Assembly: GCA_964397485.1 (NCBI GenBank)
Contig: CAYNHT010000002.1
Span: forward strand, 73,743 to 137,742
Source: an uncultured Muribaculaceae bacterium
Lineage (GTDB): Bacteria; Bacillota_I; Bacilli_A; RF39; UBA660
Length of the DNA stretch: 64,000 nt
Direction: 5' to 3'
Shown here: positions 1 to 64,000 of the stretch, piece after piece
How the letters are laid out: the number at the start of each line of letters is the position of its first letter
Position numbering within the stretch: the stretch's first letter is position 1
Notes under the pieces: generated by a model
What the model was told of the DNA's origin: nothing
Database searches by the model: none
What the model saw: the letters and a program-made list of their open reading frames with translations, nothing else
Program-made: the position numbers and the translations under genes

Positions 1-140
1 AATAGGTAATAAACAACTTCATCACATATCACCTTATTATCAAAAAACTTAGAAACCACCTTATCAATATTTTTATCGTTAACATATATTTCATCAATTA
101 GACTGTCTATTATATTTATTACTTCATAGTGACTTTTCAT
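1..140 (-). CDS. 5' part of a hypothetical protein running off the window edge (MKSHYEVINIIDSLIDEIYVNDKNIDKVVSKFF...)
   Basis: GGAGGT RBS upstream of ATG at 140; frame open to position 1; overlaps stop of upstream ORF. Confidence 0.6.
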   Translation of the reverse strand, partial: MKSHYEVINIIDSLIDEIYVNDKNIDKVVSKFFDNKVICDEVVYYL

Positions 141-1251
141 TTTTACTACCTCCATACTTTTTATTTTCAATGTCATAAAAAGAATTATATTTTTTTAAAA
201 CCTTAACATATCCTAAGCGTTCTAATTCTTGTCGCCTATTAATTATTTCATTTTCTTTTATCAATTTATTATTGTTAATAAATTCAAACAAAATACAATT
301 TGAAAATCCATCATCATTAATAAACATATTTACTATTTTACTAATATTACTATGATTATTTTCTAAATATCCTATAATTGATTCATATTCTTTATTATTA
401 TTAAGTTTCATTGATTCATATGCATTTATTATAACATAGGCAATCGCTTTATTAAATTCCATCTTTGTATTATATTTTTTTTTAAATAACTCTAGCATTT
501 TTTTCTTTAATTCAATAAATAACGGATCTAATTCTTCGCTCTCTTCTAAATCAATAAATGAAGAAATTTTCGTGTTTTTTTTATTAGAAGGAGAAATCAC
601 TCTAAGATATTCAATTATTTCATACTCAAAATCTGAAAAAATAGAATTTTGTATTTGTTCTAAATCTAAATCATCATATATTTCAAATACATCACTTTTG
701 ATAATCTCTGGCCTTATTATTTCTCCATAACCATTATTATTTATAACAAATAACGGATTCATTGATAGCACAACAAAAGTCTTATGTGTATCTATTACAT
801 TATCAAGACATCTGTTTTTATATAAATGATCTTTTTCGTTATAAATATAAAAATGATTTATAATCGTTTTTATATAATCTTCATTAAACGGATTTTTAAA
901 GAAAAAAAGTAATTTCTTATAAGTCTTATTTAAGCTAAGTTGTTTGAATATTTCTTCTTGATAATCAACACATATTTTTTTATTATTAATTCGATAGTTT
1001 ATATCAACATAAAAGTCTGTACAAAGTATTAATATTAGCATTCCTTTATAGAAAAGAAATTTTTTGTTATCAAGGTTTTCATTTTCTTTAATGAATGGAT
1101 CTAGAAAATGATTTTCACAAGTTGTTAAAAAATCGTAAATTAAATCTATCTTTGATTCATAATCATATTGATATCGATCTAATCCCTCATCAATTTCCTT
1201 CATTATATTTTTTAGGGTTATTGTTAACTCATCATTTTGCATAATAACCAT
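124..1251 (-). CDS. hypothetical protein, 375 aa, possible internal duplication
   Basis: long ORF with GGAGGT RBS and sigmaA-like TTGCTT..TATAAT promoter; no motif recognised. Confidence 0.75.
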   Translation of the reverse strand: MVIMQNDELTITLKNIMKEIDEGLDRYQYDYESKIDLIYDFLTTCENHFLDPFIKENENLDNKKFLFYKGMLILILCTDFYVDINYRINNKKICVDYQEEIFKQLSLNKTYKKLLFFFKNPFNEDYIKTIINHFYIYNEKDHLYKNRCLDNVIDTHKTFVVLSMNPLFVINNNGYGEIIRPEIIKSDVFEIYDDLDLEQIQNSIFSDFEYEIIEYLRVISPSNKKNTKISSFIDLEESEELDPLFIELKKKMLELFKKKYNTKMEFNKAIAYVIINAYESMKLNNNKEYESIIGYLENNHSNISKIVNMFINDDGFSNCILFEFINNNKLIKENEIINRRQELERLGYVKVLKKYNSFYDIENKKYGGSKNEKSL

Positions 1252-1304
1252 GTGATACCTCCAACGTTGTCTTATATTATATAGTTTTTAAAAAAAAAAG
1301 CAAG

Positions 1305-1328
1305 AAAAAAAGTAAGTTTCCTTACTTT
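1305..1328 (-). terminator. intrinsic terminator of typA
   Basis: AAAGTAAG/CTTACTTT stem followed by U-tract on minus strand. Confidence 0.55.
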
Positions 1329-3133
1329 CTGGTATCAAATTTCTTTCTTTCATTGGTATTTAGAATTTTTTTACGCAAACGAATATTGATTGGTGTAACT
1401 TCTACTAACTCATCTGAATTAATATAATCAAGTGCATATTCTAGTGTAATTGGTCGAGGTCTTTTTAATACCGCTGTTTTATCACTACCAGATGCTCGCA
1501 TGTTCGTTAATTGTTTACCTTTAACAACATTTACTGCTAAATCACTATCACGATTACATTCTCCTACAATCATACCCTCATAAACTTCTGTATTAGGTTC
1601 TATAAACATAGTTCCTCTATCTTCTAATTGACCAATTCCATAAGCAGATGCTTTACCATTTTCCATAGAAACTAAAACACCTAATTTTCTTTCACCAATT
1701 ATCATATTCTCATATGGTAAATACTCTTTGAAAGTATGATTAATAATTCCATATCCCTTAGTTATAGTCATAAAATCGGTCATAAAACCAATCAATCCCC
1801 TAGATGGAATAGAATAATTTAATCTAACTTGGTTTCCGAAGTTAGTCATATTTTCCATTGTTGCACCACGAATACCTAGTTGCTCGATAACATTACCAAC
1901 ACTTTCCTCAGGTAGTTCAATTTGTAATGACTCATATGGTTCATATTTAACACCATCTATTTCTTTAATAATAACGATTGGTTTTGAAACTTGTAACTCA
2001 TATCCTTCACGTCGCATATTTTCAATTAATATTGACAAATGTAACTCTCCCCGACCTGATACAATCCATGATTCAGAATCATTAGATACAACTTTCAAAC
2101 TAACATCTTTTTCAGTTTCTTTGAATAGTCTTTCTTCGATTTTTCTAGCCGTAATCAACTTACCTTCTTTACCATTAAACGGACTAGTATTAACTCCAAA
2201 AGTCATTTGTAATGTTGGTTCGTCTATTCTAAGTACAGGTAGAGCTTCCTCTTTCCCTATATTACATACTGTCTCACCTACACTAATGTCTGGTAAGCCT
2301 GCAATAGCAACAATATCACCAGCACTAGCTTCAGTTATTTCAACTCTTTTTAAACCAATATATCCAAACATTTTTTGGATTCTAAATTGTTTAATAGTTC
2401 CATCTAATCTAACACATGAAACCATTTCATTTACTTTCATTTTTCCTCGTCTAATAAGACCGATACCAATTCTTCCAACGTAATCATTATAATCTAATAA
2501 AGCTGGTTGAAATTGTAAAGTTCCATCAACATCTACATTAGGTGCTGGAATATAACTTACAATTGTATCTAAAATAGGATTCATTGTTGGTTTTTGAGTT
2601 TCTAATTCTGGATGTAAACTAGATGTTCCAACTAAACCTGATGCATAAATAACAGGGAAATCTAATTGATCTATATCTGCACCTAATTCAATAAATAAAT
2701 CAATTACTTCATCTACTACTTCTTTTGGTCTAGCTGTTGGTTTATCTATTTTATTAACTACTACTATTGGTATAACACCAGCTTCCAATGCTTTTTTCAA
2801 TACAAACCTAGTTTGTGGCATCGTCCCTTCATAGGCATCAACAACTAGTAGTACACCATCTACCATGTTCATAATACGTTCAACTTCTCCACCAAAGTCA
2901 GCATGACCCGGGGTATCTAAAATATTGATTCGATATCCATCATAATTAATGGCTGTTGTTTTAGCTAAAATCGTGATTCCGCGCTCTCTTTCTAAAGCAT
3001 TTGAATCCATAGCTCTTTCTTGAACTTCTTCGTTATCTCTAAAAGTTCCTGACATTTGCAATAATTTATCAACTAATGTTGTTTTACCATGGTCAACATG
3101 GGCTATAATTGCAATATTTCTTTTATTATTCAT
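1322..3133 (-). CDS. typA: translational GTPase TypA/BipA
   Basis: IAHVDHGKTT, ERERGITI, DTPGHADFGGEVER, GRGELHL and C-terminal VEVTP..IRLRK motifs. Confidence 0.97.
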   Translation of the reverse strand: MNNKRNIAIIAHVDHGKTTLVDKLLQMSGTFRDNEEVQERAMDSNALERERGITILAKTTAINYDGYRINILDTPGHADFGGEVERIMNMVDGVLLVVDAYEGTMPQTRFVLKKALEAGVIPIVVVNKIDKPTARPKEVVDEVIDLFIELGADIDQLDFPVIYASGLVGTSSLHPELETQKPTMNPILDTIVSYIPAPNVDVDGTLQFQPALLDYNDYVGRIGIGLIRRGKMKVNEMVSCVRLDGTIKQFRIQKMFGYIGLKRVEITEASAGDIVAIAGLPDISVGETVCNIGKEEALPVLRIDEPTLQMTFGVNTSPFNGKEGKLITARKIEERLFKETEKDVSLKVVSNDSESWIVSGRGELHLSILIENMRREGYELQVSKPIVIIKEIDGVKYEPYESLQIELPEESVGNVIEQLGIRGATMENMTNFGNQVRLNYSIPSRGLIGFMTDFMTITKGYGIINHTFKEYLPYENMIIGERKLGVLVSMENGKASAYGIGQLEDRGTMFIEPNTEVYEGMIVGECNRDSDLAVNVVKGKQLTNMRASGSDKTAVLKRPRPITLEYALDYINSDELVEVTPINIRLRKKILNTNERKKFDTRK

Positions 3134-3230
3134 AAATACACTTCCTCTAACTGCGCTATTATATCATATATTTAGGTTGCGTGTAAAGAAAAATTATATA
3201 CAATGTTTTTATATTAAAAATACGAAAATT

Positions 3231-3908
3231 TTATAAATTTTCGTATCCTTTAAGAATTACCTTATATTGTTTCTTACTTTCCTTAATCCACTTTTTATAG
3301 CTCTTCGAAGAAGGTTGATATGCAAAAAAGTCGTAATGTCCATTTGTCTTGACATTTATACTAATAATAAAATCATACGAATTATTATTTAAATCCTTAT
3401 AAATACATAAAATACGGTTATGATCTTCTTTTATAAGTTCACCATCATTTTCAACAAAACTTATTATCCTAGCCTGCATATTCTTCTCTTCAGATGAAGC
3501 AATGTCATACGTTGTAAACAGTTTTTGATTTTTTTCTTTATTACTTTCTTGGGTTCCGTGAATTTGATTACCCGTTAGTAAATCATAAAATCTTATATTG
3601 GTTGCGACTCCATAACCTATATTTTTAAGAATTAGGTTAACTGCTATATCACTATCATTTTTAATTTTTTTTATATCTTCAATATCTATAAAATGATTAA
3701 TTTCTTTATAATTTCTTCCCAATAAAGTCAAATAGTAACTATATATATCTATTTTAGGAATAGTATCAACCTTTTTTAACACTAAATAAGGCTGATGATT
3801 TTCCCTGTTTTGGTTTTTCAAACGCATATTTACTGTATAAATAGTTGCGAAAACAGGAATAGCAATAGATAATATAGGAAGAAAAATGTTAAACCATAAA
3901 TTATCCAT
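3231..3908 (-). CDS. hypothetical protein with N-terminal membrane anchor
   Basis: hydrophobic residues 4-27 then soluble domain; AGGTGA RBS overlaps upstream stop. Confidence 0.75.
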   Translation of the reverse strand: MDNLWFNIFLPILSIAIPVFATIYTVNMRLKNQNRENHQPYLVLKKVDTIPKIDIYSYYLTLLGRNYKEINHFIDIEDIKKIKNDSDIAVNLILKNIGYGVATNIRFYDLLTGNQIHGTQESNKEKNQKLFTTYDIASSEEKNMQARIISFVENDGELIKEDHNRILCIYKDLNNNSYDFIISINVKTNGHYDFFAYQPSSKSYKKWIKESKKQYKVILKGYENL

Positions 3909-3915
3909 AAATCAC

Positions 3916-4350
3916 CTACCTAAAATATTTTTTTAAAATATGATCCATTGTTATTTTAATATCTGGAAATACGGGGATATTTTCTAAATCATTTCTAGAA
4001 AACCATCCAATATCATTACTTTCATCTGTATTCAATATTAAATCATAATTGTTGATAGGAATAGCAACATATGTTATATCTATATGCATATCCCCTTTTA
4101 AATTTCTATTACATTGTATTCCTAACGGTCTTATAAAATCATCTTCTCGAGGAAATCTTTCGCCTAAAAGTCTAACTTTTATTCCCGTTTCCTCATAAAC
4201 TTCCCTAACCGCTGTTTCCTCTGGTGTTTCATTATCTTCAATGTGACCACCTGGCTGAACCCATTTATTGAATTTCTTATGATGAACTAATAATATTTTT
4301 TTTGTCATTGGATCAATTACAAAAATTGATGCACAAAAATGTCTTGTCAT
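3916..4350 (-). CDS. NUDIX hydrolase
   Basis: Nudix box GGHIEDNETPEETAVREVYEETG. Confidence 0.92.
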   Translation of the reverse strand: MTRHFCASIFVIDPMTKKILLVHHKKFNKWVQPGGHIEDNETPEETAVREVYEETGIKVRLLGERFPREDDFIRPLGIQCNRNLKGDMHIDITYVAIPINNYDLILNTDESNDIGWFSRNDLENIPVFPDIKITMDHILKKYFR

Positions 4351-4393
4351 ATCTTACCACCTATATAAGTATAACAAAAAAATAAACGACTGT

Positions 4394-5131
4394 CTATTCT
4401 AAAACATCGTTTATCTTTTCGTTGTCGTTTTTTTCGTAAACAATTACCTTGTCATTTAAGTCTAAAGTGGCTAGAAAAACCTCTTTTATATTACTATATC
4501 CCTGGACTTTTAATTGTTGTATAAGCCAATCTTTATCTTTATTCATATTAAGAAGATTTTTTTTCATTAACTTACCATCTATTACTACATTTGCACATAG
4601 CCCCTGTTTTTCTACTTTTAAATTCATATCTTTGATTGTCAATGGTTTATATTCACCTTTAGGTAATATACTGATTTTACCATTTGCTTCCATCAAAGCA
4701 TACTCTATTTCACTAATATCAAAATAACCACTCCCACGACATTCTTCTAACAGATCATTTATATCAAATTTTATTTTTTTTAAATTTTTCTTCATGAGTT
4801 TACCATTTTGAATAACAATTGTTGGTACACCCATAAAATATCTTCTTAAAAAGATACTCTTCATTGTTAGTATATCAACCATGTAAGCTACACCACCAAA
4901 TATTAAAACAGCAATTATTCCGTTTATTTCTTGAGAATCTAAATTAATTGTCATTTCAGCTGCGAAATTTCCTATTGATATACCTATAACATAATCAAAC
5001 AAACTAAGTTGTGATACTTGTTTTTTTCCAAGCATTTTTGTAACTAAGAATAGGGTTAATAATGATAAAATACTTCTTAAAACAACATCATTTACTTCTG
5101 ACCAGTTTATATTTAATAAATTTTCAAACAT
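4394..5131 (-). CDS. DUF421/YetF-family membrane protein
   Basis: LGKKQVSQLSLFDYVIGISIG and ALMEANGKISILPK signatures; start moved to ATG 5131 (GGTGA RBS). Confidence 0.9.
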   Translation of the reverse strand: MFENLLNINWSEVNDVVLRSILSLLTLFLVTKMLGKKQVSQLSLFDYVIGISIGNFAAEMTINLDSQEINGIIAVLIFGGVAYMVDILTMKSIFLRRYFMGVPTIVIQNGKLMKKNLKKIKFDINDLLEECRGSGYFDISEIEYALMEANGKISILPKGEYKPLTIKDMNLKVEKQGLCANVVIDGKLMKKNLLNMNKDKDWLIQQLKVQGYSNIKEVFLATLDLNDKVIVYEKNDNEKINDVLE

Positions 5132-5146
5132 AGTATCACCATAATT

Positions 5147-5175
5147 ATTATTAGTAAAACAGTTTGTTTTATACA
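5147..5175 (-). promoter_or_regulatory. putative forespore (sigmaF/sigmaG) promoter of the DUF421 gene
   Basis: GTATA-N15-CTAATAATA; upstream 15-mer identical to that of spoIIR. Confidence 0.5.
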
Positions 5176-5197
5176 AAAAGAATGCTTTCGCATTCTT

Positions 5198-6274
5198 TTA
5201 GATATTTTTCTTTTTTAAAAATTTACTTTTAAATTTGTTTTTTACATTATCATGGTCTACTACAACATTTGTCTTTAATACAAACAATACCACGATAAAA
5301 AGTAACAATCCATATATTATATAGCCTAGTAATGCATCTTTTAAAACGTATACAATTGACGCAAATGCAAATAGTATATTAATTAGATAAATTATTAAAA
5401 CTGTGGATCTTTGATTAAAATTACGATTTAATAATTGATGATGGATATGAAACTTATCTGGTGATGAAACACTTTCACCTTTTATTAATCTTCTTATAAT
5501 AGCAAATATTGTATCAAGTATTGGGATTGCTAAAATAAGTAGAGGAATTATTAAAGATGACATAGTTACATTTTTAAATCCTAATAACGCTATAACAGAA
5601 ATGATAAAACCTAAAAACATAGAACCACTATCACCCATAAATATACTAGCTGGATTAAAATTATGAACTAAAAAACCTAATGTAGAACCTAACATTATAT
5701 AAGTTAGAACAAAATCTAAACCTAATTTTCCTTGAATAGTACATATTACACCAATAGTTAAAAAATATATAGAGCTAATTCCACCAGCAAGGCCATCTAG
5801 ACCATCAATTAAGTTCATACAGTTAATACAACCTAATATAAAGAAAATCGTTATAACGTACGATAAAATGCCAAAATCTATATATAGACCAAATGCACTT
5901 ATATCTTTTAATAAAATATTACCATAAAAAACCACAATGCACGCAGCTGTTATTTGCCCTATAAATTTTGTAGATGCTTTCAATGGTTTGATGTCATCTA
6001 CAACACCTGTTAAGACAATTATGAAACTTCCAATTAGAATTGAATTCATAATTGAGCTTGGAGATCCATAAATCATATACCCAAGAAGAAAACCAAGAAA
6101 AATTCCCAAACCACCTAATCTAGGCATCAGTTTTTTATGAACTTTTCTTTCATTTGGTATATCAACTGCACCTATATGAAGTGCAACTTTTTTTATAAAT
6201 GGTATTAAAAAAGCAACAAAAAGAAATGTTGTAAATACCATTAAAAATATTTTTATAATTAATTCGTTATCCAC
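5198..6274 (-). CDS. tagO: undecaprenyl-phosphate GlcNAc-1-phosphate transferase (TagO/WecA/MraY family)
   Basis: ERKVH..PRLGG, GVVDD, NLIDGLDGLAGG, FMGDSGS, PDKFHIHH; likely GTG start at 6274. Confidence 0.88.
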   Translation of the reverse strand: MDNELIIKIFLMVFTTFLFVAFLIPFIKKVALHIGAVDIPNERKVHKKLMPRLGGLGIFLGFLLGYMIYGSPSSIMNSILIGSFIIVLTGVVDDIKPLKASTKFIGQITAACIVVFYGNILLKDISAFGLYIDFGILSYVITIFFILGCINCMNLIDGLDGLAGGISSIYFLTIGVICTIQGKLGLDFVLTYIMLGSTLGFLVHNFNPASIFMGDSGSMFLGFIISVIALLGFKNVTMSSLIIPLLILAIPILDTIFAIIRRLIKGESVSSPDKFHIHHQLLNRNFNQRSTVLIIYLINILFAFASIVYVLKDALLGYIIYGLLLFIVVLFVLKTNVVVDHDNVKNKFKSKFLKKKNI

Positions 6275-6355
6275 ATTGATCACCTAATATCAATTCTATC
6301 AAAATTATATGTATAAGTCTATTTATTTTTTTGTTATCTACATTAACAACGACAA

Positions 6356-6384
6356 ATAAAAAGTGTGAACATTAATTCACACTT
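6356..6384 (-). terminator. intrinsic terminator of mbl
   Basis: AAGTGTGAA/TTCACACTT stem with U-rich tail. Confidence 0.6.
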
Positions 6385-7374
6385 CTATTTATCTATTAAA
6401 TGTAGATTGTCTAACAGAATGCCTGTCCCCTCTGCAACACATGTAAGTGGGCTTTCTGCCACAAATACAGGTACTTTTAATTCATGAGCCAATAACTGAT
6501 CGAATCCATCAATTAAAGCTCCACCTCCGGTAATTACAATACCTTTATCAATTATGTCTGCTGATAATTCTGGAGGAGTCTGTTCAAGCACACTTTTAGC
6601 CGTGTGAACAATTATATAAACGCTTTCTCTTAATGATTCCTCAACTTCTTCAGAACACAAAGTTATTGTATGAGGAAGTCCAGTTACTAAATCTCGACCC
6701 CTAACTTCCATTTTTTCTTTTTTTGTTCCTTGAAAAACTGTTCCTATAGTTATTTTTATTTCTTCAGCAGTACGATCACCAATTAATAACTTATATTTAT
6801 CTTTGATATATTTCATTATATCGGCATCAAATACGTTTCCTGCCACTTTAATTGAAGAACTTGTAACTATACCACCTAGTGAAAGAATAGCTATATCTGT
6901 TGTTCCCCCTCCAATATCAATTACCATATTACCACTTGGTTTTGATATATCCATACCAGCACCAACAGCAGCAACTTTTGGTTCCTCTTCTAGAAAGACT
7001 TTTCTAGCTCCAGTTCGCTCAGCCGCTTCTTTTATTGCATTTTTTTCTACTTGTGTAATGTTAGAAGGACAACAAATTAAAATTCTCGGTCTAGAAAAGA
7101 AACTTTTTCCATTAACTTTTCTAATAAAGTGATTTAGCATTATTTCTGTTATTTCAAAGTCAGCAATTACTCCATCCTTCATAGGTCTTATTGCTTTAAC
7201 CTTACCAGGAGTTCTTCCTAACATTTCTCTAGCCTCTACACCAACAGCTAAAGGTTTTTTAGTATCAGAATCAATTGCTACAACACTTGGTTCATTCAAC
7301 ACTACCCCTTGACCTTTTATGAAAATAAGCACGTTAGCTGTACCCAAATCTATTCCAATATCCTTTGCAAACAT
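6385..7374 (-). CDS. mbl: MreB-like actin Mbl
   Basis: DIGIDLGTAN, DIGGGTTD, ITGGGA; directly downstream of spoIIID as in Bacillus. Confidence 0.92.
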   Translation of the reverse strand: MFAKDIGIDLGTANVLIFIKGQGVVLNEPSVVAIDSDTKKPLAVGVEAREMLGRTPGKVKAIRPMKDGVIADFEITEIMLNHFIRKVNGKSFFSRPRILICCPSNITQVEKNAIKEAAERTGARKVFLEEEPKVAAVGAGMDISKPSGNMVIDIGGGTTDIAILSLGGIVTSSSIKVAGNVFDADIMKYIKDKYKLLIGDRTAEEIKITIGTVFQGTKKEKMEVRGRDLVTGLPHTITLCSEEVEESLRESVYIIVHTAKSVLEQTPPELSADIIDKGIVITGGGALIDGFDQLLAHELKVPVFVAESPLTCVAEGTGILLDNLHLIDK

Positions 7375-7437
7375 ATCATCACCCTCGTTTCTTCATACAC
7401 TATTACAATTATATCATAATATGGTTATTATTGGTAG

Positions 7438-7692
7438 TTAATTGCTCATTTTTAAATACTTTTTTTTGGTCGATTCTCCGCCTCTTAAATGTCTTATATC
7501 GATATGATATTTAAGTATCTTATCCACTTCTATATATAGATTTTTATCTATTTCTAATAGTCTTTCATGCAAATCTTTATGAACTGTACTTTTCGAAACT
7601 TTAAATATAGTTGCTATTTCACGAATGGTTTTTTGAGTTTTTAAAATATAATCTGCCTCACTCAAAACTCTATTAATAATATTTGTACTCAT
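7438..7692 (-). CDS. spoIIID: sporulation transcription regulator SpoIIID
   Basis: TIREIA..FKVSKSTVHKDL.ERL and RHLRGGESTKKKY; spoIIQ-spoIIID-mbl synteny. Confidence 0.95.
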   Translation of the reverse strand: MSTNIINRVLSEADYILKTQKTIREIATIFKVSKSTVHKDLHERLLEIDKNLYIEVDKILKYHIDIRHLRGGESTKKKYLKMSN

Positions 7693-7744
7693 TAGCAACA
7701 CACCCCTTTAATTAATTATATCTATTATGGGTGTTTTTATACCT

Positions 7745-7765
7745 AAAAAGGAGCAACTGCTCCTT
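7745..7765 (-). terminator. intrinsic terminator after spoIIQ
   Basis: AAGGAGCA/TGCTCCTT stem plus U-tract. Confidence 0.6.
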
Positions 7766-8396
7766 ATAAATCACTTACCTTTTTATCATAATAATCCTCA
7801 GGATTTACATTTTGCCCCTTATATATCAATTCGAAGTATAGATGGTCATTTAGATCCTTAGAAATGTTAGACGTTCCACTTTTTCCAATAATATCCCCTT
7901 GTTTAATGATATCGTCTTTTTTGACCACAATTTCACTCAAACTTTGATATACACTAATCATATCATTTGCATGTTTTACTTCAACAATTTTACCTAAAAC
8001 GGCATCTTCTTTAATATCTATTACTGTACCATCTAAAATAGAAACTATATCAAAATTTTCTTTTCCACCATATGCTACACCACTGTTTTGTAAATATGTA
8101 TTTTCATAGTAAATCAATGAATTTTCTTGTTTAGTAGAGTCGGCCTTGTAATCGTAATAATCTTTTAATATCTTTATTTCTTGATCATTAAAAGGCTTCA
8201 TTATAATTGTGCCTACATTAACTACTGGAATATCATCATCAAAGATTGTTTTATTAACATACTCATAATCTTCATCTGGTTCAAAAAGTGATTGCGATAA
8301 GCTTCTTTCAATTAAATAAATACTAGTTAAAAAAGTAAGAGCTGCTAATCCATAAATTGCATAAACAACAGGTTTTTTTAATCTTCTTTTTGTCAT
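7764..8396 (-). CDS. spoIIQ: SpoIIQ-type M23/LytM membrane protein
   Basis: N-terminal TM helix, degenerate LytM motifs (QNSGVAY, YQSL, HLYFE); between spoIID and spoIIID; sigmaF promoter. Confidence 0.88.
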   Translation of the reverse strand: MTKRRLKKPVVYAIYGLAALTFLTSIYLIERSLSQSLFEPDEDYEYVNKTIFDDDIPVVNVGTIIMKPFNDQEIKILKDYYDYKADSTKQENSLIYYENTYLQNSGVAYGGKENFDIVSILDGTVIDIKEDAVLGKIVEVKHANDMISVYQSLSEIVVKKDDIIKQGDIIGKSGTSNISKDLNDHLYFELIYKGQNVNPEDYYDKKVSDL

Positions 8397-8413
8397 TATT
8401 TCACCTCTATTTA

Positions 8414-8443
8414 GAGTGTGAACATTTCTTCTATTTTTTATAC
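8414..8443 (-). promoter_or_regulatory. sigmaF promoter of spoIIQ
   Basis: GTATA-N15-GTTCACACT. Confidence 0.7.
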
Positions 8444-8452
8444 TTTATTTTT

Positions 8453-9373
8453 TTAAATTTTTTTAATTTCAACACCTTGATAATAGTATTTTAAAATCTC
8501 TGTATACTTATACCCATTACGTGCCATTCCTTCTGCTCCATATTGGCTCATTCCTACTCCATGGCCGTATCCGGTTGTCTCAATATAAACAACACTTCCG
8601 CTTTGTGTAATCTTGAAGTAAGTTGATCTCAAACCTAATTTTCCAAAAACATCTCCACCAGTAAATTTTTTCCCATTTATATTTAATTCTTTTATTCTCC
8701 CAGTACTGGTTGTTTTTAAAATTTCAATGCTTACCTTTTCTTTATAAGGTAAATTCAATTTTGTGTAAAAATCACTCAAACTAAATTGGAAGTAATCGTT
8801 GAATACCGGTGAAACTTCCTTATCCCATATAGAATCAACACTTCTTAGATACGGAAGTTTATTTATAAACACATCTTCGCTATTTTCAGTTTTGCCAACA
8901 CTTGTTGAAAAGAAAAATGCTTCTACAACTTGACCATCGTATTCCAAATACTCACCCTTTGTTTCAGCTATTGCTGTTTTAATTTTATTAATTTTTTCAG
9001 TATACGTTTCTTTCCAAACTGCCTTTAAATAATCATCATCTAAATAGACTTGATTCATTACAGTATCGACTACATCATGATCATTATTTTTATTGTATGC
9101 CATTTTTTTCATTACATAACTTCTCGCAGCTACTGCTTGTGCTTTTAATGCTTCTATATCAAAAGAAACAGGCATTTCTCCTGCAAGAACTCCTGTTACA
9201 TATTCTTCAAATGGTACTCTATCAATTTTCCCCGTGTCTTCTCTTTTTACTCTTACAACCATATTAGATACATAATTAAATTTAATTTCATCATCTTTAA
9301 CAAAAAGATTAACAATTATATATGGAATTATTATTATTATTAAAGTAACTGTTAAAATTTTTTTTAAATACAT
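8453..9373 (-). CDS. spoIID: stage II sporulation lytic transglycosylase SpoIID
   Basis: EEYVTGVLAGEMP..F.IEALKAQAVAARSY, GYGHGVGMSQYGA. Confidence 0.95.
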   Translation of the reverse strand: MYLKKILTVTLIIIIIPYIIVNLFVKDDEIKFNYVSNMVVRVKREDTGKIDRVPFEEYVTGVLAGEMPVSFDIEALKAQAVAARSYVMKKMAYNKNNDHDVVDTVMNQVYLDDDYLKAVWKETYTEKINKIKTAIAETKGEYLEYDGQVVEAFFFSTSVGKTENSEDVFINKLPYLRSVDSIWDKEVSPVFNDYFQFSLSDFYTKLNLPYKEKVSIEILKTTSTGRIKELNINGKKFTGGDVFGKLGLRSTYFKITQSGSVVYIETTGYGHGVGMSQYGAEGMARNGYKYTEILKYYYQGVEIKKI

Positions 9374-9440
9374 ATCATCTATCCTTTCGTACTACTATAT
9401 TATGTTTATAAATAACAAAATAAATCATACAAAAGAAATT

Positions 9441-9638
9441 TTAAATAAATCTTGATGTTATAAAAAAATCCGTAAAAAAGTTAACAACTAAATAAGACAA
9501 GCCTATACTAACTATTATATATAGTATGCGAGCTTGATGATACTTATTCTTTTTGAATAAATTATTTATATTTATGCTATCTAAAGCCCATATAGTTAAA
9601 GGAACAACAACGATATATAAAAGAGTTTTAATTTCCAT
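9441..9638 (-). CDS. DUF1146/YwzB-family small membrane protein
   Basis: two TM helices, WAL..IN..LFKKN...QAR motif; position upstream of spoIID. Confidence 0.8.
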   Translation of the reverse strand: MEIKTLLYIVVVPLTIWALDSININNLFKKNKYHQARILYIIVSIGLSYLVVNFFTDFFITSRFI

Positions 9639-10074
9639 TATTATTATAATTATTGATTTTATCGATCCTTAACTGATGTCTTTCAACATTGGAAAAAGGA
9701 GTTTTAATAAAAGCATCAATAATATCTTTCATCTTTATTAAACTCATACTACTGGAAATTGATATAACATTAGCACTATTATGCATTTTCGAAAGTTTTG
9801 CTTCTTTAACGCTATCAACTTTGGCACATCTTATATTTTTAACTTTATTTGCTGCTATACACATTCCAATTCCGGTTCCACATATTAAAATACCTAAATC
9901 AATTTCTCCATCATTAATTTTAGATCCAACAATAAATGCATAATCCGGATAGTCAACGGAATTATCATTATCAGTACCATAATTGATGACAATATGTCCT
10001 TTTTTTTCTAAATATTTTATTAGTTTTATTTTTTGTTTTATACCATGATGATCAGTTGCTATACCTATTTTCAT
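9628..10074 (-). CDS. rpiB: ribose-5-phosphate isomerase B (RpiB/LacA/LacB)
   Basis: IATDH, SVDYPDYA, ILICGTGIG..IAANKV, RH..RI; start at MKIGIA. Confidence 0.92.
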   Translation of the reverse strand: MKIGIATDHHGIKQKIKLIKYLEKKGHIVINYGTDNDNSVDYPDYAFIVGSKINDGEIDLGILICGTGIGMCIAANKVKNIRCAKVDSVKEAKLSKMHNSANVISISSSMSLIKMKDIIDAFIKTPFSNVERHQLRIDKINNYNNNGN

Positions 10075-10085
10075 TGTTTCACTTC

Positions 10086-11297
10086 CTACCATTTATATTT
10101 TTTGTATTTTTTCTTATAATTAATTCCTCTTAAAAACAAATATATTCTTCTTTTAATAGGCAAATCTTTTTTATAATATAAAGGATCAACAATTTTACCT
10201 TGTTTTATCAGTTTATTTATCTGTTTTTTTAGTGCATCACTTTCAACATATTTTCTTATTACAGATTTAGGAACAAAAGTCAAAAGCATTTTATCCTTTA
10301 TCAAGATTAGTGGCTTGTCTTCATCATATATCAAATCATCGACTAAACTCTTAACTAAATTATGCCCACAAGCTGCTAAATAATACCCACTTCTGGACTG
10401 ACGAGGATTAATTTCTAATACTTTATATTTTCCATCTCTACTATCATATTTCATATCAAATTCTGCAAATCCTTGATAGCCGATTGATTCCATAAAATCT
10501 TTTAATTTATAAACAATTTCTTCTTTATATCCATGTTCATCAAAACCATTAACTAAAACTGTACAATTACCTACTCCTGTATTAGTTTGTTCTTGTAGAC
10601 CGATTTGCGCAAATGTCATTATTTGAGCCTTTTTATTTTTGCTGCAATAAAACATTGAATCATATAAAGCCGAATCATCCCCAGGTATAAACTCTTGAAT
10701 AATCAAATTATCTACATAACCAGAATCCTCAATTGTTTTTACTGTTTGCAATAATTCATCTCTTGATTTTATTTTATAAACTTTACTTTTACCTGGAAAT
10801 TCGCACTTATAATACATAACACTGTTCCCGGGTTTTAAAATTAAAGGATACATAAATTCATCTGGTATTAACGGTCTTTCTGTACAAGAATATATAAATG
10901 TTTTCGGCATATCTAATCCACTGTTTGCAAACACAGTATAAAATTTATCTTTTATTAGTAAGTTATCTAACATTTCTAAATCCACATAGTTGAAAACAAA
11001 ATATTTACTCAAAAATTCCTTGTTTTCTATAATTAATCTCACATATGTGTCGTTTGTACCGATAAGTAATATTTTTTTGTTTTTATGTTGTAAAGTGAAC
11101 TCTTCTAATGTCTTTTTAAAAATATTATCATCCCATAAATTGGGTTCTATTTTTAAATTAATTATATTACTTAAAGAAGTAAATGCCATTGCTTGTTTAC
11201 CTATTAAATTAGCTTTTCTACCATATGCTTCATGATAACATCTAGCCATATAATAGGCATTTATATCTGTTCCAATTATTAAAACTTCAAAATCCAT
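10086..11297 (-). CDS. ATP-grasp carboxylate-amine ligase, D-aspartate ligase (Asl/YxbA) family
   Basis: GTDINAYYMARCYHEAYG N-terminus, YPLILKP, IIQEFIPGDD, FDMKYDSRDG..KVLEINPR. Confidence 0.82.
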   Translation of the reverse strand: MDFEVLIIGTDINAYYMARCYHEAYGRKANLIGKQAMAFTSLSNIINLKIEPNLWDDNIFKKTLEEFTLQHKNKKILLIGTNDTYVRLIIENKEFLSKYFVFNYVDLEMLDNLLIKDKFYTVFANSGLDMPKTFIYSCTERPLIPDEFMYPLILKPGNSVMYYKCEFPGKSKVYKIKSRDELLQTVKTIEDSGYVDNLIIQEFIPGDDSALYDSMFYCSKNKKAQIMTFAQIGLQEQTNTGVGNCTVLVNGFDEHGYKEEIVYKLKDFMESIGYQGFAEFDMKYDSRDGKYKVLEINPRQSRSGYYLAACGHNLVKSLVDDLIYDEDKPLILIKDKMLLTFVPKSVIRKYVESDALKKQINKLIKQGKIVDPLYYKKDLPIKRRIYLFLRGINYKKKYKKYKW

Positions 11298-11308
11298 CTT
11301 TTCACCTC

Positions 11309-12505
11309 TTATTTATATTCTTCTATATGAATAACTTTGTTATTTTTAACAAATACCCTAGGGACACTTTTTCCAATCATACACATTGTTTCATATACTG
11401 TTGTTTTTATATGTCTGCTTACTTCGCGGACAGAAATATCCTCGCCTATTAACATAACTTTATCATGAACTTTAACACTATCGTCAATTTTCACAATTAT
11501 CATTCCCATTCCTACTTCACCAATGATAGGAAATCGCTTTTTATTTATTAAAACTTCTCTTCCACTATTTCTCCTATTAAAACCATCGCCATAACCAATC
11601 GGTACTATTCCAACTTTCATTTTTTCTGTTGCTTTATAATAAGTTCCGTAACCTATATATTCTGACTGTTCTACTTTTTTTACTTGCATTATTTCACTAT
11701 ATAGTGAAAATGCAGGCTTTAAATTAATAGGACAATTTAAATTTGTGGGACTAATTTTATATTTTTTTATTCTCATTTTTGCCTTTAAAGCTCTTAGTTT
11801 TGCTTTTATTCCTGTTTGTGGCTTTGGTGTTTGATCAAATCCATACATAATTATTCCTAACCTAATCGCATTACATATATCTATTTTAGGGTGATTAATC
11901 AATGTGAGACTTTTTCCCATATGTACAATCGGAATTTGTTTTAAATCTATTTTTCTTGTTAATTTTTTAAATCTGCTAACCTGGTTATCCCATATTTTAT
12001 CACTTATACCAGGGGTCATAAAATGAGTATATATACCTTCTAATATAATATTTGGATGATTGGATAATTTTTCGTACGTATCTTTTATTTCATCCTCATC
12101 TTTTAATCCTAAACGATTCATACCAGAGTCTATTTTTAAATGGACTTTTAAATCGTGATTAATTTCAGTATCTAGTAGTTCTTTAAAGTATTCATAGTCA
12201 TGAACTGTAATCGTAATATTATTTTTTATACATACATCGATATAGTTTATATCAATTGGTTCTAGACACAAAATTGGAATATTATTATTCTTTTTTCTAA
12301 TACTAATAACTTCTTCTAATGTAGAAGCTGCTAAGTAGTTAATTCCACTATCAATTAAATCATTGACTATAAAATCATCATGACCATATGCATTTCCTTT
12401 AACCACTCCAATATAATATTGGTAATTTTTATAGTGATTTACAATCTGTTCAACATTATTCTTTAAGTTGTCTATATTTATTTGTACATAGGTATTTCTA
12501 TACAT
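11309..12505 (-). CDS. alr: Alr-family PLP-dependent amino-acid racemase, atypical active-site motifs
   Basis: VVKGNAYGH (PLP Lys), KIDSGMNRLG, IGYG (catalytic Tyr), PIGYGDG; start at MYRNTY. Confidence 0.8.
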   Translation of the reverse strand: MYRNTYVQINIDNLKNNVEQIVNHYKNYQYYIGVVKGNAYGHDDFIVNDLIDSGINYLAASTLEEVISIRKKNNNIPILCLEPIDINYIDVCIKNNITITVHDYEYFKELLDTEINHDLKVHLKIDSGMNRLGLKDEDEIKDTYEKLSNHPNIILEGIYTHFMTPGISDKIWDNQVSRFKKLTRKIDLKQIPIVHMGKSLTLINHPKIDICNAIRLGIIMYGFDQTPKPQTGIKAKLRALKAKMRIKKYKISPTNLNCPINLKPAFSLYSEIMQVKKVEQSEYIGYGTYYKATEKMKVGIVPIGYGDGFNRRNSGREVLINKKRFPIIGEVGMGMIIVKIDDSVKVHDKVMLIGEDISVREVSRHIKTTVYETMCMIGKSVPRVFVKNNKVIHIEEYK

Positions 12506-12600
12506 AATTACAAATCCTCTCATTTTAGTCTATACATAATTTGATTATAACATTTTTACTAATGATTGTAAACTCAAATACATAGTCGTTTGCATTAAAA

Positions 12601-12627
12601 AACTTATAAGATTAAGCCTTATAAGTT
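12601..12627 (-). terminator. terminator after asnB
   Basis: AACTTATAAG/CTTATAAGTT stem with U-tract. Confidence 0.55.
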
Positions 12628-12629
12628 AA

Positions 12630-14468
12630 TTATTTTATATCTATAAAATATACTTTATACCACAACAAGAATGCATATATTGTCCAAATTTTGCGACCAT
12701 TATTTTTTTTGTTATTGTAGTGATCATCTAATAATTTCAATATTTGTTCTTGGTCAAAAAATTCTTTTACAAAATTTTTCTTAAATAGTTGATATATTTT
12801 TTTATAGTATTTTTCTTCTTTTATCCATTGATAAAACGGAACAGGGAATCCTATCTTAGGTCTTTTTGCCCATTCATCTGGCAACACTTTGTTAGCCGTT
12901 TTTCTTAATATATATTTTGTTGTATTATTACTTATTTTATATTTTGTTGGTATTTTAGATGCTAAATTCATTACTTCTTTATCAAGAAATGGTACTCTTA
13001 GTTCTAACGAATGTGCCATAGTCATTTTATCAGCCTTAAGTAGTATATCTTGCGGTAACCACAAATGCATATCTAAGTATTGCATTTTTGTAACATCATC
13101 TTTATCCTTAACTTTATCAAAATAAGGTTTTGTTATTTCTTTAATAGTCTTACTCTTTTGATAATCCGGTTTTAATATTTCTTCCGCTTCTTTTTCGTCA
13201 AAAATATAAGCCTGACCAATATAGTAATCTTCAACTTCTAATCCATTTTTAGTCAAAAAGTTTCTTCCATGAAATTTAGGTAAAAATTTTGCAACTCTCC
13301 CTACACTTCTACGTAGTGTCTTTGGAAGTTTAAGATACTTTTCTTCTAATGCTGTTGCTCCATATGATGTATATCCACCAAACAATTCATCAGCACCTTC
13401 ACCAGACAAAACAACTGTAACATGTTCTTTAGCTAATTTGGATAGAAAATAAAGAGGTACTGCTGATAAATTAGCATGTGGTTCATCTGAATGATATTGG
13501 ACATTAGAAATTTCTTTAAAGAATTCTGCTTTATCTATTGTTTTATTAATATTTTCTATTTTCAACATTTTTGATAAGGCTACCGCATCATCCACTTCAC
13601 TAAAACCTTTATTAGCAAAACCAACCGAGAATGTTTTGTTTGGCATTAAAGATCTTGTTATATAACTAGAATCTATACCACCTGATAAAAAAGATCCAAC
13701 TTTAACATCACTAATTTTATGATATTCTACTGACTCAGCAACACATTTTTCTATATCTTTCATGTATGTTTCAAAATCTTTTTCTTTAGAAGAAAAATCA
13801 ATCTCATAATATTTATTTATTTCTAGGTTATCATTCTTATATTTTAAATAGTGTCCAGGCTCTAATTTAAAAACATTTTTAAAGAAAGTCTCATTTAAAA
13901 CTGAGTATTGAAAAGTTAGATACGGTCTTAATGCTTCTTTATTTATTTCTTTAACAAAAGCTGGATTAGGTAAAAAACTTTTGATTTCTGATCCAAACAT
14001 AAGAGTTTTATTCATTTTAGCATAATAAAATGGTTTTATTCCAAAAGGATCTCGTGCCGCAAATAGTTCTTGCTTGTTTATATCCCATATCACAAACATA
14101 AACATTCCACGTAATTTATCAACTATTTTTTCGCCATACTCTTCGTATCCATGAAGAATGACTTCTGTATCTGTTTTTGTTTTAAAAATGTGCCCTTTTT
14201 TAATTAAATCTTTTTTTATACTCTCATAATTATAGATTTCCCCATTAAAAACCAAAACAAGATTTCCTTCTTCGTTATACATTGGTTGACTACCATTATC
14301 CGATAAGTCAATTATACTTAATCTTCTAAACCCTAAGGCTATTTTTTTATCTACATATTTCCCACTACTATCAGGACCTCGATGTATAATTTTATTTAAC
14401 ATAGCATCAATAATTTTTTCTTTTTGTTTTGGGCTTTTGCTATTTAAAAATCCCGCTATTCCACACAT
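12630..14468 (-). CDS. asnB: asparagine synthase (glutamine-hydrolysing) / AsnH-type amidotransferase
   Basis: N-terminal MCGIAG, HRGPD, FNGEIYN, LSGGIDSS, LSGEGADELFGGY, ELRVPFLD. Confidence 0.93.
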   Translation of the reverse strand: MCGIAGFLNSKSPKQKEKIIDAMLNKIIHRGPDSSGKYVDKKIALGFRRLSIIDLSDNGSQPMYNEEGNLVLVFNGEIYNYESIKKDLIKKGHIFKTKTDTEVILHGYEEYGEKIVDKLRGMFMFVIWDINKQELFAARDPFGIKPFYYAKMNKTLMFGSEIKSFLPNPAFVKEINKEALRPYLTFQYSVLNETFFKNVFKLEPGHYLKYKNDNLEINKYYEIDFSSKEKDFETYMKDIEKCVAESVEYHKISDVKVGSFLSGGIDSSYITRSLMPNKTFSVGFANKGFSEVDDAVALSKMLKIENINKTIDKAEFFKEISNVQYHSDEPHANLSAVPLYFLSKLAKEHVTVVLSGEGADELFGGYTSYGATALEEKYLKLPKTLRRSVGRVAKFLPKFHGRNFLTKNGLEVEDYYIGQAYIFDEKEAEEILKPDYQKSKTIKEITKPYFDKVKDKDDVTKMQYLDMHLWLPQDILLKADKMTMAHSLELRVPFLDKEVMNLASKIPTKYKISNNTTKYILRKTANKVLPDEWAKRPKIGFPVPFYQWIKEEKYYKKIYQLFKKNFVKEFFDQEQILKLLDDHYNNKKNNGRKIWTIYAFLLWYKVYFIDIK

Positions 14469-14482
14469 AATCTTCCTCAATT

Positions 14483-16099
14483 CTATATATCTAAATTATC
14501 AAATTTCACTATTCTATTATTATTAACTGTTATCTTAACACTATCCCCAACTTTAGTAACATTCAATTCTTTACTAATAGTTGATGAAGCATAATATAAT
14601 TTTTTATCTTCCTTAATGATTATATAGTAATTAGTTTCTCCACCGCTTATGTCAAAACCAATTCTTTCGATTGTTCCTTCTATTTCTATATTATTTGTGT
14701 CATTAGGAACAGATTCTTTATCAAGAGCCTTTAAATATGAGTTTAAAGCACTATTTATCGTTTCACCATTACCTACAATTGAAAAATCTGTAATATTCAC
14801 AAATGCATATTGTTTTATTAATCCACTACTATCTTTCAAAGTTATAAAGAATGTCGGCTCATCGTATACATTTATCGTCACTGGAAAAGTAGCTTTGTAT
14901 CCAAAATTTTCAACTTTTCCTTGGGCTGACCTCATAGCAGAATATTCTGTTGCTCCTGTCATTTTGTAAAATGTTGTCTCCTTTGTCTTCGTATTTATAA
15001 AGACAAATCCAACAGTTGATTCATCAGCGCCACTACTAGTTAAGCCTGTATAGTGATATAAATTATTTTCATTATATACTCTTCTTGAACCATTTGTAGT
15101 ACGTACAATATCTTTTTCACCAAAAATAGTATTTAAATAACCATTTACATAATATCCCCAGTCATCTATTTGTTTTAAAACAATTTCCTTTGGATATATT
15201 GTATCTATCCATTCTGGAGCATCAGATGGTTTGTACTCTTTTACCTCACCTGTTTGCGCGTCTACCACCACCACACTTAAAATATCATCTCCACCATTGA
15301 TACCAATCGTTTTATGAGTTTTATTTATTATAAAATATGGTCTTCCTTCATCATCTAATTCAAATGTTGTTTTCACTAAAGCATTGTCCATGTTGCCATT
15401 ATAATAAGCATGGCGTTTTAAATTATTATTAAAGTAAGCAGATGATAAATATTTTAATTCTATTTTTTTATTGTTAATCTCTGTTACAAGTTCTACCTCA
15501 CCTGTTATTTTATCAACTTTAACATATCCGGGAGTACTTTTATTATTCATCCATTTGAAAAATCCATTAAATTCAAGTGGAGCTACCATGTACATTTTCC
15601 CTGCAACAACGATGTCACTAAATTCACCTACATGATATTCACTCCCAAGTCCACGCTCTGAACCTAATTTTTTATCACCTAATTTAGCTGCATAATCTGA
15701 ATCAACAATTGGTAATTCATTTTTTTCAACAATTGTAAATTCTGTTGTAAAATCTTTTTCATAAACTTCTCCTATTAATTGTTGATATTGCTTACTAAAA
15801 ATAAGCGGAGTAGAAGAAAATCCATGTATTAAAAGCACAGTAATTAGTCCACCAATTACATAAAAAACTTCTTTTTTAGGAATTTTAGTCTCAACTAATT
15901 CAGGACCTACTTTCATGTATTTTTTTTCAATTATGTTTTTATTAAAAGTAATATATACTAATCCTATTAAACTTATAAAAATGAAAAATACTTCAGTATA
16001 TCTCAAATTCAATGGTATTAACAGAAAATAATTTAGGATAGTTAGCGTTAACAATCCCCCTACAAACAAGCCTATTTTATTTAAAAAATCTTTCTTCAT
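14483..16099 (-). CDS. conserved hypothetical membrane protein (3 N-terminal TM, large extracellular domain)
   Basis: three hydrophobic segments, then beta-rich region (APEWIDTIYP, YTGLTS.GADES, GATEYSAM.SAQG); ends 14 nt before asnB start. Confidence 0.8.
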   Translation of the reverse strand: MKKDFLNKIGLFVGGLLTLTILNYFLLIPLNLRYTEVFFIFISLIGLVYITFNKNIIEKKYMKVGPELVETKIPKKEVFYVIGGLITVLLIHGFSSTPLIFSKQYQQLIGEVYEKDFTTEFTIVEKNELPIVDSDYAAKLGDKKLGSERGLGSEYHVGEFSDIVVAGKMYMVAPLEFNGFFKWMNNKSTPGYVKVDKITGEVELVTEINNKKIELKYLSSAYFNNNLKRHAYYNGNMDNALVKTTFELDDEGRPYFIINKTHKTIGINGGDDILSVVVVDAQTGEVKEYKPSDAPEWIDTIYPKEIVLKQIDDWGYYVNGYLNTIFGEKDIVRTTNGSRRVYNENNLYHYTGLTSSGADESTVGFVFINTKTKETTFYKMTGATEYSAMRSAQGKVENFGYKATFPVTINVYDEPTFFITLKDSSGLIKQYAFVNITDFSIVGNGETINSALNSYLKALDKESVPNDTNNIEIEGTIERIGFDISGGETNYYIIIKEDKKLYYASSTISKELNVTKVGDSVKITVNNNRIVKFDNLDI

Positions 16100-16179
16100 T
16101 ATCATCACCTTGTTTAATTATATCAATTTTTTCGACATTTAGTCAATGAAGATAAGCAAACAAACAAAAAAGAAGAAAA

Positions 16180-16392
16180 TTAATTTTCTTCTTGAGTAAG
16201 TCCGTATTTACGATTAAATTTCTCAACACGACCTGTTTTTGTTGCTTTTCCTTGTACTCCTGTAAAGAAAGGGTGACATTTGTCACATACTTCTAAGTGT
16301 AATTCTTCTTTGTTTGATTCCACTTCGAAAGTATTTCCACAAGCACATGATACCTTTGTTGTAATATATGTTGGATGTATTCCTTTTTTCAT
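16180..16392 (-). CDS. rpmE: 50S ribosomal protein L31, Zn-binding type
   Basis: [31 protein letters not shown]. Confidence 0.96.
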
Positions 16393-16397
16393 AAATT

Positions 16398-16432
16398 TCT
16401 CTCCTTCCGCCATGACTAATTAAGTCATAGTA
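16398..16432 (-). promoter_or_regulatory. candidate L31 leader element
   Basis: ATGACT/AGTCAT hairpin followed by GGCGGAAGGAG into the RBS, resembling Bacillus rpmE leaders. Confidence 0.45.
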
Positions 16433-16483
16433 ATTTAATGCTTCTATATTATAGCAACTTTTTTATAACTAATCAATATTTTT

Positions 16484-17218
16484 TTATTTTTTAAGTAAAG
16501 TTTGTTCTATTTTTTCTATGATTTCGGTAGATATTACTTCATACCCCATTTTTGAAGGATGTATATCTAATGGATTCGGTAGATATTTTGTATTGTTTTC
16601 AATTATTTTATCAATTTCTATAAAATTAATATTATAGTTATTACACAGTGTTTTTAATTTATTATTAGTATACCTTATATAATTAATTACATCCTCATTA
16701 CTTAAATATAATGTAGGTACATAATAACCTAACACCATTATATCTTCCTTACAATATTCTTTTATTAACTTAAATAATTCATCCATATCTAGCATCATCT
16801 CATCTATATATTCATACATATTTTCTTTGTCCGTGTTATTAATTCCAATTGTGTATAGAAGATCGTTCAATCCAATTGACAACGTTACTAAATCAGCTTT
16901 TACTAAAGCATTTTTTATTGTTTGAGGTTTATCATCAATTATTATTTTCTTATTATCCTCAATATCGCGGGATAAATCTGATATTCTATATCCTTTTTCA
17001 CTGAATTGATTTATGTGTTTCTCAAACACATTCTTTTTAATTAAATAATCTCTTACATAATCAGTGTATCCATAATCACTGTTTCCATAAGGGGTTTGCC
17101 CCATAGCAAGTGAATCTCCCAGTGATAGGTAATATACTTTTTTATCAAGGGTAGTTAAATATATCAAAAAGACAAGCAAGGCAATAATACTAATGATCAA
17201 TATCGTTTTTATTCGCAT
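16484..17218 (-). CDS. SGNH/GDSL hydrolase with signal anchor
   Basis: LGDSL block I, SIGLND block III, DIHP block V. Confidence 0.9.
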   Translation of the reverse strand: MRIKTILIISIIALLVFLIYLTTLDKKVYYLSLGDSLAMGQTPYGNSDYGYTDYVRDYLIKKNVFEKHINQFSEKGYRISDLSRDIEDNKKIIIDDKPQTIKNALVKADLVTLSIGLNDLLYTIGINNTDKENMYEYIDEMMLDMDELFKLIKEYCKEDIMVLGYYVPTLYLSNEDVINYIRYTNNKLKTLCNNYNINFIEIDKIIENNTKYLPNPLDIHPSKMGYEVISTEIIEKIEQTLLKK

Positions 17219-17261
17219 TATTTTAACTCCTTCTAAAAAAATAGAGTTTAACTCTATTTAA

Positions 17262-18518
17262 TTATATTTCTTCTATATTTATTTTAGCACCAACGGCTTG
17301 TAATTTCTCAATGATATTTTCATATCCTCTTAAAACATGTTCAACTTCCGTTACGGTCGTTATACCTTCTGCTTGAAGGCCTGCTAATACCATACATGCT
17401 CCTGCGCGTAAATCAGTTGCCTCAACTTCACATCCTTTTAATACAGTAGGCCCATTTACTGCTATTTTTCGATCATCAATCATTGTTATTTTAGCACCCA
17501 TTTTGTTTAAATAATCTATATTCTTAAATCTATTTTCATAAATTGTTTCCTCCAAAGTAGATACTCCGTTACACATTACTAGTAAACTAGTAAGAGGTTG
17601 CTGTAAATCTGTAGGGAACCCAGGATATCCTAATGTTTTGACATTAATTGGTTTTATATTAGGAGTTCTTGATATATATAAAGAATCCTTCTCTAATGTC
17701 ATGTTAACTCCCATTTCCTTTAACTTTAATAATAAATTTTCTATATGTTCAGGAATAATATTTTCTATTTTTAAATTATCACCCATTAATGCTCCTGCAA
17801 TTATATATGTACCTGCTTCAATTCGATCAGGTATTACTTCTGCAAAACAACTACCTAATTTATCAACACCAGTAATTTTTATTTCGCTTGTTCCAGCCCC
17901 TGTAATCTTTGCACCCATATTATTTAAGAAAATAGCTACGTTAACAATTTCCGGTTCCTTAGCTGCATTTTCAATAATTGTTTCTCCTTCAGCTTTTACC
18001 GCAACTAAAATTGTATTTATTGTTGCTCCAACACTTGGCATGTCTAGATAAACATGGCCTCCTTTTAATTTATCAGCAAATACTGTATATTTATTGCCTT
18101 CCTCTATTACAGTAGCACCTAATGCTTTAAACCCTTTAAGAGTTTGATCTATTGGTCTTGCCCCAATTGCACATCCTCCAGGAAAATACATCGTTACTTT
18201 TTTATATTTACCTAATAAGGCAGACATAAAATAGTACGATGCTCTTAATTTACTTGATATATTTTCTGGAATTTCCTTGTTTTCAATACAACTAGCATCT
18301 ATTTCCATTGTTTCACCATTTCTTGAAACTTTAGCTCCTAAAAATTTAAGAATTTCATTTAGTGCTTCAATATCAGATATATTTGGAATATTATCAATCA
18401 CTACTTTCTCATCAGATAAAAGGGAAGCAGGGACTAGTGCAACAGCACTATTTTTGGCTCCGCTTATTTTTATGGTACCACTTAATGTATAACCGCCCTC
18501 GATTTTAATTTTTTTCAT
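17262..18518 (-). CDS. murA: UDP-N-acetylglucosamine 1-carboxyvinyltransferase (MurAB-type locus)
   Basis: SGAKNS, LRASYY, PGGCAIGARPID, YPGFPTDLQ, TDLRAGA; follows fba. Confidence 0.95.
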   Translation of the reverse strand: MKKIKIEGGYTLSGTIKISGAKNSAVALVPASLLSDEKVVIDNIPNISDIEALNEILKFLGAKVSRNGETMEIDASCIENKEIPENISSKLRASYYFMSALLGKYKKVTMYFPGGCAIGARPIDQTLKGFKALGATVIEEGNKYTVFADKLKGGHVYLDMPSVGATINTILVAVKAEGETIIENAAKEPEIVNVAIFLNNMGAKITGAGTSEIKITGVDKLGSCFAEVIPDRIEAGTYIIAGALMGDNLKIENIIPEHIENLLLKLKEMGVNMTLEKDSLYISRTPNIKPINVKTLGYPGFPTDLQQPLTSLLVMCNGVSTLEETIYENRFKNIDYLNKMGAKITMIDDRKIAVNGPTVLKGCEVEATDLRAGACMVLAGLQAEGITTVTEVEHVLRGYENIIEKLQAVGAKINIEEI

Positions 18519-18576
18519 GAGTTACCTCCACTTACTACTCCATTATATTAATATGTCTTTTTCTTAGTTTTGTGTT

Positions 18577-19428
18577 TTATGCTTTATCATTACTTCCTAG
18601 TAATTTAATTTTCTCTTTTACAGCTTTCTTTATTGCCGTCTCACCAGCTTTTATAATTTTTCTAGGATCATATATTTCTTTATTTTCATTTAAAAATCCT
18701 CTTACCGCATTAGTCCAGACTATTTGTAATTCCGTGTTTATATTTATCTTACAAATCCCACACTCTATAGCCTTTTTTATTTGGTAATCTGGAATTCCTG
18801 TGCCACCATGTAAAACTAATGGAAGATTAACCTCATTTTTAATTTCTTCCATTCTAGAGAAATTTAGATTCGGTTCACCTTTGTATAAACCATGCACACT
18901 TCCTAATGCAGGGGCAAGAAAGTCAATTTTAGTTTCAGCAACAAAATCAATACATTTATCAACTTCTGCATATAAAATTTCCATTGCTATCCCATCTTCT
19001 TCTCCACCTATGTGGCCTATCTCCGCCTCTACTGTTACATCATATTCTTTTGCATATTTAACAACATCGTTTGTTATTTGGATGTTCTTTTCAAAGTTTT
19101 CTCTAGATGCATCAATCATAACTGATGTAAATCCAGAATCAATTGCTTTAACACAATTATCATAACTACTTCCGTGATCTAAATGTAGGCAAACAGGAAC
19201 AGTTATATTTAATTCTTCAACCAAAGATTTTACTATATTAGCAACCGTTTTGTATCCTCCCATATATTTAGTAGCACCCTCACTTACTCCTAATATGACA
19301 GGACTATTATTATCTTGGCATTCTTCTAATATAAATCTTGTCCATTCTAAATTATTAATATTAAATTGACAAACAGCATATTGCTCTTTCATAGCTTTAT
19401 CTAACATCAATTTTGCATTTACTATCAT
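18577..19428 (-). CDS. fba: class II fructose-bisphosphate aldolase
   Basis: FNINNLE, LHLDHG, SVMIDAS, GSVHGLY, VLHGGTG, KININTE; start at MIVNAK. Confidence 0.94.
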   Translation of the reverse strand: MIVNAKLMLDKAMKEQYAVCQFNINNLEWTRFILEECQDNNSPVILGVSEGATKYMGGYKTVANIVKSLVEELNITVPVCLHLDHGSSYDNCVKAIDSGFTSVMIDASRENFEKNIQITNDVVKYAKEYDVTVEAEIGHIGGEEDGIAMEILYAEVDKCIDFVAETKIDFLAPALGSVHGLYKGEPNLNFSRMEEIKNEVNLPLVLHGGTGIPDYQIKKAIECGICKININTELQIVWTNAVRGFLNENKEIYDPRKIIKAGETAIKKAVKEKIKLLGSNDKA

Positions 19429-19525
19429 TTTTATTCCTCCTACATTAATGATAATATTATTTTTATTACTTGTCAAATAAAAAAAGGGATTTCTCCCTTT
19501 AGTTTACATGTTATTTTTGTCATTT

Positions 19526-20062
19526 TTATACTATTGTTATATATAAAATTCCTATAACAATTAATATACCTCCCCCTATTACAGTTGATAGAAATCCTAT
19601 TTTTTCATTGATTTTTTTTCCTATATTTAATCCCATATATGTGAAAAGAAAACTAGTTATAAAAAATATAGAAGCGCTAATCAAATAATTACTACTTATT
19701 GCATTAAATCCTGCACCTACTGAAAAACTATCTATACTTACAGTAAATGCAAATAAAATTAAGCCTTTTAAATCTAGCAATAATAGTTCCTCTTTCTTCT
19801 TAAATGAAGATATTATCATCTCTAGACCAATAAATCCAAAGATAACAGCTAGAACTATATGAGAAGGCATGTGAAGCCCATCTATTATAAATTCTCCTGC
19901 TAAAAAACCTAATAAAGGCATTATAAAATGGAATATACCAACCATTATGGATAATTGTTTTATTTTTCGCGGTTTTAAATTCAATGTCCCATAAACTAAG
20001 GATAAAGAAAAAGCATCCATACTAATACTCACTGCTATTATTAAAGTAGTAATTAAAATCAT
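19526..20062 (-). CDS. MntP/YtaF-family membrane protein (Mn efflux pump-like)
   Basis: SMDAFSLS and SIDSFSVG repeats, six TM; follows spoIIR like ywlD. Confidence 0.85.
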   Translation of the reverse strand: MILITTLIIAVSISMDAFSLSLVYGTLNLKPRKIKQLSIMVGIFHFIMPLLGFLAGEFIIDGLHMPSHIVLAVIFGFIGLEMIISSFKKKEELLLLDLKGLILFAFTVSIDSFSVGAGFNAISSNYLISASIFFITSFLFTYMGLNIGKKINEKIGFLSTVIGGGILIVIGILYITIV

Positions 20063-20107
20063 AAAAAACCTCCTTATAAATAATACTTTAAGGAGATTTG
20101 AATTATA

Positions 20108-20632
20108 CTATAAATATTTTTGAATTAATTCTTTTATAAATGATTTATATTCGACTTCATCAGATTCTTCTGCTTCCAATAAACACAATGGTGGGAATAA
20201 TACACACCACCAATTGTCACCCTTTCCTTCCCCTAAGGTCACCAATACTGATTCGTAATACCCTTCTTCATAAACAACACCTTTGTATTCTTTTGCCGGA
20301 AAATAATTATATGAAAAATTTAATTTATACCCTAAATTATAATTTTCTTCTTTTAATAAAGTATCAATTTGCTGATCAATATTAGAAATATTGTTATTTA
20401 TAACGTTTCTTGCTTCACTAATCCCTTTTGTATCTTTTAGCAACAAATACATGCTGGTTTGAAGTTCATTTTTAACTTTATTTTTTATTTGTTGGTCATA
20501 TAATGAATTACTGTTAGGAACAACTCGCATTCTAATTGCTGAATCAGGTATTATCTTTTTCACAGCTAATACATCACTTAATATCACAAAAACAATTAAG
20601 AAAAAAATGGTAAAATATATACTCTTTTTCAT
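20108..20632 (-). CDS. spoIIR: stage II sporulation protein R
   Basis: IRMRVVPNSNS..DQ.IK, FPAKEY, GEGKGDNWWCVLFPPLC. Confidence 0.95.
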   Translation of the reverse strand: MKKSIYFTIFFLIVFVILSDVLAVKKIIPDSAIRMRVVPNSNSLYDQQIKNKVKNELQTSMYLLLKDTKGISEARNVINNNISNIDQQIDTLLKEENYNLGYKLNFSYNYFPAKEYKGVVYEEGYYESVLVTLGEGKGDNWWCVLFPPLCLLEAEESDEVEYKSFIKELIQKYL

Positions 20633-20654
20633 AAAAATATCGTCCTCCTATTAA

Positions 20655-20684
20655 ATAGTGAACGATATTAGTTTGTTTTATACA
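20655..20684 (-). promoter_or_regulatory. sigmaF promoter of spoIIR
   Basis: GTATA-N15-GTTCACTAT. Confidence 0.7.
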
Positions 20685-21140
20685 TTATTTATGATAAGAT
20701 TCATTTTTTAATATTTTATACGCTCTATAGATTTGCTCAAGCAATATAACCCTAAATAGTTGATGAGGAAATGTCATTTTGGAAAAAGATAATCTATAAT
20801 TGCTTTTTTCCTTAATTTCTTGATCTATTCCGTGTGATCCTCCTATAATAAAACAAATATTTGGATTACTAATAAGGATTTTATCTAATTTTTCAGAAAA
20901 TTCAGTCGAGGTTAATTGGTCTGCTGTTATGTCCATCGTTATTATAAAGTCCTTTTCAGATATATGTTTCGTTATTTCTTCTTTTTCTTTTAAAAGGGAT
21001 ATTGATGGATTATTAACATCTACATCATTAACTTCTATTATTTCTATTTTTGTATATCTTGACAATCGTTTTGTATACTCAAAAATTGCTTCTTTTAAAT
21101 ACTTTTCTTTTATTTTACCAACACATATCAATTTAATCAT
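20685..21140 (-). CDS. rlmH: 23S rRNA pseudouridine-1915 N3-methyltransferase
   Basis: VGKIKEKY, FIIGGSHG, SKMTFPHQLFRVILLEQIYRA, YHK end. Confidence 0.95.
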   Translation of the reverse strand: MIKLICVGKIKEKYLKEAIFEYTKRLSRYTKIEIIEVNDVDVNNPSISLLKEKEEITKHISEKDFIITMDITADQLTSTEFSEKLDKILISNPNICFIIGGSHGIDQEIKEKSNYRLSFSKMTFPHQLFRVILLEQIYRAYKILKNESYHK

Positions 21141-21901
21141 ATTTCAATCAACTCAGTTCTCTCGTTTTGATCTGCCACTACAATTTTGTCTACTTTTTTA
21201 TTTATCTTTTTTAAACTTTCCTCAAGAACTGCCCTCGCAATATCAGACGAGTTATTATCCTCACTAAGATGTGCCAGTACAATACAAGAGGTATTAGCAC
21301 CAATAAATTTAGATAAATAATATGCCGAATCCTTGTTTGACAAATGTCCTTTATCTCCTAAAATACGATGTTTTAAATAATGTGGTCTATTTCCATTCAT
21401 AAGTAATTCTATATCATGATTACTTTCCATAACATATAACGTTTTATTCTTTAATTTTTCATGATTTTTAATATTTATATATCCTGTATCAGTTATATAA
21501 GCGATTGTTTTGTTGTTGCAATCAAATATATATCCATTTGAATCATTTGTATCATGTGAGGTTTTTATGACTGTAATATCTATATCGTTAATGACTAAAT
21601 CATTTTTTATATACTCATAGTTTTTCAATATATGGGTTTTTTTTATTTCTTCATTCATTTTCTCGGATAAATATATTTTAGGATTATACTTTTTACAAAA
21701 AATCTTTAATCCACTTATATGATCCATATGAGTATGGGTAATAAATACACTATCTATTTCTTTGGGATTTACCCCTATCTCTAGCAATTTTTTTTCAACA
21801 GCTAACGAACTAATTCCTATGTCAATCAAAATTTTATTAGTACTAGTTTCTAAATAGGTGCAATTACCTTTACTACCGCTTGCTAAAACACATATTTTCA
21901 T
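21137..21901 (-). CDS. walJ: MBL-fold metallohydrolase WalJ/YycJ
   Basis: LASGSKGN, THTHMDH, TDTGY, ESNHD, GHLSN, AHLSEDNN; upstream of rlmH. Confidence 0.87.
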   Translation of the reverse strand: MKICVLASGSKGNCTYLETSTNKILIDIGISSLAVEKKLLEIGVNPKEIDSVFITHTHMDHISGLKIFCKKYNPKIYLSEKMNEEIKKTHILKNYEYIKNDLVINDIDITVIKTSHDTNDSNGYIFDCNNKTIAYITDTGYINIKNHEKLKNKTLYVMESNHDIELLMNGNRPHYLKHRILGDKGHLSNKDSAYYLSKFIGANTSCIVLAHLSEDNNSSDIARAVLEESLKKINKKVDKIVVADQNERTELIEI

Positions 21902-23355
21902 TAATGTTTATTAAATGGATTTATCCTATATCCACCGCTCCATGGTTTTCCTACCCACATTTCGTAATGTAAATGTGGTCCTGTTGAGTCACCAGTACTC
22001 CCCATATATCCTATTATTGTACCACGGGCTACTATTTGATCAATTTTTTTAGTTACTAATTTTGACATATGCGCGTATAAAGTATAATAACCATTATTGT
22101 GATTTATTATTATGTAATAACCATAACTATAATGCCATCCAGCTTCTTCAATCGTTCCATGATTAGACGCATATATAGGTGAACCATATCCTGGTCCGGC
22201 TATATCAATTGCAGCGTGCAGTTCTCGCTTATAAGTTAATGGATGAATTCTATATCCATAATAAGAAGTTATTGTCCAACCACTCGCTGTTGGCCATGAC
22301 CATACATTTAAACTACCAACACTTGGTGCATATTTATCACCACGTACAACTATTTGGTTTATTGTCGGCTTCAATTCTTCTTTGCTAACTGGGTCTATAT
22401 ATACAATAGTACCATTAACAACTTTTATTCTTTGAGCTATTCTTTCTAAACCATCTTCACCTTGTTGAGTAATTTCATCATCACCTTTTAGTCGATTAGG
22501 ATCATATCTTTCTTCGATTTTATACTTACTTACAACATCTTGAACCGCATATTCTTCAACTACTATACTAACTTGCGGATCAGTTATTCCTATTACTACT
22601 TCCTGTCCTGGAAATAGTAAATTACTTTTATTAGTAAACTGGGGATTAGAAATCAAAAATTCTTCAACACTTATTTGATTATTAAAAGCTACTGCATCTA
22701 TTGTATCCCCAATATTTACTGTGTATGTCTTTTGATTATCTGTCGTTCCAAAAACAAGAAATTTTGTTAACTCATTGGAATCTGTATATATTTTTTCATT
22801 TACCGGTATATTTATTTCTTTTATTGTCTTGTTATCTTCTACATAAACATTTTCAATTATTGTTCCTGTTCCTTGAATAGAACCTTGACTATTGTTACTA
22901 TAAAGATTATAGACTTGCTCTCCAACGAAAGTCTTTATTGTATTTTCTAAAGCTTCTTTAAAAATTACTTCTTTAGTAGCATATACTTTACTGGTTTTAA
23001 CGTCATTTTTAATTGTAAGTTGATATCCTCTTATTGTAAAAGGCTGTTCCTTTTCAATCATTTCATATATTTCTCGAACTGTATTTAACCGATCATGGTA
23101 CGTTACAATCCTTTTTACTTCCAGCCCATTTGGAGCATAAATTCTATCAACATCATATTTCCTCTTTATGTTTTCGCCACGTTTATTTATATAGTCTTCT
23201 AATTCTTTCTTGGACTTAATTACTCCTAAAACTTTATCATCAAGATATACCTGATAATAATTATTCGGATGAGTCTCTTTTTTGTAATTAAAACCTAACA
23301 AGAATATACAGACACTTAATATAATAATAATAATTATCCAGGTTACCCTTTTCAT
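21901..23355 (-). CDS. membrane-anchored LysM-G5-M23 peptidoglycan endopeptidase
   Basis: TM anchor; LysM YTVNIGDTI; G5-like QQGEDG; M23 HAAIDIA, YAHM, STGPHLHYE. Confidence 0.9.
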   Translation of the reverse strand: MKRVTWIIIIIILSVCIFLLGFNYKKETHPNNYYQVYLDDKVLGVIKSKKELEDYINKRGENIKRKYDVDRIYAPNGLEVKRIVTYHDRLNTVREIYEMIEKEQPFTIRGYQLTIKNDVKTSKVYATKEVIFKEALENTIKTFVGEQVYNLYSNNSQGSIQGTGTIIENVYVEDNKTIKEINIPVNEKIYTDSNELTKFLVFGTTDNQKTYTVNIGDTIDAVAFNNQISVEEFLISNPQFTNKSNLLFPGQEVVIGITDPQVSIVVEEYAVQDVVSKYKIEERYDPNRLKGDDEITQQGEDGLERIAQRIKVVNGTIVYIDPVSKEELKPTINQIVVRGDKYAPSVGSLNVWSWPTASGWTITSYYGYRIHPLTYKRELHAAIDIAGPGYGSPIYASNHGTIEEAGWHYSYGYYIIINHNNGYYTLYAHMSKLVTKKIDQIVARGTIIGYMGSTGDSTGPHLHYEMWVGKPWSGGYRINPFNKH

Positions 23356-23363
23356 TTAATCAC

Positions 23364-24707
23364 CTAATTTTCTTCTTTATTTACAAAATTAACAAAAGTA
23401 CTAGTATTTCTTTTAAATATTAAATCTACCGTTGTAGTTGGACCATTACGGTGTTTTCCAATAATAAACTCACTCTTACTAGTATAATTATCTATTTCAC
23501 TTTCTTTATTGTAATAGTCATCTCTATATAGAAATGCAACTATATCAGCATCTTGTTCAATCGATCCAGATTCTCTTAAATCACTTAATAAAGGCCTTTT
23601 ATCTTCTCTTCCCTCAACAGAACGAGATAATTGGGCTAAAGCAATAACTGGTATTTCAAGTTCCATTGCTAGTGTTTTTAATGATCTAGATATTTCTGAT
23701 ACTTCTTGTTGGCGGTTACCAGCATATCTAGCTGATCCGCTTATTAATTGTAGATAATCTATAATAACTACACCTAATCCGTCTTCTGAACTAGCAAGCC
23801 TACGACATTTTGCTCTGATTTCTCCGATTGTCATTCCAGGAGTATCATCTATAAACATTTTTGTGTCTGCTAATCTACTTATTGCTTCATTGATTCTTTT
23901 CCAATCATTATGTTCTAATCTACCTGTTGTTAATTTATAACCTTCAATTTGACCAACTGATGAAAGCATCCTCATTGCCAATTGCTCTGCCCCCATCTCC
24001 ATATTAAATAAGGCAACTCCTTTTTTTGAGTTCATTGCCATATTGGTTGCTAGATTTAAAGCAAATGCAGTTTTTCCCATCGCAGGACGAGCGGCTATTA
24101 TTATTAGTTGGTTTGGATGCAATCCTGATGTTATTTTATCTAAATCATGAAATCCTGTTGATAACCCTGTTATCTCCCCTTTTGTTTGGGCTAGTTTTTC
24201 AAGATCTAATTGTGTTTTAAACAGTACATCTTGAATTGTTCTGAACTCTGTTCCTTTACGTGTTTTTACTACACTAAGTATTTTTTTCTCTGCATTATCA
24301 AGAATTTCACTAATAGCATCTGAAGAAGAATAACCATCAGTAACTATATTCGTTGCTTCTTCAATAAGCCTTCTTAAGATTGCTTTTTCTTCAACAATTT
24401 TTATGTATTCTTCAATATTAGCAGCACTAGGCACAACATTTATAATTTCACTTATATATTCAACATCGCCAACTTGTTTCAACCATTTGCGTTTATCTAG
24501 TTCTGCCGTAACAGTTGTTATATCTATCGGAGTCGCTTTTTCAGCCAAATCACTTACAACACTAAATATTTTGGTGTGCGAATCTAAATAAAACCATTCT
24601 TTATTCAAACTCTCGATTCCCTTTTGTAAAGCATATTTACTTAGAAACATTGCCCCCAAAACTGATTGTTCAGCATCAATATTATGCGGCATAACTCGTT
24701 CTGCCAT
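23364..24707 (-). CDS. dnaB: replicative DNA helicase
   Basis: PHNIDAEQSVLG, ARPAMGKT, IDYLQL, DLRESGSIEQDAD, KHRNGPT. Confidence 0.97.
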   Translation of the reverse strand: MAERVMPHNIDAEQSVLGAMFLSKYALQKGIESLNKEWFYLDSHTKIFSVVSDLAEKATPIDITTVTAELDKRKWLKQVGDVEYISEIINVVPSAANIEEYIKIVEEKAILRRLIEEATNIVTDGYSSSDAISEILDNAEKKILSVVKTRKGTEFRTIQDVLFKTQLDLEKLAQTKGEITGLSTGFHDLDKITSGLHPNQLIIIAARPAMGKTAFALNLATNMAMNSKKGVALFNMEMGAEQLAMRMLSSVGQIEGYKLTTGRLEHNDWKRINEAISRLADTKMFIDDTPGMTIGEIRAKCRRLASSEDGLGVVIIDYLQLISGSARYAGNRQQEVSEISRSLKTLAMELEIPVIALAQLSRSVEGREDKRPLLSDLRESGSIEQDADIVAFLYRDDYYNKESEIDNYTSKSEFIIGKHRNGPTTTVDLIFKRNTSTFVNFVNKEEN

Positions 24708-24715
24708 AATACCAC

Positions 24716-25162
24716 CTATCTTTCTTCAACTAACTCAACTTTTAAATTAACTTTAACTTTCTTATGTAATTCTATTTCAACATTGTGAAAGCCTAATGTT
24801 GTTAAAGGCTCATTTAATTTAATTTTCTTTTTATCAATATCATAATTTTTTTCTTGCAATTCTTTTGTTATTTGTTTAGGACTTACACTTCCAAATACGC
24901 GACCCATTTCACCAGTCTTCACTTTAAATTGCAATGTTATTTTTTCAAGTTGATCTTTAATTATTAAACAATCATTAATTAATTTTTCTTCTTGTTCTTT
25001 TTTTTGTTTGTTTTCTTCTTCCAATCTTTTAATACCAGTCGAAGTTGCTGAAACTGCATATCCATTTTTTATCAAAAAATTCATGCCATATCCATCTTTT
25101 ACTTCTTTTATTTCCCCTTTTTTTCCTTGTCCTTTTAAATCCTTAATAAAGATTACTTTCAC
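24716..25162 (-). CDS. rplI: 50S ribosomal protein L9
   Basis: [32 protein letters not shown]. Confidence 0.96.
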
Positions 25163-25171
25163 TATATCACC

Positions 25172-26140
25172 TCAATTTATTATTTTTAAAAGTCTTTTTT
25201 TAACTTCGTTTATTGAAACATCATTAATTTGTACAGCTGCATTAGTCATATGCCCACCGCCACCTAATTTTTTACATATTTTAAACACATCGACATTTCC
25301 TAATGATCTAGCACTAACTCCAACTACATTTTTTGATATTTTACCAATAACAAACGATGACTCTACATCCTCAAATTGCAGTAAATTTTCAGCAATGGTT
25401 GCTAAATCCTTCTTTTCAACAATTTTATCGTCAAGTGTACATAATATTGTTTCTTTGTTTACCATATAGCTTTTCTTAACAAATTTAAGACGTCTTAAAT
25501 AATCATCTTTGTTTTCCTTAAGCATATCTTGTTTTGTTACGTTGTTTGCCCCTAGTGAAGTAAGAAAAGCTGCTGCCTCATATGTTGTTTCTGTGGTTTT
25601 AACTTTAAAACTATTAGTATCTATCTCTATTCCGGCTAACATTATAGTTGCAATCGAAGGATGAACAACCTTATTTAGGTATTTCAAATAATTAACCATT
25701 ATTTCGTTAGTACTTGATAAATTAGAATTAATGTATGTTAATCTAGTCGGAATTATATAATCATTATTAACAATATGATGGTCGATAATTACTATATTAC
25801 TAGTTAACTGCAGAGCGACTTTATCCTCTAATAACTCTTTTTTATAAGTATCTAATATTATTAATAGAGTTTCTTTATTTACCGTTTCTTTTATACAAGA
25901 TTTGCCTAGAAAATCCACTAAAATATTTTCTTTTTTTAGTGTTTCAATTGCTCTAATTATAGGTTTATTTAATTGTCTTTTATTAAGACATATATAACAT
26001 TCTTTATTGAATGACTTTATTATTGTATACAAACACAAGGCCGAACCAAATCCGTCTAAATCTATATTTTTATGAGTCATTATTACTATTCTTTCATGCT
26101 CCTTGATTAAACTTGTTAAACTTCTAAAAGTTTCTTGCAT
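25172..26140 (-). CDS. DHH/DHHA1 phosphoesterase; catalytic half of GdpP only
   Basis: H...DLDGFGS, IIDHH, SARS.G, GGGGH.TNAA; immediately upstream of rplI-dnaB. Confidence 0.85.
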   Translation of the reverse strand: MQETFRSLTSLIKEHERIVIMTHKNIDLDGFGSALCLYTIIKSFNKECYICLNKRQLNKPIIRAIETLKKENILVDFLGKSCIKETVNKETLLIILDTYKKELLEDKVALQLTSNIVIIDHHIVNNDYIIPTRLTYINSNLSSTNEIMVNYLKYLNKVVHPSIATIMLAGIEIDTNSFKVKTTETTYEAAAFLTSLGANNVTKQDMLKENKDDYLRRLKFVKKSYMVNKETILCTLDDKIVEKKDLATIAENLLQFEDVESSFVIGKISKNVVGVSARSLGNVDVFKICKKLGGGGHMTNAAVQINDVSINEVKKRLLKIIN

Positions 26141-26217
26141 TCTATCACCTCATGATATAAATATTATACTATAATTTAGACCAATTGTCTTTATAAAACA
26201 AAAAAGAAAACAATAAA

Positions 26218-27153
26218 TTATTGTTTTTTCTCGCTTTCTTTTATTTTTTGTGCTAAAAGTTTTATTTTATTAAATCGATGATGTAATCCTGATTTAGTAA
26301 TAATATTACCTGTTTCTATACTTATTATTTCACTTAATTCGGCTAAAGATGCCTCAGGATACTTGACTCTATATATAGCAACATCACGGATTTTTGGATC
26401 AAGCAAATCTAAACCACCAATACTTTTTATCAATTCTATTTCACGAATTTGTTCATTTGCCGTCATTATTATTTTATCAACATTTGCTTGCTCACAATTA
26501 TTAAGTCTATTAGTCATGTTTTTGTGATCTCTATATATTCTTATGTCTTCGTAATATAAAACAGCATTACTGGCATTTATTATTCTTAAAAAATCACTTA
26601 TCTTCTCCGCTTCTTTTATATATATCATATACTTGTTTTCTCTTTTTAAGCATTTGCCATTAAGATTGTATGTATTCAAAAGACTACTTATAAACTCAGC
26701 ATATTTATCGCTATCAACAAGAAATTCCAAATGATATCTAGATTTTTTAGGATCATTAATACTACCTACTGCCATAAATAACCCTCTTAAATATGCACGG
26801 GTTAAATCTTCGTCATCTACAATATATTTTTTAGGAATTAATAAATATTTACTATCCTCAAAAATACTTAAATCACTTAATATTTTATTTATATTATGAT
26901 CTATCTGTAATATATATAAATAGCTTTTATTAAAATTATAACCTCTTCTTACAACTATTTTTGCGTTTATACCATATAAATCTTTCACTAAATTGAATAT
27001 TCTTCTAGCAACACTTGCATTTTCAGTAGTAATTTTTATTTCTTTATCTACACTTGAAATGTTTCTGAAAATAGCTGATAATTCAGCTATTTTCTCCATG
27101 TTTAATGTTTCTATTTTACTAACTTCACTTTTCACAATACTAGTGAACGACAT
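26218..27153 (-). CDS. whiA: DNA-binding protein WhiA
   Basis: MSFT..VK.E, YLRGLF..GSINDP..YHLE, NRLNNCE.AN, TKSGLHHR. Confidence 0.94.
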   Translation of the reverse strand: MSFTSIVKSEVSKIETLNMEKIAELSAIFRNISSVDKEIKITTENASVARRIFNLVKDLYGINAKIVVRRGYNFNKSYLYILQIDHNINKILSDLSIFEDSKYLLIPKKYIVDDEDLTRAYLRGLFMAVGSINDPKKSRYHLEFLVDSDKYAEFISSLLNTYNLNGKCLKRENKYMIYIKEAEKISDFLRIINASNAVLYYEDIRIYRDHKNMTNRLNNCEQANVDKIIMTANEQIREIELIKSIGGLDLLDPKIRDVAIYRVKYPEASLAELSEIISIETGNIITKSGLHHRFNKIKLLAQKIKESEKKQ

Positions 27154-27164
27154 AAAACCACCAC

Positions 27165-28112
27165 CTAAATTAAATATGAAAAAATATGGGAAGCCAATTT
27201 TATAACATTATGTCTGATCATTTCATCTTCTATAATAACAAAATCTCCCTCAATTATATCAATATTCATATTTCTTATGTTTTCTTTATCAAAAACAACT
27301 GGATCTTTTTGCTCCAATGTTTCATATTTTATTTTTAATTCATCACTTATTTTTCCATTATTTACAACTACTACATCAATTTTACGTGTGCCTAAGTATT
27401 TGTTTAATAATTTAATATGGTGACTAGCACTAAAATTATCTGTTTCACCTGGTTGTGTCATCATGTTACACACATACATTATTTTAGCACTACTTTTTTC
27501 TAATTCATATTTTATTTCTTCACATATTAAGTTGGGAATAATACTAGTAAAGACACTTCCCATACTTAATATAATTAAATCAGCATTACGAATTGCATCT
27601 ATTGCCTCAGGTGTAACAACAGGCTTTTCTTTATAAAAAACATCTACTATACCCTTTGTATATTCCGTTATTCTATGTTCTCCTTCGACAATTGTTCCAT
27701 CTTCCATTTTCCCAATCAAAGTTACATTATCTTCTTCTGTTAATGGAATAACTCTTCCTTTTAAATTTAATACTTTACCTATTGCTTCAATTCCGTTCGA
27801 CATATTTCCACTTATATTGGCTGCGGCAGTTAAGAGTAAATTTCCAACTGTATGTCCGTTTAAATCACTTGTTGTATTAAATCTATAGTTAAGTAATTTT
27901 TCGACTAAAGGTTCTGTTTCGGATAAAGATACTAATACTCGTCTGATGTCGCCTACGGCAGGAGTTTTAAATTCCTCTCTTAAACGACCGGTACTTTTTC
28001 CATCATCACATACTGAAACCACAGCTGATATATCAAGGGGAAATTTTTTTAATCCTCTTAATAATGTAGATAGTCCGGTTCCTCCACCGAAAATAACAAC
28101 TTTTTTATTCAA
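27165..28112 (-). CDS. yvcK: UDP-GlcNAc-binding gluconeogenesis factor YvcK/GlmR
   Basis: GGGTGLSTLLRGLK, DDGKSTG.LR, GHTVGNL, NMMTQPGET; probable TTG start. Confidence 0.92.
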   Translation of the reverse strand: MNKKVVIFGGGTGLSTLLRGLKKFPLDISAVVSVCDDGKSTGRLREEFKTPAVGDIRRVLVSLSETEPLVEKLLNYRFNTTSDLNGHTVGNLLLTAAANISGNMSNGIEAIGKVLNLKGRVIPLTEEDNVTLIGKMEDGTIVEGEHRITEYTKGIVDVFYKEKPVVTPEAIDAIRNADLIILSMGSVFTSIIPNLICEEIKYELEKSSAKIMYVCNMMTQPGETDNFSASHHIKLLNKYLGTRKIDVVVVNNGKISDELKIKYETLEQKDPVVFDKENIRNMNIDIIEGDFVIIEDEMIRHNVIKLASHIFSYLI

Positions 28113-28325
28113 ATTTATCACCATTACTATTATACTATATTTAATATACTAATAAAACTATTATTTATTTTAAATTTAAATAACTCCTCTAAAAATCCTC
28201 ACAATTATATGTTTTTATATAATTATACCGCATTTACACTGTTTTTTTAGATTTTTGGAAACTAAATAGTTCCAATCGACAAAATTTGCGTTATATATTT
28301 AATACAATGGAAACAGGGTGATATT

Positions 28326-28541
28326 ATGTTATACAAAAGACTTCGTGATTTACGTGAAGATAATGATTTTACTCAACAATATGTTGCTAATTATTTAAAA
28401 ATAAATAGAGTAGTATATTCAAGATATGAACTTGGTAATAGAGAAATACCAGTTTCTTATTTAATTGAGCTATCAAAATTATATGATGCTTCAATCGACT
28501 ATATCGTCGGAATTACAAATAAAAAAGATATCATTCGCTGA
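28326..28541 (+). CDS. small XRE-family HTH regulator
   Basis: RLRDLREDNDFTQQYVA..L......YSRYELG.REIP..SIDYIVG; GGGTGA RBS. Confidence 0.9.
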   Translation: MLYKRLRDLREDNDFTQQYVANYLKINRVVYSRYELGNREIPVSYLIELSKLYDASIDYIVGITNKKDIIR

Positions 28542-28552
28542 TATCTTTTTTT
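28521..28552. terminator. bidirectional terminator between XRE gene and lgt
   Basis: AAAAAAGATATCA-ttcgc-TGATATCTTTTTT. Confidence 0.7.
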
Positions 28553-28679
28553 TGCATTCGCAGTCGTGTTATATGTACGCGATATTGCTTATAGATTATA
28601 AAAATTTTTTATTATTCTGCGTAATAATTCCGTTTAAGTTATTATCTATCCTGCGACACTATTAACTATTATTGCATAA

Positions 28680-29495
28680 TCAGAATACAACGTCATCAGT
28701 ATTTTCCGTATCATTATATTGATTATTAAATCTAGAACCCCTATTACGAATAAAAAATAGAAGAAGTCCTGAAACAAACATAACGATTGAAACTGCCTGT
28801 GCCATTTTTATTGTATCTATCATAAGACTATCTTGTCTTAACCCTTCTATAAAAAATCTGCCTACCGAATACCACATTAAGTAAAACGCCGTTGGTTGAC
28901 CTATTTTTATATACTTATATCTTCTTATAAAGAGGATCAAAATAAAACCTAATAAACACCAAAGAGATTCATATAAAAATGTTGGATGGTGATAAACCCC
29001 ATTAATTTTCATACCTTCAATTATAAATTCTGGAATAAATAAATTTTTTAGATTTTCTATTGTTGTAACAGGACCAAATGCTTCTCCATTATAAAAATTT
29101 CCCCATCGTCCTATTGCCTGCCCTATAAGTAATCCAACTGCCATTATATCCATTAATCTTAATGTATTAACGGCGTATTTTTTACTATAATATATAGCCC
29201 ATATAATTCCAATAATAATTGCTCCATGAATGGCTAAGCCACCTTCCCAAACCTTTATTATATCTATTAAATTAACACTATAATAATCCCAGTTAAAGGT
29301 AACAAAATAAAGTCTAGCACCTATTATTGCTAATGGAATTAAGAAGAAAAATAAATTTATCATAAACTCTTCTGGAATTTTCCATTTTTTTGCTTCTCTA
29401 AGTGCTAAACCACTGCCTATAAAGATAGCAATAAACATTATAACTGAGTACCAATATATTTTTATTACTCCTAAATCAAGAAATATTGAACCCAT
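28680..29495 (-). CDS. lgt: prolipoprotein diacylglyceryl transferase
   Basis: GARLY, WEGGLAIHG, GQAIGRWGNF.N.E, HPTFLYES, GRFFIE.LR. Confidence 0.96.
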   Translation of the reverse strand: MGSIFLDLGVIKIYWYSVIMFIAIFIGSGLALREAKKWKIPEEFMINLFFFLIPLAIIGARLYFVTFNWDYYSVNLIDIIKVWEGGLAIHGAIIIGIIWAIYYSKKYAVNTLRLMDIMAVGLLIGQAIGRWGNFYNGEAFGPVTTIENLKNLFIPEFIIEGMKINGVYHHPTFLYESLWCLLGFILILFIRRYKYIKIGQPTAFYLMWYSVGRFFIEGLRQDSLMIDTIKMAQAVSIVMFVSGLLLFFIRNRGSRFNNQYNDTENTDDVVF

Positions 29496-29496
29496 T

Positions 29497-29922
29497 TTAC
29501 CATCCCCTTCTTAAAATTGGTTTAATAATTAAGCTTTCCATTATTATATTCATGAACGATATAAAAACTGCAACAACAAATCCCATTATCAATCCTTGAA
29601 TATTAAAATGTTTACCTAAAATAAAATCAACAAGATTTAAAATAAAAACATTTATAAATGGGTAAAAAAGACCCAATGTCAATCCTGTGATAGGTAATGT
29701 AAGCCATACTATAATTGGTTTTATTGTTTTGTTCAAAATGTAAATTATAACTGCCGCTATAAGTCCCCATAAACCAAAGTATCCATTATCTATATAAATT
29801 GTTTTTTCAAATATTACCGATACACTTATTAAAACAAGAGCATATCCCACCATGTGTATTAACCAATCTAACCATCTATTAAATCTTTTTGTTTTATTTT
29901 CATCTATTATGATTACTTTCAT
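29497..29922 (-). CDS. YvlD-like 4-TM membrane protein (annotated as phage holin family)
   Basis: LN.TIKPII..LTLPIT.LTLGLF..IN motif; upstream of lgt as in Bacillus. Confidence 0.85.
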   Translation of the reverse strand: MKVIIIDENKTKRFNRWLDWLIHMVGYALVLISVSVIFEKTIYIDNGYFGLWGLIAAVIIYILNKTIKPIIVWLTLPITGLTLGLFYPFINVFILNLVDFILGKHFNIQGLIMGFVVAVFISFMNIIMESLIIKPILRRGW

Positions 29923-30014
29923 TATAATCAACTCCTTTTACCATTATATCATAGAAAAATATTTTCGAAAATTTTTTTAAACACAAAAGAAATTACTTTT
30001 ACATCATTATTTTT

Positions 30015-30866
30015 TTATCTCTTTTTATTAAATGAACACCTTTGACATAATGATTCTATTTTTTTGTTTTTACTAAATTGTTCAAGTATATCTTTAACTC
30101 TTTTTTTATTTAATATTACATCTAGTGATTCTTTAAAAATATTACCTAAATCGATTATGCCCGAACTATCTAAACAGCACGGAACAACTGTTCCATCAGA
30201 TAAAATACCAATATGTGTCTTAAGACCATAACAACTACCTGATGTAGAAAAGTAAGAGTTGTGTAAACTTGGCCACTCGAATACTTTTCCTTTGCTTAAA
30301 TAAAGATTTTTTGTAAGTTTAATATCCTTTTTATCATTATTTAGATATTCGCTGTCCAATTTTAAATTTAAACTTCCTATTATTTCATTTAGCATCTCTT
30401 TGTTTTTTTCTTTTAAAATTTTATCATCTAAAGTCCAAAAACGATAACAAATTATTATATCTGTATTTTCTAAAATTATCTTTGTAGAGTTAACAATACT
30501 TTCTACATATTTATCCTCAACAAGACCATTTTTTTCAAAACTATGGAGAGATATATTTATTTGCCTTATGCTGTCATTAGTTTTTATTAAATCGATGTTT
30601 TTTTCTAATAAAGTTCCATTTGTTGTAATGTTGACAGATATATTGTATTTGCTACACATATTTAGAATATCATTTATTTTACTATGCATGAATGGTTCGC
30701 CTTTTATATGTAGACATATATATTTAGTATATGGTTTTATACTCCTTAAAACATGTTCAAATTCTTCTAATTTAAGTTCTCTTTTCTTTTTAATATCCTT
30801 TGAACAAAAAGAGCAATCCATATTACATATATTAGTAATTTCGATATATATTTTTTTAAAAGTCAT
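30015..30866 (-). CDS. radical SAM protein with SPASM/twitch domain
   Basis: CNMDCSFC, GEP, TTNG, C-terminal CYG..VVPCCLD..CQRC; AGGTGA RBS inside uvrB end. Confidence 0.9.
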   Translation of the reverse strand: MTFKKIYIEITNICNMDCSFCSKDIKKKRELKLEEFEHVLRSIKPYTKYICLHIKGEPFMHSKINDILNMCSKYNISVNITTNGTLLEKNIDLIKTNDSIRQINISLHSFEKNGLVEDKYVESIVNSTKIILENTDIIICYRFWTLDDKILKEKNKEMLNEIIGSLNLKLDSEYLNNDKKDIKLTKNLYLSKGKVFEWPSLHNSYFSTSGSCYGLKTHIGILSDGTVVPCCLDSSGIIDLGNIFKESLDVILNKKRVKDILEQFSKNKKIESLCQRCSFNKKR

Positions 30867-30867
30867 T

Positions 30868-32823
30868 TTATCTTTCACCTTTTAATTCCAACAATATATC
30901 CCTTAACTCCATTGCTCTTTCAAATTCTAAATTTTTAGCAGCTTCTTTCATTTCAACTTCTATACTCATTATTAAGTTATCTTTATCTTTTTTGCTTAAT
31001 ACAGTTGTTTCTTTTTCTTCTATCTCTTTATTGTTGGTTATGATACTTCTTATTTCTTTTATAATAGTTTTTGGAGTTATATTATTCTTAATATTATATT
31101 CTTCTTGTATTTGTCTTCTTCTTTTTGTCTCGTTTATTGCCTTTTTCATTGCATCACTTATTTTATCGGCATACATAATTACATGACCGTTTTCATTTCT
31201 AGCTGCTCTACCTATAGTTTGAATTAGACTTCGATCACTCCTTAAAAATCCTTGCTTATCAGCATCCATTATGGCAATAAGGCTGACTTCTGGTATATCT
31301 ATTCCTTCTCTTAATAAGTTAATTCCTACTAACACATCATATTTTCCTGTTCTTAGGTCTCTTATTATTTTTAATCTTTCAAGTGTCTTTATTTCACTAT
31401 GCAAATAAGCCACTTTTATATCTATTTTTTTTAAATAAGTAGTCAATTCTTCTGCCATTCTTATTGTTAAAGTTGTAATTAAAACCCTTTCATTTTTTAA
31501 AATTCTATCATTAATTACGTCTATTAAGTCATCGATTTGTCCCTTAGTAGGTTTTATTTCTATTGTTGGATCAAGTAGCCCTGTTGGTCTTATAATTTGC
31601 TCAATAACTTTATTTTTACCTTTTTCCAATTCATAATCACCAGGAGTTGCAGAAACATAGACCACTTGCTTCATCTTTTTTTCAAATTCTATAAATTTTA
31701 AAGGTCTATTATCTAAAGCACTTGGTAATCTAAAACCATAGTTTACCAACACTTCTTTCCGTGCTTTATCTCCATTATACATCCCCCTAACTTGCGGAAT
31801 GGTGACATGAGACTCATCAATTATCATTAAAAATTCGTCCCCAAAAAAGTCTATTAAGGTAGTTGGGGTTTCGCCTTCTTTTTTCAACGCAATATGTCTT
31901 GAGTAATTTTCTACTCCTCTGCAAAACCCCGTTTCTGACAACATTTCTAAATCATAATTGGTTCTTTCCATTAATCTTTGATGCTCTAGTAATTTATTTT
32001 CTTTCTTAAATTTTTCTAATTGTATTTCTAATTCTTCTTTTATATTTTTAATAGCTATTTTCAATTTGTCTTCACTGGTTACAAAGTGACTTGCTGGAAA
32101 TATGCTTATTGAATTTTTATTAGATATTATAGTTCCAGTTAATGTATCAAACTCACTTATCTTTTCTATTTCATCTCCAAAAAAATCTATTTTTATGCCC
32201 TTACCATGTTGGTTAATAGGCATAATTTCTAAAACATCTCCACGAGCACGGAAACTTCCCCTTTTTAAATCATAGTTGTTTCTTTCGTATAACATTTCTA
32301 CAAGTTTTTGCATTACATCATTACGATCTATTATATCTCCAATTGTTAGAGTTAACATTTTGTTTTTATATTCTTCTATTTCTCCAATACCATAAATACA
32401 CGAAACAGATGCTACCACAATAACATCTTTTCTATTTAGTAGAGATGATGTTGCAGCGTGCCTCAACTCGTCTATTTCGTCATTTATAGATGCATCTTTT
32501 TCAATATATGTATCTGTTTTAGCTACATATGCCTCAGGTTGATAATAATCATAATATGATACAAAATATTCAACTCTGTTATTTGGAAAAAGTTCTTTAA
32601 GTTCCGAATAAAGTTGTCCTGCAAGTGTTTTGTTGTGAGCTAGAACAAGAGTCGGCTTTTTTACTTGTTTTATTACATTTGCAATAGTAAATGTTTTTCC
32701 AGTTCCGGTTGCTCCTAATAAAACTTGTTCCTTACACCCGTTTTTTATATTTTCAACTAATTTATTTATTGCCTGTGGCTGATCTCCACTAGGTTTGTAC
32801 TTTGATACTAATTCAAAATCCAT
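30868..32823 (-). CDS. uvrB: excinuclease ABC subunit B
   Basis: [50 protein letters not shown]. Confidence 0.97.
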
Positions 32824-32895
32824 TTTTATCACCATGCTTATTTTAACATCTTTACTTTTTTTATACAAGAAAAAGCAAGTATTAACTACTTACTT

Positions 32896-34413
32896 TTAAT
32901 TTTTTTTCTCAATTTTAAATATAACTTGATATGTATCCTCAAAATCCAGTTCTTCTGTATCTATAATATATCCATATTTTTCAATTGTCTCAGCACAGTT
33001 ACGAATAGTATTTATAACAGTTTTTAAATCACCGGCCATGTATGTGCTTGATTGTGCAGGTTTTTCTAGGTCTAATTCTGGAATCGAATCTTCTAAAGGA
33101 TCGTATAAGTTAGTTTGTGAATTATCACTATCATCATCAAATTTTATTTCGTCTATAAAATCATCAATCTTAATTTCTTCTAACTCTGGAATCACTTCTT
33201 GTTTTGGTTCATCAACAACATTTGTAAGTTGACTATCAAAATTGTAATCAAAACTATCAATTATTGATTTATCTTCTTTTTTCTCATCATTATTTATGAA
33301 ATTATTTGCTGATGATTGATTAAAGCTATTATCAAATTCATTATTTACAAATGAATCTGTAGTAAATACATCAATCTTATCTTCTTGAATCGGTTTTTCT
33401 TCAACTATATCATCATCCATATTGAAAAATTTACTTGGATGTATAATAAATTCATCAGGGTTATGGTTTTCTACTGTCTCTACTATAGGTTGGTAATTTA
33501 CATTATTGTCTTTTTTTGTTTCAAGTAAGTCGTTAATATTAGCAGCTGGTTTTTCAACATAGATATCTTCAGCGTTTTTTTCAATATTATCAATATCCAT
33601 AAATCCTGGATTTACATAATTATTACTAATTTGTGTTTTATTATCTTCCGCTATTGTATTAATGTCCTGAGAAATAGTTTCCATTTCAACATCATCAATA
33701 ATTGGTTCTGATGGAATATTAAAAATATCATTATTCATATTATTATTCATTTTGTCTTCCTTTTGGTCGTCGACAAATATTTCATTATTAGTTTCTTCCA
33801 CATCTGTTCCTTTTAACATATTATCTATTGCTTCATCTGTTTTTCTTACTGTCAATCTATCTTCAATTATCTTCTTCAACATTTCCCGTTGTTGATTACC
33901 ATTACTGATTTTTAACAGAGACCTTGCATGTCTTTCTGATATTTTCTTATTTAATAAAGCTTCTTGTACATCATCATCTAGATTTAATAATCTTAATTTA
34001 TTTGCTATTGTTGATTGATTTCGATCAAGTTTGTTTGCTAATTCTTCTTGAGTCAAATACCCCATATCTAATATTTTCCTATATGAAACAGCTTCTTCAA
34101 TTGGTGTTAAATCTTGTCTTTGTACGTTTTCAATCAAAGCAACTTCTGCACTCTCTTTATCATCTAGATCTGTTATTATAGCTGGAATAGTATTTTTTCC
34201 CGCTATAACACTAGCCTTATAACGCCTTTCACCAGCTATTATTTCATACTTGTCACCAATTTTTCGGACAATAATTGGTTGGATAACTCCATGTTCCTTA
34301 ATAGATTCAGATAATTCATTTATTGCTTGTTCCTCAAATTTAATTCTTGGTTGAAATCTGTTAGGTAATATATCATCTAAATTTAATTCTAAAACCTTTT
34401 TTTCCATTTCCAT
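32896..34413 (-). CDS. noc: nucleoid occlusion protein Noc (ParB family) with long acidic insertion
   Basis: GERRY CTPase motif; Noc-type HTH QSTIANKLRLL..ERHAR; C-terminal DLKTVINTIR..IEK resembles the Noc dimerisation domain; follows rsmG. Confidence 0.82.
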   Translation of the reverse strand: MEMEKKVLELNLDDILPNRFQPRIKFEEQAINELSESIKEHGVIQPIIVRKIGDKYEIIAGERRYKASVIAGKNTIPAIITDLDDKESAEVALIENVQRQDLTPIEEAVSYRKILDMGYLTQEELANKLDRNQSTIANKLRLLNLDDDVQEALLNKKISERHARSLLKISNGNQQREMLKKIIEDRLTVRKTDEAIDNMLKGTDVEETNNEIFVDDQKEDKMNNNMNNDIFNIPSEPIIDDVEMETISQDINTIAEDNKTQISNNYVNPGFMDIDNIEKNAEDIYVEKPAANINDLLETKKDNNVNYQPIVETVENHNPDEFIIHPSKFFNMDDDIVEEKPIQEDKIDVFTTDSFVNNEFDNSFNQSSANNFINNDEKKEDKSIIDSFDYNFDSQLTNVVDEPKQEVIPELEEIKIDDFIDEIKFDDDSDNSQTNLYDPLEDSIPELDLEKPAQSSTYMAGDLKTVINTIRNCAETIEKYGYIIDTEELDFEDTYQVIFKIEKKN

Positions 34414-34454
34414 TATATATCCCCTCCTTTATTCTCTAATATATATACTACTAT

Positions 34455-34499
34455 ATTTTGGGAAATAATTCAATCTTTTTTTAAATTATTTCCCAAAAT
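34455..34499. repeat. 16-bp perfect inverted repeat over the noc promoter
   Basis: ATTTTGGGAAATAATT-N13-AATTATTTCCCAAAAT; overlaps TTGAAT-N17-TAGTAT on minus strand. Confidence 0.8.
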
Positions 34500-34515
34500 T
34501 ATAAAAAGAAGAATC

Positions 34516-35220
34516 CTATAACGGGTTCTTCTTTATTTCACTATATCTTCTTGGATATTTTTTATTTGTCTTTGATATTTTTTTAATTCTAATTATTGTT
34601 CTTTTGCTATCTTCTTTTGGTAATAAAAATTCTTGACTATCTATTATCGTTGAATTTAATACTTTTAAAGCCTCTAAGCTGCCATCTATTTCCTGGGAAA
34701 TGTTTCCTTTCATAGGAATGAAGTATTTATTTATTTTTACTAAAGGTATGCAATATTCCAGTAAAATATTTAAAGGTGCAACGGCTCTTGCTGTAACTAT
34801 ATCGTATTTTTCCCGATTTTTAAGAGCAAACTCCTCTATTCTCGCATGTACAGCACTTATTTTTTCTAATTTTAGATTTTCAATTACAATATTTAGAAAA
34901 TTAATTCTTTTATTTAGAGAATCCACTAACGTAACCTCTAATTCAGGAAATAATATTTTTATTATTATACCAGGAAAACCAGCCCCAGTTCCTACATCAC
35001 AAAGATTGGTATTATTTTTAAAATCTATGTACTTACATAAAGTTGCGCTATCATAGAAATGTTTTAGATATACCTGTTCCTTTTCGGTTATTGCCGTTAA
35101 ATTTATCTTTTCATTCCACTCTACCAACAATTCATAATACTTTTTTAATTGATCAAGTTGATATTGATTGATTTTTATTTGTATTTTATCTAATTCATTA
35201 ATAAATTCTTTTTCATTCAT
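34516..35220 (-). CDS. rsmG: 16S rRNA m7G527 methyltransferase
   Basis: WNEKINLTAI, KHFYDS, DVGTGAGFPG, TARAVA. Confidence 0.96.
   Translation of the reverse strand: MNEKEFINELDKIQIKINQYQLDQLKKYYELLVEWNEKINLTAITEKEQVYLKHFYDSATLCKYIDFKNNTNLCDVGTGAGFPGIIIKILFPELEVTLVDSLNKRINFLNIVIENLKLEKISAVHARIEEFALKNREKYDIVTARAVAPLNILLEYCIPLVKINKYFIPMKGNISQEIDGSLEALKVLNSTIIDSQEFLLPKEDSKRTIIRIKKISKTNKKYPRRYSEIKKNPL
34688..34701. promoter_or_regulatory. Noc-binding site (1 mismatch) inside rsmG
   Basis: ATTTCCTGGGAAAT vs consensus ATTTCCCGGGAAAT. Confidence 0.65.
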
Positions 35221-37081
35221 AATATCTTTCCTTTTTTAAATGCACCATTAGTATAGATATGTCAGCAGGGTTTACACCACTTATTCGTAAGGCTTGTCCA
35301 ATAGATGTTGGTCTTATTTCTTTTAATTTTTGTCTTGCTTCACTTGCTATATTGTGAATTTTATCATAATCAATATCCTCGGGAATTGTTTTATTTTCTA
35401 AATGAAGCATTTTTGTTGCTTCTTTTTTAGATTTAGCTATATAACCCTCATATTTATTATTTATTTCTACCTGTTCTATTATTTCATCATCATAATTAAT
35501 ATCAGTAAATTTTCTTAAATGCTCTATTTTTATTTTTGGTCTTTTTAATAGATCATATAATGTTGTTACATCTTTTAAAACAGCTGAATTTAAACTAATT
35601 AAATAATCATTAACTTCTTTTTTGGGGGTTAATTTTATTTTTTTCAAGTGCGATTCCAATTCCTTTATTTTATTTTCTTTTATTATTAATTTGTTATACC
35701 TTTCCTCATCTATTAACCCGATTTCATAACCATATTTTCTTAAGCGAAGATCTGCATTATCATGTCTTAACAATAACCTATATTCAGCACGTGATGTTAA
35801 TAATCTATAGGGATCTCTTACCCCTTTAGTTACTAAATCATCAATAAGTACCCCTATATATCCATCACTTCTTTTTAAAACAAAAGGTTCTTTTCCTTCT
35901 AATTTTAATGAAGCATTAATTCCAGCTATTAAACCTTGGCATGCTGCTTCTTCATAACCACTCGTCCCATTAATTTGACCAGCAGTATACAAATTTTCAA
36001 TTATTTTTGTCTCTAGAGTTTGTTTTAGTTGGGTAGGATATATTGCATCGTATTCAATTGCATATGCGTATTTTATTATTTTTGCATTTTCTAATCCTTC
36101 TATGCTACGAACCATTTGTTCTTGAATATCATGTGGCATACTAGTTGAAAATCCTTGAATATAAAAATCATCATAAAATAAACTCTCTGGTTCTAAAAAA
36201 AGCTGATGCCTTTCTTTATCACAAAATCTAACAACTTTATCTTCGATAGAAGGACAGTATCTTGGTCCTACTCCCTGTATGTCATCCAATCCTCCATACA
36301 TGCTAGATTTACTTAGGTTATTTTTTATTATTTCATGGGTATTTTCATTTGTATATACTAAGTAACATGGTACTTGATCTTCTATTTTATACGTTGGTTT
36401 ATTATCAAAGCTGAATGTGTATAGAACATCATCCCCTTTTTCTATTTTTGTTTTTGCAAAATTAATACTATTTTTATCAATTCGTTGTGGGGTTCCCGTT
36501 TTTAATCTAATTATTTTAAATCCTAGATTTGCTAAATTATCACTTAAATAATGACTTGGTTTTTGATCATTTGGACCACTTCTTCTTCTAGTATCACCTA
36601 CCATGATGTCAGATTTTAAATAGGTTCCTGTTGTTAATATTACTATATCGCTATATATTATTTCATCCGTTTCTAATTTAACACCTTTAATTTTTTCGCT
36701 TTCAATTATTAAATCTTCGACTATTGATTCTTTTATATCTAAATTTTCTTGTTTTTGAAGTGTTTTCAGCATTTCCTTTGGATACGTTTTTTTATCTGCT
36801 TGGGCTCTTAAAGCTTGAACAGCGGGACCTTTTTTATTATTTAACATTTTTATCTGAATTTGAGATTTGTCAGCAGTTTTTCCCATTTCTCCGCCTAATG
36901 CGTCTATTTCCCTTACAACAATTCCTTTTGCACTACCTCCTATTGAAGGGTTACAGGGCATATCAGCTATATTATTTATGTTTCCAGTTATCAGCAGCGT
37001 TTTATGTTTTTTCCTAGCTGAAGCTAACGCTGCTTCACATCCCGCATGTCCACCACCTACCACAATTATTTCATATTTCAT
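35213..37081 (-). CDS. mnmG: tRNA uridine-34 modification enzyme MnmG/GidA
   Basis: GGGHAGCEAA, CNPSIGG, RLKTGTP, GPRYCPSIEDK, AGQINGTSGYEEAA. Confidence 0.97.
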   Translation of the reverse strand: MKYEIIVVGGGHAGCEAALASARKKHKTLLITGNINNIADMPCNPSIGGSAKGIVVREIDALGGEMGKTADKSQIQIKMLNNKKGPAVQALRAQADKKTYPKEMLKTLQKQENLDIKESIVEDLIIESEKIKGVKLETDEIIYSDIVILTTGTYLKSDIMVGDTRRRSGPNDQKPSHYLSDNLANLGFKIIRLKTGTPQRIDKNSINFAKTKIEKGDDVLYTFSFDNKPTYKIEDQVPCYLVYTNENTHEIIKNNLSKSSMYGGLDDIQGVGPRYCPSIEDKVVRFCDKERHQLFLEPESLFYDDFYIQGFSTSMPHDIQEQMVRSIEGLENAKIIKYAYAIEYDAIYPTQLKQTLETKIIENLYTAGQINGTSGYEEAACQGLIAGINASLKLEGKEPFVLKRSDGYIGVLIDDLVTKGVRDPYRLLTSRAEYRLLLRHDNADLRLRKYGYEIGLIDEERYNKLIIKENKIKELESHLKKIKLTPKKEVNDYLISLNSAVLKDVTTLYDLLKRPKIKIEHLRKFTDINYDDEIIEQVEINNKYEGYIAKSKKEATKMLHLENKTIPEDIDYDKIHNIASEARQKLKEIRPTSIGQALRISGVNPADISILMVHLKKERYYE

Positions 37082-37197
37082 TTTAAACACCTCTTTTGCA
37101 TTATTATTATACTAGATTATTGATTTTAAAACAACATCTTTTTATTAGTAAAAACAGGTGTGTTTTTACCTGTTTTACCACTATGTATATTAAATTT

Positions 37198-38553
37198 TTA
37201 TTTACCTAGACAAAATTGACTAAATAATTGATCTATTAATTCTTCTTCATAAGTTTCACCTGTTATTTCGCCTAATAACGTCCATACATATTTTATATCT
37301 ATTTCAATCATATCTATAGGACTATTCTTTATCATTTCCCTATCTATTTCTTCAATTGTATTTAAACATTTTTTTAATATTGATATACTCCTTGCATTAG
37401 TTAAATAAGTTAGATCTTTAGTGGTTATTTGCTCTAAATTAAAAATTTCTTTTATCTTCTTTTTTAATTCATTAACCCCTCTATCATTTATTACACTCAT
37501 ATAAATAATGTTTTCACCATCTAGTATTGAAGTATCAAGTTTACTTTCTAAATCTATTTTATTAATTATTGTTATATAATTTTTATTTTTTATTTTTGAA
37601 AGTATTTCTTTATCTTCATTAGTTAATTCTTGATTGTTGTTTAATACCAATAATATTAAATCCGCTTTTTCTATCAATTCTAAACTTTTAGTAACTCCAA
37701 TTTTTTCAACTACATCTTGGGTTTGTCTTATTCCTGCAGTATCTATAATATTTAAAATTACGCCATCAAGATTTAGTGTACCTTCAACAGTATCTCTTGT
37801 TGTCCCTTCAATATCAGTCACTATTGCTTTTTCTTCATCTATTAATTTATTTAATATACTACTTTTACCAACATTTGGTCTTCCAACTATTGCTGTTTTT
37901 ATACCTTCTTTTATTAATTTTCCGTTTTCACTTTCATTTAAAATATTTCTTATACTTTCTTTTATTAACTGAATTTTAGGGTTCAACAAATTAACTGTCA
38001 ATTCTTCTATATCCTCATATTCAGGATAATCAATATTAACTTCTATATTGGCTAAAATTTCTATTATTTGTTGTCTTAAATCTCTTATTAACTTAGAAAT
38101 TTTTCCTTCTACTTGATTCATAGCCAAATTTCTTGCTTGATCAGTTTTAGCATTTATTAAGTCAATTATTCCTTCAGCTTCTATTAAGTCAATTCTTCCG
38201 TTTAGAAAAGCTCTTTTTGTAAACTCTCCTGGTTCCGCCAATCTACAACCATTGCTTAATAATAATTCTAATACTTTATTGGTTGTTGCTATTCCACCAT
38301 GACAATTTATTTCAACAATATCTTCCATTGTAAATGTTTTCGGACTTTTCATGACTGATATTAAAACTTCATCAATTATTTTCTCTTTGTCAATTATATG
38401 TCCATAATTTATTGTATGAGTGGGAACTTCATTTAAATTAGTTCCTTTAAATATTTTATTTACTATTTCTATCGATTCATTTCCACTTACTCTAATTATT
38501 GATATTGCTCCAACTCCAAGAGCTGTTGAGATAGCTACTATTGTATCATTCAT
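37198..38553 (-). CDS. mnmE: tRNA modification GTPase MnmE/TrmE
   Basis: DTIVAIST, PGEFTKRAFLNG, GRPNVGKSS, DTAGIR, FSQFCLGK. Confidence 0.97.
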   Translation of the reverse strand: MNDTIVAISTALGVGAISIIRVSGNESIEIVNKIFKGTNLNEVPTHTINYGHIIDKEKIIDEVLISVMKSPKTFTMEDIVEINCHGGIATTNKVLELLLSNGCRLAEPGEFTKRAFLNGRIDLIEAEGIIDLINAKTDQARNLAMNQVEGKISKLIRDLRQQIIEILANIEVNIDYPEYEDIEELTVNLLNPKIQLIKESIRNILNESENGKLIKEGIKTAIVGRPNVGKSSILNKLIDEEKAIVTDIEGTTRDTVEGTLNLDGVILNIIDTAGIRQTQDVVEKIGVTKSLELIEKADLILLVLNNNQELTNEDKEILSKIKNKNYITIINKIDLESKLDTSILDGENIIYMSVINDRGVNELKKKIKEIFNLEQITTKDLTYLTNARSISILKKCLNTIEEIDREMIKNSPIDMIEIDIKYVWTLLGEITGETYEEELIDQLFSQFCLGK

Positions 38554-38557
38554 ATTA

Positions 38558-39079
38558 TCACCCACTTTTCTTAACTGTTATAAATTTTGGTAGTTTTTTA
38601 ATTCCAATATACTTTGGTATTTGCTTAGGATCCTTAAATATATCTAATGATACATATTTATCACATAATGTTACAATCCAACTTTCTAGATAACTAGGGG
38701 GCAATACATTTAAAGGAAACATATGCTTTTTAATTATATCCTCTACTTTATTATTCATCAATTCAGGAAAATAAATACGAGAATTTTTCAAAGCCTGATT
38801 TGCATGTATAAATCCATGTCCTCTTAATATGTTTTTGTTTTTTCTTTCCACTAAATTCCCTTCAATTTGCCATGGCTCATCATAAAAATCATGTAATAAA
38901 CTCCCGATTGCTACGCTGTAAGAGTCTAATCTAAAAAATTTTGCTATTTTGTAAGCTAAAATCGATACTTTTATAGAATGACTATAAACCGAATCATTTT
39001 CATGGTGTTGGTATAATTTTCTTTTTTTGAATTCTTCACAATTTAATATTGGTGATACATAATGATAATATTCATTCAT
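38558..39079 (-). CDS. HD-domain metal-dependent phosphohydrolase
   Basis: HS..VS, LLHDF, HGFIH, KHMFP, CDK. Confidence 0.85.
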   Translation of the reverse strand: MNEYYHYVSPILNCEEFKKRKLYQHHENDSVYSHSIKVSILAYKIAKFFRLDSYSVAIGSLLHDFYDEPWQIEGNLVERKNKNILRGHGFIHANQALKNSRIYFPELMNNKVEDIIKKHMFPLNVLPPSYLESWIVTLCDKYVSLDIFKDPKQIPKYIGIKKLPKFITVKKSG

Positions 39080-39168
39080 TTTTTTTCCTCTCATTTAACC
39101 ACCACTTTCTTATTAATTTTACATTATTTGCACTCTATAGTCAATAAAAAAAGTTGCTCATGCAACCT

Positions 39169-39780
39169 TTAATCATTATATTTTATAATTACATAACGTT
39201 CTGGATTTTCTCCTTGACTTTCAGTGGAAAGTTCTTTATATTCACTAACAATAGTGTGAACTAATCTTCTCTCATATGAATTCATAGGATCTAATTTAGC
39301 TTCTATTTTACTATTCAATACTTCTTTAACAATTTTTCTTACTTCATATTCTATATTTTTTATTTTTTTGTTCTTGTAATTCGCAACATCTATATTAAGT
39401 TTAATGTTAAAATCTGTATTAACTTTAATTGCTTGTTTTAAAACCATTTGTAATGAATTTAAAGTACGACCTTCTTTTCCTATTATAATAGAATTATTGG
39501 AAGTTACTAATACAACCACTATTACATCATCTTTCTCTTTTACCTCGCTTTTAATATCTATATTCATCATTTTTGATACTTCATTGAAATAATTTTTTAC
39601 GAATTTTATAACATCATCTTTTTTTATAGCGGTAATTTCAAATTTCTTGCTTTTAAATAATTTCCCTTCAATTTCTCTTTCTTTATAATATATATTGTCA
39701 ATACTTCTATCTAATTTAGTCAAACACTTCTTTAATGCCTCATCTTTAGTTTTCTCTTCAAATTTAACTATTTCTACCAT
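39169..39780 (-). CDS. jag: RNA-binding protein Jag/KhpB/EloR
   Basis: IIGKEGRTLNSLQ (KH) and PMNSYERRLVH (R3H). Confidence 0.93.
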   Translation of the reverse strand: MVEIVKFEEKTKDEALKKCLTKLDRSIDNIYYKEREIEGKLFKSKKFEITAIKKDDVIKFVKNYFNEVSKMMNIDIKSEVKEKDDVIVVVLVTSNNSIIIGKEGRTLNSLQMVLKQAIKVNTDFNIKLNIDVANYKNKKIKNIEYEVRKIVKEVLNSKIEAKLDPMNSYERRLVHTIVSEYKELSTESQGENPERYVIIKYND

Positions 39781-40702
39781 TTGCTTTTCTCCTTTTCACC
39801 AATAAGTTTTGGATAATTGTAAAGGTACTATTAAATATCCAATATAATCCTATTCCTGTTGGTAAACTGAAAGATGCAATTGAAATAAATACAATCATTA
39901 TGTTTGTCATCATCTTCATTTGTTTCTCTTGATCTTTACTCATTGATGCAACACTATTTAATTTAAATGAATAATAAGTAGCACCTATAACTAAAATTAT
40001 AAAAATAATGTAATAATAATTTCCATTAGAAATCGCTTTCATAGGATTAGTTCCTAATTGAAATAAACCTAAAAAGGTTTCTTCGAATAATACTGGAAGT
40101 CTATTTATTGCCTCGTAAAATGCAAAGAATAAAGGTATTTGAATAAATGAAAATAAGCAACCAGACATTGGATTTATATTATGCTTTTTATATATTTGTA
40201 GCATTTCTTGACTTTTTTGCATCATACTCTCTTGATCTTGTCGTCCTTTATATTTTTGCTCTAATTTATCTATTTCTGGGCGGGCTATTTTCATATTTTC
40301 AGATTGAACAGCTGTCTTTTTTGTTATTGGAATTGCTATTGTTCTTAATAATAATGTAACAATTATTATAGCTATTCCGTAACTATTAAAGAAATTTCCA
40401 ACCTTTACTATAAGCCATGCCAATGGTTTTACAAATACTGTTGTCCATATACCTTCATAACCACCATCACTTACTTTAAATTCGCTACATTGTGGTAATT
40501 TACTTATATCAATTTTGTTTTGCTCGTATATTTTTTTTATATCTTCAGATTCGGGGCGACATAATATGTTTTCTGTTAGATTTTGTCCTGTTTCTTTATT
40601 TTGTATTGCTTTTCCTTCATCATCTTTTAATATTTTTGTACAACCAGTTAATCCTAAAACTAAAACAAGAAGTACGAGTAGTTGTATTTTTCTCTTATTC
40701 AT
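39764..40702 (-). CDS. yidC: membrane protein insertase YidC/SpoIIIJ (lipoprotein)
   Basis: lipobox LTGC, YGIAII.VT, NPMSGC..IQIP, GLYWIF. Confidence 0.93.
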   Translation of the reverse strand: MNKRKIQLLVLLVLVLGLTGCTKILKDDEGKAIQNKETGQNLTENILCRPESEDIKKIYEQNKIDISKLPQCSEFKVSDGGYEGIWTTVFVKPLAWLIVKVGNFFNSYGIAIIIVTLLLRTIAIPITKKTAVQSENMKIARPEIDKLEQKYKGRQDQESMMQKSQEMLQIYKKHNINPMSGCLFSFIQIPLFFAFYEAINRLPVLFEETFLGLFQLGTNPMKAISNGNYYYIIFIILVIGATYYSFKLNSVASMSKDQEKQMKMMTNIMIVFISIASFSLPTGIGLYWIFNSTFTIIQNLLVKRRKANGRNS

Positions 40703-41039
40703 TTTGTTTCTCCTTTGTAATGTTTACTTTTTTTAATATATATAATAATTCAGTTTCCATATCTGTGAAACTTTTATCCAAAATACCCTTCCTTACCATT
40801 ATAATACAATTAAATCCATTTTGGTAGTTTTTTTTGTCAATTATATTTTTTAATTGCCTTTTTATTTTGTTTCTTAATACTGCTCCACCAATTTTTTTGC
40901 TAACTGAAAAACCAAAATGATAAATATCATCGTTATTTTTTTCTATATATATTATATAATCTTTATATTTATATGGTTTACAACTTTTTATTATTCTATT
41001 GTAATCAGTATTTTTTTTTATTATATTTATTTTTTTCAT
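40695..41039 (-). CDS. rnpA: ribonuclease P protein
   Basis: FGFSVSKKIGGAVLRNKIKR. Confidence 0.93.
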   Translation of the reverse strand: MKKINIIKKNTDYNRIIKSCKPYKYKDYIIYIEKNNDDIYHFGFSVSKKIGGAVLRNKIKRQLKNIIDKKNYQNGFNCIIMVRKGILDKSFTDMETELLYILKKVNITKEKQNE

Positions 41040-41061
41040 GTTCACACCCTTAATTCATAGT

Positions 41062-41085
41062 AAAAAACCACTGTAAAACAGTGGT
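41062..41085 (-). terminator. terminator after rpmH
   Basis: ACCACTGT/ACAGTGGT stem with U-tract. Confidence 0.65.
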
Positions 41086-41090
41086 GTATT

Positions 41091-41213
41091 TTAATGTGAT
41101 AATACTTTACGACCTTTACGACGTCTATTATTTATGATTTTAGTTTTCATTCTAGCAAAAAAACCTTGTTTTTTACTTTTTTTTCTAGTATTTGGTTGAT
41201 AAGTTCTTTTCAT
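41091..41213 (-). CDS. rpmH: 50S ribosomal protein L34, 40 aa (not in ORF track)
   Basis: translates to [40 protein letters not shown]; GGAGGT RBS; canonical position. Confidence 0.95.
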
Positions 41214-41289
41214 AAGATCACACCTCCTGAATATAAATTTGCCATTGCTCTAATCATTATATAGATAAAATATACTTTTGTCAAATGTT

Positions 41290-41510
41290 TTGTTATTATT
41301 TTTTTTCCACAGTATAAAATGACTTAATATTAAATATAAGAATCCTTTTTTCAACATAAATGTGGAAAAATTAATTTATTTTATTAACATTGTTTAAAAG
41401 TTTTCCACATTTGTGTGTATAAGTAGATGTTTCTTTTGTTTTTAATATATTTTATATTGTGGAAAATATATATTTGTGCGTTTTTTCTTGGCTTTTCCAC
41501 AAAAATAATG
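41290..41510. promoter_or_regulatory. oriC, DnaA-box cluster upstream of dnaA
   Basis: TTTTCCACA at 41303(+), 41361(-), 41401(+), 41458(-), 41493(+), plus degenerate boxes; gene-strand switch. Confidence 0.88.
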
Positions 41511-41550
41511 TAAAATATTAGTAGACATTAGTTAAGTGGGGTGTTTTTAT

Positions 41551-42903
41551 ATGGATATTAACAATATTTGGAATTTGTTTTTACTTAAAGTAAAAGAGAA
41601 TATATCACCTATGCTTTATGAAATATGGTTTATGGAAACAAAATTATTATCCCTCGAAGGTAATAAAGCAAAGGTTTTAGTTCCTATGCATGTGCATAAA
41701 AAGCATCTAAAAGAAAACTATAATGATTTTATTGAAGAAATATTCACAGATGTTACAGGTTCTAATTTTCAATTTGAATATTCTACCGAAGAAGAATTAC
41801 AAGCAAATATTGAAATCGAAGAAAAACAAGTAGGAGTTCCATTATCATTTAATTTTGAATCAAATTTAAACCCTAAGTACTTGTTTGAAAATTTTATTGT
41901 GGGTGAGAGTAATAAATTTGCGAAAACTACTTCTTTAGCGGTTGCTGAAAAACCTGGCTATATGTATAATCCATTATTTATATATGGAAATAGTGGTTTA
42001 GGCAAAACTCATTTAATGCATGCTATTGGTAATTATATAATTAAAAATAGTAATAAAAAAGTTCTGTATGTTACAAGTGAGCAATTTGTAAATGATTTTA
42101 TCGAATTGTATAGAAAAAATAAAGAAGGCAACAATTTCAATAGTGTAGAAAACTTTAAAAAGAAATATAGGGAAATAGATGTTCTAATGATTGACGATAT
42201 ACAATATCTTGAAATTGCCGCTAAAACACAACAAGAATTTTTTAATACTTTTAATGAATTACATACAAATAACAAACAAATAATAATTTCGTCTGATAGA
42301 TCACCTGATGATTTGAAACAACTAGAAGATAGGTTACGAACAAGATTTAATTGGGGTCTTACTATTGATATTTTGCCCCCTGATTTTAAATTAAGGATGG
42401 CAATTATTGATAAAAAAATTGAAGGTCATATTTTAGCTAGTTCTTTTCCTTCAGATGTTAAAGAATATATAGCTAGTAACTGCACAAGCGATATTAGAAA
42501 GTTAGAGGGGGCAATAACAAGAATATTTGCTTACGCAACAATGATGAGTGGATCTGATATTACTTTGGATTTAGCTGTAGAAGCTTTGAAAGATTATTTT
42601 GTGAAAAGTATAATAAGTAAAAATAAAATTGATCAAGTGCAACAATTAGTTGCTAATAATTACAATATAAGTGTAGAAGATTTAAAAAGTAAAAAGAGAG
42701 TTGCTAGCATTTCTGTTCCTAGACAAATAGCAATGTACATTTGCAGAATAGTTTTAGAAGAATCTTTACCTAAAATAGGAATGGAATTTGGTGGTAAAGA
42801 TCATACAACTGTAATGCACTCTGTTGATAAAATTAAAAAAGAAATAAAAAATAATAGTAGTTTAGAACTTGAAATCCAAAAAATAATTAATAATATAAAA
42901 TGA
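41551..42903 (+). CDS. dnaA: chromosomal replication initiator DnaA
   Basis: YNPLFIYGNSGLGKTHL, IDDIQ, RKLEGA, SLPKIG..FGGKDHTTV. Confidence 0.98.
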   Translation: MDINNIWNLFLLKVKENISPMLYEIWFMETKLLSLEGNKAKVLVPMHVHKKHLKENYNDFIEEIFTDVTGSNFQFEYSTEEELQANIEIEEKQVGVPLSFNFESNLNPKYLFENFIVGESNKFAKTTSLAVAEKPGYMYNPLFIYGNSGLGKTHLMHAIGNYIIKNSNKKVLYVTSEQFVNDFIELYRKNKEGNNFNSVENFKKKYREIDVLMIDDIQYLEIAAKTQQEFFNTFNELHTNNKQIIISSDRSPDDLKQLEDRLRTRFNWGLTIDILPPDFKLRMAIIDKKIEGHILASSFPSDVKEYIASNCTSDIRKLEGAITRIFAYATMMSGSDITLDLAVEALKDYFVKSIISKNKIDQVQQLVANNYNISVEDLKSKKRVASISVPRQIAMYICRIVLEESLPKIGMEFGGKDHTTVMHSVDKIKKEIKNNSSLELEIQKIINNIK

Positions 42904-43040
42904 TATATGTGGAAAAAAAAGAATTTATAAAATTTTTTCAACAATATAAAAAACAATAAATGCATTTATTTTTAATAAAAAGAAGAGTTTTCCACATAAT
43001 CCACACTAATAATAATAAATAATTATAAAAAAGATAATAA
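42904..43040. promoter_or_regulatory. oriC, downstream part with DnaA boxes, trio-like repeats and AT-rich unwinding region
   Basis: boxes 42908(-), 42988 TTTTCCACA, 42997 TAATCCACA, followed directly by CTAATAATAATAA. Confidence 0.82.
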
Positions 43041-43056
43041 TAATAGGAGGTATTTT

Positions 43057-44178
43057 ATGAAAATTATAATAAAACAAAATATACTAATGGAACATTTAAA
43101 TTATGTAATAAAAGGAATTTCTAATAAAAATTTAATTCCTATATTAAATTGTATAAAATTTGAATTAACTAATGATGGTCTTTATTTAATGAGTACTGAT
43201 AATGAAATAGCAATAAAAACATTTATTAGTTCTAATAAGATAGAACAGATAGAAAAATGTGGAAGCATAGTTGTATCAGGTAAATATATATACGATATTA
43301 TTAAAAAATTACCAAATGAACTAATTAATATGGAAGAAGTTGTCGATTCAAAATTATATATATATACTGATAGTTCTTCTTTTAATTTAAATTGTAATAA
43401 AGTAGAGGAGTTTCCTACTTTAGAATTAGAAGATAATAAAAATCCAATCATATTGAATAAAACTTCATTTAAAAATATGATAAATCAGACTATTTTTGCT
43501 ACATCTACTCAAGAATCAAGACCTGTACTTACTGGATTAAATATAAAAATAGAAAATGATATTCTAGAATGTACTGCCACTGATTCATATAGATTAGCTA
43601 AAAAGAACATTATAATAGATAGAAAATTGGAAGAAAGTGTTAATATAATAATACCAACCAAAAATATCAATGAAATTAATAAATTAATACTTGCTGATGA
43701 TAATAGTGTTGAATTACATATTTTTAATAACAAAGTAATATTCAAATTTGATAACATTATAATATTATCAAGATTAATAAATGGAACATATCCCGATACT
43801 TCAAAGTTAATACCAACTGATTTTATGTTAAGAGTAAAAATAAAACTAGATAGTTTCTACGATGCAATAGATAGAGCCTCATTACTTACTAATGAAGCTG
43901 ATAAAAATACAATTAAATTTGAAACAAATAAAAATCAAGTAAAAGTTTCTTCTAATATTCCTGAAATAGGAAATGTTGAAGAAACATTAATTGTTGAAAA
44001 AAATAATGAAGAAGAGATAAAAATAGCTTTTTCGTCAAAGTATATGCTAGATGCACTTAGATCTTTGCAGTGTGAAAATATTGAATTATTATTTAATGGT
44101 GATATAAAGCCAATAATTATTAAAAATTTGGATGATGATAGTGTTATTCAATTAATTTTACCAATTAGGACATATTAA
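43057..44178 (+). CDS. dnaN: DNA polymerase III beta clamp
   Basis: SRPVLTG, ATDSYRLA, SRLING.YPD, LILPIRTY. Confidence 0.96.
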   Translation: MKIIIKQNILMEHLNYVIKGISNKNLIPILNCIKFELTNDGLYLMSTDNEIAIKTFISSNKIEQIEKCGSIVVSGKYIYDIIKKLPNELINMEEVVDSKLYIYTDSSSFNLNCNKVEEFPTLELEDNKNPIILNKTSFKNMINQTIFATSTQESRPVLTGLNIKIENDILECTATDSYRLAKKNIIIDRKLEESVNIIIPTKNINEINKLILADDNSVELHIFNNKVIFKFDNIIILSRLINGTYPDTSKLIPTDFMLRVKIKLDSFYDAIDRASLLTNEADKNTIKFETNKNQVKVSSNIPEIGNVEETLIVEKNNEEEIKIAFSSKYMLDALRSLQCENIELLFNGDIKPIIIKNLDDDSVIQLILPIRTY

Positions 44179-44323
44179 GGAAGAATAATTTATAAATATT
44201 CTTCTTTTTTTTTACTTTTTTTTGTAAAAACAGACAAAAAATGATAAATTTTGACAAAAAAGAGGTGTATAAGAAAGGAAATTTGATATTTTTTTCGAAA
44301 AATATCTATAAGGAGGTGTGAAA

Positions 44324-44773
44324 ATGATAAATAATTATGAGATTAATAACTCTACATTAGCAATTATTCCTGTTGGCGACAAAGTTTCAAAAATAATTGA
44401 GGAAGAAAATAATTTTGTTATAAATAAAATTCCAACAGAAGTAGTTGATGATAGTTGTAAATTTTTTGGAAGTTCTTATTTAGGAAGATTTGAAGGAACA
44501 AAAAGTTTATTAGGTGTAAATTACAAATCTCCAATTATAATAGAGGAGACAAAAGAAATAATATTTTTTCCTACTAGCTCCCCAAGATTTAATAATTGCT
44601 TTTGGATTTCTTTAAACAACATTGAAAATTATTCAAAGAATGAACATAAAACCATAATTAGTTTTAAAAATGGTCAGCGTATTGAATTGAATATTTCATA
44701 TGGATCTTTAGAAAATCAAATTTTGAGAGCAACAAGACTTGAATCAATCTTAAGAAAAAGAAAATTATTATAA
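44324..44773 (+). CDS. comK: ComK-family competence transcription factor
   Basis: YEIN..TLAIIP, SKIIE, DSCKFFGSSY.GR..GT, K.PI, FFPT.SP....C.WIS follow the B. subtilis ComK pattern; AGGAGG RBS. Confidence 0.85.
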   Translation: MINNYEINNSTLAIIPVGDKVSKIIEEENNFVINKIPTEVVDDSCKFFGSSYLGRFEGTKSLLGVNYKSPIIIEETKEIIFFPTSSPRFNNCFWISLNNIENYSKNEHKTIISFKNGQRIELNISYGSLENQILRATRLESILRKRKLL

Positions 44774-44800
44774 AACAAGCCATTTCGGCTTGTTTTTTTA
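44772..44800. terminator. terminator after comK
   Basis: AAAACAAGCC-atttc-GGCTTGTTTT plus T-tract. Confidence 0.75.
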
Positions 44801-44904
44801 TTTTTTTACCTAAAAATGTGGTATAATAGTATATGTGTATAGGAGTACAACATAGATGTGTTTTTTTAATTCCAAGCATTAAAATAAAGAAAGAGGGCTA
44901 TATA

Positions 44905-47947
<3,043 letters not shown>

Positions 47948-47956
47948 GGGTGAATT

Positions 47957-50422
47957 ATGACAGAAAATTTAAAAGAAATAAATATATCCAACGAAATAGA
48001 AAAATCTTTTTTAGATTATGCGATGAGTGTAATTGTATCCAGAGCTTTACCCGATGTTAGAGATGGTTTTAAACCAGTTCATCGAAGAATTATATATTCA
48101 ATGTACGAACTAGGCTTATTTCCTGAAAAATCATATCGTAAATGTGCAAGAATTGTAGGGGACGTATTAGGTAAGTATCATCCTCATGGGGATTCTTCTG
48201 TTTATGAAGCTCTTGTGCGATTGGCTCAAGATTTTTCAATAAGATATATGCTTGTAGATGGTCATGGTAACTTTGGATCTGTTGATGGTGATGGGGCAGC
48301 AGCAATGCGATATACGGAAGCTAAAATGACTAAAATTGCAAGTGAAATGATAAGAGATATCAATAAAAACACTATTGATTTTGGTGATAATTTTGATGGA
48401 AGTGAAAAGGAACCTATGGTTTTACCATCGAGATTTCCGAATCTTTTAGTAAATGGATCAACAGGAATAGCAGTAGGAATGGCAACAAATATTCCTCCGC
48501 ATAATCTTGGTGAAGTAATTGATGGAATAATAAATTTAATAGAAAATCCAGATATAACTATATATGAATTAATGCAAAATATAAAAGGTCCAGATTTTCC
48601 AACTGGAGCTGTAATTTTAGGTAATTCAGGAATAAAAAAAGCTTATGAAACTGGGAAAGGTTTAATTACAATTCGTTCTAAAGCAATTATCGAAGAAAAT
48701 AAGAATGGAAAACAGCAAATAATAATAACTGAAATTCCATATCAAGTAAATAAAGCTAATTTAATTTCTAAAATAGCAGATTTAGTTAGGGATAAAGTAA
48801 TTGAAGGTATATCTGATTTAACTGACGAGACAAATAGAGATGGAATGCGAATTGTTATAGAAGTTAAAAGAGATGCAAATGCAAATGTTATTTTAAACAA
48901 TTTATATAAACATACATCTTTACAAACAACATATGGAATTAATTTATTAGCATTGGTAGATGGACAACCTCAAGTGTTAACCTTAAAACAAATGCTAGAA
49001 AAATATTTAGAGCATCAAAAGGTAGTTATTGTTAGACGTACACAATTCGACCTTGATAAAGCTAAGAATAGAGCTCATATATTAGAAGGATTAAAAATAG
49101 CCCTTGATCATATTGATGAAATAGTTCAAATGTTGAAAAAAGCTAACAATGATAATGAAGCAACTAACCAATTAATGGAAAAATTTGAATTATCAGAAAT
49201 ACAAGCTAAAGCTATCCTTGAAATGAAATTAAGACGTTTAACAGGTTTAGAAAGAGATAAAATTGAAGAAGAGTTAAAAGAATTAATGATTTTAATAGCA
49301 GATTTAATAGATATATTAGCAAACGAAAATCGTATACTTGGAATAATCAAAGAAGAATTATCAGAAATAAAAACAAAGTATAACGATGATAGAAGAAGTA
49401 ACATAGATATGTCTGCAATTGACTATATTGAGGATGAATCATTAATACCTGTAGAAGATATAGTTATAACTCTAACAAATAAAGGATACATAAAGAGAAT
49501 AACAAGTGAAACTTATAAAACACAAAATCGTGGTGGTGTTGGTGTTAAAGGGATGACAACAAACGAGGAGGATTTTGTTGAAAGTTTAATTTCTATGACA
49601 ACTCATGATTATTTATTGTTTTTCACAAATAAAGGAAAAGTTTATAGAGTAAAAGGTTATGAAATTCCTGTGTTTAATAGACAATCAAAAGGATTACCAA
49701 TAGTTAATTTACTTCCAATTGAAAAAGAAGAAATTGTTAAGGTAATGTTAAAAGTAAGCAATGATGACGAATTTAAATATATTGTATTTTGTACGCAAAA
49801 CGGTTTAGTTAAACGTACGGAATTATCTGAATTTGATAATATAAGGACAACTGGTAAATTAGCGATTACCTTAAAAGATAATGATGAATTATTAGCCGTT
49901 AAAAAAACTGATGGAATGAAGGAAATTCTTATCGCATCTTCAAACGGAAGAATGATAAGATTTGATGAAAATGAAATTAGGGTAATGGGTAGAAGTGCAT
50001 CAGGTGTTAAAGGAATCGAAGTTGATGAAGGAATTTGTGTTGGATGTGAAATAGCCGAAAAAGGACAAGAAATATTAGTTGTAACGGAAAATGGGTACGG
50101 AAAGAAAACAAATTTAGAAGAATACAGAATAACTCATAGAGGAAGTAAAGGTGTTAAAGCTTTAAATATAACTGAAAAAAACGGAAATATTGTCTCGTTT
50201 AAATCAGTTCATGGTAATGAAGATTTAATGATAATAACAAACAACGGAATTATTATAAGATTATCGCTCGATCAAGTATCTACAACTGGCAGAGTAGCAC
50301 AAGGGGTAAGACTAATAAACTTAAAGAACGAGCAAAAAGTTAGTACTGTAGCTACTATAATAAAAGAAGAAGAAACAATTGAAGAATCAGAAAATTTAGA
50401 AACAAAAGAAAATAATAATTAG
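47957..50422 (+). CDS. gyrA: DNA gyrase subunit A
   Basis: YHPHGDS, AAMRYTE, GyrA-box QNRGGVG. Confidence 0.97.
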
Positions 50423-50424
50423 AA

Positions 50425-50514
50425 TGTTTCACGTGGAACATCAAACAAAGTATAAATCTAATGTTTCACGTGGAACATTAGATAAAGTATAAAATGAATG
50501 TTTCACGTGAAACA
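50425..50514. repeat. three parS sites in a 37-bp tandem repeat
   Basis: TGTTTCACGTGGAACA at 50425 and 50462; TGTTTCACGTGAAACA at 50499. Confidence 0.92.
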
Positions 50515-50576
50515 TCAAAAAAAAGTATTTTTATTTTAAAACAGTTGATTAAAAAAGAAAAATGGTATATATTAAT

Positions 50577-50657
50577 AAAGACACGACATATATGTTTGAA
50601 ATAGGTCAGGATCGGAAGATAGCAGCCTTAAAATCCTCTGTATGTGCGTGTCTTTTT
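50577..50657 (+). ncRNA. ffs: small (4.5S-type) signal recognition particle RNA
   Basis: GGTCAGGATCGGAAGATAGCAGCC core; closing helix AAAGACACG../..CGTGTCTTT; TTGATT-N17-TATATT promoter; near tadA/dnaX. Confidence 0.88.
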
Positions 50658-50675
50658 TTATGGATGGTGATACTA

Positions 50676-51128
50676 ATGGAAGAAAAATATATGTTAGAAG
50701 CATTAAAAGAAGCAAAAAAATCATTTGATAAAGGTGATGTACCTGTTGGTGCAATTGTTGTTGATGAAAATAATAATATAATAGCACGAGCACATAATGA
50801 AAAAGAATTGAAAAAGATTGCAACAAAACATGCTGAAATATTAGTTATAGAAAGAGCATGTAAAAAGAAGAAGAGTTGGAGATTAGAAAAATGTACAATA
50901 TATGTGACCCTAGAACCTTGTTTAATGTGTGCCGGAGCTATAATGCAATCAAGAATTCATAAAATTGTATATGCAACTAGTAATGAAAAATTTGGGTTCG
51001 TGGGAAGTATAGAAAATGTTTTAGATAATGAAAAAAATAATCATAAAGTAAAAATTATAAAAGGGGTTTTAGAACAAGAGTCTCAACAAATATTAAGAAT
51101 GTTTTTTAAACAAAAAAGGAAAAGATAA
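50676..51128 (+). CDS. tadA: tRNA adenosine deaminase
   Basis: VPVGA, HAE, TLEPCLMCAGA; start at MEEKYM (GGTGA RBS) because the ORF-track 5' extension overlaps the SRP RNA. Confidence 0.92.
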   Translation: MEEKYMLEALKEAKKSFDKGDVPVGAIVVDENNNIIARAHNEKELKKIATKHAEILVIERACKKKKSWRLEKCTIYVTLEPCLMCAGAIMQSRIHKIVYATSNEKFGFVGSIENVLDNEKNNHKVKIIKGVLEQESQQILRMFFKQKRKR

Positions 51129-51144
51129 AAAATCTTTTCCTTTT
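51114..51144. terminator. terminator after tadA
   Basis: AAAAGGAAAAGAT/ATCTTTTCCTTTT. Confidence 0.65.
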
Positions 51145-51192
51145 AATATAACTTTAAAAATGCTATAATATTTAAGGTAACGAGGTGAAATA

Positions 51193-52881
51193 ATGTATCA
51201 AGCTTTATATAGAAAATATAGACCAGCATCATTTAAAGAAGTTGTGGGCCAGGACGTAATAGTGAAAGTATTAGAAAATGCAATAAAAAATAATAAATTA
51301 ACTCATGCATATCTTTTTTCTGGTCCTAGAGGGACGGGAAAAACTAGTATAGCTAAAATTTTCGCAAAAACTATTAATTGCTATAATATTAAAGAAGGGG
51401 TCTCTTGTAACGAGTGTGTAAGTTGTACACAAATAAATAATAAACAAAGTACCGATATAATAGAAATTGATGCAGCATCTAATAATGGTGTAGATGAAAT
51501 TAGGGAATTAAAAAGTAAAGTTAATTTAGTTCCTTCAAACAGTAAATATAAAATTTATATAATAGATGAAGTTCATATGTTAACAGTAGGAGCATTTAAT
51601 GCTTTGTTGAAGACTTTAGAAGAACCACCCCCACATATTATTTTCATTTTAGCAACAACAGAACCACACAAAATCCCAACAACTATACTTTCTCGCTGTC
51701 AGAGATTTGACTTTAAAAAAATTAGTGAGAATAAAATAGTTGAAAGATTAAATAATATAGTAGTTGGAGAAAAAATACAAATCGATGAGGAATCGTTAAA
51801 AGAAATATCAAGATTAGCTGAAGGTGGATTAAGAGATGCCATAAGTATACTAGATCAAGTATTATCATATGCAGATAATAAAATAACATTGAAGGATGTA
51901 CATGATGTAAACGGCACCTTACCTCAGCAAGAATTAACTGAAATGATTGAAGCGATGATTGATAGAGATATTAATGTCATATTTAATATCATTGAAAAAT
52001 TCAATGATGATGGGAAAAATTTAATAAAGGTAAGTGAAGAAATAATTTTATTTTTAAAAAATATATTAATATATAAAACAGCTCCCTCATTATTAGAACC
52101 AGAAAGTCATAGTTTATATAAAAAGATAGAAAATAAAATATCTGAAGATGAGGTTTTAATATTAATAAAAGAAATGAATATTTCAATTAATGAAATGAAA
52201 AATAGTAGCAATCCAAAATTAATATTGGAATTATTAATTTTAAAAATAGTTAATAAAGGTAAGGTAAGGACAAAAAAGAATGAAATAGAGAAAGTACAAA
52301 AAAAAGATGAAGAACCGAAAAAAATAATACAAAAAGAAATAGTTATGGAAAAAGAAAATAAAATCGAAAAAAACTTAACTAATGAAAAAGAAGAAGAAAT
52401 ATCAGATATTAGTAAAATAAAAAAGAAAATAGAAAAGATTAAGTTAATTCGAATTAATAATGCTTTTTCTGCGATAAGCAAACAAAAACTATTAACTATT
52501 AAAAAGGATATATCAGATATTCAAAGTTTAATTTTAGATCCTGATTATGGAGAGGTAGCATCAATAATTTTAGACGGAGAACTAAAAGCATGTGGTTTGG
52601 ATTATTTAATATTTGTATATAAGACTGAAAGACTGGCAGATATTTTTAATTATAACTTAATAAAAATAGAGGAAGTAATCCATAATCACGTAAAAACTCC
52701 ATTTCGCGTGATTGCTACACATTCAACAGAGTGGGATAATCTAAGAAAAGAGTATAAGAGTAAGACAAAAGAATATAAATATATAGAAGAAGATTTTGAT
52801 ATAAAAAATATCTTAAAAAAGCCAAATGATAAAAAAGATGATATTGAACAATTGTTTGACCAAATTATAGAATATAAATAA
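51193..52881 (+). CDS. dnaX: DNA polymerase III gamma/tau
   Basis: YQALYRKYRP, GPRGTGKTS, EIDAASNNGV, IDEVHML, SRCQRF. Confidence 0.96.
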   Translation: MYQALYRKYRPASFKEVVGQDVIVKVLENAIKNNKLTHAYLFSGPRGTGKTSIAKIFAKTINCYNIKEGVSCNECVSCTQINNKQSTDIIEIDAASNNGVDEIRELKSKVNLVPSNSKYKIYIIDEVHMLTVGAFNALLKTLEEPPPHIIFILATTEPHKIPTTILSRCQRFDFKKISENKIVERLNNIVVGEKIQIDEESLKEISRLAEGGLRDAISILDQVLSYADNKITLKDVHDVNGTLPQQELTEMIEAMIDRDINVIFNIIEKFNDDGKNLIKVSEEIILFLKNILIYKTAPSLLEPESHSLYKKIENKISEDEVLILIKEMNISINEMKNSSNPKLILELLILKIVNKGKVRTKKNEIEKVQKKDEEPKKIIQKEIVMEKENKIEKNLTNEKEEEISDISKIKKKIEKIKLIRINNAFSAISKQKLLTIKKDISDIQSLILDPDYGEVASIILDGELKACGLDYLIFVYKTERLADIFNYNLIKIEEVIHNHVKTPFRVIATHSTEWDNLRKEYKSKTKEYKYIEEDFDIKNILKKPNDKKDDIEQLFDQIIEYK

Positions 52882-52897
52882 AGAAAGAGGGAATAAA

Positions 52898-53194
52898 ATG
52901 AATATTCAAGCAATGATGAAACAAGCTCAAAAATTACAAAAAGATATGATGGAAGCAAAAGAGGAGATAAATAAGACAGTATATACTGGTAGTTCATCTT
53001 TCGTTAAAGTGGAAATGAATGGTAATAAAGAATTATTAAAAGTTCAGATTGATGCAGAGGAAATAAAAAAAGATGAAATAGAGATGTTAGAAGATATGAT
53101 TGTAGTAGCAATCAATGATGTGATGAAAAAAATTGACAAAGAAGTAGAGACTAAAATGGGTAAATATACACAAGGAATGCCAGGATTATTTTAA
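52898..53194 (+). CDS. nucleoid-associated protein YbaB/EbfC
   Basis: MMKQAQKLQ..EMLEDMI..A.N..GMPGLF; between dnaX and recR. Confidence 0.93.
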   Translation: MNIQAMMKQAQKLQKDMMEAKEEINKTVYTGSSSFVKVEMNGNKELLKVQIDAEEIKKDEIEMLEDMIVVAINDVMKKIDKEVETKMGKYTQGMPGLF

Positions 53195-53196
53195 TA

Positions 53197-53796
53197 ATGA
53201 ATTATCCAAGCACAATAAAAAATTTAATTGAATGTTTTAAAAAACTACCCGGAATAGGTGAAAAAACGGCTGAGAGATTAGCTTTATCAACATTAAAGAT
53301 AGATAGTGAAATTTTAGATTTGTTTTCAAATTCAATAAAAGATGTAAAAACAAAAGTAAGAAGATGCAATTTATGCAATAATCTAACAGAAGAAGATATA
53401 TGTGCAATTTGTAAAGATGAGACTCGTGATTCAAATACTTTATGTATAGTAGAAGAACCAAAAAACATAGTTTTATTTGAAAAAATAGGTAAATATAAAG
53501 GTAAGTATCACGTTTTAAATGGATTAATTTCTCCATTAGATGGAATAAACCCTGAGGATATAAACATAAATTCCTTGATTGAAAGAATTTCAAAAGAAGA
53601 AATATTAGAAGTTATTATAGCAGTAAAACCCAGTATAGAAGGGGAGACAACAGCTTTATATATTTCAAAAATGTTAAATGGAACAAATACAGTTGTGTCA
53701 AAAATAGCACATGGAATTCCAATTGGAGCTGATATGGACTACATAGATGCTATGACTTTGGAAATGGCTCTTGAAGATAGAAAAAAAATTTCATAA
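53197..53796 (+). CDS. recR: recombination mediator RecR
   Basis: LPGIGEKTAERLA, C4 zinc finger, YHVL.GLISP, EGETTA. Confidence 0.96.
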   Translation: MNYPSTIKNLIECFKKLPGIGEKTAERLALSTLKIDSEILDLFSNSIKDVKTKVRRCNLCNNLTEEDICAICKDETRDSNTLCIVEEPKNIVLFEKIGKYKGKYHVLNGLISPLDGINPEDININSLIERISKEEILEVIIAVKPSIEGETTALYISKMLNGTNTVVSKIAHGIPIGADMDYIDAMTLEMALEDRKKIS

Positions 53797-53818
53797 ACCA
53801 CTATAAAGTTCATATCAT
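53791..53818 (+). promoter_or_regulatory. sigmaE promoter of bofA
   Basis: TCATA-N15-CATATCAT. Confidence 0.55.
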
Positions 53819-53835
53819 ATATTGAGGTGGACAAA

Positions 53836-54024
53836 ATGGTTAAGAAGATTTTTTCATTTATACGAAAAATAATATTTAGTGCTTTTTTGTTATATGGATA
53901 TAATTTAATAGCGGCTCCATTAGGTTTTATAATACCTATTAATATTATAACTGTGCTGTTATTAACTATATTAGGAATGCCTGCATTGTTTTCCTTAATA
54001 ATAATATTAGTACTAGTTTTTTAA
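53836..54024 (+). CDS. bofA: pro-sigmaK processing inhibitor BofA
   Basis: N......G..IPINIIT......LG.P hydrophobic motif; downstream of recR. Confidence 0.8.
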   Translation: MVKKIFSFIRKIIFSAFLLYGYNLIAAPLGFIIPINIITVLLLTILGMPALFSLIIILVLVF

Positions 54025-54037
54025 AAAGAGGTGATGT

Positions 54038-54997
54038 ATGTTAGATAATTTTATTAATGATCAACCAATAGTATATAGACTTTTGAAAAATTCCAAAAAG
54101 AAGGATAAAATTTCTCATGCATATCTTTTTGAAACAAATGGATATTCAAAAACACTTGATATTGTTATATCATTTGCCAAATATCTAGTATGTAAAAATG
54201 ATTATTCTAGTGATAATAATTGTGGTGATTGCTCTATATGTAGCAGAATTGATAACAATAATTACTTAGAATTGAAAATTATAAATCCAGATGGTTTATG
54301 GATAAAAAAAGAACAACTTGAAGAATTACAACACGAATTTAATAAAAAAGCTCTCGAAAATTCTAAAAAAATATATATAATAAATCATGCCGAGAAATTA
54401 AATACAAATGCTGCTAACTCAATATTAAAATTTTTAGAAGAACCAGAAGACAATATAATAGCTATCTTAGTAACTGATAATATTTACCAATTATTAGATA
54501 CTATCGTTTCTAGATGCCAAATAATATCGTTAAATAAAAACAAGGAAGATATTTCTATGGTAACTAGTGTACAAAAAATTGCTAACTCTCTATTTAACGA
54601 AAAAAACAAAATAGAAAGTTATATTAATAGTGATAATAGTGTTGAAAAAATCAATAAAATTGTAGATTTTATTATATTTTATGAAAAAAACAAAATTAAT
54701 ACAATTTTACACATATCAAAACTTTGGTATGAACATTTTCAAACAAAGGAAGAAATAATGATTGCTTTTGACATAATTATACTATACTATAAAGATGTGA
54801 TTAATTTCAAATTAGAACGTGAAGTTCAAACTTTTAATGATTATATAGAAAAAATACAAGAAGTTTCTAATTTAAATGAAGTCAAAGTAATCGCACAAAA
54901 AATTAGTGTTATATTAGATTTAAAAGATAAAATAATGTTAAATGTTAATAATAACTTATTGATGGACAAGTTTATTTTATCATTAGAAGAGGTGTAA
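54038..54997 (+). CDS. holB: DNA polymerase III delta-prime
   Basis: SHAYLF, C4 cluster, AANSILKFLEEP, TIVSRCQ. Confidence 0.92.
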   Translation: MLDNFINDQPIVYRLLKNSKKKDKISHAYLFETNGYSKTLDIVISFAKYLVCKNDYSSDNNCGDCSICSRIDNNNYLELKIINPDGLWIKKEQLEELQHEFNKKALENSKKIYIINHAEKLNTNAANSILKFLEEPEDNIIAILVTDNIYQLLDTIVSRCQIISLNKNKEDISMVTSVQKIANSLFNEKNKIESYINSDNSVEKINKIVDFIIFYEKNKINTILHISKLWYEHFQTKEEIMIAFDIIILYYKDVINFKLEREVQTFNDYIEKIQEVSNLNEVKVIAQKISVILDLKDKIMLNVNNNLLMDKFILSLEEV

Positions 54998-54999
54998 TA

Positions 55000-55797
55000 A
55001 TGGTAGATGTAGTGGGTGTTTCTTTAAAAGATAAAGGAAGAATATACTATTTTTTAACTAATAATTATTCATTAAAGAAAAAAATAACGGTCATAGTTGA
55101 TACTGAAAGAGGGTTGCAATTTGGCAAGGTGGAGACGGATGTAATTCAAGTTGATCCGAAAAAACTGAGGGAAACCTTAAAAAAAATAGTTAGAATTTCT
55201 TCAAAGCAAGATTATCAAAAACATAAAAAAAATATCAAAGATGCAAAGGAAACTTTGCATACTTGTCGTGATTTGATAAAAAAACATAATTTAAATATGC
55301 AAGTTTTGGATGCTAATTATACTTTTGAAAGAGACCAATTAATGTTTTATTTTCTAGCCGACAAAAGAGTTGATTTTAGGGAACTAGCTAAAGAATTGGC
55401 CTCTATTTATAAAACAAGAATCGAGTTAAGGCAAGTTGGAGTTCGCGATAGAGCAAGGGAAACAGGTGGAGTTGGGCAATGTGGGAGGCTATTATGTTGC
55501 TCAAAATTTCTTAATGATTTTGATTCAGTTTCAATAAATATGGCTAAAAATCAAAATTTATCATTAAACCCCTCTAAAATTAATGGAGTGTGTGGAAGGT
55601 TATTATGTTGCTTGAAGTATGAAGATAATGAATATACTGAATGCCGTAAATGTTTGCCCGAAATAGGAGATATAATAAAAACTGATGAAGGATCAGGAAG
55701 AGTGATAAGTGTTGATATACTCACAAAAAAATATAAGGTAGAAGTTTCTGGGGTTGGAATTGTAGAAATTTCTAAAAATAAATGTGGAAGTCATTAA
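55000..55797 (+). CDS. ricT: PSP1-domain regulatory Fe-S subunit RicT/YaaT
   Basis: RVDFRELAK, RIELRQVGVRD, CGRLLCC twice, MAKNQNLSLNP. Confidence 0.92.
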   Translation: MVDVVGVSLKDKGRIYYFLTNNYSLKKKITVIVDTERGLQFGKVETDVIQVDPKKLRETLKKIVRISSKQDYQKHKKNIKDAKETLHTCRDLIKKHNLNMQVLDANYTFERDQLMFYFLADKRVDFRELAKELASIYKTRIELRQVGVRDRARETGGVGQCGRLLCCSKFLNDFDSVSINMAKNQNLSLNPSKINGVCGRLLCCLKYEDNEYTECRKCLPEIGDIIKTDEGSGRVISVDILTKKYKVEVSGVGIVEISKNKCGSH

Positions 55798-56503
55798 CGA
55801 ATTATTAGGATACAAAAATTTATTTATAGTACAAAACACACAAATGTTTTGCTTTTCACTAGACTCAGTTTTATTACCTAACTTTATAACAATCAACAAA
55901 AATATAAAAAAAATATTAGATATTGGATGTGGAAATGCCCCAATACCATTAATACTCTCAACAAAAACTAAGGCACAAATAATAGGTGTCGAAATACAAG
56001 AAGATGTTTATAAATTAGCGTGCAAAACAATTGATATAAACAAAAAAAATGATCAAATACAAATTATAAATGCAGATATAAATCAAATATATAAACAGTG
56101 GGAAAGTGATTCTTTTGATATCATAGTATGTAATCCCCCTTTTTTTAAAGCAAAAGAAAATTCCCATTTTAATTCTAGCGATTATAAAACAATTGCACGT
56201 CATGAAGTTAAATTAGATTTAGAAAAAATAATGACTGTGAGCAAAAAACTATTAAAAAACAATGGAATAATAGGTATAGTACATAGGACTGATAGGTTAA
56301 TTGATATAATTGAAAGTATGAGAAAAAATAACATTGAACCGAAAAAAATACAGTTTATCTATCCAAAAAAAGGATTGCTATCAAATATAGTATTAGTTGA
56401 GGGAAGAAAAAATGGAAACCCTGGCTTAAAAATAATGGACGTTATATATACTCATAAAAATAATGGTGAATACAGCGAGCAAATTAAAAAAATTTTTGAA
56501 TAA
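55784..56503 (+). CDS. tRNA1(Val) A37 N6-methyltransferase (YabB)
   Basis: FSLDSVLL, LDIGCGN, CNPPFF, IARHE. Confidence 0.9.
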   Translation: MEVINELLGYKNLFIVQNTQMFCFSLDSVLLPNFITINKNIKKILDIGCGNAPIPLILSTKTKAQIIGVEIQEDVYKLACKTIDINKKNDQIQIINADINQIYKQWESDSFDIIVCNPPFFKAKENSHFNSSDYKTIARHEVKLDLEKIMTVSKKLLKNNGIIGIVHRTDRLIDIIESMRKNNIEPKKIQFIYPKKGLLSNIVLVEGRKNGNPGLKIMDVIYTHKNNGEYSEQIKKIFE

Positions 56504-56512
56504 GGTGATAAG

Positions 56513-57361
56513 ATGTCTCAAAAAAGTTATAATAATTCCCCTACTGTGTATTTAATACCAACACCAATCGGAAATGTTGATGATATAACCATCAGGGCTA
56601 TTAAAATTTTAAATGAAGTTGAAGTTATCTTTTCTGAGGATACTAGAGAAACTTTGAAATTGTTAACTCACCTCGAGTTAAAGAAAAAATTAATAGCCAA
56701 TCATATGCATAACGAAGAAAAAAACAAGGAGAAAGTGTTATATTATTTAACGTCAGGCAAATCTGTAGGAATAGTTAGCGATAGAGGTACGCCTGTTATT
56801 AGTGATCCTGGGTATGAGTTAACTAAATATGTTATAGAACAAGGGTATAATGTAGTGGGATTACCAGGACCTACTGCTTTAATCCCTGCTTTAATTGTAT
56901 CGGGCCTTTCACCATTACCATTTTGTTTTATTGGTTTTTTAAATAGCAAAGAAGGTAAGCGAAAAAAAGAACTAGAAAAATATAAAAATTATGATATGAC
57001 ATTAGTGTTTTATGAAGCTCCTCATAGGATAATAAAAACAGTACAAAATATTATAGAAGTTTTGGGAAATAGAAAAATAAGTATTTCCCGGGAAATATCT
57101 AAAAAGTTTGAAGAAGTATATAGAGGATACGCTAAAGATGTTATTAATGAAATTATCGGTATAAAAGGAGAAATAGTAGTAGTTGTAGAAGGAAATACCA
57201 GTGTAAATGATTACTATAATTTGACAGTTATTGAACACATCAATTTATATATAAAAGAGGGATATGAATCGAAAGAAGCTATAAAAAAAGTAGCTAAAGA
57301 TCGAAATTTAAATAAAAGTGAAGTTTACAGTCAATATCATAATATAAAAAGTAGAAGGTGA
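56513..57361 (+). CDS. rsmI: 16S rRNA C1402 2'-O-methyltransferase
   Basis: PTPIGN, EDTR, SD.GTP.ISDPG, YEAPHR, REISKKFEE. Confidence 0.95.
   Translation: MSQKSYNNSPTVYLIPTPIGNVDDITIRAIKILNEVEVIFSEDTRETLKLLTHLELKKKLIANHMHNEEKNKEKVLYYLTSGKSVGIVSDRGTPVISDPGYELTKYVIEQGYNVVGLPGPTALIPALIVSGLSPLPFCFIGFLNSKEGKRKKELEKYKNYDMTLVFYEAPHRIIKTVQNIIEVLGNRKISISREISKKFEEVYRGYAKDVINEIIGIKGEIVVVVEGNTSVNDYYNLTVIEHINLYIKEGYESKEAIKKVAKDRNLNKSEVYSQYHNIKSRR
57082..57097. promoter_or_regulatory. perfect Noc-binding site inside rsmI
   Basis: TATTTCCCGGGAAATA 16-bp palindrome. Confidence 0.75.
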
Positions 57362-57365
57362 TTTA

Positions 57366-57926
57366 ATGAAATTAGTCGTTGGTTTGGGAAATAAAGGTGA
57401 AGAATATTATAAAACCCGTCACAATGTTGGGTTTGTCGCAATTGATGCGATTACTTTAAAAAAAAATATATCAATTGATAAAGTGAAATTTGGTGGTCTA
57501 TATAATGAGTCTGTTATAAATGGCGAAAAAATAATTTTCCTAAAGCCACAAAGATATATAAATCTATCAGGTGAGGTAATAAAAAAATTTATAGATTTTT
57601 TTAAGATAGACATCGAAAATATATTAATAATTCATGATGATTTAGATTTACCATGCGGTAGTTTCAAATTAAAATATAAAGGTGGATCGGCAGGTCATAA
57701 TGGACTTAAGGATATTGAAAAAAATTTAGGGACTAAGGAGTATAAAAGAATCAAAATAGGAATATCCAACAACAAGCAAATAGATACTAAGAATTATGTA
57801 TTGGGTAAAGTTAATAAAGAGGAAGAGGAAAAATTGAAAATAGTGATTGATGAAATAGTAAAAATTTTTGATGATTACTTAGAAATGTCTTTCGACAATC
57901 TTATGAATAAATATAATGTAAAATAA
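57366..57926 (+). CDS. pth: peptidyl-tRNA hydrolase
   Basis: GLGN.G.EY..TRHNVG, IHDDLD, GHNGL. Confidence 0.96.
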   Translation: MKLVVGLGNKGEEYYKTRHNVGFVAIDAITLKKNISIDKVKFGGLYNESVINGEKIIFLKPQRYINLSGEVIKKFIDFFKIDIENILIIHDDLDLPCGSFKLKYKGGSAGHNGLKDIEKNLGTKEYKRIKIGISNNKQIDTKNYVLGKVNKEEEEKLKIVIDEIVKIFDDYLEMSFDNLMNKYNVK

Positions 57927-57976
57927 GTATGATACTAAATGTATCTTTTTTTCAATATATGAAAGGGGGAAATCAA

Positions 57977-60900
57977 ATGTTTTTCAGTGAGATTTTTAAT
58001 GATATCAAAATTAATTGTGAAATAACGGGATTAACTGATGAATTAAAAGCGATATATATATATAATTTACTAAAAAAATCAGGCAAATCAATAGTATTTT
58101 TAACAAGCACTTTATATGAAGCAAATGATATATATCAAAGAATATCTAATTACACAGACGAAGTTTTACTTTTCCCCATGGATGACTTTTTAACTAGTGA
58201 AGCTTTAGCTGTTAGTCCAGAATTAAAAACAACTCGTATTGAAACTTTAAGAGAATTGACTGTTAACAATAAACAGATTGTAGTGGCTAACCTAATGGGG
58301 TATTTAAGGTATTTACCAGATAAAGAAATATTTATAAAAAAAACAATAAATCTAAATGTTGGTGATACATACGAAATAAAAAAATTAGTCACGGATTTAT
58401 ATGATATAGGTTATATAAGGGAAACTATAGTCAATAAAACCGGAGAAATAGCAACCAGAGGGTATGTGGTTGATGTTTTTCCAATATCTAATCAAAATCC
58501 GATTCGAATAGAATTTTGGGGTGATTCAATCGAATCGATTAGAACTTTTGACATTAACAGTCAATTAACTATAGAGGAAGTGTCTAAAATTGATATATAC
58601 CCTTGCACTGAATTTTTATTAGATAACAATGATGAAGATATCGAAAAAAAACAATACAATCTTTCAAATTATACAACTCCAGTAAATATAAATTGCTATT
58701 TAGAAGATTGTTGTATTGTTTTTGATGATTATTCTCAAATTCATGTTGGTTACAAAATGTTATTGGAAGAAGTTTTAAATTATAACATTAGTACAAATAG
58801 GGCGTCTGACTTCAAATATATGAATGATCTATATGAAATCAAAAATAATAATTTTATAAATTTTGTGAAATTTGATAATTATATAGATGATTCAAATTTA
58901 ATCATACATTATAATTCTAAGGAAATACAAAGTTTAAATAATGATAAAAATAAAATTATTGAAGTATTCAATAATAGTGTAAACTCTAGAAAAACGGTTG
59001 TAGTATGTGTGTCAAATAGATACAAAGTTAATCGATTAATAGAAGAATGTTGTGATACAAAAATTGTTTATACTACCGAAAACGAAATATTTTTAGGCAA
59101 AATAAATGTTATAGTAAAAAATATAACTTCTGGGTTTGAAATTAATAATTTGATTATAATAACGGAATCTGAGATATTTAGTAAGAAGAATACGTCTTAT
59201 CAATATAAAACTAATTTCAGAATGGGAACTAAAATTAAGGATATAAGTAGATTAAACATAGGAGATTATATTATTCATAATGTCCATGGCATAGGACGTT
59301 ACTGTGGAATAAAGACTTTACTAAAAAATGGTCTAAAAAAAGATTATTTGTTTTTGGAATATCGTGATAATGATAAATTATATATACCTGTCGAAAAGAT
59401 AGATTATATTAGTAAATATTCATCTAATGATAGTATAGTTCCTAGAGTAAATAAATTAGGTACAACAGAATGGGAAAGAACGAAATTAAAAGTAAAGAAG
59501 AAAATAGAAAGTATAGCCGGCGATTTATTAAAGCTTTATGCTCAACGGGAGGCGAGTACTGGTTTTTCATTTGAAAAAGATAATGAAGAACAAATAGAGT
59601 TTGAAAAAGAGTTCATATATAAAGAGACTATAGATCAATTAAGGGTTAGTGCAGAAATAAAAAGAGATATGGAAAAATCAACACCAATGGATAGACTACT
59701 GTGCGGTGATGTAGGCTTCGGAAAGACTGAAGTTGCTTTTAGGGCAATATTTAAAGCTGTTTTGTCAAATAAGCAAGTAGCCTTATTGTGTCCTACTACA
59801 ATATTATCTCAACAACATTATTCTAACGCTTTAGAGAGATTCAAATCATATCCAATAAACATAGCACTACTTAATAGATTTGTATCGAAAAAAGAAATTA
59901 ATCAACAGATAAAGAAAATAAAAGAAGGAAAAATAGATATTGTTATTGGTACACATAGAATCCTAAGCGATGATGTTAAGTTTAAGGATCTAGGATTACT
60001 TGTAGTTGATGAAGAACAAAGATTTGGCGTAAAACATAAAGAAAAAATAAAAAGTTATAAAAATAACGTTGACGTTTTAACTTTAACGGCAACTCCAATA
60101 CCAAGGACGCTACAAATGTCTATGGCTGGAATTAGAAATTTATCACTTATAGAAACTCCACCAGTTAACAGATATCCAGTTCAAACATATGTCTTGGCAG
60201 AAAATAATCAAATAATAAAAGATGCTGTATATAAAGAAATATCTCGAGATGGGCAAGTTTTTATACTTTATAATCGTATTGAAGATATTTCTTTAAAAGT
60301 TCAAGAAATAAGCAGATTAGTTCCGCATGCTAAAGTTGGTTATGCACATGGGCAAATGAGCAAGCAGCTGTTAGAAGAAGTTATGCTCAAGTTTATAAAT
60401 AAAGATTATAATGTTTTAATATGTACAACTATAATAGAAACAGGAATAGATATACCAAGTGCTAACACTTTGATAATATTCAATGCAGATCGTTTTGGAT
60501 TAGCTCAACTATATCAAATTAGGGGAAGAGTTGGTAGAAGCAACAAAATTGCATATTGTTATTTGATGTATGAGCAAGGAAAAGTACTAAGTGAAGTAGC
60601 GACTAAGAGATTAAAAGTAATTAAAGATTATACAGAATTAGGAAGTGGATTTTCAATTGCCGCACGAGATTTATCAATACGAGGTGCGGGGGATATATTA
60701 GGAAGCGAACAAGCAGGTTTTATTGATACTATAGGAATAGAATTATTTTTAAAAATGCTGAATGAAGAAATTAATAGATTAAAGGGAAAAGAAATAGTTG
60801 ATATAGTCGAACAAGATAGTAACCAACCACTGATAGATGTTGAAACATCTATTGATGATAATTATGTAGAAGATGAAGAATTGAAAATAGAGATTCATAA

Positions 60901-61276
60901 AAAAATAAATATGATTGATTCATATGAAAAACTTTTAGAGACAAAAACAGAATTAGAGGATCGATTTGGAAATGTATCTGAGGAATTATTAATATATATG
61001 TATGAAGAATGGTTTGAAAAATTAGCTAAAGAACTTAATATAACAAATGTGAGGCAGACAAAAAACTTTGTTGAAATAATATTAGATAAAAATATGACAC
61101 AGAAAATAAACGGAGATTTTTTATTTATTGAAGCTAGCCGCATTTCGAGAATGTTCAGATTTAGCTTGAAAAATAATAGATTAATAATAACTTTAGATAT
61201 AATTAAATTGGATAAGCATTTTATCTATTACCTAGTAGATTTGTTTGAAGTAATAAAGAAAGCTAAAAAAAGTTAA
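57977..61276 (+). CDS. mfd: transcription-repair coupling factor
   Basis: HGIGRY (RID), [36 protein letters not shown]; start at MFFSE. Confidence 0.96.
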
Positions 61277-61350
61277 AATTTTATGATATAACATATGTTA
61301 TTTTTCCTCAAATAACTGTTTAGAAAATATACTTTTCTTTTATATATATG

Positions 61351-61378
61351 AAGGATAACCTTTTTGGGTTATCTTTTT
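61351..61378 (+). terminator. terminator downstream of mfd
   Basis: AAGGATAACC/GGTTATCTTT stem plus T-tract. Confidence 0.7.
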
Positions 61379-61533
61379 GTTTTCCTGATAAATTTTTTTA
61401 ACTATCATAATAAGCCTAGCAATGTTATTTTATACTTTTTTAATTGCTATTCTTCGAGGTTTTAGTGTATTAAAAAAGTAAACATTTTTAATTTTATGTC
61501 TACTCTTAATCTATGATTTAAAATTCTAATTTA

Positions 61534-63162
61534 TTATTTTCTTTCCATTGCATCCATTATATTTGGAATGATTTGTTTTTTTCTAGAGACACATCCTGGA
61601 ATATATTGACCCTGCCTTAAATCTGTAATGTTAAAACTGTTATCCAAAATATCCCCAGCCCCACTATTAAAGATTATATATGAACCATTGTTGATAATAT
61701 CTGTTACAAATAAAGCTACAATATAATAATCATTATTAGTTGCAACATTTTCAATCAATTCTATATATTCTTTCATATCTTGTTGTATTGGTGTAATATT
61801 CATTGTAAATATTTGTCCTATTCCAATTTTTTTGTTATCTACAGTGAAATTTTTAAAATCACTATATAATATTTCTTCTTTCGTTTTACCTTTTAAAGAT
61901 GATCCTGCATCAAACATTCTAATTCCATAATCATAATAATCTAAACCAGCAATATCAGATAATACAGATACCACGTCTTTATCTAGTTGTGTCGTTGTAG
62001 GTGATGATAATAGTAATGTATCAGAAATTATTCCTGACAACATTAAACCAGCAATATCTTTAGGTATATTAATATTATTTTCTTTATATAATAAATATAT
62101 AATTGTATTAGTGCTCCCAACTGGCATATTTCTGAAATTAATCGGCAATGTTGTTCCAATAGTCCCAATTTTATGATGATCAATAATTTCAATAATTTCA
62201 GCATCTTCTAATCCGTCGACGCTTTGCTCATATTCATTGTGGTCTACTAATATAACTTTTTTGCGTCTCTTTTCCGCAATGTCAGATAAACGTAGTATAC
62301 CTAAGCATTTTTTATTTTTATCAATTATTGGATAATTACTAAATTTAGTTTTATTCGCAATTTCAATAAAATCATTCAAATCTTCATGTTCATCAAAACA
62401 AACAACATTGTTATCTAGAGCTATACTTGAAATATAATTACACAGATTAATAATTTTAGCTACTTTAAATGTATCATGTGGAGTTCTTATAATATTAACT
62501 TTATTTTCCTTAGCAATTTTTAAATGTTCATCTTTTATACATCTATCACCTGTTAATATTATTAACTTTGCTCCATTATTAACTGCATATTCAATAATGC
62601 TATGTCTATCTCCAACGATCAAAATAGTTTCAGAATTTATTGATACACTCTCAATAAAGGTTGTACTTTTGTATGATGCTACTAATATATTACCACTGAT
62701 TTCTTTATCATATTTTAATAATTCATCACCGGCTAAAGTATCAATTATGTTTTGGTATGAAGTATTTAATTTATAAACATTACCACTTATTTGATCCTTC
62801 GCTATATCTTTCATAGAAACAATTCCTAAAAATTCTTTTTTTTCATTAACGATTGGTAAAGTACTTATTGAATTTTCGTTCATATATAGATATCCTTCAT
62901 AGATTGATTCTTCAGAATTTATATAATATCCTTTTCTATAATTGAGATCTTTAATTTGTAATTTAACATCGTTTAAATATTTAGGTTGATTTATATTAAA
63001 ATAATCTAAAACAAATTTAGTTTCGTTACTAATGTCGCCTAAAACCATAGGGATAGTATTTAGTCCGAGTTTATTTTTTAAATATGATAAAGATATTGAT
63101 GCAACAACACTATCTGTATCTGGTTTTTTATGTCCAAAAATAAAAATATTTTCCATTTTCAT
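61534..63162 (-). CDS. ppaC: family II Mn-dependent inorganic pyrophosphatase with CBS-DRTGG insert
   Basis: GHKKPDTDS, ILVDHNE, IDHH, SDTL..SPTTT, SRKKQ; central IVGDR and two CBS-like segments. Confidence 0.93.
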   Translation of the reverse strand: MKMENIFIFGHKKPDTDSVVASISLSYLKNKLGLNTIPMVLGDISNETKFVLDYFNINQPKYLNDVKLQIKDLNYRKGYYINSEESIYEGYLYMNENSISTLPIVNEKKEFLGIVSMKDIAKDQISGNVYKLNTSYQNIIDTLAGDELLKYDKEISGNILVASYKSTTFIESVSINSETILIVGDRHSIIEYAVNNGAKLIILTGDRCIKDEHLKIAKENKVNIIRTPHDTFKVAKIINLCNYISSIALDNNVVCFDEHEDLNDFIEIANKTKFSNYPIIDKNKKCLGILRLSDIAEKRRKKVILVDHNEYEQSVDGLEDAEIIEIIDHHKIGTIGTTLPINFRNMPVGSTNTIIYLLYKENNINIPKDIAGLMLSGIISDTLLLSSPTTTQLDKDVVSVLSDIAGLDYYDYGIRMFDAGSSLKGKTKEEILYSDFKNFTVDNKKIGIGQIFTMNITPIQQDMKEYIELIENVATNNDYYIVALFVTDIINNGSYIIFNSGAGDILDNSFNITDLRQGQYIPGCVSRKKQIIPNIMDAMERK

Positions 63163-63217
63163 TCTCCCTTCGAAACAAACGTTCCTATATTATAGCACAT
63201 TTTTAAATAATAGATAA

Positions 63218-63246
63218 GTATAAATTAAGTAAAATAAGACAAAATA
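63218..63246 (+). promoter_or_regulatory. sigmaG-like promoter of spoVT
   Basis: GTATA-N17-CAAAATA. Confidence 0.55.
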
Positions 63247-63269
63247 TTAACTAGAAAGAGAGGTAAAAA

Positions 63270-63803
63270 ATGAAGGCAACTGGCATAGTGAGAAGAATTG
63301 ATGAACTAGGCAGAATTGTTATTCCAAAAGAGATTAGAAAAACCTTAAGAATAAGAGAAGGCGAAAACTTAGAAATATATGTAGATACCAATGAAAACAT
63401 AATATTAAAAAAGTACTCGCTAATGAATAAAATAAATGATTTTGCCCAAAACTTTGCCGATTCTATACATGCATTTTTAAAACATAATATTATAATAACT
63501 GATACAAATACAATAATAGCTTGTTCGGGGACTCAAAAAAAAGAATATTTAAATCAACCAATTTCTGAAAAACTTCAAAGTTCTCTTTTACGTCGAGAAA
63601 ACATATTAGAAAAATATGAAAAGAATTTTAGAATAATAGAAGATAAAGAGGAAAAAGGAACATATACTATAAGTGCTATCATAGCCAATGGAGATGCTGC
63701 AGGATTAGTTATTATTACTTCAGAACATGATAAAATAACAGAAGTAGAAGAAAGGGTAGCAAAAATAGCTTCTCAATTTTTAGGAAAATATCTTGAAGAA
63801 TAA
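63270..63803 (+). CDS. spoVT: stage V sporulation regulator SpoVT
   Basis: MKATGIVRRIDELGRIVIPKEIRKTLRIREG (AbrB fold) plus GAF C-terminus ending FLGKYLE. Confidence 0.94.
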   Translation: MKATGIVRRIDELGRIVIPKEIRKTLRIREGENLEIYVDTNENIILKKYSLMNKINDFAQNFADSIHAFLKHNIIITDTNTIIACSGTQKKEYLNQPISEKLQSSLLRRENILEKYEKNFRIIEDKEEKGTYTISAIIANGDAAGLVIITSEHDKITEVEERVAKIASQFLGKYLEE

Positions 63804-63839
63804 TTAAATGTGTGTTATAATTAACACAATTTAAAAATT

Positions 63840-64000
63840 TTGACGGAAAGAGAAGTAAAAAAATCTTATAAAAGAGACCTTGGTGAGGTGAAAGCAAGGA
63901 AGATTAATTTACTTTAGATGGTTCCTGAATTGTCTGGTCGATATGTAGGCTAGAACGTAGATATGCGTTAAATAATTAAGAGTATAATAATAAATATTAT
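63840..64000 (+). promoter_or_regulatory. T-box leader, probable Met specifier, truncated by window edge
   Basis: stem I GGAA..TTCC, AGAGA bulge, GGTGAAAG distal loop flanked by CCTTG/CAAGG, ATG in specifier loop (TAGATGGTTCC), CGTTA and AAGAG motifs; antiterminator lies beyond the window. Confidence 0.75.

Follow-up and report, generated by a model that had tools for sequence, protein, structure and literature searches.

A diverged Alr-type racemase gene beside an Asl-like ligase and an asnB paralogue: a candidate D-aspartate source for a peptidoglycan cross-bridge

Known systems and layout of the locus

The closest described system is the RacD-AslA/Aslfm-AsnH pathway, by which Lactococcus lactis and Enterococcus faecium make a Lys-D-Asp/D-isoAsn bridge; its racemase, RacD, is a PLP-independent Asp/Glu racemase. 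In L. lactis, racD and aslA are reported to lie in one operon, and AsnH to amidate the D-Asp after its ligation (PMC4155827). PLP-dependent racemization of Asp is also on record in nature, in the serine-racemase family of animals and some bacteria, but these enzymes belong to fold type II, unlike the one described here. The Alr scaffold (fold type III) has been retuned by few changes of pocket or entryway in the serine racemase VanT, in the lysine racemase of the O. oeni type, in the histidine racemase of L. mesenteroides (5ZL6) and in the broad-spectrum BsrV. To our knowledge, none of these four has been reported to prefer Asp, and a literature search returned no report of an Alr-family enzyme of altered specificity with such a preference.

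In the window (the whole stretch of 64,000 nt that was analyzed), an asnB paralogue, an Alr-family gene and an Asl-like ligase gene lie consecutively on the minus strand, as do all the features given below, in agreement with a previous sequence-only reading. The asnB paralogue (12630-14468) occupies an ORF spanning 12630-14480, with the ATG at 14468 as its likely start (N-terminal MCGI, MCGIAG), and matches Asn_synthase and GATase of Pfam and, among the NCBIfam models, TIGR01536 (546.8 bits for a cut-off of 267.1); the genome carries three AsnB-family genes in all. Directly 3' of its stop, a terminator-like AT-rich hairpin could be read from the sequence (12597-12627; 10 bp, AACTTATAAG / CTTATAAGTT, with a 7-nt loop followed by TTTT), which was missed by a G+C-based scan. 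The racemase gene (11309-12523; PF01168 and PF00842) scores 293.8 bits with TIGR00492, for a cut-off of 168, and its translation probably begins with the ATG at 12505, preceded by AGAGGA, giving a protein of 398 aa. Its stop is 11 nt from the start of the ligase gene (10086-11297), an ATP-grasp carboxylate-amine ligase that matches PF02655 with 23.8 bits for a cut-off of 23.2 and is putatively Asl-like by automatic "D-aspartate ligase" names. The two genes had been placed behind one promoter, and the short gap was indeed found, as was the promoter-like site (12544-12572; TTTACA, 17 nt, TG-n-TATAAT, with 11 of 12 positions matching and a TG before the -10); but 50 such matches were counted in this AT-rich region versus 53.1 expected from shuffles, in such a way that the site by itself is weak evidence. 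An rpiB-like sugar-phosphate isomerase gene (9628-10092) shares 7 nt with the ligase gene, at the stop of the latter, and probably belongs to the same transcript; it was left out of the putative cassette because no such gene was found in those related clusters that could be read on their downstream side.

The locus resembles the RacD-AslA/Aslfm-AsnH pathway in having a racemase and an ATP-grasp ligase in one operon with an AsnB-family amidotransferase, in its peptidoglycan-gene setting (the window also holds murA, spoIID and an M23 peptidase gene) and in the presence of a Lys-type MurE in the genome. The MurE genes of this genome are one non-DNPR (DDPH) and one DNPR, and by the MurE motif rule the non-DNPR form is taken as Lys-type. 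It differs in that the racemase is PLP-dependent and of the Alr fold, is encoded upstream and not downstream of the ligase, and has asnB within the cluster.

The rest of the genome was searched for other sources of D-amino acids. A second, canonical alr, which the sequence-only reading had proposed to look for, was found at L001:1093-2172 (TIGR00492; CMDM, HISNS and Asn203 kept). The absence of RacD noted from the window extended to the genome, of which 6% is unassembled: its sole PF01177 gene is MurI (TIGR00067), with no second one that could be of RacD type. Neither a D-amino-acid transaminase (PF01063) nor a fold-type-II racemase was detected, the sole PALP protein being CysK-like. These searches thus gave no D-Asp source besides the variant racemase, and each D-amino acid has a single candidate in the genome: MurI, the canonical alr and the variant.

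Sequence and fold of the racemase

The racemase was aligned to the alanine racemase of G. stearothermophilus (around 30% identity), and all the motifs quoted in the sequence-only reading were recovered: THFATAD is changed to THFMTPG, HCANS to HMGKS and GRICMDQ to GEVGMGM. The catalytic and pocket residues are kept (Lys39, Tyr265', Arg136, Lys129, His166, Arg219, Ser204, Ile222 and Tyr354), Ile222 and Tyr354 being presumably those that line the alanine side-chain pocket. The protein is a member of a distinct Alr clade, and when its relatives were considered only part of the motif changes held for the family. Asn203 is replaced by Lys or Arg throughout the clade, which is also marked by Asp171 to Gly and by the loss of Arg309 (to Glu/Asp or other residues), whereas the Met and Pro of THFMTPG were found in this protein only and the change of Cys311 and Asp313 to Gly is absent from several members (SMDM, CMDM, GMDM). 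The most constant mark is a basic, helical insert of around 31 residues (query 233-265) at the junction of the barrel with the C-terminal domain, and we know of no such insert in VanT or in the lysine, histidine or BsrV racemases.

Apart from these differences, the two-domain fold of Alr (1SFT/1BD0) is preserved, and the solved structures nearest to the racemase are alanine racemases (Foldseek E values of 1e-37 to 3e-38, TM about 0.82-0.88). VanT and the lysine, histidine (5ZL6) and BsrV racemases all appear among its structural and sequence matches; however, the present protein retains the Tyr354 that is altered in VanT and, unlike the secreted Bsr enzymes, begins at the conserved core, without a leader. 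In the S. aureus Alr, the side chain of Asn203 is described as reaching the phosphate oxygen OP3 through a water, Asp173 and Arg309 as conserved middle-layer residues of the entryway, and Tyr354 as a specificity gate (PMC3245724). The loss of Arg309, and the Glu found at that place, do not indicate any obvious preference for an acidic substrate.

Complementarity with RacD among genomes with the ligase

The type of racemase was compared in 23 genomes with an Asl-like ligase. The insert-type Alr was present in 13, none of which had a RacD-type match, and a RacD-type racemase in eight, none of which had the insert-type Alr; the remaining two had neither. In 8 of its 13 genomes, and also in locus L009, the variant gene immediately precedes that of the ligase, while a RacD-type gene is found directly downstream of a ligase in seven of the eight, and in G338 the RacD-type racemase and the ligase form one fusion protein of 651 aa. 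Sister genomes of the lineage show the order ligase-RacD-asnB, and a RacD-type gene within the ligase-asnB cluster of relatives is the pattern to be expected if the Alr paralogue does the job of RacD. As the ligase tree has one split between variant-linked and RacD-linked enzymes (98/97 and 91/85), the complementarity of 13 versus 8 genomes represents one evolutionary event.

The linkage between variant and ligase, which had been put forward as a check, was borne out in metagenome loci with enough flanking sequence: the ligase follows the Lys/Arg-203 variant in 5/7 cases, versus 0/3 for insert-bearing Alr genes without Lys/Arg-203, all three of which are followed by a PF14397 ATP-grasp gene, and 0/65 for insert-less ones. 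A sister subclade with Ser at position 203 pairs with another ATP-grasp family. The pairing of racemase and ligase is found again in many genomes and metagenome contigs, so the arrangement is not due to chance, and it couples the variant to an ATP-grasp ligase rather than to Ddl/MurF, unlike Alr.

Variant-linked and RacD-linked ligases are 35-39% identical, with 42 columns of common conserved residues and six of fixed differences, and the substrate of the ligase may have shifted along with that of the racemase. The model of the ligase of the window found 3VOT and 4FFL as nearest solved folds (E about 1e-14), the closest being PylC and L-amino-acid ligases, with 14-15% identity and from a different pathway; a sequence search of the PDB gave no Asl-type structure. 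According to the title of its PDB entry, PylC joins the carboxyl of a D-amino acid to the epsilon-amine of lysine, as in the step proposed below. The asnB orthologues next to the ligase share 47-63% identity across both cluster types, versus 29-33% for the paralogues of this genome, and adjoin the ligase in 7/13 variant and 3/8 RacD genomes, so that a residue with a free carboxyl is expected in both. The asnB of G024 has an internal deletion.

Because a diverged copy of alr occupies the slot of the unrelated aspartate racemase of relatives, we propose, at about even confidence, that a PLP racemase of the Alr fold has displaced RacD and supplies D-Asp to a Lys-D-Asp/D-isoAsn bridge pathway. The three genes would form a cassette for the peptidoglycan side chain (cross-bridge), in which the racemase would convert an L-amino acid, most likely L-Asp, to its D-form, the ligase would join D-Asp to the epsilon-amine of L-Lys on a peptidoglycan precursor, and the AsnH-like AsnB paralogue would amidate the free alpha-carboxyl of the bridge D-Asp to give D-isoAsn. 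The racemase would have arisen by duplication of the lineage's own alr, gaining the basic helical insert and a Lys/Arg by the PLP phosphate, and losing the Asp171/Arg309 pair of the substrate entryway. If this is so, D-aspartate for the cell wall would come from a fold without a known role of this kind. An Alr-fold Asp or Asn racemase had been suggested from the sequence; for Asp, the RacD complementarity and the ligase linkage speak in favor, but the single-event swap, a possibly broader specificity and the fact that two of the three motif changes are not shared by the whole family make the support partial, while Asn is unlikely because D-Asn and D-isoAsn are reported as not used by the aspartate ligase (PMC4155827).

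Other substrates and products

The enzyme may keep some alanine activity or also act on Glu, a broader specificity that is possible because 10/13 genomes (G018, G023, G378, G268, G331, with a further partial match of 310 aa, and G422-G426) have no full-length Alr-family gene other than the variant and a PF01177 match is absent in 6/13; we regard it as a form of the D-Asp proposal and not as a separate rival. Seven of the ten (G023, G268, G331, G423-G426) have Ddl, which points to retained alanine activity. Taken further, the variant could be an ordinary alanine racemase, second or only Alr of its genome, clustered with wall genes while D-Asp reaches the ligase through salvage or from an unrecognized enzyme. 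The score above the threshold of the alr equivalog, the kept catalytic residues, Ile222 and Tyr354, and the nearest structures agree with this, and bacteria often have two Alr genes. But three sister genomes (G338, G015, G324) have Ddl and Mur ligases while lacking any Alr-family gene, which weakens the argument from a sole Alr, and G018 and G378, where no Ddl, MurC-F-type ligase, PF01177 gene or DltD was found, keep variant-ligase-asnB together with PBPs and MraY, that is, a racemase without a recognized D-Ala sink. The family-wide replacement of conserved entryway residues, the restriction of ligase linkage to the Lys/Arg-203 subclade, and the fact that variant and RacD type never coincide among the 21 ligase genomes having either also argue against it, so that we consider an ordinary alanine racemase unlikely.

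We likewise hold it quite unlikely that racemase and ligase have shifted together to a different D-amino acid, most plausibly D-Glu and less so D-Ser, D-Ala or a D-diamino acid. The variant-linked ligases do form a clade of their own, and the change of ATP-grasp partner in the Ser-203 subclade indicates that the racemase clade has diversified in its partner and, presumably, its substrate. Some Gram-positive cocci have bridges of the Lys-D-Glu or Orn-D-Glu kind, and in the six variant genomes without MurI or RacD family matches (G137, G378, G018, G023, G331, G426) no Dat was found, in such a way that D-Glu needs a source there and the variant might act on Glu. By contrast, a MurI-like gene is present in addition to the variant in the genome of the window (G000) and in G024, G268 and G422-G425, where D-Glu is already supplied; both ligase clades come with the same asnB orthologue and differ in few fixed columns relative to those conserved in common, and with a neutral residue such as D-Ala or D-Ser, AsnB would have no target for amidation.

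A product outside peptidoglycan (for example a capsule, a side group on a glycopolymer or some small peptide) is very improbable: although the usual route to UDP-MurNAc-pentapeptide, the classical Asl substrate, appears closed in G378 and G018, and natural-product and exopolysaccharide clusters can also contain ATP-grasp ligases and AsnB-like enzymes (with NCBIfam matches here, below cut-offs, to XrtA/PEP-CTERM and lasso-peptide amidotransferases), the clusters that were read showed no carrier protein, NRPS or glycosyltransferase, and the neighbors are wall genes throughout, including PBP and MraY beside the set in G378, MurE-like ligases adjoining the ligase in L050, G268 and G422-G424, VanY in G014, M23 peptidases in G015 and, in L006 and L009, a MurJ-like flippase encoded upstream of the racemase.

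The cassette and its Alr-family racemase

Three consecutive genes, all on the minus strand, were confirmed in the order described by the sequence-only reading: asnB (ORF 12630-14480, likely start ATG 14468, MCGIAG), an Alr-family racemase gene (11309-12523, likely start ATG 12505 behind AGAGGA) and an ATP-grasp ligase gene (10086-11297), which shares the 7 nt at its 3' end with an rpiB-like gene. The gap between racemase and ligase is 11 nt, as claimed. Reading the sequence between asnB and the racemase gene, we found an AT-rich hairpin of 10 bp followed by a T-run (12627-12597) and a promoter-like TTTACA-17-TGnTATAAT (12572-12544), so the proposed promoter exists as a site, but similar sites are no commoner than chance in AT-rich DNA, and the G+C content of the window is 27%. 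A T-box, whose specifier might have revealed the amino acid, was looked for upstream of the cassette and found neither in the window nor, at gathering threshold, in 14 related loci, the single T-box seen among them (locus L034) being on the opposite strand and around 3 kb off the cassette.

The racemase is a member of the Alr family by its two-domain architecture (PF01168, 164.4 bits; PF00842, 121.3 bits) and its above-threshold scores, with TIGR00492 at 293.8 bits (cut-off 168). The AF2 model has a mean pLDDT of 88.4; its best Foldseek matches were all Alr, the nearest solved folds being alanine racemases. When aligned with the Geobacillus stearothermophilus enzyme (1BD0/1SFT/1L6F), whose numbering is used here, the protein keeps Lys39, Tyr43, Lys129, Arg136, His166, Ser204, Arg219, Ile222, Tyr265 and Tyr354, in such a way that the reported retention of the catalytic Lys and Tyr holds for Lys39 and Tyr265'. 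The columns of Lys39, Tyr265', Arg136, Lys129, His166, Arg219 and Ser204 are invariant across 21 clade members. No PF01177 match was found in the protein, which is thus not a member of the RacD type (PF01177, TIGR00035), with its PLP-independent two-Cys Asp/Glu racemase fold, although it may work like RacD. It also differs from the Bsr broad-spectrum racemases, which are secreted or periplasmic and carry a signal peptide, whereas the window racemase has no N-terminal extension, since residue 8 of its ORF, the second one counted from the likely start, already pairs with residue 5 of the G. stearothermophilus enzyme, which is cytoplasmic.

All three rewired motifs are present: THFATAD has become THFMTPG (Ala168/Ala170/Asp171), HCANS has become HMGKS (Ala202/Asn203), and GRICMDQ has become GEVGMGM (Arg309/Cys311/Asp313/Gln314). 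The protein departs from the usual Alr residues of the entryway and phosphate side, with Gly, Glu, Lys and GMG in place of Asp171, Arg309', Asn203 and CMD. In addition, around 31 extra residues (233-265), with a modelled helix at 239-254, separate the barrel from the C-terminal domain. Two details of the earlier description proved to be less general, as Met and Pro in THFMTPG occur in the window protein alone, and the Gly replacements of Cys311 and Asp313 are not universal among relatives, with SMDM in genomes G018 and G023, CMDM in G268 and G378, and GMDM in locus L005. The marks that stay constant among 119 close homologues and the genome relatives are the insert, Lys/Arg-203, Gly-171 and the loss of Arg309, Lys/Arg at 203 being present in all eight commonest patterns (101 of the 119 homologue rows). 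The available text on the Staphylococcus aureus enzyme (PMC3245724) describes the entryway and phosphate-side residues changed here as conserved in Alr: the Asn203 side chain lies one water from the PLP phosphate OP3, the middle layer of the entryway, which is conserved, is made up of Asp173, Arg290', Arg309 and Ile352, and Tyr354 is named as a gate controlling specificity. Based on this placement, the family-wide changes fall at the cofactor phosphate side and in the entryway.

The origin of the insert-bearing clade was studied with 131 sequences that a search picked out of 1.84 billion cluster representatives, aligned with 22 locus sequences. The insert is present in 42 rows; position 203 is Lys/Arg in 32 of them and Ser, Asn, Asp or Cys in the other 10. 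A tree of all 42 rows and the 48 best-scoring of the 111 insert-less ones, built without the insert columns, placed the 42 together with 5 insert-less rows in a clade with SH-aLRT support of 99. Its sister group consists of 10 canonical Alr sequences, including that of the source genome (G000), the second alr that the sequence-only reading had suggested looking for (359 aa, HISNS, CMDM, 43% identical to the variant). The insert clade is therefore a paralogue born within the alr of this lineage. A division into two grades, with GMGM-type members specialised and found only beside a canonical Alr and CMD-type members bifunctional, was rejected, as the only Alr-family gene of each of the genomes G422-G425 is an MGM-type variant.

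Ligase, amidotransferase and the distribution of two racemase types

The ligase is an ATP-grasp protein (PF02655, barely above cut-off; AF2 mean pLDDT 93.9), and its model matched L-amino-acid ligase, CPS, PylC and PurK in Foldseek at E about 1e-14; a PDB sequence search gave no useful match. Its homologues carry the automatic name 'D-aspartate ligase' from JGI in 4 of 120 listed, and likewise in Atlas cluster names. These names, the RacD synteny of homologues and a distant Bacillaceae branch point to a putative Asl. The synteny concerns homologues at 35-39% identity, where a RacD-type gene adjoins the ligase (G037, G053, G063, G068, G413) or is fused to it (G338), whereas the partner at the window locus is the Alr paralogue. 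The natural fusion (L030:4980-6935, 651 aa) joins an Asl-like ATP-grasp domain (1 to about 410) to a TIGR00035 RacD-type racemase (412-638). The distant branch includes a second ATP-grasp protein of G015 (L045:2806-4664), 27% identical to the window ligase and encoded immediately upstream of a RacD-type gene. Its relatives at 54-59% identity belong to Ornithinibacillus, Virgibacillus and Paucisalibacillus, and one of these is 24% identical to the window ligase (pairwise E 5e-21). This family is widespread in Bacillaceae (the same three genera and Oceanobacillus) under the names 'carboxylate--amine ligase' (NCBI) and 'D-aspartate ligase' (JGI), with no Enterococcus or Lactococcus proteins among 120 listed matches to the G015 protein. 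The walls of Ornithinibacillus and Paucisalibacillus are of the Orn-D-Asp type.

AsnB has an N-terminal MCGI and matches PF13537, PF13522 and PF00733 (GATase and Asn_synthase) and TIGR01536 (546.8 bits), as a class-II glutamine amidotransferase with an asparagine-synthase domain. G000 has three AsnB paralogues in its small genome, and orthologues of the one in the cassette occur in both kinds of ligase cluster, which gives some support to an action on the bridge D-Asp and not on free L-Asp or mDAP. In G024 the asnB next to the racemase gene (L014:3222-4889) seems to have lost an internal part, since it matches the window protein at residues 5-116 and 363-616 alone. According to the available text on Lactococcus lactis, racD and aslA form one operon, and AsnH amidates D-Asp once ligated, D-Asn being no substrate of the ligase (PMC4155827). 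A predicted racemase-ligase complex scored 0.00 in a run without controls, which counts neither for nor against coupling.

Ligase genes were found in 8/41 relatives, in 13 of a class-wide sample of 400 genomes (E <= 1e-20), and in 5/5 genomes behind further loci, and 23 ligase-bearing genomes were examined for both racemase families. Thirteen have the insert-type Alr (G000, G024, G023, G018, G137, G378, G268, G331 and G422-G426), none of them with a RacD-type gene; eight have the RacD type (G037, G053, G063, G068, G413, G338, G014 and G015), none with an insert-type Alr; and two (G303 and G324) have neither. RacD-type and MurI-like genes were separated by Pfam profile coverage and length, with NCBIfam confirming the class only for the MurI of G000 and the RacD-type genes of G037, G413 and G338. 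Four of the RacD genomes are devoid of any Alr-family gene and the other four have a canonical best Alr, weaker PF01168 matches being left aside. The variant lies immediately upstream of the ligase in 8/13 genomes and in locus L009, the RacD type immediately downstream of a ligase in 7/8, and in G338 the two are a single protein; an asnB orthologue 47-63% identical to that of the window adjoins the ligase in 7/13 variant and 3/8 RacD genomes. The ligase tree (26 rows) splits once, into clade V (14 rows, support 98/97), all in variant genomes, and clade R (11 rows, support 91/85), in RacD genomes or in those with neither racemase, so the complementarity represents one evolutionary event and not many.

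An independent sample of 80 metagenome loci was drawn from the racemase alignment. Eight loci have the full insert with Lys/Arg-203, and among the seven with enough downstream flank five have an Asl-like ligase, starting 6-45 nt downstream. No such ligase was found in the three sufficiently flanked of the six loci with full insert and Ser/Asn-203, or in any of the 65 loci with no insert, 38 of which have at least 1300 nt downstream. The co-occurrence with an Asl-like ligase that the sequence-only reading had proposed to test is thus seen for the Lys/Arg-203 variant, and the proportions (5/7 versus 0/3 and 0/65) make the link specific to the Lys/Arg-203 subclade. The two ligase-less Lys/Arg loci resemble CAG:508-like genomes, whose ligase sits elsewhere beside a MurE-like gene; a ligase is also lacking from L113, a locus of ambiguous type that aligns at 22 of the 31 insert positions and has Gly at 203. 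The flanked Ser/Asn-203 loci all (3/3) have a PF14397 ATP-grasp gene next and a MurJ-like gene adjoining. This amounts to a second cassette (L052:3516-5746, L057:3087-5272, L064:4989-7144), in which a Ser/Asn-203 insert Alr precedes a 'sugar-transfer associated' PF14397 ATP-grasp, Tyr354 is lost in most racemases and a MurJ/Polysacc_synt-like gene flanks.

The amino acid that the racemase probably supplies

The context supports well that the Alr paralogue supplies the D-amino acid of the ligase, that AsnB amidates, and that the cassette functions in peptidoglycan. D-Asp bridges are a classical peptidoglycan chemotype, and to our knowledge the PLP-independent RacD is the only described bacterial source of D-Asp for them. 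D-Asp is the most economical choice for the supplied amino acid, and the chances that the variant is a D-Asp-supplying racemase seem to us evenly balanced. The retuned Alr would replace RacD non-orthologously, and the AsnB paralogue would amidate the bridge D-Asp. G000 contains exactly one PF01177 gene, which is MurI (TIGR00067), in such a way that the search for racD that had been suggested gave no RacD in this genome. With MurI assigned to D-Glu and the canonical Alr to D-Ala, G000, the fullest of the genomes, has one racemase for each D-amino acid, and D-Asp is left with the variant as its sole unassigned candidate. Two other sources of D-Asp were considered and rejected: transamination, with PF01063 in 0/5 and 0/8 genomes (G000 included), and a fold-type-II Asp/Ser racemase, the single PALP protein of G000 being CysK-like. 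Our full-text literature search, most subscription journals being outside its scope, did not reveal any report of an aspartate racemase with fold type III (the Alr fold), and the terms 'PLP-dependent' and 'alanine racemase' are absent from the available text of a 2026 review of microbial D-Asp production (PMC13631041).

The variant could instead be a plain alanine racemase, which we consider rather unlikely. It is the sole full-length Alr-family gene in 10/13 genomes, seven of these with Ddl, suggesting an alanine activity (G331 has, besides the variant, a partial 310-aa Alr-family match). Against this, G018 and G378 (93-94% complete) keep variant, ligase and asnB, in G378 beside a PBP and MraY, and no Ddl, PF01177 gene, DltD or MurC-F-type ligase was found in either. 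PF08245 has no match in G378 and a weak one in G018, similar in score and profile range to the MurT-like gene of G000; both genomes have 5-6 PBP-type matches and MraY homologues. With a racemase that serves Ddl, the retention of the set in these two genomes would be hard to explain. Moreover, Ddl and 5-6 Mur-ligase matches occur without any Alr-family gene in G338, G015 and G324, so this lineage evidently can get D-Ala in another way. The PF01063 transaminase was found in 0/13 genomes tested. D-alanylation of teichoic acids was rejected as a sink for D-Ala (DltD in 0/6 genomes). Overall, the gene context argues both ways on alanine as the physiological substrate. As separate observations, the window's own family (f1) shows no Alr-family match in 17 of 24 sampled genomes, the same three included, and the set of G018, G378, G303 and G014 (93-95% complete) combines 2-6 PBP-type transpeptidase matches and MraY homologues with no MurC-F-type ligase (0-1 weak PF08245 match) and no Ddl.

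That the variant makes another D-amino acid is unlikely. Six variant genomes have neither a PF01177 gene nor Dat, and there the variant may act on Glu; also, the ligase could have switched substrate at the split between clades V and R. This switch is countered by the few fixed differences between the clades (6 columns versus 42 with a common conserved residue) and by the same asnB partner in both. A function outside the wall is highly improbable in our view.

If D-Asp is indeed what the variant supplies, the substrate range of the Alr fold reaches an acidic amino acid, the label 'alanine racemase' now given by annotation pipelines conceals a wall chemotype across a large group of gut Bacillota that are uncultured and have small genomes, a residue code (Lys/Arg versus Asn at 203, plus the insert) could predict that chemotype, and Alr inhibitors such as cycloserine would also hit bridge synthesis. 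More tentatively, the whole insert-bearing clade may consist of dedicated side-chain racemases, each subclade with its own D-amino acid and its own ATP-grasp ligase. Asl-type ligases would then be fed by the Lys/Arg-203 members, as the first aspartate (or acidic-amino-acid) racemases of fold type III, and PF14397 ligases beside MurJ-like flippases by the Ser-203 members. In the most reduced relatives, with no MurC-F, Ddl or MurI, the cassette would tailor precursors not made by their own Mur pathway. Racemase subclades paired with different ATP-grasp ligases offer a handle on unknown wall modifications that is worth following, and so do the cassettes retained in genomes without Mur ligases.

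Wall genes of the source genome and setting of the locus

The genome of G000 (1.32 Mb, 93.6% complete) encodes MurC, MurD and MurF, a MurT/GatD-like pair below NCBIfam cut-offs and a second MurF-like/Ddl-like pair. It also has two tandem MurE on contig C3 (L018:1255-2637 and L019:1237-2613), 53% identical, one with DNPR and the other with DDPH at what we take to be the specificity motif. They bear on the acceptor of an Asl-type ligase, L-Lys (or L-Orn) at position 3 of the stem peptide. Together with spoIID/spoIIID in the window, the tandem MurE suggest two stem-peptide chemistries, for instance vegetative wall and spore cortex, for which Lysinibacillus is a precedent. In the second pair (contig C1:332693-334801, L021), a MurF-like gene (531 aa, below the murF cut-off) adjoins a long Ddl-like gene (396 aa), and pairs of this size are the only Ddl/MurF-type pair found in G007, G023, G137, G338 and G015. 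MurE-type Mur-ligase genes lie next to or near an Asl-like ligase in several loci (L050:5007-9053; L046, L047, L048; L026), their products having 504-506 aa and EDPG, or 477 aa and EDPR in G268.

Immediately upstream of asnB, a 541-aa ORF (14483-16108, minus strand) has hydrophobic N-terminal segments; it gave no Pfam/NCBIfam match, and no counterpart was found in the related locus L004. The stretch between this ORF and a GDSL-lipase gene matches the L31-Firmicutes ribosomal-protein leader (16401-16430, minus strand; 37.7 bits, gathering score 33.3), a motif that recurs in the related locus L014. Finally, the chromosomal replication origin lies inside the window (40695-47947; dnaA 41536-42903), with rnpA, yidC, jag and mnmE to its left on the minus strand and dnaA, dnaN, recF and gyrB to its right on the plus strand, and the GC skew changes sign at around 41-42 kb.
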